Assembly (NCBI GenBank): GCA_905178155.1
Contig: CAJINV010000018.1
Coordinates: 1,338,190-1,402,189 of the forward strand
Length of the DNA: 64,000 bases
DNA from: Amoebophrya sp. A120
Taxonomy: Eukaryota > Protista > Dinoflagellata
Direction: 5' to 3'
Every line of letters begins with the position of its first letter. Within the stretch, counting starts at the first letter, position 1. The notes below the pieces were generated by a model. The model saw nothing but the letters and a program-made list of their open reading frames with translations. It was not told the origin of the DNA and ran no database searches. This document shows positions 1 to 64,000 of this stretch, in pieces. The translations under genes were made by a program, and so were the position numbers.

Positions 1-130
1 TGAAAAATGCCCTCCCCGCGTAGCACAAGCTGGGCTCCTCTTGCTGGTCATGCAATACAGATTTGTTTACAGTCCAACGGTAGCATCACAAGTTCCAACC
101 TTCCAGACCTAGACATGTTTGCAATGCATA
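1..130. mobile_element. Introner family A, right part (truncated by window start)
   Basis: Ends with family A TIR cttccagacctagacatgtttgcaatgcata; interior matches the copy at 15735-15997. Confidence 0.9.
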
Positions 131-375
131 TTTGGAAGGCACCGGGGATGCGGGACAAGCTTGCGCCGCTCGTCGAGCGACATCGAAAGTGGCGCGAAAG
201 AAGAACGACCCGGAATGAAGATACGAATTTGTTGTGCGGGAGAGGGAAGGATGAAATTCGCCGTGCGAGGACTGCAAGCCGTGGAGGGGGAGCAGATGCG
301 GAGGAGATCGAAATTAGTGTCGAAGTTGCATCACTTGCGGTTTCGTCTTCTTCAAATGGGGCGCTTATTTCCTGA
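131..375 (+). CDS. Probable last exon of an upstream hypothetical gene
   Basis: Open frame right after the introner (WKAPGMRDKLAPLVERHRKW...); frame cannot be verified without the upstream exon. Confidence 0.35.
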
Positions 376-1283
376 ATGTGAACAACAGTACTGCTACCGG
401 TCGAAAAAAGAAGCGCCTTTCGTGAGGAGATGAGACACCAGCTGGAGTTCCATCCATCGCTTGGACAGATTTTGTTCCTAGGAGGAGTTGGAGGAGGTGT
501 CACTCATTTTTGGCAATAAGAAAGTAGTAGTTTGGAAAGTTCGGTATCGGTATAAAATTTTGCTTACGTTGCTGTGAATATTTGTTCCGAGTAGTACTTT
601 TTTAGCTATTATAACAGATAAAAATAGATGAAATTTTCGTGTTTCGATCTTGCGTGCAGCTTCATTGTTGTTTGGGTTAGAAGAAGCATCTCTACGATTG
701 GATCCACGGCTCAACAAGATTATCTTGTCTGCAGATTTTTTTGCAAGATTTGGTTTGGATATAGAAGCGGACAAGTAGAAGAGCCTCAAATGAACTGAAG
801 TTTCCTCAAGTACTTGCTAAAGATGGTTAAGCAGCATCACCATGCAGCGCGGTACGCTGCTGAAAATAAATCATCCGTTGCGCAAGGAGAAAACCCTCTT
901 ACATAAGCATAAGGATAAATCAGAGCAAGCAATAAAACATGGAGTCCACCTCTCGGAGGGAAATCCTCCTTCTTGTTTTGTTCGACTTTCTCCCCTCTTG
1001 CTGAATCCGAAGGCAGTACTCTTCCTTGCAGTTGCAACTACAAAGAGAGAGAGAGGAGTAGCAGTAAGAGAAAACATTCCTGAGCAGGTTCTTCCGGAGA
1101 GTTTTTCTTTGCTTTTTATTTGGAGCGCCAATTTCGGAAATGCAACAAACTCACACCAGGATCATGCGTCGAGTTGCGTCCTGAAGTTTTCGAGGAATGC
1201 AGTTGTCAGTGCAAGCGTGAAAATATTTCGACTCGCGATTCCATGTCTACAGCTGCGATCAAAGCACCTACGACGAGGTGAAG

Positions 1284-4200
1284 ATGACGACGAATCCGGT
1301 TACTTCGCAGCACCTGGTTGCGGTGATTCCGCAGCCATGCACGAACCACGGCCCCATGATGGACAGTTTCCAGTTCGGGAAGCTGATCAAGCGGGCGAGG
1401 TTGCACATGCCGCAAAAGGAAAACGAGTACTTCGACAAAATTTACCGCCTGGGCGACTACACGGCGATCTCGGGGTGCGGGCTTGGGGGGTACTTGATGT
1501 TTAAATTCACGCAGAAATACCGAATTCGCCAGTACCGGACAAGTTTGATCGCGGCCTCCATGTTATCAAATGCAAAAATGTCTGGGTCTGGGAGATTCCG
1601 CGATTTGTCATGTAGTTTTTCCAAGCTCCCCCACGTCTGGAATGCAGGGCCTAGCGTCACAGGTTCTGCAGCTCCTTGCTGATGCGTATTCTGCATGAGA
1701 AATGCCCTCTCAGCATGCCCAGAAGTGGGCACCTTTTGCACGTTATGCATCACAGATCTTTGTAGGATCCGAAACACGCATCACAAGTTCGGATCCTTCC
1801 AGACATCCAGGGATTTTTGCATTTGATGCATGTACGTGGGGTACAAAACGACGCTGAAAGCTTATATCAAATGCAAATATGTCTGGGTCTGGAAGGATGA
1901 TGCAACTTGTGATGCTACCTTTGGACTCTATATAAAATCTGTATTGCATGAACAGCAAAAGAGGTGTATTTTGTGCTACGCGGAGAGGGCATTTCTCACG
2001 CGGTATGAGCATCAGAGAGCCCTCGCAAAATCTCTGATGCTCGGGCATGCACCACAGACGTCATGGGTCATGCAAAATCTGCATGAAAAACTCCTGCATT
2101 CTTCCAGACCCAGACATATTTGCGATGCATAGTTTATCCGAGCGCACAACTTGCTTGTTACTTATTTCCCCTTACTTAGCATCGCTCAGTGGCACGATAG
2201 TTATGTTGATTTCCGCATGTAGTTGTAGTTGGCATGTCTGCGCCGCGTCGTGGAGGGTATGTACAAGGGCTGCGTCGCGTCCCGAATGTTTTCATAATGT
2301 AAAGAGTGCTAAAGGGTATTGAAAAGCAAGGACAATAAAAGACCGAGTCGTGTACTTTGTAGCATTGTTATAAACGGACGAGGGGGCTTAAGTATAAAAA
2401 AGTTCTGCACTGTCATAAAGCCTACTATCAAATGTAAAAATGTCTGGGTCTGGAAGAATACAAGATTTGTGATGCAGGTTTTCCATGACCCATGAGGTCT
2501 GGAATGCGAGACCCAGCATGACAGATTCTTTCCAGGCTCTATCATGCCTTTCCTGCATGGGAAACTCCCTCTCAACTTGGTCAAAAGGGGACAGCTTTTG
2601 GCACTCATGCAACACAGATTTCTGCATGATTCGGATTTAGCATGACAAGTTGCATTCTTCCAGACCCAGACATTTTTACATTTGATACCTACGAGAGTTT
2701 TACGAAACCGATCCGGGATAAGTACCGCGTACGCCTCGAAAAGGTGGTGCAAACACTTTACTCCAAGGAATTTGAAAAATTCCGTCGACACGAGCGGAAG
2801 CCGCTGCTGGACCAGCGGGCGCTGCAGCACCAGGATCTGAAGTATTGCAAGGAAAAATCCCCCCTTCCGAATCCGATATTGCTCAACTTGTGATGCAGAT
2901 TGGTGACCGCAAATCCTGTCCGTCTTGCAAGAAGGCGCGCGCAGGCTTTCCGCCTCGTTATGCAGGCGATTTGTAATGCTGTAAGGCCTACAGGATAGCC
3001 GTCTACCATGCTAGGCGCCTACACCAAAAGGCCCCCGCCTAGGCTTAAGATCTGCGCGCATTCCTCTACTGCAACACAAATTAGATTTGTGCATCTAAAT
3101 CCAGCATCAGAGGTTTCGTTTTGATATGCGGAGGGGGGATTTATTTTCTTCTTGATATGAAGAATCGGCTGCTGAGTGGCGGCAGTAGTGGTAGTTCCTC
3201 GTCGTTGCTTGGCGGGGATACTGCCGCTGGCTCCAACGCTTTCGGGGGTCTACTGCTTGGGGTAACGACCGTATGCAAGAAAAGAGCTGTGTAAGTGTAA
3301 ATTTGTGCTGCAGAACATGCAACAGAGTTACACCTGTCATGCCAGACAGCCATGAAGTCCTCTTTTCATGTGTGTTTTCCCTTACAAGCCACGCATGACA
3401 TGTAGAGCAAATTTGTGATGCTGTTTCTCAAAGAAAGTTACACTTACACACTTTTTTTCCTTGATAGACCGGCGCCGCGGGCCTCACGGGGTTGTTGCTC
3501 GAGTCAACGTCGAGTAGCTGTACGACGACCGGCGAAGGAGCTACGTTTGATGTTGCAAGGGGCAGCAGTAGAAGTAGAAGTACAGAGCCGCTACTGCTGT
3601 CAGAACCCGACAGTGGATCATCATCTTCAGGTTCGCTTCCTGCTTTAGACACTTCTGCTACAACTGAGCTTTCCGACGCAAAAACAACGAAAAATGGCGA
3701 TTTTTTCGTGCCCGCAACGGAGAGCAACATTTCTAAAGCCGCCGCGAGCTCGTCCGGCACCGTTTCGCCGCTAGCAGCCGTAGTTCCGGAAAGCCGCGCG
3801 GCGCCGCTCGCCACTAACGCACACCAGACCGCTCCGCTCCTGTGTGATCCGCGAGCAATCCGGGTACTTCGCTACGAACCCAGCATATCCCAGAGAAAAA
3901 AGCTAGCAGGGCATATCTGTAATGCAAAAATAAATACACGGAAAAATCTGTCATGGGCGGACCCATAGGATGCTGTTTGGCGTATGCAATGCAGATTTTT
4001 TTGTGTATTCCTTTTTGCATCACAAATATGACCTGCCTGCTTCTTTCTGCGTGATGCAGCAACTCCGTGGCGAGCAGCTGCGGGCAGAGTGTGTTCCTCC
4101 CCTGTCTCGGAGTGTCGCAGAAGGGAGTTATCGTGAGTAAAAACGTCCCCACACCAGAGTCAAGATGGGGACTTTGCAACACAAACCTAGGAGTTTTGGG

Positions 4201-4596
4201 AGTCACGCATGACAAGTTTCAGTCCGTAAGGTAGTGCAAGTTAGCAAGGAAAGCCGCATCACAAATCGACCTGCTGATCCTGTTCACAGCATCACAAATT
4301 CCAAAACACGACTGGAAATGGGTCTCATGGGGATGCGCATCACAAATGTCTTTGTCATTGCAAATCTGCATTACAACTCTGGGGTGGGTACGTTTTTACT
4401 TAGGATAGGAGTTGTATCAGCATCATCCTCAACACCTGTAACGAGGGATGGGGCAGCTGCATCCTCTACATCAGGCGCTACTAGTACGACTACTACGACA
4501 CCACCAACGTTGTACGTGCGCTCCACGGGATTTCTGTTTCACCCGCACCAGACACGGAATTTTGTAAAGGTTGTAGGCAAGATGAAAAAAGTGTAG
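1284..4596 (+). CDS. Hypothetical protein with N-terminal hydrophobic segments, interrupted by 8 introners (one nested)
   Basis: Removing each element plus one 5-bp repeat gives one frame: ...IAASM|YVGYKTTLKA|YESFTKPIRDKY...QDLK|NRLLSGG...GVTT|GAAGL...RYEPS|NSVASS...QKG|VVSASS...KMKKV*. Confidence 0.8.
1564..1828. mobile_element. Introner family A
   Basis: tatcaaatgcaaaaatgtctggg...gatttttgcatttgatg; DR catgt/catgt. Confidence 0.9.
1865..2131. mobile_element. Introner family A, nested in the left end of a family G-like element
   Basis: Family A TIRs; DR gctta/gttta; opposite orientation to the 1564 copy. Confidence 0.85.
2135..2417. mobile_element. Introner family G-like (degenerate)
   Basis: tatccgagcgcacaactt...aagttctgcactgtcata; outer DR aagct(1858-1862)/aagcc. 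Confidence 0.7.
2426..2687. mobile_element. Introner family A
   Basis: Family A TIRs; DR cctac/cctac. Confidence 0.9.
2843..3157. mobile_element. Introner family B
   Basis: tattgcaaggaaaaatccccc...gggggatttattttcttcttgata; DR tgaag. Confidence 0.9.
3272..3466. mobile_element. Introner family F-like
   Basis: tatgcaagaaaagagctgtgtaagtgtaa...ttacacttacacactttttttccttgata; DR gaccg. Confidence 0.9.
3886..4056. mobile_element. Introner family E
   Basis: tatcccagagaaaaaagctagcagg...cctgcttctttctgcgtgatg; DR cagca. Confidence 0.9.
4129..4407. mobile_element. Introner family C
   Basis: tatcgtgagtaaaaacgtcccc...gggtacgtttttacttaggata; DR ggagt. Confidence 0.9.
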
Positions 4597-4982
4597 TCTT
4601 ACGTGTGACTTTGACTTTCTTGGACAAGACAACATCGCTTCGCAAATCCTTCCATGGCAAGTGTGACGGTGATGTTGCATGATCTGCACTGCGAAGTTGC
4701 ACGTAAAAACTACAGGTTTTTTTTATTCGGATTGTTTGCGGAGCAGGATCAGAAGAAACAGTTGAAACTGGTATTGCTTCGTTTACACTTGTCTACATTT
4801 TTTTCATGACTAGAACTCTTCTCGAGTAGTGCAGCGCGTTGTGGCAAAAAATGACAGCACTTGGATCGTAAATCATGACGTGCACCACGACCGAAGGTCA
4901 GTCAGAAACAGCAAATTTTTTACGTACATCGAGTGTATGAAAAAAGAAATGCTAAACATCTTCGAAAAACGACACTCTCCAG

Positions 4983-7206
4983 ATCCCCGAAGTCGATCTC
5001 CATCCTGTAGTCAGCTGGGGAATCTCGGCCGCTCTTTTCGACGCCTGGCACGTGGGCGGAACAGTTTTGTCGCCGAGTTATTTTTCTTCTTCCCGCGGTG
5101 ATACCGACACGGTAGACGTAGATGGGAGTCGAAGTGGGAAAAAAATCACCGGTCGTGGTCGTCGAGAAGTAGATTTTGGGAGCTGCGATGGTACTACTAG
5201 TACGACAAAATCAAATGCAACTCCAGCGGTGGCAGCCAATGCTGCAACAACTCCTGCAACTCCTGTTGGGCTCCTGCGGGAAAGGAGCGATGAAGTGACA
5301 AGACTGGCGAGGTTATCCTACGTTCTTGCAGTGCCAGTGGGGACGGTTTCGGAGCAGGCGAAATTTTCGGGGGTGGAGTCGCGAGTGGACGGTATTGACC
5401 TCCTGAACTGCCAGGTGTTCGCCTACGAGGAGAAAAAGTCGTTTTGGTACTGTGGTGTTCGTGTTGTTTGCTGTTTCACATCATGATTATCTATCAGTAT
5501 CATGCCGCATATTTGCTATAAGTGAACCTGCAGCCGCTCTTGGTTCTGGTTCCTCGTTCTATCATGTAGTACTAACTGACGAGAAGAACAATCAAAGTAA
5601 GACAACCAGTAGAAGTTCTTGTACCTACCTGGATAATATCTTCCCACGATTCATCAGGGGCCAGTCCTGCCTGCGACTTCCCGAAAGAGTCGGTGTGAGC
5701 TACTATTTGGTGGACCCCAAGCCCGACTTTCCACAGCGGATTCCGAGCGAGTGTTTACGACTTGACATTACGGCGCAGCAAGAAGCTGCTGGTCTCTCAC
5801 CCTCGACTGGTGTGGCAGACGCGAAAACGGAATTTTGGCTGAGGAAAAAGGAACATCAAGGGTCTACTACTTCCCATCATCTTTTGTACGCGGCAGGCCG
5901 CAGCGGTGCCCGTGATTCAACGTCAGTTCTCGTCGACAGTTTGGCTGTGACGCCTTTTCTGGAAGAGGTGCGGTTTGGCGAAACCGACACTGGTGATGCA
6001 AAAATGACGAATGAATACGCAGCAGCTTCTTCCACCGCAGCTCCTGTTGCCTTCACCGCGTCGGTTCAAAGCGAACTCCTTCGCGTCTACAAGGAGCGGG
6101 CGGCGGAAGCGAGCTCTATAGCAGCGGTTGGTGCGAGTCGTTCTTGTGGATCCGGTCAAGAAGAAGCTGCCTCTAGTAGGAGTACCTCCGGAGGACCACA
6201 TGCTGGACGAGAAGATTTGGAAGTTTCAGGAGAGCTGATGTTCTGTCAACCCCTCCCGATTTGGCGAACTTCCCCCTACGACCGGACCACGTTTATGAAC
6301 CGGAAATTTCGCAATTGCGACTACAATTTTTACGACCGCGTGCGGGTGCGGGAAAATTACGGGGATAGTGTGGAAGTTGCAGCTTTGATGTTGCTGGAAC
6401 AAGAACTGCTACCCTCGGAGAGAAAAGATCCCATGCACGAAGCGAAGCAGCTGGCGTGCGCGCGGACGAGGTCCGTGCTGGGGGAAAGAACTTGTGGCAT
6501 TATGACAACGCTGTCGACCACGCGACCAGAAACTGCGTCTGCTTCTTCGCAAACTGGACCGAATGGGATTTACAGCAGGGAGGGAATGGCGACAAGTGGA
6601 GATCACGATGAAAGTCATGTGAACTCTTCCCTGGTTTCTTCCGCTTTGCAAGCGGTAGAGAAGAACAGCAAGAGCAACAGCGGGGTTTTAGAAGAAGTAA
6701 CCTCCAGAACAACTTCCACTACTGCTACGTCGAGGGTAAATATTGAAGACGAGGACGGGCGGGGCAATCTATTTCCCGCCAGTGAACAATCCTCGTCCTC
6801 GGCAACACTGACAGTGGTGCCCCGCCGTCGGCGGCCGTTTGACTCTCTGGATAAGGAGAGACACCAAGCTTCTGCCCCGAACCACCAGTACGTGAAGGGC
6901 TTTGGCGGGTTGCCCTTTCCCTCGGAGCAGAGCAAAAAAACCGGCCAGAAGGGGGCGAAGACGCCATGCCACACCAGGACTACATCAACCAGCGAACAAG
7001 AAGATGAAAAGTCAGCGGCGCAGCTTGCGCTGCTGGCCTCCAGCGTGCGCAACCACGGTGGGGTCGGGGACATTTTGTGGTTGAAGCAGAAGGGCTTGCT
7101 GCTTCATCAGGAGTCGGTGGACCCGCGGGATACGCTGGAGGTCCTGGGGGTCGTGATTCAGGAACAGATGGAAGCGGAAAAGAGGAAGAGAAGGGGAGGT
7201 TCGTGA
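4983..7206 (+). CDS. Hypothetical S/T-rich protein (5' end and short intron near 5450-5520 uncertain)
   Basis: Open frame from acceptor ctccag (4982) through the 5052 ORF, overlapping a 584-aa ORF; no recognised domain. Confidence 0.55.
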
Positions 7207-7977
7207 AGAAAGTTTGCTTGTTTTTGGCAAAACCTTTATTCTTTTGAGATAGAAAGTAAAAGATTGACGAAGTTGTACCAAAATTGTTCATCGTGGGGTA
7301 GAGGAAAAAAACATGGAGCTCCGTTGCAAATCGTGTGTCCCGCAGTAAGTACTCACTTCAATGATCGTTTTAGACACGACCCGAGGCCGTTGTTCACGTC
7401 CCTGTCGCTTCTTTCTTCTGTCAGTTTTCGTTTTCAAGTCCGGCACTGGCTGCGTTCGAGATCTGATGATAATTTGTCGCTTTTTTTTGGTTTATTGCGT
7501 AAAACTTGGGCTGCTTCTAGTTCTAAATGGACCACTGACTACATGTTGAACTAATAAAGAGGTCGCTCTTTATTCTGATCATGCTGTGATGCTGGTGTTT
7601 CTGTTTTCTCACGGCAGTGTTTCTAGTTCTTCTTTAGACAGCCACTAATTTTCGTGCGAAGTGGCCGAAGATCAAGCACGGCACCGAGACGATCTTACGG
7701 ATCACTACAACTTGAGTTTTATGGTTATGTTCGTTTAAGCCAACGAACACCGTGAGGCACCAGAAAGAGCCAGTTCAGGCGCGTAAGCAAGACTAGTTGC
7801 GGCCGTGTGACTGCATTGACACGGAACATAATGGCGCAAAAAGGATTTTGTGTCCTCCTCGTATTTGAAGAGAGATCCAAATCTCCCTCTCACGGCCCGA
7901 CTCCCTCTTCTCCGTCCCGTCGCAGAAGTCAATCCTGCACCAGAAGACGAGCAACCACAGAAGAGCAAAGCAAAAGG

Positions 7978-9082
7978 TAAAACAAGGAATCAAGTTGAGG
8001 TCATGGAATCAAGTTAACTGGAATCAAGTTAAACCTGGAATCAGGTTATATGGAATCAAGTATAAACCTGGAATCAAGTTATATGGAATCAAGTTACTAC
8101 CTGGAATCAAGTTGAATGGAATCAAGTAAACCCCCTCATCCCCATCAATCCTTCGCCTCGCAATGCCTCACCTTGGGAGAATCTATCTACTGCTCTTTTT
8201 GTCGTGTTTTGTGACTGCCATACCCTCGCGCCTAAACTGAAGTTCTCCGCTATTTTTTTCCAAACGCGGCCACGTTTATCAAAGGTGTCTGTCTGGCTTT
8301 TCTTCCTCTGGTCGATAGAGGCGTGGCGAATAATGTTAGCGCTAAGCTTCGCGCGCCCGTCTTGCTTTGCGGCTCTCTGTCGAAAGTTGTCGGGGCTTTC
8401 GCCTGCTCGGAGTTCCAGGACCGTCCCTCTCGGAGTTCCAGGCCCTTTTCGCCTCCTCTCGGGAGACCCATTGCTCTCGGGATTCCGTTTCCATTTCGCC
8501 TTCCTGGGGATGGTGTCGGTCTCGGGGGATTCCGTTTCGCCTTCCTGCGGAGGGTGTCTCAGGGGACTCCCTTTCGCCCTCCTGTGGAAGGTGTCTCGGG
8601 GGCCTCCATTTCGCCTCCCTTGCCCTTCGGCAGGTCTCTCCGGGGATTCTATTTCGCCCCCTTCGGAAGGTATCTTTGGGGATTGGCAGGGATCTCATCT
8701 CTGGGAGTTCCATCTTGTCTTCCCGGTGTCCGGGGTTTGCGCCTGCAGCACTTCTAAGGGGCCGAGGCTTTGCCTCAGTCAGGTGTTTGGCATTTGCCAA
8801 CCTTGGCCCCTTCGCCTTGGGGAGATCCGGGGCGTTTACCTTCGGAAGCGCCGAAGCCTTCACCTTCGGAGGCTCGCTCCGAAGCTTCTTTGGCTTCGGC
8901 AGCCCCAGATGTCTCGCCTTCGGAAGCTCTGGCGGGTCTCTCGCCGGCGGAAGGTCCGCAGCTTGGTTGCCTCTCGAGGGCGTCTGAGTTGTTTATTTCC
9001 TGGCTGGCGCGAAGCTTTCGTCATCGACTCCAGATTGATGAATGGCCCGAGCTTATTTACACCTCCTGTGCGAGCTTATTTA
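7978..9082. mobile_element. Putative 1.1-kb retroposed insertion
   Basis: Flanked by a direct repeat caatcctgcaccagaagacgagc (7930-7952 and 9083-9105, extending imperfectly to about 50 bp); minisatellite at one end, 13-bp junction duplication at the other. Confidence 0.5.
7987..8127. repeat. Minisatellite of about 9 imperfect GGAATCAAGT(T) units with 15-19-bp period
   Basis: Read directly: ggaatcaagtt gaggtcat ggaatcaagtt aact ggaatcaagtt aaacct ... Confidence 0.9.
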
Positions 9083-9289
9083 CAATCCTGCACCAGAAGA
9101 CGAGCGACCACGACAGGAGAGCAAATAAACAAAAGCCTTTTACACGACCCCGCCGCGGCTCAACAGAGTAGACCACGCAGGGATCATGCGGTATTATTAA
9201 ATGAGGCTCCGTACTATGCTGTTGCTCCCCCAGGACGCAATGACGAAGTAGAGGATCTTCCTCGATTTGTACTAGAAAGAGCCCGCGGA

Positions 9290-10707
9290 ATGCGCGGCCG
9301 AGCAGAAGCAGCAGCAGTAGCCGTACCACAGGAGAGAAAATCAAGACCCAGACGACGCGTGCCAGGAGTGCGGAAGACAGGGTTCTTCACCACTGCCGCG
9401 GCCGTTGCGGTTTCATGTAGCCGGTTTCACGATCTACTTCATTTCACAGTGGGAAGTTCGGCTGCCGCTTCGGCCGCCGCACAGGAAAGTGGAGCAGTTG
9501 GTGGTAGTACCTCTTCATCTGGAGCAAGTACTTCTACGACCTCCTCCTCCGAACAGGGAACCTCAACATCTTCCAACACCCGCCACCTGTCCGCTGCGGA
9601 GCGGCTCGAGGAAGAGATGGAACAGTACGAGCCGATCAAGGGCCCGCGGATGCAGACCGGTAATGGAGGGTACTACCGGAACCAATTTTGGGACATGAGT
9701 CTTGTGGGTTTCTCCCCGCAGACGCTGCTTTCTTTCTACCTCGAGTCGGGTTCCGAGCAGCATTTTTTTCACGACGTGGAGAAAGCGCCGGAGGTCTTCC
9801 GCGGCGGCTATTTCCTGATGGATGAGTCCTACCGGGGGTCGGATAGCGACGACAACACTGATTTCCACATTTTGGACCCCGACGGGGAGCTGGTCTACAC
9901 CCAATCATACGGGGAGGATGGAATGTTCGAAGCGACGGCGAAGAAGCCGGGGACCTACACCATGGTGATGCCCAACAATTCGAATCAGAAAGCCATGGTA
10001 AACTTCTTCTTTCAGTCCGGGCAGCGGAACAACGTACACGAAGACTATCACGAAGTAACCACACTGGAGGAATCGGTCATGAGCATAAAACGGAAACTGC
10101 AGGACATACAAACGGAAGGAACGTACCTATCAATTTGCCGCTATCTCCAGTACTTGTGAACCCGATTTTTATTTCGTCATTTATTAAAGAATAACAACTA
10201 ACTACACGACTCCGGCATACAAGCGCAAACTACAGATGATGTAAATGACTGTTGTATGGTGCGAAGATGTTGCGCATCAAAAAGCCTCCGGAACTACAGG
10301 TACCTGTGGATGCGGCAGAAGGCGCATTTGCACTCGATTGAATCCGTGAACAATCGGGCTCTGTGGTTCTGCATCGTCGAGCTGCTGACGCTACTGGCGC
10401 TCGTTGTATCGCAAGAAAAAAGTGTTACAGTTACACATTGTGTTGCAGGCCAAGCAAGACAGACAAGCTCTGTCATGCCGGATATGCATAGGAACCCCGT
10501 TTCATAGGCGTTTTCCCGTAGGATTTCTGCATTACAAGTTTTCTCTCTCATGCAGAGAAATTTGTGTTGCTGAATTGACTACAAATGTGTAACTGTAACA
10601 CTTTTTTCGTGGGATATGTTGTCTTCCAAGTGTACTACGTGAAAAACTTGATCACGGAGAAAGCAGCGTCGCGAGCGGGCTCGAAAATGCATCCCGGGAG
10701 ATACTGA
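9290..10707 (+). CDS. p24/emp24/gp25L (TMED) GOLD-domain cargo receptor
   Basis: GOLD-like DFHILDPDGELVY...GTYTMVMPN, coiled coil YLWMRQKAHLHSIESVNNRALWFCIVE, TM helix then FQVYYVKNL; GT-AG intron 10123-10299 and introner 10407-10616. Confidence 0.9.
10407..10616. mobile_element. Introner family F
   Basis: tatcgcaagaaaaaagtgttacagttacac...gtgtaactgtaacacttttttcgtgggata; DR cgttg/tgttg. Confidence 0.9.
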
Positions 10708-11761
10708 AGACGATGTTCTTGTTGCGCATACGTCGTACTGAAGATTGTGTGCGATTTATGAATGTGCATGAGGAGTGGAGCAAAGCTTAATAGGTATGTT
10801 GAGATGGAATTTGGACGGAATCGGTCGCATTACAGTGCCTCTTTATTTCATCGCCATCTGATCTCTACTGTAGCAAAAGCAACGAACTTGTGCGAAAGAG
10901 TCTGTCAGTAAGAAAAAAATCTGTACCTCGCGCCGGTACTGCAACCGCTGTGGTACCCCTCCAGGTTCGTGTCAGATGATGAAGACTCGAGCACGCTGAT
11001 GGCCTGCCGGACCTTCCCTCGCAGGCGGTTCCTCTCCGCATGATCCAAAGTGTTCAACACCTCTGCGCTTGATTAGTAGTAGCGAACAAAATTTTTAAGT
11101 GTCTACTTAGTTATTTGAAAATCATCACAAATTTTGAGATGGTTGAGAACAGCGGTAGATAGAAGTACGTCCGCCCGACAAGCAAAGTACTTTCATCCTA
11201 CTTGACGCAGAGTCAAGATTTGCCTTTTTCAGTGAGCTGCAAGAGGAACAATGATGATCGGTGTCGGTGAAGCTGAAACAGCTGACGCAGCAAGACTACA
11301 TGTGCTGAATTATCGCGGAAGTGGATTTGTTTTTTTTTGAAAAAAGAATCACTATCACACTCACAGTACAGACGCGGTGGAGGGACGTCTAAGATGAATG
11401 GCAGTACCAATAGGAGTGCGTCTTCACTTCAGTATGACAGTGGTGCTATGTATAATTTGCAAATATCACTAAACTATGGAGACTGATTGTTCCGATGTAT
11501 ATCACGCTTCTACCGTACGACCTTCAGGAACCATGTTGACCCCTTTTGTAAGTCACCTACCCCCGATCACTATCCTCGTGTGAACTTCTGAGTCATGGCG
11601 TTTACAGCAAAACGATCTCCGACTTTTGATTTTCAGTCATGCATAAGACAGAAATGAAAATCTCAATCTGTTTCTTCTCCTGCCCTTGTGGCCGTGTGGA
11701 AAAAAGCAAGGGCGGCCATGGTGCTAAGTGCAGCACAAGGATGTGAACGTAAAGATATGCA

Positions 11762-13614
11762 GTGTTGAAGCTTTGTATTGTTGCGGTTCTTTCCAATTAC
11801 AAATGGAAACAAAAAGAACAATCCAAATGTTTATCCTGTTGCTGTCAAGAACATGACTCGGATAGTTTCGCCTGGATAGTGCCTCCCCCCCTCGCTCGCA
11901 GTAGGCCGCAGAACAACAGCAGTAACTCTACTATTTCAGCGACATCGCATGACAACTGCCACTCCACCCAGGATACTGATCAATCTAGAACTATTAGCGA
12001 TGCAGATATAACACAATTTCACGATGAAACGCATACTAGTGGTCAACTGCAAGAAGCGAGATCAGGACAGCAGAGCGAAAGTGATAATAATCAGCACGAC
12101 ACTTCTTCTAAAAACGCCGTCGATACTAGAGCCTCAGGAGCCTCCCTAAAAACTACATCAAGTAGATCTAGTTGTACAAGAAGAATAGATAGTAGCGCCG
12201 CACCAGATGTTGAGAACCAAAACAGTAACGTAGTAGAAGTAGTAGAGAGACACAGACATCAGCGCGAAGTTGTACTGGTATCAGGAAGCAATAGTACCGC
12301 GGACGAGCAGGAAAATGAAAACTGTACTTACGATGGGCAAAGCCAAAGCAGGGCCACAAGGCGGGTTTGTTCTGCGTCTGCCGACGAAGATGAATCTAGC
12401 ACGACCAACATTAGAGGCGGTGGACGTCGAGTAGCAGGACCACGGCAAGATACTATTAACCACGCTAGTACCAGCACCAGAGCTGCTCATGTTGCAAGAC
12501 TAGCTGCTGCTGCGCACCACGAGAACAACGAGTTATTTGCAGCTCGCCACGATAAGTTGTGCCTCTTTTTCGCGACCCTCGTGACCTACTTTGGGACCCT
12601 GTACGCGCAAGTAATCTTGAGATATGCATTGCAAAAGTATCGTCATTGTGCTAGTAGTAATCGCATTACAAATTAGCTCAGCGTGAAAAATGAAATTTGT
12701 AATGCTGTTTTACCTTGGGATGAGAATTTGTAATGCATGATTGCGATTACTACGAGTACGATACTTTTGCACAGGATATGAGAACGACCTCGGTAATTCT
12801 CGCGGGGACCTGTAGATTCAATTGCTTTGATTTTTTGCTTATCAAATGCAAATATGGCTGGGTCTGGAAGGTCGCAACTTGTCATGCCGTTTTTGGATTC
12901 TAAAAGAATTTGTATTGTGTGACCAGCAAGAGGGGTCCAGCTTGTTCTACGCGGACATGGCATTTCTCATGCGGAAGGCGCAGCAGGAAGCTCTCTAAAA
13001 GTCTGTGATGTTAGGTGCTGCATTCCAGACCTCATGGGTCATGAGAAATATGCATGACAAATCTGGCATCCTTCCAGACCCAGACATGTTTGCATTCGAT
13101 ATTGCTCTGCAGTCCGTTTTTGATCCGCCTCGTGCACTGCGGTCTGGTATCAAAGTGAAAAAAGCCCCCTCGTCCCCATATTGAAACGGAAATTTCTGTT
13201 GCTGGATTTGTGTACACAAATCAGATTTCTCTTGCTGGAGAGGACTGCAGGCCTATAGGAAGCCTGAGTAGAGAGGTTTTGGGCTAGGCGCCGAGCACGG
13301 CAAACGTCTAGTCTGTAGGGCCAACAGCATCACAAACCGACTGCAGGATGCGGCGGAGCCCGTCGCGTTGCGTTCTTGCAAGACAGAGACGATTTGTGGT
13401 CACAAATCGGCATTGCAAATTTTTTGAGACGCGCCTTTTCGATATGGCGAGGGGGGATTTTTCCTCACGATATCTGGTGTATTGCATGGTCTACCTAGTC
13501 CTGCTGATCACTGTAGTCTGTTCCTTTTTCAAGTTTGCGGTCCTACAAAGAAGAAGCGAAGCGATCGGAATTTGTACCATGGTCACGAACTTCTACACTT
13601 GCGGGTGTGTGTAG
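11762..13614 (+). CDS. Hypothetical membrane protein (low-complexity N-terminus, about 3 C-terminal TM helices); start uncertain
   Basis: Three introners removed in frame: ...YAQVILR|TTSVILAGTCRFNCFDFL|LCSPFLIRLVHCGL|VYCMVYLVLLITVVCSFFKF...CGCV*. Confidence 0.7.
12623..12778. mobile_element. Introner family D
   Basis: tatgcattgcaaaagtatcgt...acgatacttttgcacaggata; DR tgaga. Confidence 0.9.
12840..13101. mobile_element. Introner family A
   Basis: Family A TIRs; DR ttgct. Confidence 0.9.
13148..13472. mobile_element. Introner family B
   Basis: Family B TIRs; DR tctgg. Confidence 0.9.
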
Positions 13615-15391
13615 AATAGAAAAAAGCAAGTACTACAACTCACTCTATAATTGGTAGTTGCTGGTTCTTTTTGCAAATACAACTATATTACTCAGAGTTC
13701 GTGAGAAGTTGTTAATTCCCTCACTTGAAGATGATACACAACGACCACCCCTAATCTCACCGAAATCTTACCACTTCGAGGACACAAATCCCATCGAGCT
13801 TTATATTTTTCTCGCCTTATTATATTTTGCTCGCTTGGATCATCTACTCCTACACCTACTTCTACTTACTTCGGAGGTCGTGTAGCTCCAAATCACAAGT
13901 CTATTTTTCCTAGCAGCGACGATAAAAAACAGAAGAGCTACCCTGCTCCGCACCATTGCCGCCAATCTATAACAGCACGTGGTATTCTTGATTGATCCTG
14001 AAAGTACTATAGCTACATCAACCGCGTGGTTGATAGAAGGCCAAGAAGATCAAGATGTAAGCCGGACTAGTACAAGCACAGAGCAGGAGCGGCCAGAAGC
14101 AATTATACGGCGACTAGGTGGGTGATAGATCATGGATCTGTACTAGTAAGACGACGGCTGTGAAAATAGAAAAGTAAAAGTAAAACCGAAGGAACTACAG
14201 CACCATAAAGAACTTCTACACGACAGACGCGATGATAAAATGAGGAAGCGCTTTATTTTTTACACGACCCGGTTGTATTGAGAAGATCTTCATTTTGGTG
14301 TTTTGTCGTCGAGAAGATTTAGATAGTAGTTTGCTGTCAAATGAAACAAATCGCATTCGAAAAAACCAACAGCGGCCTCAGGAATCAACCGGGTAAGTAA
14401 GTAGTAGTAGTGTCCGTCACAGATTATACTTCGGATCTTCGGCGACGGAGTCTTCATAGTGACTTGCTATTACGTATTACTTCTACACACTCAACATTTT
14501 TATCTTAGACTAGCGTTTTTTCGAAAACACAAGTAGAAAAAGCAGAAAGACATACGGTAGGCACAACACAAAAATCAGCACTTTCTTCAACATCAGCGCT
14601 CGCACTCACCTTGTACAAGGAGTATCAAGTAGGACTTCGTTAGTTGTACTTGTTTTCCCATCTTCATCGTCCCGTTCTTCGCGGTTGATGTCGATAGATG
14701 CAAGGCACCAGCAGTATAGAACAGATACAATTACAAGTAGAGTTACAGGCGTTCTTGTTGACTACGATCGACACTATTTTTAACTTTTGACAACATCACA
14801 CAACCATCAAAAAGAATCTGATCAAGACCGTACTATATTTAGAAAAAACAATATGCAGTAGACGCTCACTCGCTAATCCATAGAGCTTTTTGTAGGACAC
14901 TACCTCCACCGGCACCGGCAATTACGTTGGTAGCTGCAGATAAAGAAAAATCTGGAAACAGGATCAGGATAGCTGTTTCTGGATCTGGACTAAAATTCTA
15001 CTTTGTCTTGCTTTTATTAGGTGGCCTCCTGCAATAAACTTGCTTCTTATAGCCTGTGGCCGCACCGCTGCATGATACTATTTTTAGACCGCACACTCGA
15101 CCAAAAAAACTGACTCGGACAATAACAATAGAAGAACCAGAATCCACTACTTTTTGTTGTACTAGGGATATTAACACAATAAACACCTGCTCTCCGCGTC
15201 CACTTCATTTATGTTACAAGACCTCAACCCCGCCCCATAAAAATTGTTGTGAAATTCAAGAGATAAGACCACCCGAAAGATAAAAGGTTACTACCCACCT
15301 TAAGCACTTCGTCCATAATATCTTCTCACACCTGTTAGGTTACTGGTCGTGAGATACTGTTCTACTTTCTTCCCCTTGGAACTACGTAGAT

Positions 15392-15670
15392 TATCCTGAT
15401 TAAAAACGTCCCCACACCAGAGTCAAGATGGGGATTTTGCAACACAAACCTAGGAGTTTTGTGAGTCACGCATGACAAAATGCAGTCCGTAAGGTAGTGC
15501 AAGTTAGCAAGGAAAGCCGCAGCACAAATCAATCTGCTGATCCTGTTTACAGCATTACAAGTTCCCAAACACGATTGAAAATGGCTGTCATGGGGTTGCG
15601 CATTACAAATGTTCCTGTCATGGCAAATCTGAATGGCAACTCTGGGGTGGGGACGTTTTTACACAGGATA
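15392..15670. mobile_element. Introner family C in apparently non-coding DNA
   Basis: Family C TIRs; DR tagat. Confidence 0.9.
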
Positions 15671-15734
15671 TAGATCGATATTGAATCTTATATCACGCGT
15701 TTTCATCATATGCGATTACGTTTAGCAGTTTCCA

Positions 15735-15997
15735 TATCGAATGCAAAAATGTCTGGGTCTGGAATGTTGCCGGGTTTGTCATGCATATTTTGCATGACCA
15801 AGGATTGTTTGTGATGCATGCCCTACCATCACAGACTTTTAGAACCCTTCCTGATGCCTAGTCCGCATGACAAATGCCCTCCCCGCGTAGCACAAACGAG
15901 ACTCCTCTTGCTGGTCATGCAATACAGATCTTTTTAGAGTCCAAAGTTAGCATCACAAGTTCCAACCTTCCAGACCCAGACATTTTTGCAATCCATA
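15735..15997. mobile_element. Introner family A in apparently non-coding DNA
   Basis: Family A TIRs; DR ttcca. Confidence 0.9.
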
Positions 15998-16762
15998 TTC
16001 CAAAAATATATACTGAAGCACTACTATATTGACCACGCTGCACCACTGACTTTTCCCGAAATCAATATCCTGAATCGCGATAATATTGGGCATCAAAAAT
16101 AAGATATTCATAAGCTACCTATCAAATTTGAATTCGCGATTTTAGCAGCAGCACTTACGATAAGGTGTGGACGACAGAAATATTGCCGTCTGACAAGGAA
16201 ACTTCACCCATATTTCTATTCATGAGAAACAGAAAATGCATATTTTCACTGCATTTCATCTTTGCCGCAGTCGATTGAGTTAGTATTGAACTCTGAAAGG
16301 TCTGAAACATCGACAGTAGGAGTTTCAGTATTTCCTCATCTTCAGCGGACGACAAGGGGGTTATTTTGAGAAATTACAACTTTATCAGTACCTTCACAGT
16401 TTAATTATACAACTTCTTATTCTACTCAACGACTGGTAGTAAGTAAAAGAAATTTATTTCAGAAGTATTCGCTCACGAAATCAGAACAATTTTTACTTCT
16501 CTAACTCTTGCAATAAGCAACTAGTGCTGGATTGCTCTCTATTTTTCGTCTCCAACGAAATCTTCAAATTGATTTCTTCACCAGAAACGAACCTCCATCT
16601 CCAGCACGGGTGTTGGTAGAAGGAAGAAAAAACAAGACAGAAGGAAGAAAAAACAAGACCACAACTCCCGAGGACTACGAACAGCAGCCTCATCTTTCTG
16701 TTGCAGAACATACAGTGTCTAACTCCGGAACTACAGCAGCCTGAACTTGTTCCTCGAAGATC

Positions 16763-19700
16763 ATGATGCCCGCGACGAGAACCCCGGTTCCCGGCCTGCC
16801 GGTTTCCTCGGAGGCGGGGCGGACCAACCGGACGCTGTATGTGTTTCGCAAGACCGATCTGCGGCTGCTGGACAACCGCGCGCTGGCGCACGCCCGGCGG
16901 CTGATGGCCGCGGCGGCGGCGCGGAACGAGAGTCCCACGATCACCTTTGTCGTGGTGTTGGACGTTGCACAGGAGTGGAACCGCACCGGGGAGGTGTCCC
17001 TGCTCGCGAGCGCGGGGCACCAGCGCCGCCGGTTTTACCGGGAGTGCTGTGAGGACCTGGAGGAGTCGCTGCAAAAGTTGGAGTGGTTGCGAAACATCCA
17101 GAAGAACCGCATCACCACCACGGTGAAGGCCGGATTGCCGCGTTACCAGACCACAACCACCGCTTCGGGAAAGACTTCATCAGCTTCCGCGTCCGCTGCA
17201 AGCGAAGTAGTAGAAGATGGGGATAAAAAGGACAATGAGGATCTCGTCCCCCGCCCGCGCCTCAGCAGCCAGGCGAACTCGTTTTTTAAAGACCAGTCCC
17301 CCCGGGTGAGCCTGGAGCTGGCCAGCAACAGAAACATCAAGCGACTCGTCAAGCCGCCGCCAGGTCTGGAAGGAGAGATCGATGATCTGGAGGCCCGTGT
17401 CGCAAGTGTACAACGGGAGACTATATCAAATGCAAAAATGTCTGGCTCTGGGAGGATGGAAGTGGAACTTGTGATGCGTCCTGTGGGTCACACAAAAGTC
17501 TGTGTTGCGTGATCACCAAAAGTTGTCCTTTTTTGACCAACATGAGCGGGTGTTTCTCATGCAGTATAGGCATGATAGAAACTTCGCAGAATCTGTCATG
17601 CTAGGTCCTGCATTCCAGACCTCATGGGGCATGGAAAATATGCATGACAAGTCTGCACTCTTCCAGACCCAGACATTTTTGCATTTGATAGACTAGCAAA
17701 AATTCATCCAGTAGTTCTTGTGCCAATTCGTGTTCCACCTCCGGTGGACTCAATACTGCATCTTCCAATAATATTACCCAGCAGCCCGCTTCGTCCAGGA
17801 ACAAGATGAACACGAAGAACAGTAGAACCCCGTCGACGACGTCCAACATCATGCAACTCCCCACGGTGGCTGGTGGAGCCGCTGGTGCCTCATCTTCTCT
17901 CACAACAACTACCTCATCTTCGTCCTCCCCCCCCGACCTGCTCTTTTGCTCCGAGCTGGATTTCGTGTCGTTTCTGAAGGAAGTGCACAGTTTCTTCGAC
18001 CACATTGTTTGTACGAAAGAGGTGGGTGTGCGCGAGGACCGGCTGGAAAAGGAGGCGAAAGAGTTCTGCGAGGAAAAACTCCACGTCGTGATGGATGACA
18101 CCATGATCGCTGAGGAGTGGTTTCCCTTTCGCCTGGACTTCGCCAACACCGCGAAGTACATCAGTTCGTACCCGCAGAAGTACCAGAACCAGTGGTACTC
18201 CCCGCCGCGGCACCGCGAAATGACCTACGAGGACCACCGGCCCCGGCTGACCACGATCAGCCCCGCCGCGCAGATGCGGCTGGGGCGCACCCTGCCCATG
18301 ATGAAGGACACCTACACCGGGTTCCGGACCTATTTGGAGCAAAACATGGACCGCTATCAAATGAAAAATCTCCCCTCCCCATATCGAAAGGGAAGTCTGT
18401 GATGCTGTATTTGCGTACACAAATCAGCTTTGTCTTGCAGTAGAGCACTGCAGGCAGATGCAAAGCCCCGGAAGGGGTGGCTTGAGGTAGTCACTTAGCA
18501 TGGCAGACGTCTGCCGCATTGGCGCAGCAGCGTGACAAATCGCCTGCGAAATGCGGCGGAAGCTCTGGCGTTGCCCTCTTGCAAGACAGACTCGATTTGT
18601 GACCACAAAGCCGCAGCGCAAATTTTGAAAAGCACGCCTTTTATTCGATATGGGGAGAGGGGATTTTTCCTCACAATAACCGCGACGAGCAGAGCCACAC
18701 GCTGGGGGTGTACCAGTTCGTGGACCGCTACTGCCCGGATTTAGCGCTGTCTCTCTCCGTATCAAATGCAAAAATGTCTGGATGTCTGGAAACTTGTAAT
18801 GCTGCGTTGGGAGCAGTGAATGCTCTGTAATGCACCACCAAGCATGAGAAATATCTGCGCTTCTTTGTGTTGCGTTTTTCGCATGACAAACTGCGTTTCC
18901 TCGGTGCTGAGACAGGTTCCCTCGGTGCTGAGACAGGGAGTTTGCACAGAGTTATTTCTACCTAGATAACAACCTACTCACGTCGCAGCCGTCCCAGGAG
19001 TTTCGGTTGTTGTCTCTCGGTAGAAATCACGCTGTTCAAAATTTCTGTTTTGGAGTTTACCGGGTACGCGGTTAAGAGTTTGTCGACGTAATTTACAAAG
19101 GGACGCCCTGCCCTTAGTTTCCCAGCATGACAAACTGCGTTTTTGCATGATCGGCAAAAGGGTCTCTTCTTGGACACGCATCACAAACTTTTTGGTCATG
19201 CCAGACAAGCTAGCATGACAAATCTCGCAATTTTCCAGACCCAGACACTTTTGCAGTTCATACTCCGCCAAGGAGATGGAGTCCGTGTACGGTGCCCGCC
19301 GCGATTTTGGGCAGCCGTGTTTGGATAGCGACGGGGAACTATCAAATGTAAAAATGTCTGGGTCTGGAAGAATGGAACTTGTGATGCTGCATTTGGATTC
19401 CAGAAGAATCTGTAGTGCATCGGTACCAAGAGAAATGTAATGCTTGCTACGCGGAGAGGGCATTTGTCATGCGGAATAGGTGGGAGTGTATAGAGTGTAT
19501 AGAGCTGGTTTTGAAAGCCAAAGAGCTCGTTCTGAAAGTCAAAATAATATTCTGGACTAAGTTGAAAAAGTCTCCGTTTTAAAACTCGGCACTGGTAGTT
19601 CGTTGTATGTTTTCGTTCTCCGTCTTAAGTACGTCTTCAGCAACGTGGCAGTTTCGGTTCGTAGTATCATTAAGTTAGTAACATGAGATTCGTATCGAAA

Positions 19701-22700
19701 GAAAGAATCAACGAAAGAAGAAAAATTGAAACTCAAAAATTCGGTTCGTCTTCGTGTGTATCTCGTCTCGTAACGTCTTAGGTTGTTTTAGTTTTATACA
19801 CCTCTGCCAGGTGTCGACACTGCACCTGCCATTCGGCAGGAGGAGAGTCGTATACTTTTTTGTCTGCATGGGCTTACTTTTAGAAGACTGCGATGGGAGG
19901 TCCCGCGGGTATTGGTGAGCTAGCACCCTCGGGCTTTACCCTGCATGACCAGGGCCCTCCCATGTGAGCACTTACTTCGTACCTCCAGGCTTTTGGTTGG
20001 CATCCTTGGTCGGATGTTCCTGTTCTTGGTTGAAGTAGGACCCCGTGTGGCTGTAGCGTCTTCCTGCTTGCCCTGCTTAGTTTTTTGGCCGCGCCCCGTC
20101 GAACTTCGTACAAGAAAGCTTTCGTCTCTCCCTCGTACAAATCTCGTCTCCCCTTCCCGACGTAGTTAAACCGGTTATTCACTCCTTTACCTTATCCCCC
20201 CCCTTGCACAGCTACAGCTATCACGCTTTGTTATTTTAGAAATTGTTTTAGTGTTGGTTAAGTGGTTACTTTCATATGCTTTATTGGTTTTAGTAGGGCA
20301 TGATGCCAACGGGGACGGACAGCCCTTAGAACTCCGATGTCATGAAGGGTTTGCTATTGCTGTGGTGGCAGTAATTAAGCAGCTCTATTTCCTTTTCCTT
20401 TCCAAAACTTCCAGGGTTTCGTGTGTACTTCGTATAAGAACATGACACTAAGCTCTCACAAGTCGTGCTGCTGGTTGGTTCGCTTCACCTTCGTCCACTC
20501 AAATCAAACGGTCTCGGTCGGTCGTACGTAAAGTTTCGTTTAAAGTCTAAAATTGCACTAAGTATTCATATCATCAGTTTGTATGCAAGGACCAATGCGA
20601 ACAAAATACATAATATAAATATCTGCATCGCGGGTCGTACGGAACCGCGCGGGGTCGTAAACGGGTAGGGGACGAACAGGCACCCCAAAACGAAATTACC
20701 TACCTGAACCGAAAAAGTTTTTTCTTGCCGACCAGTGCGGATTGCAAAATGACTACTACTACCACGGATGAGGATGCGCTATTACACTACCACGGTCTGC
20801 GCACGAGTACGGACGTACACGTACACCAAGCAACGTTAAGCCCTCAACCAGTGCAGGCCCCCGTAACAGAAGGCATCTATCAGTTACGCACAGCTGTAGC
20901 AGCACCGATCCAACCGTCCCAACCCCTTCCCCCTACTTTTCGCGGTTTACGGACGTCTATTGCCGGAAACGGACTCAGGGCTTCGTACACACGAAGACCA
21001 CTAGATTCCGCTGCTATCATTCAGCCCTATACTGACGCGGTTGCTACGGACACACAGCCGGTCGGTGCCGGAGTTCCACAGCAGGTAACGCGACCTCCGT
21101 TCCGCCTTCTGTCTACAGAATCCCAAGAAGACCGGTGCAGCTGGGAACCGGGAAAGGAGTACTGGACGTTCAGTTGGGGCACGCTCCGCTGGCAGTACGA
21201 CTTCTTTCGGGGTACTTGGCGATACGAGGACTCCATCCACCGAGCCAACCAACAAATCCAGAGCTGGGAAGACGCGGGTTTTCGGGTCGAGAATGGCGAA
21301 ATACGGCCGCAGTCGTGATCCCTTACTCTAGCTGGTTTACAGCTCAATATCTATTGTTCGTCTCATGTAGTTTTTCAAAATGGCTTCGCACATCCAGCGC
21401 CCTCTCATGGCGGAGCCGAACCGAAATTCTACAGTAGCTCGGGCGAACATCATCGGTCCTCACGTCCCGGCTTCTCGACATGTTCCTTCTCTGTCGCTAC
21501 AAGTGCTACAGAAGCCGTCTCGGCCATTAGCTCCGAGCCCCCCGATGGAAAACTTCCTACATGCGGTGAGCAACTCGATTGTAGCAGTCGCGGAGTTTTG
21601 TGATGTACAACAATTGTACACAAGCGACTTATTCGCAATAAAAAACGATTTCAAGAAGGAGGGTTTGCCGGTGGCTTGGATGGCGGATTATTCGATACCG
21701 CTGCAGATGAAGGCGGCATCCTTCAAAAGACACGTCCTGGCCCCCAACAATTGGTACTCGGATCGACTACGACCGGACTTGTTTACGCTGGACCGTGCCC
21801 ACATGTTGCAGTGTTGTCGCGCAGCAAAAGGCAACCCATGCAGTCTTTGCTCGTCAGCCTCCTCCGACCGTTTCTTACAGGTAAGCGGCAAGCTGCTAGA
21901 AGTGCGGGCTCGTGAGCAAAGGTCCTGTGATGAAGCGGGTAACACTAGTCTGGTCTACTTGCGACGGTGCAGCTGCGGACTATCATACGTGGGCAAGGCC
22001 CACACGGGCGCCGGAGCGGGGACGAGATTCCATTCCCACGCTAACCATGCCGAGCGGGTGTGTTTGGAAGCAGAAGGCCACCCGATGTATGCGCGCCAGA
22101 AGCTGTACCTTAGCCACGCAGTAACAACGGATGTTTTGTTCTGTATGGACAAAGTGGAAGCCAACCGCACCGCTACGCTTCCAGACGGCTCCACCATGTC
22201 ACAAATAGATGCATGGGAGTCGTTTTGGATAGTCGCACTCCGCACGTACTACCCCTGGGGTTTTAGCCTGGAGTTTAAGGACGTAACGCATCCTTCGGCT
22301 CCTCGCCGTCGGCCCTGCCCCGAAGATGCTGCGAGCATGTGCCGCCGGCTCTCAGAGCAGGGCGATGTATTAAAGGTGCAGCGTCTGCAACGTAACCTCA
22401 AGCGATACGTGGCGGCGGTGCAAGCAGGCAACAACAACTTCCTTCCAGATACGGCTCTGGTACAGACAACTCACATCGGTACCCCAGGACTGATTAGTCC
22501 CAATCCGGATGCGGGCCGCATCTTCCGAGAACCTGAAGCACCTCAAGCGGGGACTCCAGGTACCCAGGACGTTGGAATTAGTTGCACGCAGGACGTCGGA
22601 ATTAGTTGCACGCAGGAGTCTGACGAGGTCCTGCCTGCACCTCACACCAGTGCTTGTGTACCAGTCCCGCGGGTACAAGTTTTCGTGGGTAAGCGCAAAT

Positions 22701-25700
22701 CCCAAAGACTAGTAGCAAACGAGCCGGAACTAAAACGCCGCAGTATGCTGGCTCCGGATCAAAAAACTCCCTTACGACCATGCCGGCTGTCTATGCGTCC
22801 TCGCCTGGTAGAGCTGCCTGCTGAAGCTAAAACTCCGCTCCTGTCTGCTGGCCCAGTAGTGTCGCCCTCCCGCAAGAGCAGCATGGTGCAAGAGCTTTTT
22901 CGACGTAAATTCAGCACGGTGCGGGGTAGTGATGATAAACGAACGGCACAGCGGATGATCTTCACTCCTGTAGAAGAAGCCAAAGACCACTTGCTCTCAC
23001 TCGATGATCCAGGTGCGGCAAACTTACCTCTTGCCCAGACGGAGCATCCGGATGCGGCCTTCTCCACGAAACTACCAAAGACTGCAGCGGAAGTCAAAAA
23101 AATCTTACTGGCACTCGTGTGGTTATTCTTCACACTCGACCCGCCTCAGGATTTTGCAGCTTCTGGTAGGTGGTTGCCGGTACCTTCATGGCACATTGGA
23201 GCAGCGAAATTTAACACCATTTCTTGGCTCCTCAAGATACTTGCCGGTTGTAGCAAGCAGCTGCTGCGAGCACTACGACTCCACCTGACCACTGCGTACG
23301 TACTACCGCAACAACAGCTGTTCCTGCTCCAGGAACTGGTCGAAAGCCGCCTACGCTTGACGAAGTTGGCGGATGACAAGCAAACCCGGGATGGTAAGAA
23401 AGCGGTGATCTTCTTTTACCACCACAAAGTGGTCGACATGCTCAATCTTCGCTCCACATTCAGACATGTGTTGAGCGACAGATTCTTAGCATTTACTTAC
23501 GGCCCCCCGGTGTGCTTGACCACCTTCAGCCTGAGACTGAAAACCATCCCCGCATCCTGCTCTTCGTTGAAATGTGCTTGCGCAGATTATCGTCGCTACT
23601 TCGACGATGGATGCACGTGGGGAGGACATTTGGCGATGCCCGCCACGGCTGCGAACATCCAGGTGTTGTGCGGACCTGCTTTCGATTCTGTGGTGTCTTC
23701 CAAGGTGGCACTGCTAATGCGGCCGAAGTTCCGGGTCGAGCAAAAGTTTTCCGCTACGAAATTGCTCGAGCGAGTGCCGATTGCAGATCAAGAGTTGATC
23801 CAGGACGTACGCCACTTTTTCTGGTGCAATGCGGTGTCCGAAGGCGACGAGCAACTAGCCGAAGTGGACTGGAACAGACACTGCGGACGGATCTGCAGCC
23901 CCGATTCCGGTTCCCGACGCCAACGGCCGCGTAGTAGAGCGGTCCGCTGCGTCTACGTTCGAATGGGGCAAGTTCACCACTGCTTTCGACGTAGTACGGA
24001 ACCTCCAGCAACTCTTCGTTTTTGGGTACTACGACAAAGCTACTTCTACCACCTGGATGATGTGCAAAAGCTTGTGCGCGGCGCTGTTGATGGAGGATCT
24101 GGGAATGGCTGGTCGTGGGTCTTTCCCGACTGACACTAGCTCCGATTACCACCGTGCAGACTTCGTAGAGCCGCTTCCTAAGACCAGTGTCCCTGCTGCT
24201 TCCGCAACAGTTACGTCCCCGGTGGCAGAGTTGTCGAAACCGAAACAGCCTGCAACTTTTCTGCCGATTTCCTCGCAGGCTTCCGCAAGTAATAGGGTAG
24301 TACGGATCGAGGAGAAATCTTCGGGTAATCAGCTGGCGGTAGCTCCAGAAATACTTTCCAGTCGCTCGGACGTGGAACGGAGGGACGGGTCCTCACATCA
24401 GCCTACTCCGGCTAATAGAGGACTTTACCTGCAACGAAACAAGTTCGGGCTGCCAGCGACAACGTCGGATAAGATCGAAGCAATGGATCGTGATCTGATC
24501 GAAGAAACGAAGAATGAACTACACAACGTGAAAAACTTGATGCAGTTCGTGCTCCGCAAAAGCGACCGACTCCTTAGCCTGGGCCAGCTCACTTCCACCG
24601 ATCAACCGCACGCGCTGATGCAAGCCAAGATCAAGCTCCATGCAGAAATAGAGGCGGCTATTGAATTGGCCCTGGAGAATTTGGAAAAAGAGCAAGCTGG
24701 CACCAAGATACTCCGGCAACTCGCAGAAGCAGAAGCAGCAAGAAAAGCAGTGCAAGCGGAGCTAAAACAAAACATACCCAAGGCGTCGGTGCCGTTAGCC
24801 GCCTCGGTTAATGCAGTCCATGTCCGCCCCTTCCCCTCCGCGCTGTCAGGCAAGCGGCAGTCGTTGATGTGGAAAATTAGTGCACATGCCGGTTGGAGAG
24901 TCATCTCTAAAAGCCTTTTAAGAGGAATTAAAGGCGTTGGCTGTGCTCTGGACATGCATCGCGCGGCACAAGCCGGACTCGAAAAACTAGCGGTTTTTGA
25001 TCTGCGAGCGGGAATTACGCAAACCGTTACAAAACAAGTGCTGAAGCCCGTTGCGCAGTCGGGCTGCGTTGTTGCCTTCAAACATCAGCAGCTGTACGCG
25101 TCGACCGCAATCCTCGCCAAAGCGCCGATCCTCCAGTTGAGCTCGGGCCCAGAAAAATGCCAGTGGTTGTCGCCTATCTTCGTGCTCTCAAATGCAGTAG
25201 TTCAGATACTGTTTAGAGACGAAACGAAGAGGAACTTCTTACAATGGGCTGCTGAATCGATCAGCTTAGGTTTGTTCTCCAGTAAGCTGAAAGAAAACCC
25301 GCTTCCTGTTACGGCCCTAGACCGGTGGATTAGTAAACACGAAGTGGCGGAACTGCTACAAATGGGGATGAAACCGGCAGGCGACACGGGTGACACCAGT
25401 ACGACTCACACCTCCTTGCTGCTGGATGCAGACCCACTATCGGCGTTCGAGCTTTGGCTCGATGATGATACCACGGAGGACCCCGGTCCCCCTCCACTGT
25501 CGATCATCGGGGCGCAGCCGCTAGATACATCGGCCAGCACTAGTAGTAACCTGGTCCCAGGCCCGCACCTGGGCGTGGCAGTTAACCTCCTTGACGTTGC
25601 GGCTGGACTTGCTGTAGACGAGGAAGATGAGGACCTGCAGGTGGAGTCGAACCTATTCAACGACAGCAGCGTCAACGCTAGCAACAGGTCGTTACTAAAC

Positions 25701-28700
25701 AGTGCGGCACACAAGTCAAGCGAGGACGTGGTGTATGCGCGTCCGGCTCCGGAACAGTGGATGGATGGTTCACACAGGATGCCACCGCGTTGTGCTACAC
25801 CACGGCATGCCGATGCGGATACTCGGGCCCAAGATTCCCCTCCCCGATCACCACCCACACCTGCGGCTAGCAGAAGCTCAACTTCGTCCCGTTCCAGTTC
25901 AACTAGCAATTCCGCTTCGACAAGTAGCTCTTCTTCTACGCCTACCCTTACGTCATCGGAGTCAGAAGATCTGCCTCCTCCGCCGCCACCAGTGTTCAAC
26001 CGAGCCGAGCTCGCAAAACAAATCCCAAACTTAAACTCACCTAGTTGTTGGATCAAGCAAGGGGTAGATAATCGGGGTTGCAAAATTCGTCCACTGCTGC
26101 CGATATGGCAAGCGAGGCGCAGTTCTTCATTTTTAAGTTCTGAATTTCCCCCGGCGCAGCAGTCGCTGCACGAGGTGTACAAGGCGACATCGGCGGAGCA
26201 GATCAACGAGATAGTGGAGCGACTTAGCAGTTTCGCCCCGGCACTGCATGCCAAGGTCAAGCAGCGCCAAGCGTCTGCACATCCGGCGTATTATGCTGTC
26301 ATCAAGGGCCACAAGTTCCCGGCCTATAAAATGCGATTTATCGCAGCGGCTACGGACAAAACTGTTCTTCACGCCCCTGGCAAAGTCTTGCACTTGATTT
26401 TGTCGGCAGTGATGCAAGAATTCAAGGCCCGCGTGTGGCCTGGGGCGTGGAGCGTCGAGAGCTCGGAAGAGGCGCTCTCGCGGGTTACGGCGGGAGGGTT
26501 CGCGGAATTCGACGGGTATGATTTTGAACGATTGTACACCGGTCTTGAACACTCTTTCCTTTGCCACAACCTCCACCAGTTGAACAGCTGTGTCTTCACG
26601 GCTGGCGGTTTCCAGTCCGTTGTTCTGGGGTACGACAAGAACCGCAAAGGGCCCGAAAAGGAATTTGCGTTCCTGTCGCGGGATGCTCCGTCCTCTTCTT
26701 CGTGGTCTTTGTCGGACATCGACGCTTTGGTGCGTTGGTGCTGCGAAAGCTGTTACATCGGCATTGCAGACGTGCTTTTTTTGCAAGTCCGGGGTATGCC
26801 TATGGGCATTACCCCGGCACCGAGGATGGCGGACGGTGGGTTGTCCTGGAGCGAATGCGTCTTTGTTACGTCCCCAGCAGGACAGCAATGCCGTTTTTTG
26901 CAAATTCTTCGATATCTCGACGATTTGCTCTCTCCTGTGCAGCTTCCTCTCCACCAAATATACCCCCGGGCTTTAGCCTGCAAGCCCGAAACGATCGGAA
27001 CGGTTACCACCACCTTCCTTGACTTTTTCCTCGACGCCTCAATTCCACGCCGCCTGTTGTACTGTATGTACGACAAGACACGAGTCTTTCCTTTTTATCT
27101 ATCGAAGTTCTCGTCGTCGGCCAGCGCGGTGCATCCCGAAGCGCACCAATCGGCGTTCTGCAGCGCTGTAATCCGGGCGTATAAGAGGAATTACTTGGTT
27201 GTTCATTTCCTCCGGGACGTGGTCGAGCTCCTGGCTCGGTTCACTTTGAACGGCACTTTTCGGAGCTCGTTCCCGGGCAAAGCGTGCAAGCTGCTCGTGT
27301 CAAGACACGAAGTCCCCAAGTGGTTTACAACCGAAAAACTGGTCTCCACACTAGGGGACTGGATGAGGAAAATGCAGTCCGAAATCGCGACAATTCTGAA
27401 CCCTTCCTGGCAGCGGTTCCAGGCCACGGTTAGGGAGTAGCATCAGCCTTTTCGGTCGAGCAGAGGTTTTGCACAGTTACGGGCAGTTTTTTCGGTCGGG
27501 CAGTTGCTTTTGCACGGTTCCTAGTAGCCGGGTCGGACAATGATGGTTCACACGGTACAGGACGGCTCGAAGATTCCAAAAAGTTTCATTACAAACGTAG
27601 TACACAGTAAAAGTCTCAGCCGTAAAGTTTAGTAAGGAAAAAAAAGCCGTAGCTGCTGTGCAAAGTTGTAGTGAAAAAAGTTTCAAGAGCAAGCTCTTTC
27701 TTTTTCTTTTAACTTGGCTCCACTTATCGACCCTGGTAGTAAGTAAAAGAGTAGGGAAAGAAAACTAGCTTAAATACTCTTCAATGTTTCTATTCCGACA
27801 CGTGGCCGTCGACTTCGAACAGGTAGCCGAAAACTAAGCAAGCGCAAAACTAGTCTTAAAGCTTTTTGATTTCTTTGCGGAAAAAGGATTTGGTGGTAGG
27901 CGCCCCTTCACAACTGGTTGTTGGGTTAAAAAACAAAATAAACACTCGGAAGACGCCCCGCGAAACCTCTTGTAATCCGTCCGCCGTAGGTGAGAAAGAA
28001 AAGCATGACCTTTAGTAGTCTTGTCAACAGACGTTATTGAAGCAAAACAAAGCTGCAAGAGCACAACGAGCAGTACGCTACTGCACACACTTAAGTTACC
28101 GCTTCAAATATAGATATACCAAACTGCATTAGTAAGTTTCTCATGCCCACTACACTTAGCTACTAATTTTTTCGAATCAGCGTTAGTTTTAAACTTTGAG
28201 CAACTTTATCTCTTAATTAAAATTAGCATTTCTGGTACTATATTTAAGTAAACACACGACAACACACAAATAAACATGACGCAGTAGATATAGTATTCTG
28301 TGATTGTTGTTGTAGTTGCGCCGTATAAGCTTGTACATCGCATTGGACACACTGCGCAAATTCTGTGCATATTTTTCTTTTCACATTGATAAGAGTGAAC
28401 AGTTGGTCGAGATACGTTGCTACCACGAAATCGAAAAAAGCGACGCAACTCGTCTAGTTCCTCCTGTAGTTCCACTCGTAACGGGTCGTATTCGAAAGTA
28501 GTCAGTCGAAAGTTGATAAGTCGAAGGAGTAAAGAGTTTCGCGGACGTGCCTGAGTCGGTGGGTCGTTGACACGCTATATAGTAAAAGTTGAAAGTACTA
28601 AGTAGACCGTACAGAGTAGCAGTATGACATATAGTAAGGCAAAAGTAAGAGGCTACTTAAAACAGTAAAAGCTAGTAGCTTAGCATTAGAAATGTCTTTT

Positions 28701-31700
28701 CCAAGAGAAGAGCATGTGTTTTTTGGAGTCAAAGAGTTAGATTGGACAGTAGCAGAAGAAAGATATTTTCTTAGATCCAACCTTCCGGGGAGCTGCTTTT
28801 ACACAGTTCCATCCCCGTCGCGCGTCTCTAACTGGCAGGACGACGACTACGCACCGTGGCAGTTACCGCGCCCTCACCGATTTCAACGACCTGCTCCTCT
28901 TCTTGCAGAACTTGGTCCGGATCCATCCTTGCTGAGAACATTACGAGACCCAGAACAGCTGCCAGGGAGATTATCTTTTGACACGGCCCACGCGCTCGAC
29001 ATCCCGCTTCCGTTCCACTCCCACGAGACGAAACACGGATGGTTCTCCGAAAATAAATTCTACGGCCAGCACCTGTTTTCTACGCCGCCTCTAGTACGTG
29101 CTAGACGCGAAGATCTTCGCCAGGAACGAGCCTGGGTCAGGGCGTTCAACAGAAACTTGTCCTCCCCAGTACCGTCGTCACCACCATCGGTGCACGCCCT
29201 ACCCGCTAACACGGGGCCGCGACCAGTATCACCGGAGAACCACACCAGGGTAAACGGTGTCAGCCCGTTTCTACCGTCATCGCCTGACCATCCAGTGGAT
29301 CGCACCGACTGGTCGATCTTCAAAATCGAACGTATTTTAAGCAGTCCTGCTGCCCTCCTGGCTACCACGGTACGCGGGCGGTAAGATGGCGTTAGCACAC
29401 AACAGCGGCTCCATCTTTGAGTTCAACCTGCATGAATACCGCAGGTTAGTGGGGATCAGTAGTAGCTCCGTACACGAATCACCGTTGCCGCAACTAGCTG
29501 AACAACCGGAGCCTTCGCCGGCGCAGTCCCGGTCGGCGCGGGAGTCGGTGGCTAGCAGCATCAAGTCCTTCGGGGAAAACGTTTGTGTCGTGCTAAATTT
29601 TGACGATGCAGACTTCCCGATGCCGTCGTACGAAAATACGGTCAGATTCGTTCCGAGTAATCCCTTCAGGTGGAAACAGCAGGCACTCCATGTACTCGAC
29701 GAAAGCATTGCGATACAAGATGCAACCATGGAAGCCGCCCGATCCCCGAGCCGGAGTTTTGAGCTGCTAGACTTTCCACCATCCCCTCCGTTCGGCTACA
29801 GCCCGTGCCGATATTTCGCTTGCTTACAACAGTACCAGGACGACATCATCATCCAAGTCCCGCAGCAAGAAAGTATCAATCCGTTCCTGATGTCCCCCTA
29901 CTCCCCGCTGCTGTCTAACCCATCGATTTTTCAGATCGAGCAGATCGAACTCGACGCGATGGGCTGGCTCCCGTACACCCGCCACTTCCCGGACCCCAGC
30001 CCCCGTCAGCTGAGTACTTACGAGATTAACCGGTCCGAAAGTGCCAAACGCAGACGGGTAGGTTCTCCGCTGCAGGCCACGCTACAAGTAAACATTTCTC
30101 ACGAGTGCCAGCAGTTCGTGGCGTTCAACGAACAACTTGACGAAAACAATGTTTTACGGCAAAATCGACTCCAGTTAGCAGCTAACCAGGAGGAGGACAG
30201 GGCACCGGGATTGACTCAGAAAAATGCGGTAGCCGAGCGAAGAGTTTTCTCACCGTCGCCTACCCCGTCCGAATTGTCCCTGATGGCTGCGGGACGGCTG
30301 TGACGCGTATCATTTCAAAATGAACCACGCAGAACTCCATCACGCGATTTGGTCCGCCTCATCTTCAAACTTCTTTCAAGTTCCTGCTCGACTACGTGAT
30401 GCAATTTACGACTACTAACATCTTACGAAGAATACGACGCAAACATTACGAACCACGAAAACACAAGAACTTGTTGAACGACGCGAATGACACCTCCAAG
30501 CCAAGCAGTCTAATACCAGCACCCGAAATGCAGACTTCACGGCAGCAGACTTTCTATTCGTTGTTTTTCTTTTTTCATTCTGAACATCTTTTTCATGTTA
30601 ATGCATATTACAATGGTTAATGCCCAGTTTCAATGTAGGTAAATCTGTATATTAAGGTCTTGGACTAGAATAAAAGAAACAAACGGGTCAGAATGAAAAA
30701 GAAAGACTTCGTCTTGCTTGCATATATGCATTTTGTTCGCAGAGCGGTATTATGTGGTCCTTCGATGCATGAGAGTTAACATGCACCGAAATAACAAAAA
30801 TCGTAACAGGATCAAAGTGTATAGAGCTGGTTTTGAAAGCCAAAGAGCTCGTTCTGAAAGTCAAAATAATATTCTGGACTAAGTTGAAAAAGTCTCCGTT
30901 TTAAAACTCGGCACTGGTAGTTCGTTGTGTGTTTTCGTTCTCCGTCTTAAGTACGTCTTCAGCAACGTGGCAGTTTCGGTTCGTAGTATCATTAAGTTAG
31001 TAACATGAGATTCGTATCGAAAGAAAGAATCAACGAAAGAAGAAAAATTGAAACTCAAAAACTCGGCTCGTCTTCGTGTGTATCTCGTCTCGTAACGTCT
31101 TAGGTTGTTTTAGTTTTATACACCTCTGCCAGGTGTCGACACTGCACCTGCCATTCGGCAGGAGGAGAGTCGTATACTTTTTTGTCTGCGTGGGCTTATT
31201 TTTAGAAGACTGCGATGGGAGGTCCCGCGGGTATTGGTGAGCTAGCACCCTCGGGCTTTACCCTGCATGACCAGGGCCCTCCCATGTGAGCACTTACTTC
31301 GTACCTCCAGGCTTTTGGTTGGCATCCTTGGTCGGATGTTCCTGTTCTTGGTTGAAGTAGGACCCCGTGTGGCTGTAGCGTCTTCCTGCTTGCCCTGCTT
31401 AGTTTTTTGGCCGCGCCCCGTCGAACTTCGTACAAGAAAGCTTTCGTCTCTCCCTCGTACAAATCTCGTCTCCCCTTCCCGACGTAGTTAAACCGGTTAT
31501 TCACTCCTTTACCTTATCCCCCCCCTTGCACAGCTACAGCTATCACGCTTTGTTATTTTAGAAATTGTTTTAGTGTTGGTTAAGTGGTTACTTTCATATG
31601 CTTTATTGGTTTTAGTAGGGCATGATGCCAACGGGGACGGACAGCCCTTAGAACTCCGATGTCATGCGGAATAGGCACCAAGAAGCTCTCAAAAAATCTA

Positions 31701-34700
31701 TCATGCTAGGGCATGCATCACAGACATCCGGGCTCATGCAAAACGTGCATGACAAGTGTCAGAATCTTCCAGACCCAGACATTTTTGCATTTGATAGGAA
31801 CCTACGCAGCGGCTGCACATGGTGCACAGTATATCAAATGCAAAACTGTCTGGGTCTGGAAGAATGCAAGTTTGTCATGCTTGTCTGGCATGACTCGAGA
31901 ATCTGTGTTGCATAGGCCCGAAAGAGCCCTCTTAGCTGTCATGCGAAAAGGCAGTTTGTCATGCGGAATACATAAGACATGGCAGCCACAAAATTTGTCA
32001 TGCATAGCTGCGTATTGTGGCGCGTCTATTATTCACTTTTAACATTACAAGTTTCCAGACCCAGAGCAGACATATTTGCACCTGATACAGTAACCAGTGG
32101 TACAACGGGCAGAGTTATCAACTGTAAAAATGTCTAGGTCTGGAAACTTGTGATGCTGGGTGGCGTATCATGAGGAGGCCACAAGTGCTGGCTCAGCATG
32201 GCAAGTTTCTGAGCTTCTAGGTGCTATGCCTATTCTGCAAGACAAACTGCGTTTCTGCATGAGAGAAAAGTGGCGCTCTTGGGCAATGTGCATGACAGAT
32301 TTGAGAGTCATGCCAGACACGCATGACAAACATGCATTCTTCCAGACCCAGACATTTTTGCATTTGATAAGAGTCCGCTCGACGCAGTGAAAAACGTTTT
32401 GCCGCAGGTCTTTGTCACCCACGCCCAATTGGTGCAACCGGAAGTTGTAGATGAAAGTAGTGGTGCTGCAACTTCTACGTCGGGCTGCTCGGGGCACAAC
32501 AACCAGGTGGACGCCCTGATGATCGCCGCCGGGAGGATGAATTCTGCTAAAAACTACAAGCACTCGGCTAGTGCAACGACAGCACGACATATCGCAAGAA
32601 AAAACTGTTTCACTGTAAACTTGTCATGCAGAAAATGTATTTCACAAGTGTTTGTCTTGCTACACATGCAAGACAGTGGCTTTTTAGCTTTGTTTTCCCT
32701 TAGGATTCTCGCATGGCAAATTTTCTCTGTGATGCAGAACAAACTTGTTATGCAAAACCTGCAAAATCATCACAGTGAAGCACTTTTTTTGCACGATACC
32801 ACAAACGGTTGGCGCTGGTCCTCCGCGAGTGCAAAAGGTGTTCAACACGGACTACAAGTTGTATGAAAGTGCACACCTCCCCCTCCCCCTCATTTGTCAT
32901 GCAAACTTCCAAATCCTCCCTTTGCCTGTTGGTACTGTTTGCATGACAGATTGTTCCGGACTCCGAAACAGCACTACAATCCCCTAGAAATTTGTCATGC
33001 AAAAGCTGCATCTTTGCCAGCGCTTGTGTTGCTGTTCATGCAACACAAATGAGGGGGAGGGGGAGTTGTGCACTGTCATAAGTTGTCCAAGTCGACGTTC
33101 GCCCTGGAGCCGAAAACGAGCATGGTCATGGTCCCTCTGGACAAGATTTTGTTGGAAAACGAGCCGCAACTGTTCTTCGAATTCCAAGACACGCTGAAGA
33201 TGTGGCCGGCCATATCCTGAGTAAAAACGTCCCCACCCCAGAGTTGTCATGCAAATGTGCAATGACAGGAACAGTTGTAATGCGCAGCTCCATGAGGGGC
33301 ATTTCCAGTTGTGTTTTGGAATTTGTAAATGTAATGCTGTAAACAGGACGAGAAAGTGGCTTTCTCATGCGGCTTCGCTTGCCAACCAGCACTACACTGC
33401 AGAGGGAAACTTGTCATGCGCAGCTCCCAAAGCTTGGAGATTTGTGTTGCTAGATTCCCAACTTGGCTATAGGGTGGGGACGTTTTTCCCCAGGATAGGC
33501 GAGCAGCGAGGAGAACTGGAAAGGCGTGATCGGGACCGTAACCGAGCCGCCGGAGGCGGAGGACCGGAGGCAGTGCCTGGCGGTCGGGGAAGACTCGGTG
33601 GCGGGAGATGACCGGTACTACTACCGCGGCGGCGAGCGCTCGGGGCTGAAGCGTCTGCAGTACCACTTCTGGGAGACCGACCTGGCCTCGACCTACAAGC
33701 AGACCCGGAACGGGTCACTGGGAAACGAGTACAGCACGAAATTTTCCCTCTCCTTGTCGACCGGGTGCGTGTCCCCGCGGACCATTCTGCACGAGTTATG
33801 GATTGCAACTATGTTGCCTGGGTCTGGAAAGTTGTCATGCGTATGTCCGAATCATACGCAAACTGTATTGCGAAGCCGCGCATGACAAGTTTCTGAGCGA
33901 CTCTATCTAGCGTTAATCGCATGACAACTTGCCTTTTTGCATGACAAAGAATTGGCACTGTAGCGCAACGAGCATGACAGACTTTTCTGTATGGTCGACC
34001 AAGCATGACAAACCTGGCAATCTTCCAGACCCAGACATATTTGCATTTGATACGAGTTGGCCAAGTACGAGATCGACCGATTCCGAATATGCACTGCAAA
34101 AGTATCGTACTAGTACGTAAAAATGGCATTACAAATTGGCGCAGCATTACAAATTAGATTTGTAATGCGGATTTGACTTGAGAAAAAAATTTGTAATGCA
34201 TGACTGCGATTACTGCTAACTAGTACGATAATTTTGCAATTCATACCGAAACGACAGCACCTACTGGATCGTTTTCGAGCTGCTGTGGCGCGACTTTTTG
34301 CACTTTGCCATCCGCAAATTCCACGAGAAGTTTTTCGACGAGGGGGGCATTACGGGGAAGCTGCGGAGCTGGGAGAGCTGCACCCTCCGCCGGGACCGGA
34401 ACTACCTGGCCTTATCCATTGCAAAGATGTCTGGGTCTGGAAACAAGTTGGAACTTGTAATGCTGGTCTTACACTCCTGTGAGATCTGTATTGCATGACC
34501 CAGAAGAGTCGCAGCCACTCTTGTCATACAAAAACGCAGTTGTTTCTCATGCGGAGCGCGTATGAGGAAGTGTTCTACAAATTTGTCATGCTCTCGTGCG
34601 TGAGGGAGCGTTTTCGTCATGCACATTTTAGCATCACAAATTTATTCCAGACCCAGACATATTTGCATTTCATAGGCCTGGTGCAAGGGCGAAACGGGGA

Positions 34701-37700
34701 TCCCCTTCATCGACTCGGCCATGAAGGAACTCAAAAAGATATCACAAGGAAAAATCCCCCCTCCCCATATCAAAAGGAAGTTTCTGATGCTGGATTTGCG
34801 TATGCAAATCAGGTTTGTCTTGCAGTAGAAGACTGCAGGCTCCTGCCAAGCCTGAGTAGAGAGCTTTTGGCCTGGGCGCTTAGCATGAGAAACGACTAGG
34901 CTGTAGGCCCAACAGCATCACAAGCCGCCTGCATAATGCGGCAGAGCCTGTGGCGTTGTCTTCTTGCAAGACAGACGTGATTTGTGGTCTCAAATCAGCA
35001 CGACAAATCTTCGGAAGCATACCTTTTCGATATGGGGAGGGGGAGTTTTTCCTCTCAATAAAAGACCGGGTTCATGTCGAACCGGGGACGGCAAAACGTG
35101 GCCTCCTTTCTCATCTACAATCTGAAGATCGACTGGCGGTTCGGCGCGGAGTACTTCGAACACGCTTTGATTGACCACGACACGGCCGCGAATTACGGGA
35201 ATTGGCTCACGATCGCGGGGATCGGGTTCCAAACCCGGGATAACATCTTTAACGTGGTGAAGCAAAGTAGACAATACGAACAGACCGGGGCACACATGCG
35301 GTACTGGCTGGAAAAACCCATGGCGGAAGCCAAACAGGTATAGAACATGAGTATAGAGGTTTTTTGGAGCACCTACGTACAAAATTGAACAAATTCAAAC
35401 TTACCGCCGATGGTGATCATCATTTTACACGGTAGGAATATTATCAAGCACGAGGATCGGTTGACTTCAAAAATCGGCGCTGTGACAATCGGCGTTGTTC
35501 CCAAGTTCTTTCGCAAAACGTGAAAAAAAAGTATACCGCAACTACATTTCCACTAATCTAGGTGATGTTGCGCATCGCGAGAGAGGAGAAGGAGAACAAT
35601 GCGGACGGCATATCATATGTAAAAACGTCCCCATCCCATAGTCAAGTTGGGAACTTAGCAACACAAACCCAGAAGTTGTGGGAGCCACGCATGACAAGTT
35701 GCAGTCCGTAGTGTCGTGCATGTGAGCAAGGACAACCGCATCACAAATCCATCTGCTTATCCTGTTAGCAGCATTACAAATTCCAAAACACGAATGGAAA
35801 TGCCTCTCTTGGGGATGCGCATTACAAATGTTCCTGTAATCGCAAATCCGCATGACAACTCCGGTGTGGGTACGTTTTTACACAGGATACGGCAGTCCCA
35901 AGTTGAAGCCCACGGCGCTGCCGCTGCCGGACATCGAGATTCGCACGTACATATGCAATGCAAAAGCATCGTACTAGTATAAATCGCATGACAAATTTTT
36001 TCAGCATGAGAAAGAAAATTTGTAATGCGGATTTAACCTGAGAAAGAAATTTCAATTTGTAATGCATGAATGCGATTACGATTAGTACGAGTGCGATACT
36101 TTTGCACAGGATAGTACACGAAGACTTCGCCCCCGGAGCCCGAGCAGGACAAGGAGGACGCGTTTGTGCTGCTATCAAGTGCAAAAATGTCTGGGTCTGG
36201 AAGGATGTAACCTGTGATGCGCATTTCAGAACACACAAAAATCTGTCATGCATGGGTAGCAAAAGCTGCCCACTTTCTGTCACCAAAATGGGGGATTTGG
36301 CATGCGGGTTCGGCATTGCGGAAGCTTCTCGAAACCTGTGATGCTAGAGCTTCCATGCCAGACCTTCCGTGTCATGCAGAAACAGCATGACTCTTCCAGA
36401 CCCAGACATATTTGCAATGCATAGCTGCGCATGCTGTACCACACCCCGTGGGAAATCCAGGACGAGCGGATCCGCGAGAAAATTCCCGCCGTCTACAAGA
36501 CGCCCATCATCGTGCCCAAGGACCATTTTCTGTACAAGGTAAGCGATTTTGCGGAGGACGCGCCACCGGTCATCGTGGGGCGGAAAGCGAAAAAAGCGTA
36601 CTACGCGCTGCTGGCCGAGGCACGGGAGCAGGCGAACAAAGAGAACGAGGGGCTGACTACAACCGACGGGGAGAACATGGAACAACAGGAGAATCAAGGG
36701 ACGGGAGAAAATATCAGTTCACATCAATCTGGGGGAACCACGACCACTGCATCGACGGCGGGTGGGGAGAAAACTCCGGGAGGAAGCTCGCTGAAAGGGG
36801 TATGACCTGCTCAAACGTTACAATCTCAAACGTTACAGTAGAATTTGGAAATCTGTGATGCAAGAAGTGCATGATCTAGCCAAGTCGCATAGGACTGCGC
36901 ATGACAAGATCCGGAGTCCCAAACCGCACTACAATCTGCCGAAATTTGTGTTGCAGAAAGTAGAGTGGTCTGCGAGTCTGTGGAGTGGTCTGCGAGTCTG
37001 TCATGCTCATTATGCAAGACAAATTCCAGACTCTATTGTAACGTTTGAGATTGTAACGTTTGAGCAGGCCATAAGCGGAAAAGATCGTGGTGAATGCCGA
37101 CGCGGAGGAGGAGAGAATATGGATTGCAAGAAATATGTCTGGGTCTGGAACACTGCAACTTGTCATGCTAAGTCTGGACGATGCAAAAATCTGTGTTGCG
37201 TGATTGCCAGAAGCTGCCCACTTTTGACCAACGTGCGAGGGAGTTTCTCATGCAGGACAGACATGATAGAGTTCTCACAGAATCTGTCATGCTAGGTCCT
37301 GCATTCCAACCCTTGGGCGTCATGGAAAACCTGCATGACAAAAAACCGTGGAGGGGTCTTCCAGACCCAGACATATTTGCGTTTGATAGAGAAGCCGAGT
37401 GAACTACCAGGACAAGGAAAACAACATCCTCGGGCTGCACCAGCAGCAGGTGAAGACGACTTCGTCGAGCAGTGCTCTTCTTACCAAAACTCACAGTAAG
37501 ACGCTGACGCCCACGGCCGGATCTACAGCTACTTCCAAGACGTTGGCGAAGAATAATAATAAAGGAACAGCAGCTGCTGCTGCACACGAGGACTTTTATA
37601 ATTATTCGACGAAGAGCAAGAACAAGCTGCACAACCACAACTACAGTGGGGGGAACAATCGCGGGGGGTCTTCTGCTGGGTACAACAAAGCCACCGACTC

Positions 37701-38885
37701 GTATAATTCTTACAAGAATTACGAGTACCCAGTAGGGAATGCCACTGACCATTACGACGCGTGGCAGTATCCGGGTAGCAGTTCTTCCAATCACAGCTAC
37801 TACAACAACAAGCACAGTTCATCTTACTACGGAACAGAAAGCAATGCCGGCCCCTCTGGAGGTGGTGGCTACTACAACGGCTCGTCTTCAACGTCTTACA
37901 ACAAGTACCACCAGAATCAACACAATAATTCCTCCTCGTACGGCGCAACTCCTAATTCCTGGCGTACGACCAGCGGGGGCGATCCTCTGGGGGAGCACCA
38001 GAGAAACTACCCGACTCATCTGGTCTCCGAGGAGCGGCGGCGACAGATGGCTCTGCAGGAGAACTGGCGGGCGCAGCAGGCACAGGGTTGGAAGCAGAAC
38101 CAGGAGCGGTTTGGCAACGGAAAGGGCGTATGAACTGCAAAAATGTCTGGGTCTGCAAGAATGCCAGACTTGTCATGCAAATTTTCCAGGAGCTATATCG
38201 TCTGGAATGCGGGACCTAGCATGACAGATTCTGTGAGATCACTATCATGCCTATCCTGCGCGAGAAACTTCCTCTCAACTTGGTCAAAAGTGAACAGCTT
38301 TTGGTAATCACGCAACACAGATTTTTACATGATTCAGATGTAGCATGACAAGTTCCAACCTTCCAGACATCCAGGGATATTTGCATTGCATAGGGCGGGT
38401 GGAATTACAACAGTTCTTCCACAACCAGCACCGGTATCGTGAAGAAAAATCCCCCCTGCCCATACTCACAATGGAAGTTTGTGATGCTGATTTGTGGCCA
38501 CAAATCAGCTTTGTCTTGCATACGAGGCAAATGGGACCCGTGTGGCGCATTCCACAGCCAGGCTGTCATGCGCTTTTGCGTACTGCAAAGCTGTCTCTCA
38601 TGCCTGAGTGCTAGCGTTTTGCATACCTAATCAGGCTTCGGAAATGCCTGTAAGCGCTTGCTGCAATACAGCGCTGATTAGTGTACACAAATCCAGCAAC
38701 AGAAATTTCCGTTTCAATATGGGGAGGGGGCTTTTTTCACTTTGATAACCGGCGGCGCTTCCTCCTCCACGCCGAAGGAGCAGACCTCCCTCGTCTCCGC
38801 TGGGTCCACCACGAGTACCAACCCCTCCCCCGGATCCAGCACGGCCGGCAGTCGTGGCCTTAGGAAAGTGGACGCGCTGATGTAG
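16763..38885 (+). CDS. Cryptochrome DASH (photolyase/cryptochrome family); 20 introners plus one GT-AG intron (35338-35561)
   Basis: After in-frame removal: FRKTDLRLLDNRAL, MKDTYTGFRTYLE, GGERSGLKRL...YKQTRNGSLGNEYSTKFS, NDSTYWIVFELLWRDF, WCKGETGIPFIDSAMKEL, TGFMSNRGRQNVASFL, DWRFGAEYFE, HTPW...YKTPII; stop TAG at 38883-38885. Confidence 0.93.
17424..17690. mobile_element. Introner family A
   Basis: DR gacta. Confidence 0.9.
18355..18678. mobile_element. Introner family B
   Basis: DR accgc. Confidence 0.9.
18760..19262. mobile_element. Introner family A variant carrying a 226-bp insertion
   Basis: DR ctccg; 259 bp after removing the insert and one TSD. Confidence 0.9.
18899..19124 (+). mobile_element. 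5'-truncated retroelement 3' end, related to the large Penelope-like element
   Basis: 18-bp TSD gcatgacaaactgcgttt (18881-18898 and 19125-19142); 5' duplication cctcggtgctgagacagg x2; 3' motif gggacg-N4-gcccttag...catg. Confidence 0.75.
19494..20344 (+). repeat. Left pseudo-LTR (851 bp)
   Basis: Matches 30816-31666 at offset 11322; 5 transitions seen by eye. Confidence 0.95.
20725..21318 (+). CDS. Retroelement accessory ORF (W/Y-rich C-terminus), unknown function
   Basis: 197-aa ORF (ATG at 20749) inside the element, upstream of the EN ORF. Confidence 0.55.
   Translation: MPTSADCKMTTTTTDEDALLHYHGLRTSTDVHVHQATLSPQPVQAPVTEGIYQLRTAVAAPIQPSQPLPPTFRGLRTSIAGNGLRASYTRRPLDSAAIIQPYTDAVATDTQPVGAGVPQQVTRPPFRLLSTESQEDRCSWEPGKEYWTFSWGTLRWQYDFFRGTWRYEDSIHRANQQIQSWEDAGFRVENGEIRPQS
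21380..24133 (+). CDS. PLE polyprotein N-terminal part: GIY-YIG endonuclease and linker
   Basis: CCRAAKGNPCSLC; LVYLRRCSCGLSYVGK...RFHSH...WESFWIVALRTYYPWGF (Penelope-type GIY-YIG); CAC...GGHL and LLMRPKFR pre-RT motifs. Confidence 0.88.
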   Translation: MASHIQRPLMAEPNRNSTVARANIIGPHVPASRHVPSLSLQVLQKPSRPLAPSPPMENFLHAVSNSIVAVAEFCDVQQLYTSDLFAIKNDFKKEGLPVAWMADYSIPLQMKAASFKRHVLAPNNWYSDRLRPDLFTLDRAHMLQCCRAAKGNPCSLCSSASSDRFLQVSGKLLEVRAREQRSCDEAGNTSLVYLRRCSCGLSYVGKAHTGAGAGTRFHSHANHAERVCLEAEGHPMYARQKLYLSHAVTTDVLFCMDKVEANRTATLPDGSTMSQIDAWESFWIVALRTYYPWGFSLEFKDVTHPSAPRRRPCPEDAASMCRRLSEQGDVLKVQRLQRNLKRYVAAVQAGNNNFLPDTALVQTTHIGTPGLISPNPDAGRIFREPEAPQAGTPGTQDVGISCTQDVGISCTQESDEVLPAPHTSACVPVPRVQVFVGKRKSQRLVANEPELKRRSMLAPDQKTPLRPCRLSMRPRLVELPAEAKTPLLSAGPVVSPSRKSSMVQELFRRKFSTVRGSDDKRTAQRMIFTPVEEAKDHLLSLDDPGAANLPLAQTEHPDAAFSTKLPKTAAEVKKILLALVWLFFTLDPPQDFAASGRWLPVPSWHIGAAKFNTISWLLKILAGCSKQLLRALRLHLTTAYVLPQQQLFLLQELVESRLRLTKLADDKQTRDGKKAVIFFYHHKVVDMLNLRSTFRHVLSDRFLAFTYGPPVCLTTFSLRLKTIPASCSSLKCACADYRRYFDDGCTWGGHLAMPATAANIQVLCGPAFDSVVSSKVALLMRPKFRVEQKFSATKLLERVPIADQELIQDVRHFFWCNAVSEGDEQLAEVDWNRHCGRICSPDSGSRRQRPRSRAVRCVYVRMGQVHHCFRRSTEPPATLRFWVLRQSYFYHLDDVQKLVRGAVDGGSGNGWSWVFPD
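23859..27440 (+). CDS. PLE reverse transcriptase (+1 frame, open from 23859; first ATG 24057)
   Basis: LQQLFVFGYYDKA...MCKSL; PAYYAVIKGHKFP..RFIA; YDFERLYT; QVRGMPMG..PAP; RYLDD; TFLD; YDKTRVFPF. Confidence 0.92.
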   Translation, partial: PKWTGTDTADGSAAPIPVPDANGRVVERSAASTFEWGKFTTAFDVVRNLQQLFVFGYYDKATSTTWMMCKSLCAALLMEDLGMAGRGSFPTDTSSDYHRADFVEPLPKTSVPAASATVTSPVAELSKPKQPATFLPISSQASASNRVVRIEEKSSGNQLAVAPEILSSRSDVERRDGSSHQPTPANRGLYLQRNKFGLPATTSDKIEAMDRDLIEETKNELHNVKNLMQFVLRKSDRLLSLGQLTSTDQPHALMQAKIKLHAEIEAAIELALENLEKEQAGTKILRQLAEAEAARKAVQAELKQNIPKASVPLAASVNAVHVRPFPSALSGKRQSLMWKISAHAGWRVISKSLLRGIKGVGCALDMHRAAQAGLEKLAVFDLRAGITQTVTKQVLKPVAQSGCVVAFKHQQLYASTAILAKAPILQLSSGPEKCQWLSPIFVLSNAVVQILFRDETKRNFLQWAAESISLGLFSSKLKENPLPVTALDRWISKHEVAELLQMGMKPAGDTGDTSTTHTSLLLDADPLSAFELWLDDDTTEDPGPPPLSIIGAQPLDTSASTSSNLVPGPHLGVAVNLLDVAAGLAVDEEDEDLQVESNLFNDSSVNASNRSLLNSAAHKSSEDVVYARPAPEQWMDGSHRMPPRCATPRHADADTRAQDSPPRSPPTPAASRSSTSSRSSSTSNSASTSSSSSTPTLTSSESEDLPPPPPPVFNRAELAKQIPNLNSPSCWIKQGVDNRGCKIRPLLPIWQARRSSSFLSSEFPPAQQSLHEVYKATSAEQINEIVERLSSFAPALHAKVKQRQASAHPAYYAVIKGHKFPAYKMRFIAAATDKTVLHAPGKVLHLILSAVMQEFKARVWPGAWSVESSEEALSRVTAGGFAEFDGYDFERLYTGLEHSFLCHNLHQLNSCVFTAGGFQSVVLGYDKNRKGPEKEFAFLSRDAPSSSSWSLSDIDALVRWCCESCYIGIADVLFLQVRGMPMGITPAPRMADGGLSWSECVFVTSPAGQQCRFLQILRYLDDLLSPVQLPLHQIYPRALACKPETIGTVTTTFLDFFLDASIPRRLLYCMYDKTRVFPFYLSKFSSSASAVHPEAHQSAFCSAVIRAYKRNYLVVHFLRDVVELLARFTLNGTFRSSFPGKACKLLVSRHEVPKWFTTEKLVSTLGDWMRKMQSEIATILNPSWQRFQATVRE
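28692..29384 (+). CDS. Retroelement accessory ORF, Pro-rich, unknown function
   Basis: 230-aa ATG-initiated ORF inside the element. Confidence 0.55.
   Translation: MSFPREEHVFFGVKELDWTVAEERYFLRSNLPGSCFYTVPSPSRVSNWQDDDYAPWQLPRPHRFQRPAPLLAELGPDPSLLRTLRDPEQLPGRLSFDTAHALDIPLPFHSHETKHGWFSENKFYGQHLFSTPPLVRARREDLRQERAWVRAFNRNLSSPVPSSPPSVHALPANTGPRPVSPENHTRVNGVSPFLPSSPDHPVDRTDWSIFKIERILSSPAALLATTVRGR
29386..30303 (+). CDS. Retroelement accessory ORF, unknown function
   Basis: 305-aa ORF separated by 1 nt from the previous stop (TAA g ATG). Confidence 0.6.
   Translation: MALAHNSGSIFEFNLHEYRRLVGISSSSVHESPLPQLAEQPEPSPAQSRSARESVASSIKSFGENVCVVLNFDDADFPMPSYENTVRFVPSNPFRWKQQALHVLDESIAIQDATMEAARSPSRSFELLDFPPSPPFGYSPCRYFACLQQYQDDIIIQVPQQESINPFLMSPYSPLLSNPSIFQIEQIELDAMGWLPYTRHFPDPSPRQLSTYEINRSESAKRRRVGSPLQATLQVNISHECQQFVAFNEQLDENNVLRQNRLQLAANQEEDRAPGLTQKNAVAERRVFSPSPTPSELSLMAAGRL
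30816..31666 (+). repeat. Right pseudo-LTR (851 bp)
   Basis: Near-identical to 19494-20344. Confidence 0.95.
31832..32087. mobile_element. Introner family A
   Basis: DR cagta. Confidence 0.9.
32116..32369. mobile_element. Introner family A
   Basis: DR agagt. Confidence 0.9.
32590..32798. mobile_element. Introner family F-like
   Basis: tatcgcaagaaaaaactgtttcactgt...acagtgaagcactttttttgcacgata; DR cgaca/ccaca. Confidence 0.88.
32862..33080. mobile_element. Introner family G
   Basis: tatgaaagtgcacacctccccctcc...ggggagttgtgcactgtcata; DR agttg. Confidence 0.9.
33213..33497. mobile_element. Introner family C
   Basis: DR ggcca/ggcga. Confidence 0.9.
33797..34052. mobile_element. Introner family A
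   Basis: DR cgagt. Confidence 0.9.
34088..34245. mobile_element. Introner family D
   Basis: DR ccgaa. Confidence 0.9.
34413..34674. mobile_element. Introner family A
   Basis: DR ggcct. Confidence 0.9.
34740..35060. mobile_element. Introner family B
   Basis: DR aaaga. Confidence 0.9.
35611..35889. mobile_element. Introner family C
   Basis: DR cggca. Confidence 0.9.
35952..36113. mobile_element. Introner family D
   Basis: DR gtaca. Confidence 0.9.
36173..36423. mobile_element. Introner family A
   Basis: DR gctgc. Confidence 0.9.
36801..37073. mobile_element. Introner family H
   Basis: tatgacctgctcaaacgttacaatctcaaacgttaca...tgtaacgtttgagattgtaacgtttgagcaggccata; DR agggg/agcgg. Confidence 0.9.
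37118..37388. mobile_element. Introner family A
   Basis: DR gagaa. Confidence 0.9.
38129..38392. mobile_element. Introner family A
   Basis: DR gggcg. Confidence 0.9.
38435..38747. mobile_element. Introner family B
   Basis: DR accgg. Confidence 0.9.
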
Positions 38886-41800
38886 GACGAATTTGCTATG
38901 AGGAAGAACTATAGGCTTGATCTTGGTACTAGAGGCGTCGAACTGCACAAAGAGAACGAGAAGTGTTTAATATTAAACAGTTGGACTGATAAAGAATCAT
39001 TTTCCGAAATAAAAAACCTCCAGGGGAAAAACAAAAATAGAGGATAAAGTCTTCTACGCATAGTTAGTACCGAAATTTTTTATTGGCCACGACGTTCTGA
39101 AGATTTGATAAATGTATGATTACAATTTTATGGAAATGGCACAACACAACAACAAGAGTGGTTGGTTCTGTTTCTGCTATTAGGCAGCTCATCTTCGGAA
39201 GATGTTGGCAGAAGGCGGTCTGCAATTCGAATATGGAATGGCAGAAGCGAAGCTACATGGCGAGGAACAGAATCATCCACCGCTTTTTATGAAAAATGAA
39301 GCTGACAATTATCATTGTAGTTTGCCAGTGCAGGAGCTGCACGAATCATGGAGCTACTAGCATGATCATAAACTGAAGATCTATTTAGATCTTGCTTCTA
39401 TAGTTTTTTGTGCGTCGAGGTCGATCGGCAGACGGAGCTACCCAAAGGTGGTGGCACATAGGAATTCGATCCGAATTCTTGAAGTGCACCGAGCCACGAA
39501 AAGTATTGCTGTTGTCAGAGTTTACTTTACTAGATTTTGATGCGACCACCATCATCTCGGAAGGTAGGGAGAGATTGATACTAAGTATAATAGCCATTTC
39601 ACTTTAAAAATCGACAGAGTAGGGATCGATTCATTCATCATCATGCCACCCAGCAGCTGCAGGGCAAAAATTGGACGGACTTTGTCAGTAAAAAAATCCA
39701 AATACAGCAAATTATTATGACCACGCCGAAATTGATCATGCACCGTGACGACTCGCATAGCACCGACATAAAAAGCCCTTTTGATGACAGAAAATAGACT
39801 GAATAGGGTTCTTGTGAATTTCCAAACACTCCTAGGGCGGAAGTCGTTTTTCGTATTGGAAGAAAGCAGTGTAGACAAATTTAGTACATCCCGCCAAAAA
39901 TGACAACTGCGAGGTCGATGCGTGTGGGTATCCATCTGGTGACAGTCTGATAAGGCTACAGGAAATATGAGGCGCTTTTTTCACACAAAGATACTAGCCG
40001 CTATCTCTGCTCACAACAATAACAAATTTGCTAGTGGTGCTATTATTCATCTACTGACAAAACCGTATAGAAAATAAACTCATGATCTTCTATCAGCGTC
40101 GTGTGCAGAAGTTGGGAAGCATTTTTGATAGGGAGCAAGAAAGTATATCGGAAGGTTTTGATATCAAAAATTTTCGCATCTTAATCTTTTTCGAAAAAAA
40201 GCGACGACTTCTGAGTATAGTACTCATTCTTTTTTCTGTCAACAACTTGCCCTCGTTGACAGAAAAGTTCCAGTTAAATTTGTTATGGTGATAGTCGCAG
40301 TTTGGAAGCTCCTTATCTATCAGATTTTCGAGTGTGCGAAAGAAAAAACAGGACTTCAACATATCATTTTTATGCAGGGAAGATGAAGAAAAGATGATCA
40401 ACGTGGGGAGACGGGATAGAAAGTTTCTTCTATCGCTTCACATGGATCATCCTGCGAATGATTTCATCTTTAGCTGTTATTGTTGCATGGCTTGACCTTC
40501 ATTGGTATTGAATCCAATCTGAAACTGAATCAAATGTTGAAGCAATGTAGTTTCTTGTATTGAGCAGAAAATGAAAATCACGGCACCGTTTCAGCATCGG
40601 CTCAAAGAGAATTATAGGAGAGCTATTGTTCATTGTTGCGTTTTCCGCTTGGAAGGTCCGCAACGAACTAGCTCCCGAAAATGCTTCGCATGAATGAGTC
40701 ACAGTGGTTTGTAGTACCGGTATGAAGTTGTAAAACGATAGAGCATTAGTACAACAAGCAGCGACAATTATTATATCCATTCAAAATGATAAAAAATGTA
40801 CAAAAAAAGGAGCAATCTGCAACTATTATGGCTTTTGGGAGTTTAGTTTACATTGTTTCAATGAGGGCGAATCACCGGCAGAAGTTATGACACAATAAAC
40901 ACGGAAAATATAATACTAAAAAATACCTAAACCTATGAGATGAAAACACGTCGTGCTGTCCTACAAACAATGTCACTATTCGCTTTCATACATGCATCTT
41001 TTGCAAGAGCTATGAGAAACAAAATTGCCGAATACTTTAAGACTGACAAGCTCCGACAGAATCAGCCACACAATGCATCCCGATTGTGGAGGTCGGGAAA
41101 AAAAAGCGGATAAAAAAACAGTAAGTGACGTCGATAAAAATATAAAAAATACAACTATTAGCTTGCCGCGTCTGGAAGCTTCCCAGTTTGCAACCAAGAC
41201 TTTTACTTTTCTATCGGGAGGAGAATAAAAAATTGCAAAAAAATCCAAAAAAAATTTATCGTGCTCTGTGGTCCTTCTGGCACGGGAATTCTGAAACGCT
41301 GCTGCTGGGTAGGTTTGTTTCTCTTTCTCTTTGCCCCGTCATCCAAATCTGCTGGGGAGGAAGGAGAAATGTCGTGTTCTGATTGAAGCAGAAAGTTAAG
41401 TCCGCATGGCAGCCGTATCAGCGTCGATTCCTCCAGCGAAAGGCGTTCTCATGAATTGACGACTTCCCTCTGAGATTTATGTTACGGGACAGGCTGACAT
41501 CAATGTTCATGTTGGAAATATAAAAACGCGCTTGCGCAAACAAAGTTGTCAAAATTTCGCTGCACATTAGGATCATGCATGACGTAAAAACATACGCTTG
41601 GAAATATCTGCGATTGATGGTGCGAAAGCTTGTTTTTTCTTCCTATATCTTCTGTTTTCTGAAGACAAAGGTACAAAAAACCGGCTTGCATATTTACCCA
41701 GTAAGCTGTGATTGTGTGACAGTCGCAGTAGTAAGTAATCCAGCGATTCTGTCAAATTGATGATCACAGGAGGAGGTTCTCGTCGTGTGTCCTCGTGATG

Positions 41801-41964
41801 AAGAAGCAAACAAGATGTGATTTTCAGTATTCTGTCAGTTGTTCCCGACTTTTTATGAACTACGCAGCACATTGAAGTACTACTGGTTCTTGCCATTATT
41901 TTTCATGGCGTAGTATTTACCAGTATCCCGACCCAGGATATCGTCCTGTTTTTTTCAGAAAAAA

Positions 41965-44900
41965 ATGCTATCTGGCGCTTCATCCTCAAGTGCCCCTTCC
42001 CGGGTGCTGGCACGACGAACAGCGGAAGTGGCTCGACAACCCTCAAGAAGTAGCAACTACCGTGGTAGTTCAAGAAGTAGCAACTACCGGCAGCACCCTG
42101 ACGAGAATTTTTTCTCCCAGCCGGCGAATCATCTCCGCACTCGCCGGGTGGGCTCGTCTCTGCGAAAATTTTCGACTTCAGTACAACTGCCCACCTCCTC
42201 GTGCGTTTCAAGCAGTAGCAGGGTTTTCTTCAGGATGAACAGTCAACATGCAGCTCGGAGGTTACTGACGCAAAGCATGAGAGGACGCAGAGCCGTACGG
42301 TATTTCAATACTGCCCAAAGCAGCTACGGCAAGAGCATCACCGGGAACGTCGGGACCGGCGCGAGAATATTCAATGGGGCCAGACAACATCACAACTCGC
42401 ATGTGGTGCGGAATTTTCTAAAACTCACGAGTGGCGGATTGTTTCTCTTGTTCCTAGGCAGCAACCTCGCAGCAGTAGCGGCGAAACAAAGTAAGGAGAG
42501 TGAGCTAGATTCGCTGAAAAACTTGCGACGGGAGGTGAAGCATGTGGAAGTGCCGTCGCCGTACATACACTTGCTACTATACTTATCTTGTTTTTGCGCT
42601 GCTTGCATTGCGCTAGAATGTTTTATTTTCTGATGCGTTGTGAGAAGGAGAAGGCTTGAATTTCATTCGCCTTTTTGAGTTGAGTCACATAATTAAAAAT
42701 TGTCGATTCTTTCATGCGGCATTTTCTTCTCCAAAAAAAATCACAAACAGTTCCTTCTGGGCACTGGTGAGCCGATATCACACAGAAAAAAGCTGGCAGG
42801 TCATCTTTGTAATGCAAAAATAAGCACACAAAAAAAACTGTGTTGCATATCCGAAACAGCATGCTATGGGGCCACCCATGACAAATTTTTCTGTGTATTA
42901 TTTATTTTTGCATTACAAATCTGACCTGCCAGCTTTTTTCTGTGGGATAGCCGATTTTTTTCGCTCACTTGGATTTTTCTGCCCGCCGTCGTTTGGGCGC
43001 CTTACTGTCTGCTCTTCGCAACAAGTCACAGCGGAAAGATGATCGCGGACGAGCGCCTTGACAGGAGCGATCGCCGGGATGAAGATGAACAAATAGCGAA
43101 GGAACACCAGCTAGCTTCCAAAGATCAATATCGTCATGTTGAGCAGCGGACAAACAACAAGCTTTGGTGGTTCAAACTTCTGCGGGAGTCGTTGGAGCAG
43201 GCCTATCAAAAGGGAAAATCCCCCCTGCCCATATCACAACGAAATTTCTGATGCTGGATTTGGATACACAAATCAAATTTGTGTTGCAGTAGAGGAATGC
43301 ACGCAGATCCTGAGCCGAAGCGGGGGCCTTTTGGTGTAGGCACCTAGCATAGTAGACGGCTACCCTGTAGGCCAGACAGCATTACAAATCGCCTGCATAA
43401 CGTGGCGGACAGCCTGAGTGTGCCTGCTTGCAAGACGGACCCGCTTTGTGGCCACAAATCAGCAACGCAAATTTTTGGAAACATGCCGCTTCGATAGGGG
43501 GAGGGGGGGTTTTTCCTTTTGATAAGGCCGGGCCGGTGTTCATTAAGTGGGGGCAGTGGTCTATGGAAGCGTCAGGTTTGAAATCGACAAAATCGAAAAA
43601 TTTGCGATGCAGAAAATGTAGAGCACTGAAGGCCTGTATTGGGGAGCAGGCACATGAGACCCATTGTAAGCCTGTTTATGCATGGGTATGCAATGTGCTG
43701 CCAGCGTAGCATGACAGGAGCGATTTTCTTTGCCCAAACAGCATGACAGACTGGATTTGGGTGCTCCCGAAATTTGTCATGCGCCACCTGGAAACTGAGG
43801 CTCCAACTGACATCGATTTTGTGCATCACAAATTTTTCGACTTTGTCAATTTCGATTCTGACACTCCCATATGGTCGAGCACGCGCTACGACTTATTTCC
43901 GCTAGAGCTGTGCGAGGAGCTCCATCTTCTGACACAGAAGGCGCCCGCGCACAGTCCGGAAAAGACGCGAGAAATTTTGGAAAGGAGTTTCGGAAAAGAA
44001 ATCTTTGACGTTTTGGTGTTAGACGAAGGCACAGGTAATAGTTGCAACGGGGTTTCTCACGGAGCCTGCGCAATAAGTACCACAGCCGGCAGCACCGCTC
44101 CACAAGCTTCTGGGGCCGCAAAAATTCCCCTTCACCCGCTCGCCTCCGGGTCCATCGGCCAAGTGTACCGTGCGCAACTGAGAAACCCAAACGACAATGG
44201 AAAGAACACACGAGGGAGGAGCTTTTCGAAGAGTGGGTGGATATTCAGCACCAGTACAGCAACTTCTGCCGACAATGGGGCAGAAGTTCAAGACTCTAGA
44301 ATTAATGGTTCCGGGCGAGACCACCACAACAACTCCTGCTCGACAACAACATCCCAACTCGATAAACAGAACCTCCAAGAAGTGATTATCAAAGTGCAGC
44401 ACCCGGATCTAGAAACCGTGATGAAAAAAGACTTCGCGTTGCTACTTACCTTCTGCTATCCTGTGCAAAAGTATCGTACTCGTAGTAATCGCGATTATGC
44501 ATGACAAATCTTTTTTTCAACGTAAATCAGCATGAGAAATTCCATTTGTCACGCTGAGCAAATTTGTAATGCGATTGCTACTAGTACGATGCTTTTGCAT
44601 TTCATATCTGCAGTTTCACCGACAGTATTTTGACGAAATGCAATCTGACCTCGTTCCGCTGCACGCGCATGATGAACCAGTTTTACCACCACATGCACGA
44701 CCAGCTGGACTTTGAAAAGGAGGCAGCGAACTTGAAGATCTTCAACAAAAACTTCAACCAATGGCCACACATTTCCTTCCCGAAACCGCGGTGCGCGACG
44801 AGAGAGGTCTTAATCGAGTCCTTCGAGCCCGGGGCGAGCATCTACGACTACATTCGGATGAAGCAGGAGAGGAACCTGAGCATGAAAAACAACAACGGCG

Positions 44901-46693
44901 GCAGGAGCAAACAGCTGGTAGAGGAGCAACAGGTAGAAGGGGGTGTAAGGAAAATAAGCAACGGGGACGAGGCGAGAACGAATAGTACAACCACAAAACT
45001 ACAGGCCGAAGCCAGAAGTACTAGTGTGGCCTCTTTAATAAACCTCGCGACGAGCAGCGCGGAACCTGTTGATGACCAGCTGCCAGACTTTGCGGAACAC
45101 GAACAAGATGACTACTGCACGATGGGAACAAGATGCGGGCATGAAGTAGACCACTCTAGTACAACAGCCACTCACCTGACGTCGGGCTCGACATCAGCAG
45201 GAGGAACAACGATCATGTCGAGGACATCACACCGACAGTACGGTGCTGAATCACCCTCAAGTAGATCAAAAACATCTGCGTGTAGTTTATCTGCTTCCAC
45301 CTCGTCCTCTCACAGCGGCACTTCATCTCACGAACTACCTCCGACCGGCAATAAAGCTGCCAAAGCCGGCAACAATTTTTTGCACAATCTCTTTCCAAAC
45401 CTGTTCCGCGCGACTTCGCCGTTCGTACTGGCGGAAGAGACGTCCGTCTCCGTGCGGAATTTTATCAGAAGAGGATTCGAACTGGACAGGACGTGCAGCG
45501 ACAGTAGTAGCGGTGAGAAAACAAGCAGCGAAAGTGGGAAGGACGATGAGTCCGCTGCTCACGATAATGAGAACCGTATAACTAGAAGTAAGCGACATGC
45601 TCTTGACCACGCTATTTCTACCGGCGGGGGCGGCGCAGCAGTTGTCAACCAAGGCACCAAAGTAGAGTCTGGTTTCATTAGTACACCCTCATCAACATCA
45701 TCACCAACAAGCGGAACAAGTAGAACAAAAGCTGTAACTACTTATGACCAATCTTCCGAGGTGGACTCCAACCTGGTGAAACTCGACTCCCCCTCTCTGC
45801 AGAAGCTCGGGTCCCTCGGCCTCCTCGCCTTGCTGAAGATGATTATTTGCGACAATTTCATCCACGCGGACCTCCATCCCGGGAACATTTTGGTGCGGAA
45901 AAGTTCGCTGCCGCCGAAGAAGCACTTGTTTTCCCGAACGAAAGCCCTACTGTACAGCTACGTTTTGAACGTGGGGAGCTACGAGGAAGTTCCCGAGCTC
46001 GTGATTCTCGACGCGGGCTTGTCGGCCTGCATCGAGCCCAAGAAGCAGGAGTTTGTGTCCGCGTTTTTCCAGGCCATCGCGACCTACGACGGGAGAAAGT
46101 TGGGGGAGGCGATTGTGGCGCTCAGCAGTCTACAGGGAGGGAGTGATGGTGATCAAGCGGGGCGGGAAGATAGTCGTGGTGGTTTCGATACTACTAGGAG
46201 TGGTGCTGGTGGTGGTGCACTATCTTCAAGAACATCATTTTCTACTTCTTCCTCGACATCTTCTTCTCTATTTTCGCAAAACAAATCTGACACAGCGTCC
46301 GCGTTGTCAACATCATCATCATTTCAAGACAAAGACTTCGGTGACTGTTTTATCGCGGAAATGGAAGAAAAATCCAAGAACTGGCAGCGGGTCCGCAACA
46401 ACCCGCAACTGTACCAGAATTGCCGTGCGGGCGACGTGATAAAGGAGACGTTGGATTGTTGTCGGAAGCACTCGATCGAGCTGCACCCAACCGTTCTGAT
46501 CGCCTCCGTGTCTGCCTTGACGTTAGAGGGCTGGCAGCGGGAACTGGACCCCTCGATCTGCGTCATGGACCACATTGAGGTGATTCTGCGGCGGCAAAAA
46601 TTGTTCAACGATCTGAAGGGCGAGGTAAAGTTCCGGAATCTCGACCAAATCGCCCACGGAGTAGACTACTGCCAGCTCGTCGAAGGGGTGTGA
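41965..46693 (+). CDS. ABC1/UbiB-family atypical kinase (ADCK2-like), probably mitochondrial
   Basis: GT-AG intron 42561-42750 plus 4 introners; AGPVFIKWGQWSSTRYDLFP, PLASGSIGQVY, IIKVQHP, QLDFEKEAANL, DNFIHADLHPGNILV, ILDAGL; R/S-rich N-terminus. Confidence 0.92.
42776..42949. mobile_element. Introner family E
   Basis: DR gccga. Confidence 0.9.
43204..43524. mobile_element. Introner family B
   Basis: DR aggcc. Confidence 0.9.
43562..43871. mobile_element. Introner family I
   Basis: tatggaagcgtcaggtttgaaatcgacaaa...tttgtcaatttcgattctgacactcccata; DR tggtc. Confidence 0.9.
44457..44606. mobile_element. Introner family D
   Basis: DR tctgc. Confidence 0.9.
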
Positions 46694-49281
46694 GTAGAGC
46701 AGCCGGCGGGGAGGAGGTGTCGGACTGGCTGATGTGTCCTGCTGATGTCGTCCCCGGTGAGATGCCCGGAGGGTGGTCGTTCAGGATTTCTTGGTGCTCC
46801 TATTTTTAAAGACTACACATAAAGACGCGACTAGGTACAATTTACATAACTTGGGAGTTGTAGTGCAGCCCTCGACGGCGGCGCTACAAGGTTGAGGACT
46901 TTTGATACGAATATAAACTGTAGTTCTTAAGTAGACGTAGACCTCCTGACATGATACTATACAAGTGTACAAAATTCTTAGCGACATCAACGGTCCTGGT
47001 GAAGTTCTAATTTTCCTTTGCAGCCGCTGCGTCAGGCGTAGCAAGAAAGACTACGACGCGGCTGAACGCTGAAAAGACCGGGGAAGTATATTTATGTGCA
47101 GACGACTGAGTTCTTTGATGCAAAATTAGCTGCTGCCTGAATACTGAACCAAACAAGCGACATTCAATGGTGGCTATTTTCCGCGACCCGAAAGCGACAT
47201 TGGAATTACTGCTGTACAAAGACGGCCACAATAAACTAAGACGATTTACTCGCAACCACATCAACGAACAGAAAAAGACTTGCTGCGAATGTGCCAGCTC
47301 GAATTCATTTTAACTACTTAACAGAAGGCGCAAGGAGAAAGATATATGAATATGGTGTTCATCGGTCAGACCGGGAGGATAAGCGCGCAGTCGGGCTAAA
47401 AAGTTAAACAGGATGTTGCTCCAGTTTGATTGTCTCAGTCACGGAAAGCAGCGCGGCGCGACTTTGCTGCAGGGGGCTGCGGGCCAGCTGCCCGGCGTGG
47501 AAGCCCCGGCCGCGGGCTTTGCTCGTTGTGGGGCGCGGCTGTTCCGCGTTGGGCCGGCTCGCCACCACGGACGACGGGGCCAGCGCGCTGGCTTGCTGGG
47601 CCGCGCCACGTGGGAAGGCACTAGGGGGCAAGCTGGAAGAGCTTGGCACGCAGGGCGCGGCGGGGCCGCGTGGCGGACGGCGCAGCCGCCTCGAGGGGCC
47701 GCGCGCGCGCCACGGCGCGCGTCCTTGCTAGCCACCCCGCCGGCCGGGCCGGTTTATGCCGGGGACCATCAAGAGACGGGCCGAGAGGTTTTGCACTTTT
47801 CAAGACCGCGGGAAGCGGATGGCGTACACCCGGAAGGCGCGCGGTTCTTCACTCTCGTCTCCCGTGGAAGAAGGGGCGGGGCATGGCAGCCCGGCAAAGG
47901 TTGCCCGCCCAAAGTCCGGCAAAGGTGGCGGCGGACGGCGCAGCCGATTCGGGGGAATGCGAAAGCTGGGCGCGCGCAGCGGGCCCGCGCGTGCCTACAG
48001 TGAGGGCCGCGGCGTACCGCTGGCCCGGGACATTGGCGCGCGGCGCGCCTGCCTGGCTGGACAGGATCGAGCACGATCCCGGCGCGCCCGAAACGCTGCG
48101 ACCTGCGCGGACCACTGTCGCCCCGTCCGAGAGCGAAGACCGACGGCGGAGCTGCCCAGCGAGCGACCGAGCGAATTGCAGCAAGCAATTGCAGGGGAAG
48201 GGCGGGGCGCGCACCCACCCCAGTAGGCACGCACCGGGGCGCCGGCCTTCGATCGCAGACGGTGGGGCGGGTGGTTTGGGGGGTTCCGTGCGTGTGTTGG
48301 GCCCCGCCCCCAGTTTTCGCCGCGCACGCGCGCGTTGCGCGTCCGGCATCTCGCGGCGTGCTGCGGCACGGACGCCGCTCGCGATATATTTCTGCCGCGC
48401 CCGGCGCGCCGACATTCCTCTTGGGGGGCGCCCGCGGGGTGGCGTCTTCCGCAGGCAGGGGCCCGGGCGCTCCTACAGAGTTTGCTAGCTTCGGCCGCCC
48501 GCTAGCTTTTGAATGATGCGCCCTGGCGCTTCTTTTTGTTAGCCGCAATGCAGCGTCTCGAGCGCGGGCCTGCGACCGGTAAGGTGTCGCGTATTGCGGT
48601 CTGTGTCCTTGCAAAAATTCGCGATATAGTGCGATTGGTGGTGATGATCGCTCGACCCGATGTCGCGCCTCTTTTAGTAAAAGTTTGTTACTGCCCCTGC
48701 CTATTCGGAGCGATCTTCAGCACGCGCGGACGGATTGTTCTTCCTGTGTTGGCTCCATACCTAATGTTGAGTGTTTCCTCCTCCCCCGTGAGGGGCGAAG
48801 AGAAGGGCGCGCGCGGCAAGTGGAAAAGAGGGCGAGGACGTCTACTGTTCCGAGTGGACGCTGCAGGAGACAGAAATGGCCATTCTGACTGTTGAGCGGC
48901 ATCGTTTGAGAAAGTTCCCGCTTCAGGTTTCGGTATTAATTCATTGGTAGGAGGTTGACCTCGAGCGATGTCCTGGTGACAGTAACTACAAGTGCGCTTA
49001 CCTGGGATGGATACCTAGTTTATTCAGTTTCATCTTCTTCTCAACAAGGGCGCACTTATCATTGTCGACTCCCCATTCCTAAACCTCCTGGCGCAGCTGT
49101 CCACAGCGCACGATGGCGGACCAGATGTGGCGATCGTACATCATTGGAGCAGAGACAGTATGGAAAAGAGGCACGCAGGAGGCCAGAAAAAGCCACAGCC
49201 TATTTCTTCCTTTACCAGATTGAAATTTTTGCATTCATTCTCATTGTCATTCGGGAACCACTTGCGCGGCAGCGAGCACAT

Positions 49282-52030
49282 ATGTCTTCCTGCGCTTCTT
49301 TCCGATTTCCATACCCTTTCAAAATCGAGGAGCCCGCTGAGCATCCTATGGAAAAGGCTGTGCAAATCGAGACCGGTGACGAGCATGGTTTACTGCTGTC
49401 CGACCAAGGCCGCGTGTACTCCTGGGGCGATAACAGGTTCGGGCAGCTGGGAAGAAAATGCGTGAAGAAGGACGAGGTACTATTTATGTTGCAGACTCCA
49501 CTCTGACGCTGTGCATCGGATGAAATTTTTAGATTTAGAAGTTTTTTGATCATCGCACGGCTGCACAGCATGCAAGGAAAAAAATCGCATTTGAAGAAAG
49601 ACTACTGTAGTTTGAGAAACGCGTCATACATATATCTGAATACACCAACTCCAAACAGGGCGACCGCGCGTTCGTCGTCAGTGAGGGCGGCCTCGGCGAG
49701 CAGGAGGCCGTGCAGATCGCCTGCGGAAAGCACTTTTGCCTGGTCCTCTGCGCGCTCGGCGAGGTGTACGCCTGGGGGCGGAACAAGGCCGGGCAGCTCG
49801 GCATGCAGCACACGCGGGACGTGACCCGCCCAAAGCTGGTGAAGCTACCGAAGAACCACCCCGAAAAAATTGTCAAAATTGGCTGCGGCAAGGAGTCCGG
49901 CGTGGCCATCGGCGCGGAGGGCTCGATTTGGCAGTGGGGCGCGTCTTTGCAGAACTTTGGCGACAATGTGCCGAACCACACCCCGTTTCTGGTGTTTTCC
50001 TCTGCCCGAGACGGAACCCTGTTTACCGCCGGGGGATCCTCGTCCTCGAAGCAAAAATTTTCCGTGGACGGCGTGGACGCACGGGTGCCTGCGACCTATC
50101 AAAAGGAAAAATTTTTCCTCCACATGTGAAAAACGAAAGTTGTGATGCTGTATTTGAGTACACGAGTCGACTTGTATTGCTAGAAGGCCAAGAGCCGCAG
50201 CCGTGGCCTCGTTTGCAGGAAATTTGTCATGCTGTTTCCCACCTGCAGGCGCCTCCTGTCATGCTGAAGATGCAAGGCCTTCCCACGCCACCCAGCACTA
50301 CAGTCCGCATCTTTTGTCTTCTAGCATGACACGGCTGATCTGTGAGCACAAATCTGCATCACAGAGTTCCGTTTTGATACGGGGAGGGGGGATTTTTCTT
50401 CTTGATGCGACCGTTTCCAACCCGAGTTTGTTCGCCGAGCAACTGGAGCTCGCCCGACAGTGCCAAATCACCCTGGGGAAACTGAAACAACTTCTCGCCG
50501 AGAGCACCAGTGTAGCCAACAGCAAAAAGAAGGACCGGGAGGAAATGATGATGAACAATAGTAGTGCTGGAGGTGAAAATAACGACAACAAAGACAGCGC
50601 AAATTCCTCGCCGCAGAAGAAAAAGAAGCAAAAAGCGGGGGTTTCCGAACTCTCCACACTCTCCCTGGTCCTGGACCAAGAAGTGCAGCAGTGTACTTCC
50701 ACGATCACCGTGAAGAAGCAAGACCTGGACGAAGCGACGGAGATCCTGATCCACCTGATATCCAAGAAGAAAACTGTCTTTGTGTAAATGCTTCTGTCTG
50801 GCATGAGCACGACAAGTGTAGGGAAAACTGTATTGCGTGATGTAGTTTCGCATAGATAAGGACAACTTAGATAGCAAGTACATCAACGCAGTGCTTTTCT
50901 CGGATACTTGAGGGAGCAGGTGCACAAACTAGATGCGCAAACTGTAACACTGGCGGACCAGCTGGATCAGCTGCAAGTGCAGTCCCTTCAAACGACCGGA
51001 ATGGAGCAGAAGAAACTCTTCGAGCAGATGGATCGGGTCCGGGAGTTCCAGGACAGCAATTCGAGCTCGAAACTCGCGTTACTGGATCAGCTGCAGACGG
51101 TCGAGCGCAAGAAGCAGTCGGCGCAGAAGGACTTGGAGATGCAATTGAAGAAGAAGGACGACCTGGACGTGCGGGCAAAAACGGTGCAGGATTTCGGGAA
51201 GGAGTTGCTGGAGGGGCAGGGGTATCAAGTGGAAAAATATCTGGGTCTGGAAGAGTCATGCTGTTTTTGCATGACACAGAAGGTCTGGCATGGGAGCTCT
51301 AGCATCACGGGTTTCGAGAAGCTTCCGCAATGCCGAACCCGCATGAGAAATCCCCCATCTTGGTGACAGAAAGTCGGCAGCTTTAGCTACCTATGCATGA
51401 GAGACTTTTCTATTTTCTAAAATGCGCATCACAAGTTCGGATCCTGCCAGACCCAGACATTTTTGCATTTCATAAGGGGCAAGCCCCCATTTTGATGGCG
51501 ATCACGAGCCAACTGTCGAAGTTGCGGGACGCTCTGGACGAACGGACGGAGCTGTTCAGCGAGAAGGCCCCGGAAAACCACGAGGAGTTTGTGAGTCAGA
51601 GGGAGAACATATGAGAGACGTGCACAACTCCTCCTCCCCATCATTTGTCATGCAGAACGCCAAATCCGCCCTTTGCTTCTTTGCACTTTTTGCATGATAA
51701 GTTTTGGAAGGAGCTCAAACAGTACTACAATCCTGGGTGAACAATTTGTCATGCAAAACCTGCATGCTTGCCGACGCTTGTATTGCTGTTTGTGCCCTTC
51801 AGATGAGGGAGACGGGGTGGAGTTGTGTACTCTCATAGAACATCGAGGGGTTGGAGGTTGTGGAGTCGATTGCGCGGAAACAGATCGTGGCGCTGGAAGC
51901 AAACTCGGATACGGAGGAGATAGCCCGGTTGCTGTTTCTGTCGCTTTTGACGTCGCTGAAGGAATTTCTCGTGCTGTTTAAGCAAAGATGGCTCAGTCAG
52001 GACGTGGACATAACCATGTTTTTTGATTGA
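49282..52030 (+). CDS. RCC1-repeat protein with C-terminal coiled coil
   Basis: QIETGDEHGLLLSDQGRVYSWGDNRFGQLG; QIACGKHFCLVL...VYAWGRNKAGQLG; GT-AG intron 49477-49658 plus 4 introners removed in frame. Confidence 0.88.
50097..50407. mobile_element. Introner family B
   Basis: DR cgacc; ends gatg. Confidence 0.9.
50759..50906. mobile_element. Introner family J
   Basis: tatccaagaagaaaactg...cagtgcttttctcggata; DR cctga/cttga. Confidence 0.85.
51223..51474. mobile_element. Introner family A
   Basis: DR agggg. Confidence 0.9.
51610..51837. mobile_element. Introner family G
   Basis: DR gaaca. Confidence 0.9.
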
Positions 52031-52474
52031 CAGAAGGATGCTGCTCGAATCACTCTGTCACTAAGATGAGCTCGGACCACGTAAGATTTTCTGTTGCGCC
52101 ACAGCAGGAACAATTAAATGGAGCTGATTTTCTACTTTTTCTTTTCCAAATGTTGAAGCCGTCCGTGGGCTGTTGTCGAACGGGAGTAACTGTCGCCAAA
52201 CGTGGAGTTTGTTCACCACTAGCTTTTCGGGCCACGGTTAGACCCTTGCGGAGAGATAGCAGGATTTAGTATAGCCGTGACCACTTCGAGCTCGATCGCT
52301 CGCGCCGTCGAGAGGTTGAGCTTTTTTCAATGATGGGAGCGGAGAGTCGTGGCCAATTCGCCACTCGTCCTCTGCGGTGTTTACAAGCCTTTCACCTCGG
52401 GTATAAAATTTGTGTCGTTATTTCTAGGACCGCGCACCTCGAAGAAGTAGTTCCAAGAAGAACGACCATGTATT

Positions 52475-53578
52475 ATGCCGATGAGGAACCAGTCCCCATG
52501 GTTTTCTCAAGCGGAAGATGGCGGCTACGGGAACAAACACCGGGGTCAAGAATACCAATGCGAGCGGGCCACGCCTACGTGTGTCCACCTCGCGAAGAGC
52601 AGACCCTCGCAGCACGAGCGGAAATTGTTGCGTTCTAGGGTCGTGGGACGACGGGGGGCTTTCTCTCGAGGACGCTCGGCTGGCGTAGAAATTTTTCTGC
52701 TTGCAGCTGTACTCCACCAGGCAATTTTATTCCAAATGTTAGCTGTGCCGTTTGCTGGATCTTCTGCGCATGATCTCGTGCAGCTTGCAGCAGCTTTGGA
52801 CGTCGTCGCGGAGCAGAGCAGTAGCAGGTCTTTAGAAAATGGTAGACTCGTCCGCAAAGAGCCCCCGCCGGTGGAGCTTCAAGTGAGTGGCGAGGAGGAG
52901 CTTCGAATAGAACAGGATGCAGAATTCGTATCAACCACAACTGCTAGTGAAGAAGATGAACATCAAGTGTCGAGCTATAGACACGTTCCATCAAGAACGA
53001 GGACATCTTCGTCCGGATCTCCTTCTCCCGCTCCCGCGTCGTCCGTGAAAGTGAATTCATCTTCTTCGACGTCAAAAGTACAGTTGCGAGTTGCAACATC
53101 AAGGAAAAATGGCACAGCGAACAATTCTACCACGACCGACCAGTACGAGACGCGGGCGACAGCGGAGGAAGCAGTGCCTCGAACATGAACCACAGGAGGA
53201 GCTTCATCCGCGGGGGAGAGCGATTCTGTTGCGATTCTAGCCGGCATAGTCGCAACCGTCGTGGTGTTCTTTGGTTGCGTTTGCTGTGCCGTGTTGCAGT
53301 ACGGAGGCGGAGAAGGAGAAAACAACGCAGGAGCTCCTGCGTCGGGGAAAAAAAAGTGGTGGTGGGCGGAGAGCGGTGACAACAACGATGACGCCGAGTA
53401 TTGGGGGGAGGAAGATTTTTACGACGGAACTGGTGGCGATTGGAATGAAAACAAAAATCACGACCCAGGAGCAAACCACGTCGCCCATTCCTACGGACTA
53501 GATGAGAAAAAAGCAGGCAAAATGAGGTTGAATCTAGTGTCGACACAACGATGGAGCAAAAACTTCGCGGAGTCGTGA
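52475..53578 (+). CDS. Putative type I membrane protein with one in-frame TGA (53186-53188); may be a pseudogene
   Basis: ORFs 52475 and 53261 share a frame; signal-like IFLLAAVLHQAILF, S/T-rich stalk, TM VAILAGIVATVVVFFGCVCCAVL. Confidence 0.55.
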
Positions 53579-54280
53579 CGAAGAATAGTGATTGTACTAT
53601 AGGTGCGGATGACGTGGTTTCAGTTCTCGAAAAATACTCGTGCCGTTTCGACAAGTTTCAGTTTCACTTCACGAACGGAAAGTAGTGCCGTTGTAGCTTT
53701 CGGTACGTAATGAGCTTCAAAGGCTTGTTCTTGCTGGGCCGCCGCTGTGTTGGACCAGTATCTTCCTTTTGCACTGCGTCAGCGTCTAATATTTGTTCGG
53801 GAGGGATTGGGATTATCATTATTTGCTCTTGTACCACTCAAGAGACCTCGGAGTGAAGTTCGAAGGAGTGACGACTGTGCTCTTTGGTACAACTTGTCGG
53901 CGTCGAAATCCTAATGAAGAAGAGTTTGATGCCGCCGGTTCACCACCACTTAAGAAGTCGTCTGTCGCGGTCGCGAGAGGCAGTGCTGAGGAGAGTAATA
54001 CTGGAAGTAGAAGAGACGAAGCTCATCCTCTCGATAGACAACAGTTCGTTCCCTTCTAACTTTGACGAGCATTCTTCGGGAGTACTATCTAAATCACTAC
54101 CTGAAGATTCCCCCGGTTTTCAAACAGAGCAGATAGAAGCACGGAAGAACGGAATTTCTGTCGTGCGATGCTGCCAGGACGAGCCCGAGACGTATCGTCT
54201 CTACACTAAATGTAGCGTAGCAGCTGCTAATTGTATTTGTGATTGTATCGGACGAATGCATCGAAACGAATTCGAAAATA

Positions 54281-55700
54281 ATGTACTACCTGCGAGCCGT
54301 ACTCGGATTCGCAGTTCGCAGAAGCTTACTGCTGCTGCTTCCCCTGTTATCAGTATCCGCAGCGTATGTCGCAGATGAGAAAAAACCACACGTCGAGAAG
54401 TCTCCTCCCCTGGACGCCAACATACCACCCTCCGGGAGGACAGAAGAAGATCCCAACGTAGCAGCTGCCTCCAGTCTGCAGCGCTCAAAGAAGTTGCGAA
54501 GAGCAAAAATCGCGGAGAAAAGCGAAAAGAATGATACGATACGACGAGCGCCGTCGCTTGCTTCAAACAAGCGTGACGAAATTAGTACGGAGGTGGACGT
54601 TTCAGAGAAGGCCGATTTATTCCTCGAACAGCATGAGAAACTTCTACAGAAAAATTTGCCGTTGAAACAAACTTCTCCAACCAAACTTGCTGAAGTTGTT
54701 TCATCCGCATCTTCTGCGGGTGAGGCTTCTAGAACCGCGTCTACTACTTCAAATTCTCCTTCCGTCTCGTCTGCAGCACTTCAAAAAGCCGCCAGAGAAG
54801 TTGTAATGGCTGCCGGCGCACCTCCGAAGCAGGTCTCCGAAACGGACTCCCAGCCCGCTGCGGCACAGCACGGCGGCAGCGCTGGTACGGCTGGCGTTTC
54901 CATTTCCTTCGTCATCCTGTGCGTGACCATGGTGTGTTGTGTCTGCGGTTGCATCGGCGCGTTTATCTACCAGGAACACAGCGCTATGATGGCGGAGCAA
55001 CGGGAGAGAGAGGAGGCAGCGGAATTGATATCCGAAAAAGTGTTTCACTGTCTGTTCAAACTTGTGATGCAAAGAACTACGCAAGAACTCAGTTCCAGTT
55101 GTCTGTCGTGTTGGAAATGCAATGCATGAGATTCTTTTTGGCCATATTCTGACTTTTCTCGTGCCGAATTTGATGGCACACGACATCACCGACTTTGCTT
55201 TCTTTTTTCTGTGGGACGAAGGTGTTATGCAGATTGTCCGGAATCATCGGATCGCAAGGCAGAACTATGTGAAGCATCTTTTTGGTCGTGCGATAATGGG
55301 AGAGGGAGTTACAATTCTCGGGGGTTGCGAGCAACCCATTCCACAACGCGGTCCAAGGAAAAATGAGCATTTTTAGTGGCGTATCGACTGCAAATATCGA
55401 TATCTGGGTCTGGAAGTAGCATATGTGATGCGGAATGGTGAATGACTGGGCGACGTCCACGTGGGCGAAGTGCTGCTTTGCATGACAAGAGAAGCTGCGC
55501 TGTAGTTGTCTGTCATGCAATACAGGTTTTCCAATTCCAGGAGGATTGCCAGACGAGCAGAAAAAGTTGAACTTTCATTTCCAGGCCCAGACACAGTATT
55601 TACACTTGATACGACGTCGGAGGAGGCACCACGGCAGCTCCATTTGCGAAGAAAAGTTTCGGGGCAAAGCCCTCAACAGGGTCTGGCGCAGCAAATTTGA
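54281..55700 (+). CDS. Type I membrane protein with Cys-rich TM end; 3' exons tentative
   Basis: Signal peptide RSLLLLLPLLSVSA, TM VSISFVILCVTMVCCVCGCIGAFIY; two degenerate introners and a probable GT-AG intron 55222-55376. Confidence 0.65.
55029..55168. mobile_element. Degenerate introner (J/F-like)
   Basis: Starts tatccgaaaaagtgtttcactg; internal ttgtgatgc; right TIR eroded; DR attga/tttga. Confidence 0.55.
55382..55611. mobile_element. Degenerate introner family A
   Basis: tatcgactgcaaat...ctgggtctggaag / ttccaggcccagacac...cttgata; DR tggcg/cgacg. Confidence 0.8.
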
Positions 55701-56754
55701 AATTAGATATGGCGAGTTTTAGAGGGTGATGATGATGAATGTATTTCGTTTCTAATGACTCGAGCAATCACAGAAAAGCCTGTTGCTATACACAAGAAAG
55801 TAATTTTCCTTGCAGCTGTTTCTGGCATGCTGATCATCTGCTTCGGCTTGCTAGAAAGCATCGATCTAGTTTCTGTTTCTTGCCCTGGATCAAGATCCTC
55901 TTCCTCTACTAGAGGTCTAGGTGTAAGTAGTTTTGCCTGCTCGAGGGAACAAGTAGTCCAGACGCATTACGCAAGAACAGAACTACATTATCCATGAAGG
56001 ATCAAGATCGTGACATCACCTGATCCGGCAGAGGTGGATCGCTTCCCATCACTGGTGAGCTGGGCTCCCACAAGTGGGATATTATCTCGTAGTTGAATAA
56101 CTACAGAGAACGACCTGCGAGAGAAGATCAAAACTCGTGTGCTGGATCATGGACTTCTGTACCTGCAGATTTGCGGTAGGCTGAAGGGCCTCTACATGTT
56201 AGTTGAAGAATCCGATCCAAGAAGAACCCGAGATTTTTCTGCAACACTAGCCTACGGTCGCGGCAAAGTCCTGTAATTGTGCCTGTTTCGTCAGTCAGTG
56301 TCAAAAAAGTCGAAGGGCTCGGCTCTCTCAAGTGGTAGTACTTATCGAGAACTACTTACTGTGTTGAAGCGCACAAATACTCGAAAGAAACTGTGTCAAG
56401 AAATAAAGTCACAATAAACAAGTAAGTGAAAAATAGCCTGATGGATTCATTACAAGAGTAATATCCACTTTTGTTTTTTAGATAGTTAACGTTCGTTCTA
56501 CTTTCTATCGGTTTTGCAAACGGCAGATAGCAGCCATCACGCGACCGCTACAACAAGACGTTGGCCATCTTACCTGTACAACGAACTACTGGCCGTTCGT
56601 CCTGACATTGTCAAATCTCAACGCGGGGAAAACCAATCTGACATTTTGGTTTTACGACCTCTAGAACCAATTACCGTTGACAAAAAAAGAACTCACAGCA
56701 CACAACTCGTTTTCGCAGCCTCGCCCTGTTTGTCGTGTCACGAACGCGATCATC

Positions 56755-57873
56755 ATGGAGGTCGCCAAGGTCGACGATCCGTTAGGACAAGCTGCATCCG
56801 CGCGGGAGCGTGGTGGCACTGCCAGTACGGTGGCGTCCGAGAAGATGAAGAAGAAGAAGAAGAAACGATTTCGCCGCTACCAGCGAACGCACCAGCGCAA
56901 GAAACAATTGTTGGATTTGTGCAAGCAGGAGGGTGTTGACTTGGATCTATTCGAGAAAAAGGGGATCAGTGTGACGAAACACGGCGACCTCCTGGCCACC
57001 GTGACCGTGCCGGAAATTTTTATGCTGCGCGTCGGTAGTGGAGGTGCGTCCGAGCTGCAAAAAGCTTGCATTCGTCGAACCGTTAAGGTTAAAGACAGCC
57101 TGCAAGAAGCGTTCGCTGCCGCAGAAGAAAAAGTGCAGGAAATGAAACGTGCGCCGGCGAAGTACCTGCATGAACACGAATGCGTGGAGCTGGAGCTGGT
57201 GAAGGCGGGCGATGATGGCCATGAGATGCTTGTGGGACCTGGGGAAAAGCGTGGACCTCGTGTGCAGATCGGTGAAACCACTTTTGAAAACGGTAACAAG
57301 GTCGTGCTGCTGGTCCCAGGCCAGGAATACCACCTTCGGGTGGTCAACACGGCGTGCGATACCGACTTCGTGGTGAAAGGGCACGTGATGAAAGAAAACG
57401 GCAAGAAAGTTCCGTTCCTCATCGGCGAGGGCGACGCCTGTGACTTGCGGAAGGGAATAAACAAAGGATATCGCCGCGAACACGACGATGACGCGTTCAA
57501 GCCACTGTTTGCCGACAGAAAAGTGATTTTCCGTGGCTACCAGACTCGCTACGAGAAGGGAAACTACGAGCTGACGCAAGAGGCTTACGTGTTCAAAGCG
57601 GCCGAGCTGGGGACGGATGGGACGAAGAATTTGGATTTATTGGTCGAGACCCTTTACGTTGAGGTGTTTGAGAATGTCGGCGAGTGGACTTTCAACCGTG
57701 GCGGCGGGAGAAAAAAGTGCAACCGCTCCTCGTCGATGAAGAAAAATGGAGTGCTGGTTCCCGGCAAACTCGAGAGCAATACGGTCGACTGTCCCGGAGC
57801 CGAGAAGCGTTGGGAAAGTCGGGAAGGGGCCTATTTGGGGACTCTCGAGCTGACGGTGAAGCTGAAACAGTAA
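56755..57873 (+). CDS. Hypothetical intronless protein with poly-Lys NLS-like tract
   Basis: Uninterrupted ORF with GC3-biased codons; KMKKKKKKRFRR; beta-rich C-terminal half. Confidence 0.75.
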   Translation: MEVAKVDDPLGQAASARERGGTASTVASEKMKKKKKKRFRRYQRTHQRKKQLLDLCKQEGVDLDLFEKKGISVTKHGDLLATVTVPEIFMLRVGSGGASELQKACIRRTVKVKDSLQEAFAAAEEKVQEMKRAPAKYLHEHECVELELVKAGDDGHEMLVGPGEKRGPRVQIGETTFENGNKVVLLVPGQEYHLRVVNTACDTDFVVKGHVMKENGKKVPFLIGEGDACDLRKGINKGYRREHDDDAFKPLFADRKVIFRGYQTRYEKGNYELTQEAYVFKAAELGTDGTKNLDLLVETLYVEVFENVGEWTFNRGGGRKKCNRSSSMKKNGVLVPGKLESNTVDCPGAEKRWESREGAYLGTLELTVKLKQ

Positions 57874-58710
57874 ATGCGGATTGAGACTGGAATAGGTTGC
57901 TTCTCGGAATGGGAAGATGAAGAAGAAGTGAGCATTGTACGCCACCCTGCTATGCGATGATTTATTTATACCTTTACCACAAATATGTTTTGTCGCAAAG
58001 ACAGATGATTTTGGCCTTCGCGGGGGCTAAAAGTAAGTGTCCAGAACCACGATGAAGGTTGATTCGATACTTGGAGCGCGCACGGGACTACTTACGGAAG
58101 CACAATAAGAGAAAGGAAAATATATCGTACTTGTTTTCATACAAAAGATGACGTCGTCTAATCTGGAAGTAGCACTTCTGTCAGAATCGCAACGAACACT
58201 AGTGTGCAGACGCTTTTCGAAAGACAGGACAGATGGTGGAAGGACCAGCAGTCTTTTGTAATCGATTTGAAATGTTGCGGCCCTAGACATGATACAGCGC
58301 AAATTCAAAAACATGTTGCTGTCGAGAACCTATGCCTGCTTTTTTTGAGTTGAAAAACCGGCAGGATGTTCTGATTTTCGTAGTTGCTGAGCCTGTTGCT
58401 TGTTTTTGTTTTGTGTTCGTCCTTTGATGAAAAAAACATTTTTGTTTGATGTGACCTCCCACCACTCTGGTCCGTATTCTAACACGATGATTTGACGACA
58501 ATCGTCGACGAGAGATGCTGCGTTTCTTGTTTTGGCCGATGTGATGTTATTCCAAGTTGTCTCGCAACCAAGAACCTGTTCTTCATGATGGCACTCTTAC
58601 TTTCGCAAGAAACCTCTGCGATCTCATTGCAGGAGCAAAAGAACGTGGATCGACAACAACAAATTTCTTTAGGTTGAGTGTTATTTGAGTCATATTATTC
58701 CCGTAAAAAA

Positions 58711-59766
58711 ATGCCCCGTCGCTCCTCCGGGCGCTCCGCCTCGCCGCCGCGTGCGGCTCCGGCCCGCAGCGCGGCGCCGCCCGTGCAGCAGCGTCAAGCG
58801 GCCCCGCCCCCACCGGCGCCAGCTGCCTACGCAGCACCGCCACCTGCGGCCGCCCCGGCAAGCGGCGGCATGATGTCCGGATTGGCGGGAAGCATGGCAA
58901 GTGGAATGGCCGCGGGCGTCGGTAAATACGATTATAAGGTTTTGGTTTTTCGTGCATTGGTCGTTCTTGCATGAGGAATCTCGCTACAAATGTGGATTAT
59001 GCATGACAGATTTCGGCCAAAAACGATAATGTATCCTCCAGGTATGTCCGTTGCGAATCGTGCGGTGGACGCGATGATGGGACCGAGGCAGACCGAAGTG
59101 GTGCATCGGAATGAGGTACAGGTTCTTTGTCATGCGAATCCCACTACATGGTTGGAAAATTCGAATTTGTGATGCGAAGTCCTGCATCAAACGAAAATGT
59201 AAATGTACTTATGAAAACAGGGCCAGCCCGCTGCTGCCGCCGAGCCGGCGCCGAACGCCGGTGCGAGCGAGCACTATCAACTGCAAATCTGTCTGGGTCT
59301 GGAAGAATGCAGGAGTTTGTCATGCAGATTTTGCATGACCTCCCATGAGGTCTGTGATGCGTGCCCTAGCTGCACCAGAGATTCTGCGAGGGCTTTCTGA
59401 TGCTCATACCGCATGAGAAGTGCCCTGTCCGCGTAGCAAAAATAGCTCTTCTGTTGCTGTTCATGCAATACAGATTTTATGCAGAGTCCAAAGGGAGCAT
59501 CACAAGTTGCAATCTTCCGGACCCAGACATATTTGCAATCCATAATTGCTTGAAATGTACCACCGAAAGGGACTGGTTGAAGCAGTGCATGGGCCAAGGT
59601 ATGTATGACTACTTTTGCGGAATTTTTGTCATGCAGAAATTGCATCACACAAATAATTTCTCATGCCAGGCCCACGTTGCAAACCAACTTTCAATTGACA
59701 TGCACAGGTGACCCGACCCAATGCAACTACTACGCGGATTTGCTGAAGCAGTGTCAGGGTGCGTGA
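58711..59766 (+). CDS. CHCHD2/CHCHD10 (Mix17)-like twin CX9C mitochondrial protein
   Basis: MPRRSSGRS..., GGMMSGLAGSMASGMAAGVGMSVANRAVDAMMG, CTTERDWLKQC and CNYYADLLKQC; GT-AG introns 58922-59041, 59116-59220, 59599-59707 plus one introner. Confidence 0.92.
59275..59544. mobile_element. Introner family A
   Basis: Intact TIRs; DR diverged agcac/attgc but 5-nt removal still restores the CX9C frame. Confidence 0.88.
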
Positions 59767-60432
59767 AGACAGTTGTAAGTACTAGAAAATGAATGAATAC
59801 GAACTGATCTATGATTCTATCTCCTATAAGTAGAGCAAGGTGCTGACTTTTAGCAAAAACCATTTTACTAATTCAACAAGTACAATGGCGATTTTCCGTG
59901 TCCTGCCCGCCAGGACCAAAAGCCACATCCGGGGCGACGCAAAACATTTAAGAAAGACTTTGATTTCTTTTCGGCTTCCAACTGCTGTAAACAACTGGGC
60001 GATCAGAGTGTCATGACACGACAGGCACTGACTCTAGCGGATGCACCGCAGAGCAAAAGAACGCTTGTGGCGTCTTTTTTGGAAACTGATGTTCTTCTAC
60101 TAGCGAGTGTTCTAGTACTGCGTTGGCACTGCGGGCTTGGAGATTGTTTTCTCCAGTTACGTCTTAAAGCCGTCAGAGACAAGAGGATCAAGCATGTTGG
60201 AGTTCTGCTTACCAAGAAAGGGTAAGAGAGGTAGTTGTAGCTGTGCCGCAGCTCGTCTGCCCACCCTAGATATGAGTCGGAAACTACTTGTTCCAAAGAT
60301 GTGAGGCGGTCAGAGCTGCAGCGCGACATTCCACCGGCTTGGTTGGGGACGATGGCGTCGGCCCCATCAGCCACCGTCCGCCGGCGGGAGCGTCAGCATC
60401 GAGGAACCGCCGGGAGCAGTGAGAAACACGCC

Positions 60433-61855
60433 ATGCTTGTTCCTACGAAGGGAACTACAAAGGTGTTCCTCGCTGCTCTGATAGCGCAAGAACTCCACCA
60501 ACTTGCAGCCGGTTACCAGCAGAAGAAGAACCTCCTCGTCGCTAAGAAGTTCTTTCTGCGTGATGGTAAAAAGTCCTCCGCAACTCTTCATCAGCGTCTT
60601 CAGATGAAAGCCAGTCCGGTCTCCGGTGCGCCCTTTTTGTTGAAGACCCCTCTGAAAGCGATGCCCACGGAGGAAGATGACGACATCAACCCGCAGCTAT
60701 TCATCACGCGGGAGCAGTTTGTGAACAAAAACGCCAAACCTCCTTCCGCTTGCGATCTCGGCACGAACCCGAGCAAGGACGACTGCATGGCCGTCAGCGG
60801 GCGCGAGTGCATGTGGGTCTCGCTGAATTCCGCCGGGATCCGGAACGCCAAGTCCCATTGCCTGCCCTGCGAAATCGACAACAACAAGATCCCCTGCTGG
60901 AACGTGGGGGCAAAGATCAACGGCGATACCGTGGAGGAGTGTCAGATGCAGTGTCCGCATCAGGCGCAGGTCCGCCAGCCGGAGTACGCCTGCGTGGAAG
61001 AGAGCGGGTTTTTGACCAAGTCGCAATGCTTCGACCTCGGGAACAAGTCCGGATCGAAGTGTATGTACCTGAATTACAAGAAGCAGGACGCTTTCGGGGC
61101 CGACACGCTGTCGATCTGCGCGCCGTGTTTCGTCTCCGGCATCGGCACCTGGGACTGCCCGAAGACGGGGAAATTTGGCGACGTGGTTTCCTGTGACTCG
61201 CAGTGCGCGGCGCCTCCGCCGCCCCTGCCACCGCACGCCCCGCCGCCGCCGAAAGATCCACCCGAGTCGCCGGGCCTGAAAACCACGACGCTGAATAACG
61301 GCGTGAATCAAGACCCGGAGCTGCAGAAAGTGACCATGGTGGACGCCCCGTTTCCCGTGACGCCCGCGCCGCCCCCGTCCAACGAAGAACTCATTGCCGC
61401 GGCCCAGGCAGCCAGGGACGCCGCGGCCCTGGCCAGCGGAACCACGCCGGCACCGCCGCTGCCCTTCTACTACCGTGAGGAAAAATCCCCCCTCCCCCTA
61501 TCAAAACGAAAATCTGTGATGCAGATTTGTGGCCACAAATCAGCTTTGTCATGCTAGGAGGGAAAAGAGGCGGACTGTAGTGCTGGGCGGTGTGCTGGGA
61601 AGGCCTTGCATCTTCAGCATGACAGGAGGCAGACGGACTTAAGAAACAGCATGACAAAGTGCCTGCAAACGAGGCCACAACTGCTGCTCTTAGTCTTCTA
61701 GCAATGCAAGTCGATTTGTGTCCTCAAATACAGCATGACCAATTTCGTTTTCGATATGGGGAGGGGGGACTTTTCCTTTTGATATCTACGTGCCGGTCGT
61801 CATGTATCGAAAACCGGAAGACTACGCGCAGCAAACGCCGATCCTGGATCGCTAG
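60433..61855 (+). CDS. Secreted Cys-rich, Pro-rich protein with a duplicated Cys module
   Basis: Signal-like KVFLAALIAQ; two modules C..SKDDC..GRECMW..CLPC and C..TKSQC..GSKCMY..CAPC; one introner. Confidence 0.8.
61471..61784. mobile_element. Introner family B
   Basis: Starts tacc; DR tctac. Confidence 0.9.
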
Positions 61856-61891
61856 TAGCGCGGCTTGATGTTGTGATTATATGGGTACTAC

Positions 61892-62041
61892 TATCCTGTG
61901 CAAAAGTATCGTACTCGTAGTAATTGCAATCATGCATCACAAATATCCCTTTTTAGGTAAATCAGCATTAAAAATTCCATTTTTCTTCTTGAAAAAATTT
62001 GTGATGCAATTTGTACTAGTACGATACTTTTGCAATGCATA
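61892..62041. mobile_element. Introner family D in putative 3' UTR
   Basis: Family D TIRs; DR actac/cttac. Confidence 0.88.
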
Positions 62042-62145
62042 CTTACAACACCTGCACTTCACCCACGAAGATGTTGAACGACGTAGATCCACTCCTTTAT
62101 TGTCTATGTCCTCTCCACCGCGAGGACCACGACCTCGGCCTCGGG

Positions 62146-62424
62146 TATCCTGAGTAAAAACGTCCCCACACCAGAGTCAAGCTGGGAAATCTGCTAGACA
62201 AATCTGTCAGCTTTTGCTGCTGCGCATGACAGGTTTGGCCTCGCAGCGTAATCCTGTTTAGCTTGTTGAGCGGCATCACAGATCTAGCATATCATGCTGA
62301 TTGGAGCATCACAAATCCCACAACACGACTAGAGACCGCTTCTCATGGGTCTCCGCATGAGAAACATTTTCAGAGTGCAGATTTGCATTACAACTCTGGT
62401 GTGGGGACGTTTTTACTCACGATA
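62146..62424. mobile_element. Introner family C in putative 3' UTR or intergenic DNA
   Basis: DR tcggg. Confidence 0.9.
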
Positions 62425-63409
62425 TCGGGTCGTGATTTGGCACTGTACATGCACCTACGAAGATCTGAGGTATGGAGAACTACGTGACTGACACTTAATT
62501 TTGACGAGGCAGCCGCTTCATTGGGCCGTTTTTTCTTTTCCGTTCTTGCTTGCATGATGGCACTACTTAGCAGCAATTGTCTCATCAAGAAACAAAAGCA
62601 CACACTTGGATGCTTCTTCACACTGCTCAGCGCATGATCGTGGATCATGCTTCTTCACAGTGTTTCCACAAATTCGGTCAAAATTCAAATGCACGTTCGC
62701 CAGAAGTTGCGATAAATTGATCACTTCTCGTCCACCAGAGCAGCCGCAGGATCTTGGCCAAGGTTGTGTGAGTTCGGCTGCAAGCTATGCAGCCGAACTT
62801 TTCAACAAAAAATTTGTTGATCACGATAAAGTATTATCTATCTATCATTCGGTGAAATTTAGTATTCTCAGTCGGTCGTGCAACCACAACAACTTTGGGA
62901 ACAATTAATATCATCATTCGGTGCAATTTTTGTAGGCTACAGAGTTAGTTTTTCGGTTATAGATTCATTTGATGTTGCGGATGCGGGATCATGATCAAGT
63001 GGAGAGGGAAATGAAAATGATGAAAAAGGAAACACAACGGAAATGGATCTTTTAGGGCCTTGAACTTTTGACGCCATGCCCAGGCATGGAAAAAAAGAAA
63101 GAAAGATGACCGCGGAGGATTCGTTTTTGTTGATCCAAGAAATCAATGTTCATTCATGTATAGCAAAGTCATGATGAAAACGAAAAGTGTATAAGGTTTC
63201 CAGATCTACTTCACGTTCATGGATCCGTTCGAGAGCAAACGGAAAATCAAAATATTGAAATCTCGTGTTCTACTACCGCCACCAGGTTTTGAATAAAAGT
63301 TTCTAATCGACCTCCACTTTGTTTTGAACGGTTCTTTATTGCTCTCGCGAGAGGTCGTTTTTAAGTTATATTTTTTTCATACATCATCGATCTATCATCA
63401 ATCATTATT

Positions 63410-64000
63410 ATGTCGAAGGCAGCACGAAGAATGGATGTGGAAGACGGGAAGGCGGTCGCGTTTTCTCGCATGCAGGAAAGTGAAGATGCCGGCCACGTAG
63501 ATCTGGAACAACAGGGAGACACCGAGAGCAGCACAACTGCGGCGCTGCTTGGCGAGAATAAGAACATTAACCGCGAAGATAAATATGAGCACGACCACGT
63601 AGAAGACCACCATTCGTCCTGTATGCAGCGACGGGCCGGGCTTCTGATCACGCTTCTTGCTTGTGCCACGGCTATTTTCGCCGCTGCTTTCGCTGTTTTT
63701 TTGGGTCTCTACGTGCAAGGAGCGAACCAGGTTGAGAGGCTCACGGAGCAGGTCGCGGAACTTAGGAGCGGCGGGGGGCCGAGCGGTGGCGGTACGGGGC
63801 CCAACAACGGTGGCGGTACGGGGCCCAACAACGGTGGCGGTGGCGGCCCCCCCAGCGGCCGCGACCTCAACAAAAACCCGATTCCGGTCAGTACCGACCA
63901 GTTGCCTCTGGACGCGCCGAGTGAGATGGTGGAGGTGTTCCGCGCGACAGACGCCGCCGCTGCCGGCAAGCGGGTCGCAGTATGCATGGTCGGCGGCGTG
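63410..64000 (+). CDS. Type II membrane protein, 5' part (possible glycosyltransferase-like Golgi enzyme)
   Basis: Open to the window end: MSKAARRMD..., TM LLITLLACATAIFAAAFAVFLGLYV, Gly-rich stem with a 24-bp tandem repeat, ends KRVAVCMVGGV. Confidence 0.7.
   Translation, partial: MSKAARRMDVEDGKAVAFSRMQESEDAGHVDLEQQGDTESSTTAALLGENKNINREDKYEHDHVEDHHSSCMQRRAGLLITLLACATAIFAAAFAVFLGLYVQGANQVERLTEQVAELRSGGGPSGGGTGPNNGGGTGPNNGGGGGPPSGRDLNKNPIPVSTDQLPLDAPSEMVEVFRATDAAAAGKRVAVCMVGGV

What the first reader, a model, noticed from the sequence alone, without database searches (positions are those of the whole stretch)
18881..31675. Candidate new system: Penelope-like retroelements that target introners through the shared CATG motif
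Two independent retro-insertions sit inside adjacent introners. Each TSD begins with the introner motif: TGTCATGCggaatagg (16 bp) and GCATGACAaactgcgttt (18 bp). The large element's own sequence at that point is gatgtcatg (visible in the left repeat, 20336-20344), giving 7 nt of microhomology to the target. Both inserts share atcacgct, ggttaag and GGGACG-N4-GCCCTTAG just upstream of CATG, and both have 5' junction duplications. Inference: the element RNA carries a copy of the motif to anneal to the nicked target and prime reverse transcription. This parallels telomere-targeting PLEs, and the element then hides in DNA that is spliced out. Caveats: n=2, the motif is dense within introners, and selection alone favours intronic insertions.
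Basis: partly seen in the sequence, partly recalled or inferred. Interest (0 to 1): 0.92.

Follow-up and report, generated by a model that had tools for sequence, protein, structure and literature searches.

The report
Retroelements that home into introner introns

Summary
The host is Amoebophrya sp. A120, whose introner introns are already published.

**What the window holds**
- The 12.2-kb insert (19481-31659) is a Penelope-like element with an N-terminal GIY-YIG nuclease, a C-terminal reverse transcriptase and pseudo-LTRs.
- The 226-bp insert (18899-19124) is a short relative.

**Genome-wide pattern**
- Both carry the 3' module GGGACG-N4-GCCC-N-TAG, found 170 times in the genome against 4 for a reversed control.
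- In 100 sampled copies there are three tail types: TGT[C/G/A]ATG, CATGACA and ATCAGAA.
- Each tail type lies at target sites that begin with the same 7 bases.
- 47 copies have duplications of 12 nt or more, against 1.3 per 100 in permuted controls. 38 of the 47 start exactly at the motif.
- Mismatch cases show the template RNA itself carries the motif.
- C-tail families use only C-variant sites. G-tail families use G or A variants and never C.

**Introns**
A transcript contig splices out the neighbouring repeats precisely.

**Not shown**
Pairing as the cause of target choice is inferred, because conserved bases outside the pairing point to nuclease specificity as well. Splicing of the intron that holds the 12-kb element was not seen.

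The scan reached a similar reading on other DNA of this genome (s1-872744, s1-868061).

The parts
18750..18898 (.). Introner A, left part (TIR-type repeat). Its last 18 nt (18881-18898, gcatgacaaactgcgttt) are the left TSD of the small insert.
   Evidence: Reconstructed A aligns with 15 other window copies of the repeat. TSD read.
18899..19124 (+). Small, 5'-truncated, non-coding retroelement of tail class B (226 bp). It has a 21-nt tandem duplication at its 5' junction (18895-18936), the 3' module GGGACGCCCTGCCCTTAG at 19100-19117 and the spacer tttccca at 19118-19124.
   Evidence: The same 3' end occurs in L052, L058, L061, L078, L092 and L093. In the family the base before CATGACA is A; here it is the target's G.
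19125..19272 (.). Right TSD of the small insert (19125-19142), followed by the right part of introner A, which ends with the TIR ...ttccagacccagacacttttgcagttcata.
19330..19480 (.). Introner B, left part. Its last 16 nt (19465-19480, tgtcatgcggaatagg) are the left TSD of the large element.
19481..19493 (+). Extra bases at the 5' junction: tggg plus a 9-nt duplicate (agtgtatag) of the start of the pseudo-LTR.
   Evidence: compared with 30816-30824.
19494..20344 (+). Left pseudo-LTR, which is the last 851 bp of a 5'-truncated upstream unit. It ends GGGACGGACAGCCCTTAG (20312-20329), then aactccga, then tgtcatg (20338-20344), joined directly to the head of the full unit.
   Evidence: family D1, 99% identity. 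The tail-to-head junction also occurs in the C20 and C6 copies.
20345..31659 (+). Full unit of the autonomous element, 11.3 kb. The head is ...GCTATTGCTGTGGTGGCAGTAA. It ends in the right pseudo-LTR.
20725..21318 (+). Upstream ORF of 197 aa with no family match. Its C-terminal part is conserved in the C20 and C6 copies.
21380..24133 (+). ORF1, 917 aa. The GIY-YIG nuclease domain lies at about 21914-22285 (LVYLRRCSCGLSYVGKA ... TRFHSH ... WESFWIVALRTYYPWGF). A candidate CxC motif (KCACADY...GH...KFR) lies near 23570-23740.
   Evidence: hhalign against the GIY-YIG region of N-terminal-nuclease RT proteins gave probability 95.9%, E 6.4e-9. The CxC region reached only E 0.02. Pfam's own model does not hit.
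24057..27440 (+). ORF2, 1127 aa. The reverse transcriptase domain lies at about 26184-27320 (K.HK.P..R.I, DFERLYT, QVRGMPMG, RYLDD, FLDF). Its frame is open from about 23859 and overlaps ORF1. In the C20 and C6 copies this part is continuous with the ORF1 frame.
   Evidence: hhalign E 5.3e-51 over 371 columns. HMM search found 6853 relatives.
28692..30303 (+). Two downstream ORFs (28692-29384, 230 aa; 29386-30303, 305 aa) with no family match.
30816..31659 (+). Right pseudo-LTR, with the module GGGACGGACAGCCCTTAG at 31634-31651 and the spacer aactccga at 31652-31659.
31660..31675 (+). Right TSD tgtcatgcggaatagg. Its first 7 nt (31660-31666) are identical to the element's own tail, so they are the stretch of microhomology.
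   Evidence: The element owns TGTCATG, as shown at 20338-20344.
31676..31806 (.). Introner B, right part, ending with the TIR at about 31796. It is followed by a 29-nt exon (31797-31825).
   Evidence: Exon and intron borders come from the transcript contig of run X2.
31826..32369 (.). Introners C (31826-32086) and D (32111-32369), separated by a 24-nt exon. Both are removed exactly in a transcript contig.
   Evidence: joints 31825>32087 and 32110>32370, same contig, depth 35.

Best explanation
The window holds two members of a group of Penelope-like retroelements of Amoebophrya sp. A120.
- The large one is an 11.3-kb autonomous unit plus a pseudo-LTR. It encodes an N-terminal GIY-YIG nuclease and a C-terminal reverse transcriptase (the Naiad/Chlamys domain order).
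- The small one is a short non-coding derivative.

All members share a 3' module, GGGACG-N4-GCCC-N-TAG. It is followed by an 8-nt spacer and then a 7-nt tail motif. The tail motif is the same as a motif (GCATGACA / TGTCATGC and variants) that is very abundant in the genome's introner introns.

Proposed mechanism:
1. Inferred: the nuclease nicks the bottom strand at or inside the motif.
2. Inferred, with indirect support: the freed DNA end pairs with the motif in the element RNA.
3. Shown by anatomy: reverse transcription starts there. This gives frequent 5'-truncated copies of 29-900 bp.
4. Shown: a second nick 10-23 bp away (median 17) creates the duplication that begins with the motif.

Because the motif sits almost only in introns, new copies land in DNA that is spliced out.
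For: **Identity of the elements**
- establish the RT and GIY-YIG homology and the domain order.
- Searches show the pseudo-LTR with tail-to-head junctions in all three autonomous copies.
- The host was identified.

**Targeting**
- The tail module occurs 170 times against 4 for the control.
- The 100 sampled copies split into class B (CATGACA tail, 58), class A (TGT[C/G/A]ATG tail, 33) and class C (ATCAGAA tail, 5).
- TSDs of 12 nt or more: 47 against 1.3 per 100 in the control, and 38 of 47 start at the first motif base.
- The C20 autonomous copy has the TSD TGTCATGCATTTATACG.

**The RNA carries the motif**
- Junctions L002, L005, L011 and L126 keep it.
- In L072, L077, L119 and L136 the 3' junction shows the element's version where the target's differs.

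**Pairing logic**
- Families with a C tail inserted at C-variant sites in 9 of 9 cases.
- Families with a G tail inserted at 17 G, 3 A and 0 C sites, although the C variant is the commonest in the window.
- G families accepting A but not C would fit a G-T wobble; this is my inference.

**Introns**
- A transcript contig removes 13 introns in 31.8-36.4 kb, five of them TIR repeats.
- All 24 motif copies in that stretch lie in those introns.
- At least 59 of 100 3' flanks match the TIR introner family, which covers about 10% of the window.
Against: - No experiment or read data show the RNA's 3' end or the nick site.
- The element had no depth in the one transcript run that covered the locus.
- Class B targets have G at -1 in 30 of 30 cases and T at -2 in 28 of 30 (background 35%). 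The element does not match these bases, so protein recognition contributes and could be the main determinant.
- Classes B and C differ over the whole last ~60 nt, not only in the tail. They could therefore recruit different proteins.
- All three autonomous copies have an interrupted main reading frame, so no source of active protein has been identified.
- In the only PLE studied in vitro, reverse transcription starts at RNA sites that are not homologous to the cut DNA (PMC11167929).
- No conserved RNA structure with covariation was found in the tail.
Confidence: 0.8

Rival explanations
1. Targeting is purely by protein. The GIY-YIG nuclease, with its zinc-finger-like motifs, recognises an extended site such as TYTG|CATGACA and nicks at a fixed place. 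The identity between tail and target is then a by-product, for example because transcripts read through into the flanking duplication, and it plays no part in priming.
For: - Bases at -1, -2 and -4 of class B targets are conserved but are not matched by the element.
- A canonical PLE starts reverse transcription at sites that are not homologous to the cut DNA (PMC11167929).
- Different tail classes come with different 3' modules, which could bind different proteins.
Against: - Tail-to-head junctions keep exactly the 7-nt motif and none of the rest of a flanking duplication.
- The junction position moves within the motif in mismatch cases (L072, L077, L119). That is expected from annealing and not from a fixed nick with non-homologous initiation.
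- Short non-coding families with G tails never use the commonest C variant. Only one close autonomous lineage (C tail) was found in the genome.
Confidence: 0.15
2. There is no targeting. Insertions are random, and only those in introns survive selection, so they merely appear to prefer introners.
For: - Intronic insertions are the least harmful.
- The genome is gene-dense, with very many introns (PMC7789003).
Against: - Selection cannot place junctions to the nucleotide. 38 of 47 duplications start at the first motif base, and the target copy of the motif is present upstream in each case.
- The motif occupies only a small fraction of intron sequence.
Confidence: 0.02
3. The repeated 3' module belongs to the introners themselves, or to another DNA transposon, rather than to retroelements. 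On this view the 'insertions' are recombinant introner variants.
For: - The flanks are rich in repeats.
- Introner families in this genome are diverse (PMC12130899).
Against: - Copies share a fixed 3' end and have variable 5' ends, from 29 to over 900 bp.
- They have variable-length duplications.
- The module is the 3' end of an element that encodes an RT and a GIY-YIG nuclease.
- Removing an insert and one duplication copy restores a full-length introner.
Confidence: 0.03

Closest known systems
Naiad/Chlamys Penelope-like elements with an N-terminal GIY-YIG nuclease (Craig et al. 2021, PMC8557442)
   Same: - Domain order: GIY-YIG, then a candidate CxC region, then RT.
- Pseudo-LTRs formed by partial tandems.
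- 5' truncation and odd 5' junction extensions.
- No hammerhead ribozyme.
- Short non-autonomous derivatives that share the 3' end.
- A marked insertion bias for particular sequences.
   Different: - The target is a 7-8-nt motif of transposon-derived introns. Published targets are (CA)n, (C)n or (TA)n microsatellites or 28S rDNA.
- The unit is 11.3 kb with extra ORFs, against the published 3.3-8.2 kb.
- The protein is about twice as long.
- The host is a syndinian dinoflagellate. I found no paper in the library searched that reports PLEs in this group.
- The clean duplications begin with a copy of the element's own tail.
Telomere-associated nuclease-lacking PLEs (Athena, Coprina; Gladyshev and Arkhipova 2007, cited in PMC8557442; details from my own knowledge)
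   Same: The 3' end of the RNA carries a short stretch matching the target repeat. It can pair with a free DNA end to prime reverse transcription.
   Different: - Those elements lack a nuclease and use chromosome ends.
- These elements encode a GIY-YIG nuclease and insert internally, with duplications.
Site-specific non-LTR retrotransposons whose RNA pairs with the target (R1, TRAS/SART) or that sit inside another transposon (Tx1L in Tx1D of Xenopus); from my own knowledge, not checked here
   Same: - Target-primed reverse transcription at one defined sequence.
- Homology between the RNA's 3' region and the target helps precise initiation.
- Another repeat family serves as a safe site.
   Different: - A different retroelement class and a different nuclease (APE or restriction-like, against GIY-YIG).
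- The target here is a dispersed short motif present very many times per genome and located in introns.
Poseidon PLE of Anolis studied in vitro (Frangieh et al. 2024, PMC11167929)
   Same: - Reverse transcription starts at a defined place close to the RNA's 3' region.
- Complex junctions are formed.
   Different: - There the initiation sites are not homologous to the cut DNA, and cleavage prefers AT-rich DNA.
- Here the initiation point coincides with 7 nt of identity to a specific target motif.

Membership tests
Penelope-like elements (PLE) | Reverse transcriptase of the PLE type | tested here: met
   - The profile of the window RT and its paralogs finds 6853 relatives.
- After other Amoebophrya strains, the best relatives carry Pfam GIY-YIG and RVT_1 together.
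- hhalign E 5.3e-51 over 371 columns.
- Pfam RVT_1 itself does not hit the window protein.
- No tree with named PLE, TERT and LINE references was built.
Penelope-like elements (PLE) | GIY-YIG endonuclease domain | tested here: met
   - ORF1 residues about 180-300 align to the GIY-YIG region of the relatives, with probability 95.9% and E 6.4e-9.
- The relatives' profile hits the I-TevI catalytic domain 1ln0 at E 8e-5.
- The Y..YVG, R...H, E..WI and P.G motifs are visible.
Penelope-like elements (PLE) | Pseudo-LTRs from partial tandem copies, 5' truncation and variable target duplications | tested here: met
   - Searches show the pseudo-LTRs and tail-to-head junctions.
- Insert lengths range from 29 to 896 bp, and duplications from 10 to 23 nt.
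Canonical PLE clades (Penelope/Poseidon, Neptune, Nematis) | C-terminal nuclease and a hammerhead ribozyme in the pseudo-LTR | tested here: not met
   - The nuclease is N-terminal.
- No hammerhead family was found at E up to 1 in 18000-33000.
Naiad/Chlamys clade (N-terminal nuclease PLE) | N-terminal GIY-YIG followed by a C-terminal RT in one protein | tested here: met
   - The order is EN (about 21.9-22.3 kb), then RT (about 26.2-27.3 kb).
- The C20 and C6 copies carry the ORF1 C-terminal part and the RT in one open frame of 1863 and 1742 aa.
- The window copy is split into two overlapping frames.
Naiad/Chlamys clade (N-terminal nuclease PLE) | CxC zinc-finger-like linker between EN and RT | tested here: inconclusive
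   hhalign places KCACADY...GH...KFR on the CxC...GH...KYR columns in the right order, but only at E 0.02 and probability 2%.
Naiad/Chlamys clade (N-terminal nuclease PLE) | Insertion-in-fingers domain in the RT, and phylogenetic placement inside the clade | not tested
- The AlphaFold model of the RT region failed (pLDDT 33).
Introner elements of Amoebophrya (Farhat et al. 2021) | Repeated introns with terminal inverted repeats and short direct repeats, removed from transcripts | tested here: met
- A transcript contig skips 31826-32086, 32111-32369, 33791-34051, 34408-34674 and 36168-36423 exactly, with 5-7 ambiguous bases at each joint.
- The description is in PMC7789003.
- The two interrupted copies (A and B) are members by homology only.

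The most novel reading that the evidence does not exclude
Target choice in these Penelope-like elements is programmed by RNA. A 7-nt sequence placed 8 nt after a conserved protein-binding module acts as a guide that pairs with the nicked DNA. Changing the guide retargets the element, as seems to have happened at least three times (TGTSATG, CATGACA, ATCAGAA). The variable base obeys pairing rules: C tails use only C sites, and G tails use G or A sites. That would make this a natural, compact, guide-dependent reverse-transcriptase insertion system, and a parasite that specialises on another transposon's introns.
Probability: 0.45. Interest if true: 0.85.

Novelty: new variant of a known kind. 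Interest (0 to 1): 0.75.

Why it matters
**For transposon biology.** It would add a new kind of safe haven to the known list of rDNA, telomeres, microsatellites and spliced-leader genes. The haven is a short motif carried by intron-generating transposons, so the retroelement is removed from host messages by splicing. This is a parasite living inside a parasite in a genome where introners create tens of introns per gene.

**For PLE mechanism, which is poorly understood.** It offers about 170 natural insertion events with clean junctions. These point to priming by pairing between RNA and target, in contrast to the non-homologous internal initiation reported for the one PLE studied in vitro.

**For engineering.** If the 7-nt tail really directs the choice of site, the system would interest people who design RNA-templated insertion tools.

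**For taxonomy.** It extends N-terminal-nuclease PLEs to syndinian dinoflagellates.

Tried and rejected
**Searches that found nothing**
- Pfam found nothing for any of the five ORFs or for the RT paralogs, even at E 10.
- A single-sequence PDB search found nothing.
- The word-indexed protein search with the RT region found nothing. With a profile it found only the genome's own protein. Only the full HMM search worked.
- Rfam gave no hammerhead or other real family. The miRNA-like hits are simply the introner hairpins.

**Structure**
- AlphaFold on the RT region with an 8-sequence alignment failed (pLDDT 33), so no fold search was run.
- RNAalifold on 17 class A tails gave only an invariant 3-bp GGG/CCC stem with no covariation. 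By eye there is a small hairpin (GGC-N5-GCC or GCC-N7-GGC) upstream, but the alignment is out of register and I did not test it.

**Data limits**
The autonomous partner of classes B and C was therefore not identified. One lead is an RT fragment at C2:3419618, which lies 5 kb upstream of a class B tail.
- Raw RNA runs X8-X10 had almost no reads on the stretch, so the element's transcript ends could not be seen.

Full report
**1. The observation**

- The large insert occupies 19481-31659 and is flanked by the 16-nt duplication tgtcatgcggaatagg (19465-19480 and 31660-31675).
- It has direct terminal repeats at 19494-20344 and 30816-31666 (99% identical over the first 300 nt).
- The left repeat ends ...gggacggacagcccttag aactccga tgtcatg (20312-20344) and runs straight into the head of the full unit. 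The 7 nt TGTCATG therefore belong to the element and are also the first 7 nt of the duplication.
- The small insert occupies 18899-19124 and is flanked by gcatgacaaactgcgttt (18881-18898 and 19125-19142).
- Both inserts share atcacgct, ggttaag and GGGACG-N4-GCCCTTAG.
- Both have anomalies at the 5' junction: a 21-nt tandem at 18895-18936, and tggg plus a repeated agtgtatag at 19481-19502.

**2. Host and introners**

- The only external hit of the word-indexed protein search was an unnamed protein of Amoebophrya sp. A120, on a contig whose length equals contig C2 of this assembly. The nearest other relatives are in Amoebophrya strains AT5.2 and A25.
- Introner elements with inverted and direct repeats are published for this genome (Farhat et al. 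2021, PMC7789003; Gozashti et al. 2025, PMC12130899).
- In the window the repeat with ends TATCAAATGCAAAAATGTCTGGGTCTGGAA...TTCCAGACCCAGACATTTTTGCATTTGATA occurs at least 16 times.
- Removing each insert and one duplication copy restores full-length members A and B.
- The repeat carries several copies of GCATGACA(A) and one CTTGTSATGC.
- TGTCATGC occurs 73 times in 64 kb against 2.6 expected.
- A 5161-nt contig of run X2 skips 13 introns between 31825 and 36424. It removes the TIR repeats 31826-32086, 32111-32369, 33791-34051, 34408-34674 and 36168-36423 exactly, and leaves exons as short as 24 nt. One intron is GT..AG on the + strand. X2 is only guessed to be RNA, but a contig with 13 exact skips can hardly be anything else.
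- All 24 copies of the motif between 31826 and 36423 lie inside these introns, which make up about 70% of that stretch.
- Copies A and B themselves were outside the stretch laid, so they are introners by homology only.

**3. What the large element is**

- Pfam, PDB and the indexed protein search saw nothing.
- Paralogs in the genome gave an alignment with RT-like blocks: K.HK.P...RPI, DF..YT.L.HS, Q..G.PMG, R(Y/F)(L/V)DD, FLD.
- A full HMM search with that profile found 6853 relatives, 179 of them below 1e-30.
- After other Amoebophrya strains, the best are proteins of about 900-1100 aa with the match in their C-terminal half. Eight of ten scanned carry Pfam GIY-YIG near the N-terminus, and seven carry weak RVT_1 matches, mostly below Pfam's own cutoff.
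- Profile-profile comparison of the window's RT region with 20 such proteins gives E 5.3e-51 over 371 columns.
- ORF1 residues about 180-300 align with their GIY-YIG region at probability 95.9%, E 6.4e-9.
- The relatives' profile hits the I-TevI catalytic domain and a group II intron RT in the PDB.
- A CxC-like stretch lies between the two domains in the right order but is not significant.
- No hammerhead ribozyme was found.
- Taken together, this is a Penelope-like element with the permuted Naiad/Chlamys domain order (Craig et al. 2021, PMC8557442). It is much larger (11.3-kb unit) and has extra unassigned ORFs.
- Only three close autonomous copies exist (C18, C20, C6). Each has its main frame interrupted differently: overlapping frames near 23.86-24.13 kb in the window, a 1.2-kb gap inside the nuclease domain in C20, and a frame break plus a stop in C6.
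- Some of these interruptions could be assembly errors. I built no repaired frame.

**4.

- The last 65 nt of the pseudo-LTR occur at least 25 times, in several diverged families.
- The pattern GGGACGNNNNGCCCNTAG occurs 170 times against 4 for the reversed pattern.
- I fetched the first 100 places (contigs C1-C8).
- They fall into three tail classes:
  - Class A: ...TAG + 8 nt + TGT[C/G/A]ATG (33 copies, including the large element's family).
  - Class B: ...TAG + 8 nt + CATGACA (58 copies, including the small insert's family).
  - Class C: ...TAG + 9 nt + ATCAGAA (5 copies).
  - Four are odd or chance matches.
- Exact duplications of 12 nt or more were found within 900 bp upstream for 47 copies, against 1.3 per 100 when flanks were permuted between loci.
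- 38 of the 47 begin exactly at the first base of the tail motif. Most of the rest begin 1-3 nt later.
- The upstream copy of each duplication is pure target DNA and carries the motif (for example ..ttg|CATGACAAAC.., ..aaact|TGTGATGC..). The motif was therefore in the target before insertion.
- Duplications of 10 nt or more are 10-23 nt long (median 17), and inserts range from 29 to 896 bp. This is the pattern of target-primed reverse transcription with 5' truncation.
- The C20 autonomous copy has the duplication TGTCATGCATTTATACG.
- Class C copies all sit at one site, GCAAATCCAGC|ATCAGAA, of a different TIR repeat.

**5. Does the RNA carry the motif?**

Three lines of evidence say yes.
- Tail-to-head junctions inside partial tandems keep the 7 nt and then continue with the element's head. 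This is seen in all three autonomous copies and in a short family (L002, L005, L011, L126).
- Where target and element differ inside the motif, the 3' junction shows the element's version:
  - L072: target CATGAT, junction CATGAC.
  - L119: target CACGACA, junction CATGACA.
  - L077: target CATGACA, junction CGTGACA, a variant shared with L076.
  - L136: target G, junction A.
- In the window's small insert the base just before the motif is the target's G instead of the family's A. This places the junction at the edge of the motif.

The junction can thus fall at different points within the shared bases. That is what annealing of a DNA end to the RNA predicts.

**6. Is pairing the cause of target choice?**

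This is inferred, not shown.

In favour:
- Families whose tails have C at the variable base (spacers AACTCC, ACCACC, CTCTCC) inserted at C-variant sites in 9 of 9 independent cases.
- Families with G inserted at 17 G, 3 A and 0 C sites, although TGTCATGC is the commonest variant in the window (72, against 44 and 29).
- Acceptance of A but not C by G families is what a G-T wobble would allow (my inference).
- The short families encode no protein, and only one close autonomous lineage was found.

Against, or qualifying:
- Class B targets have G at -1 in 30 of 30 cases and T at -2 in 28 of 30. The background for T before GCATGACA is 25 of 72 in the window (p about 3e-11). The element does not match these bases, so a protein reads a longer site.
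- A class B copy and a class C copy share a nearly identical body but differ over the whole last ~60 nt. Different tails may therefore come with different protein-binding modules.
- The Anolis PLE starts reverse transcription at sites not homologous to the cut DNA (PMC11167929).

**7. Do the copies lie in introners?**

- At least 59 of 100 3' flanks match the TIR introner family represented in the window, and 39 contain its terminal repeat within 170 nt.
- 74 of 100 have a paralogous flank among the sample. Only 18 showed no sign of repeat, and these include two internal junctions and three chance pattern matches.
- In the window that family covers about 10% of non-element DNA but holds 53% of the GCATGACA copies. 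The rest of the copies I could check lie in other introns.
- The elements therefore target the motif, and the motif marks introns. I could not test for a preference for introners beyond the motif itself.

**8. What remains open**

- Splicing of intron B with its 12-kb cargo was not observed.
- The element had no depth in the X2 contigs, and the raw RNA runs did not cover the locus.
- The autonomous partner of classes B and C is not identified.
- No conserved RNA structure was demonstrated.

**9. Novelty**

- Site-specific PLEs are known for telomeres, microsatellites and 28S rDNA (PMC8557442). Priming helped by pairing is known for some non-LTR elements and telomeric PLEs (my own knowledge).
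- Full-text searches found no report of PLEs in Amoebophrya or other dinoflagellates, nor of a retroelement aimed at an introner motif.
- Two earlier notes of this scan on other DNA of the same genome reached a similar reading. They are not independent evidence.
- I rate this a new variant of a known kind.

Noticed in passing
L039, L040, L046, L050, L088, L105 (oriented positions about 885-934 of each locus): Many copies are mini-insertions of only 29-34 bp. They consist of little more than GGGACG-N4-GCCC-N-TAG plus the 8-nt spacer, and they have clean duplications. Reverse transcription seems to stop often just past the conserved module.
   Followed up: partly
window 31826-36423: All 24 copies of TGTCATGC/GCATGACA in this stretch lie inside RNA-verified introns. 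These include introns that do not belong to the TIR family. The motif looks like a general mark of this genome's non-canonical introns.
   Followed up: partly
window 31797-31825, 32087-32110, 32801-32855, 34052-34082: The host gene has micro-exons of about 24-55 nt between consecutive introners, and most intron ends are non-canonical (AC..AT, AG..TA). Each joint has 5-7 ambiguous bases.
   Followed up: no
L041, L060, L082, L104, L136; window 18363-18388 and 18644-18669: A third tail class ends in ATCAGAA. It always sits at GCAAATCCAGC|ATCAGAA, next to the end TTTTGATATGGGGAGGGGGGATTTTTC of a different TIR repeat. The window holds one pair of such ends.
   Followed up: partly
L053 versus L041 (oriented 300-960): A class B copy and a class C copy share a nearly identical body, then differ over the last ~60 nt. 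This suggests that 3' modules are exchanged between elements.
   Followed up: partly
window 23859-24133; L141/L138 (C20); L140/L139 (C6): All three close autonomous copies have the long protein interrupted, each at a different place. The window copy has two overlapping frames, C20 has a 1.2-kb gap inside the nuclease domain, and C6 has a frame break and a stop.
   Followed up: partly
window 20725-21318, 28692-29384, 29386-30303: Three further ORFs of the large element have no family match. The first is conserved in the C20 and C6 copies.
   Followed up: no
L044, L045, L084, L093 (5' junctions): Several copies repeat a piece of the target flank or of the duplication at their 5' junction. This resembles the 'tail' extensions described for PLEs.
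   Followed up: no
L090 (C4:6613368) and L124 (C6:3827701): Two places on different contigs have the same insert, the same duplication and the same flanks. This is probably a segmental duplication, and I counted it once.
   Followed up: no
runs X8-X10 on window 31001-37000: Three raw RNA runs labelled with the same species gave almost no reads on a gene that is well covered in run X2. They may come from another strain or life stage.
   Followed up: no
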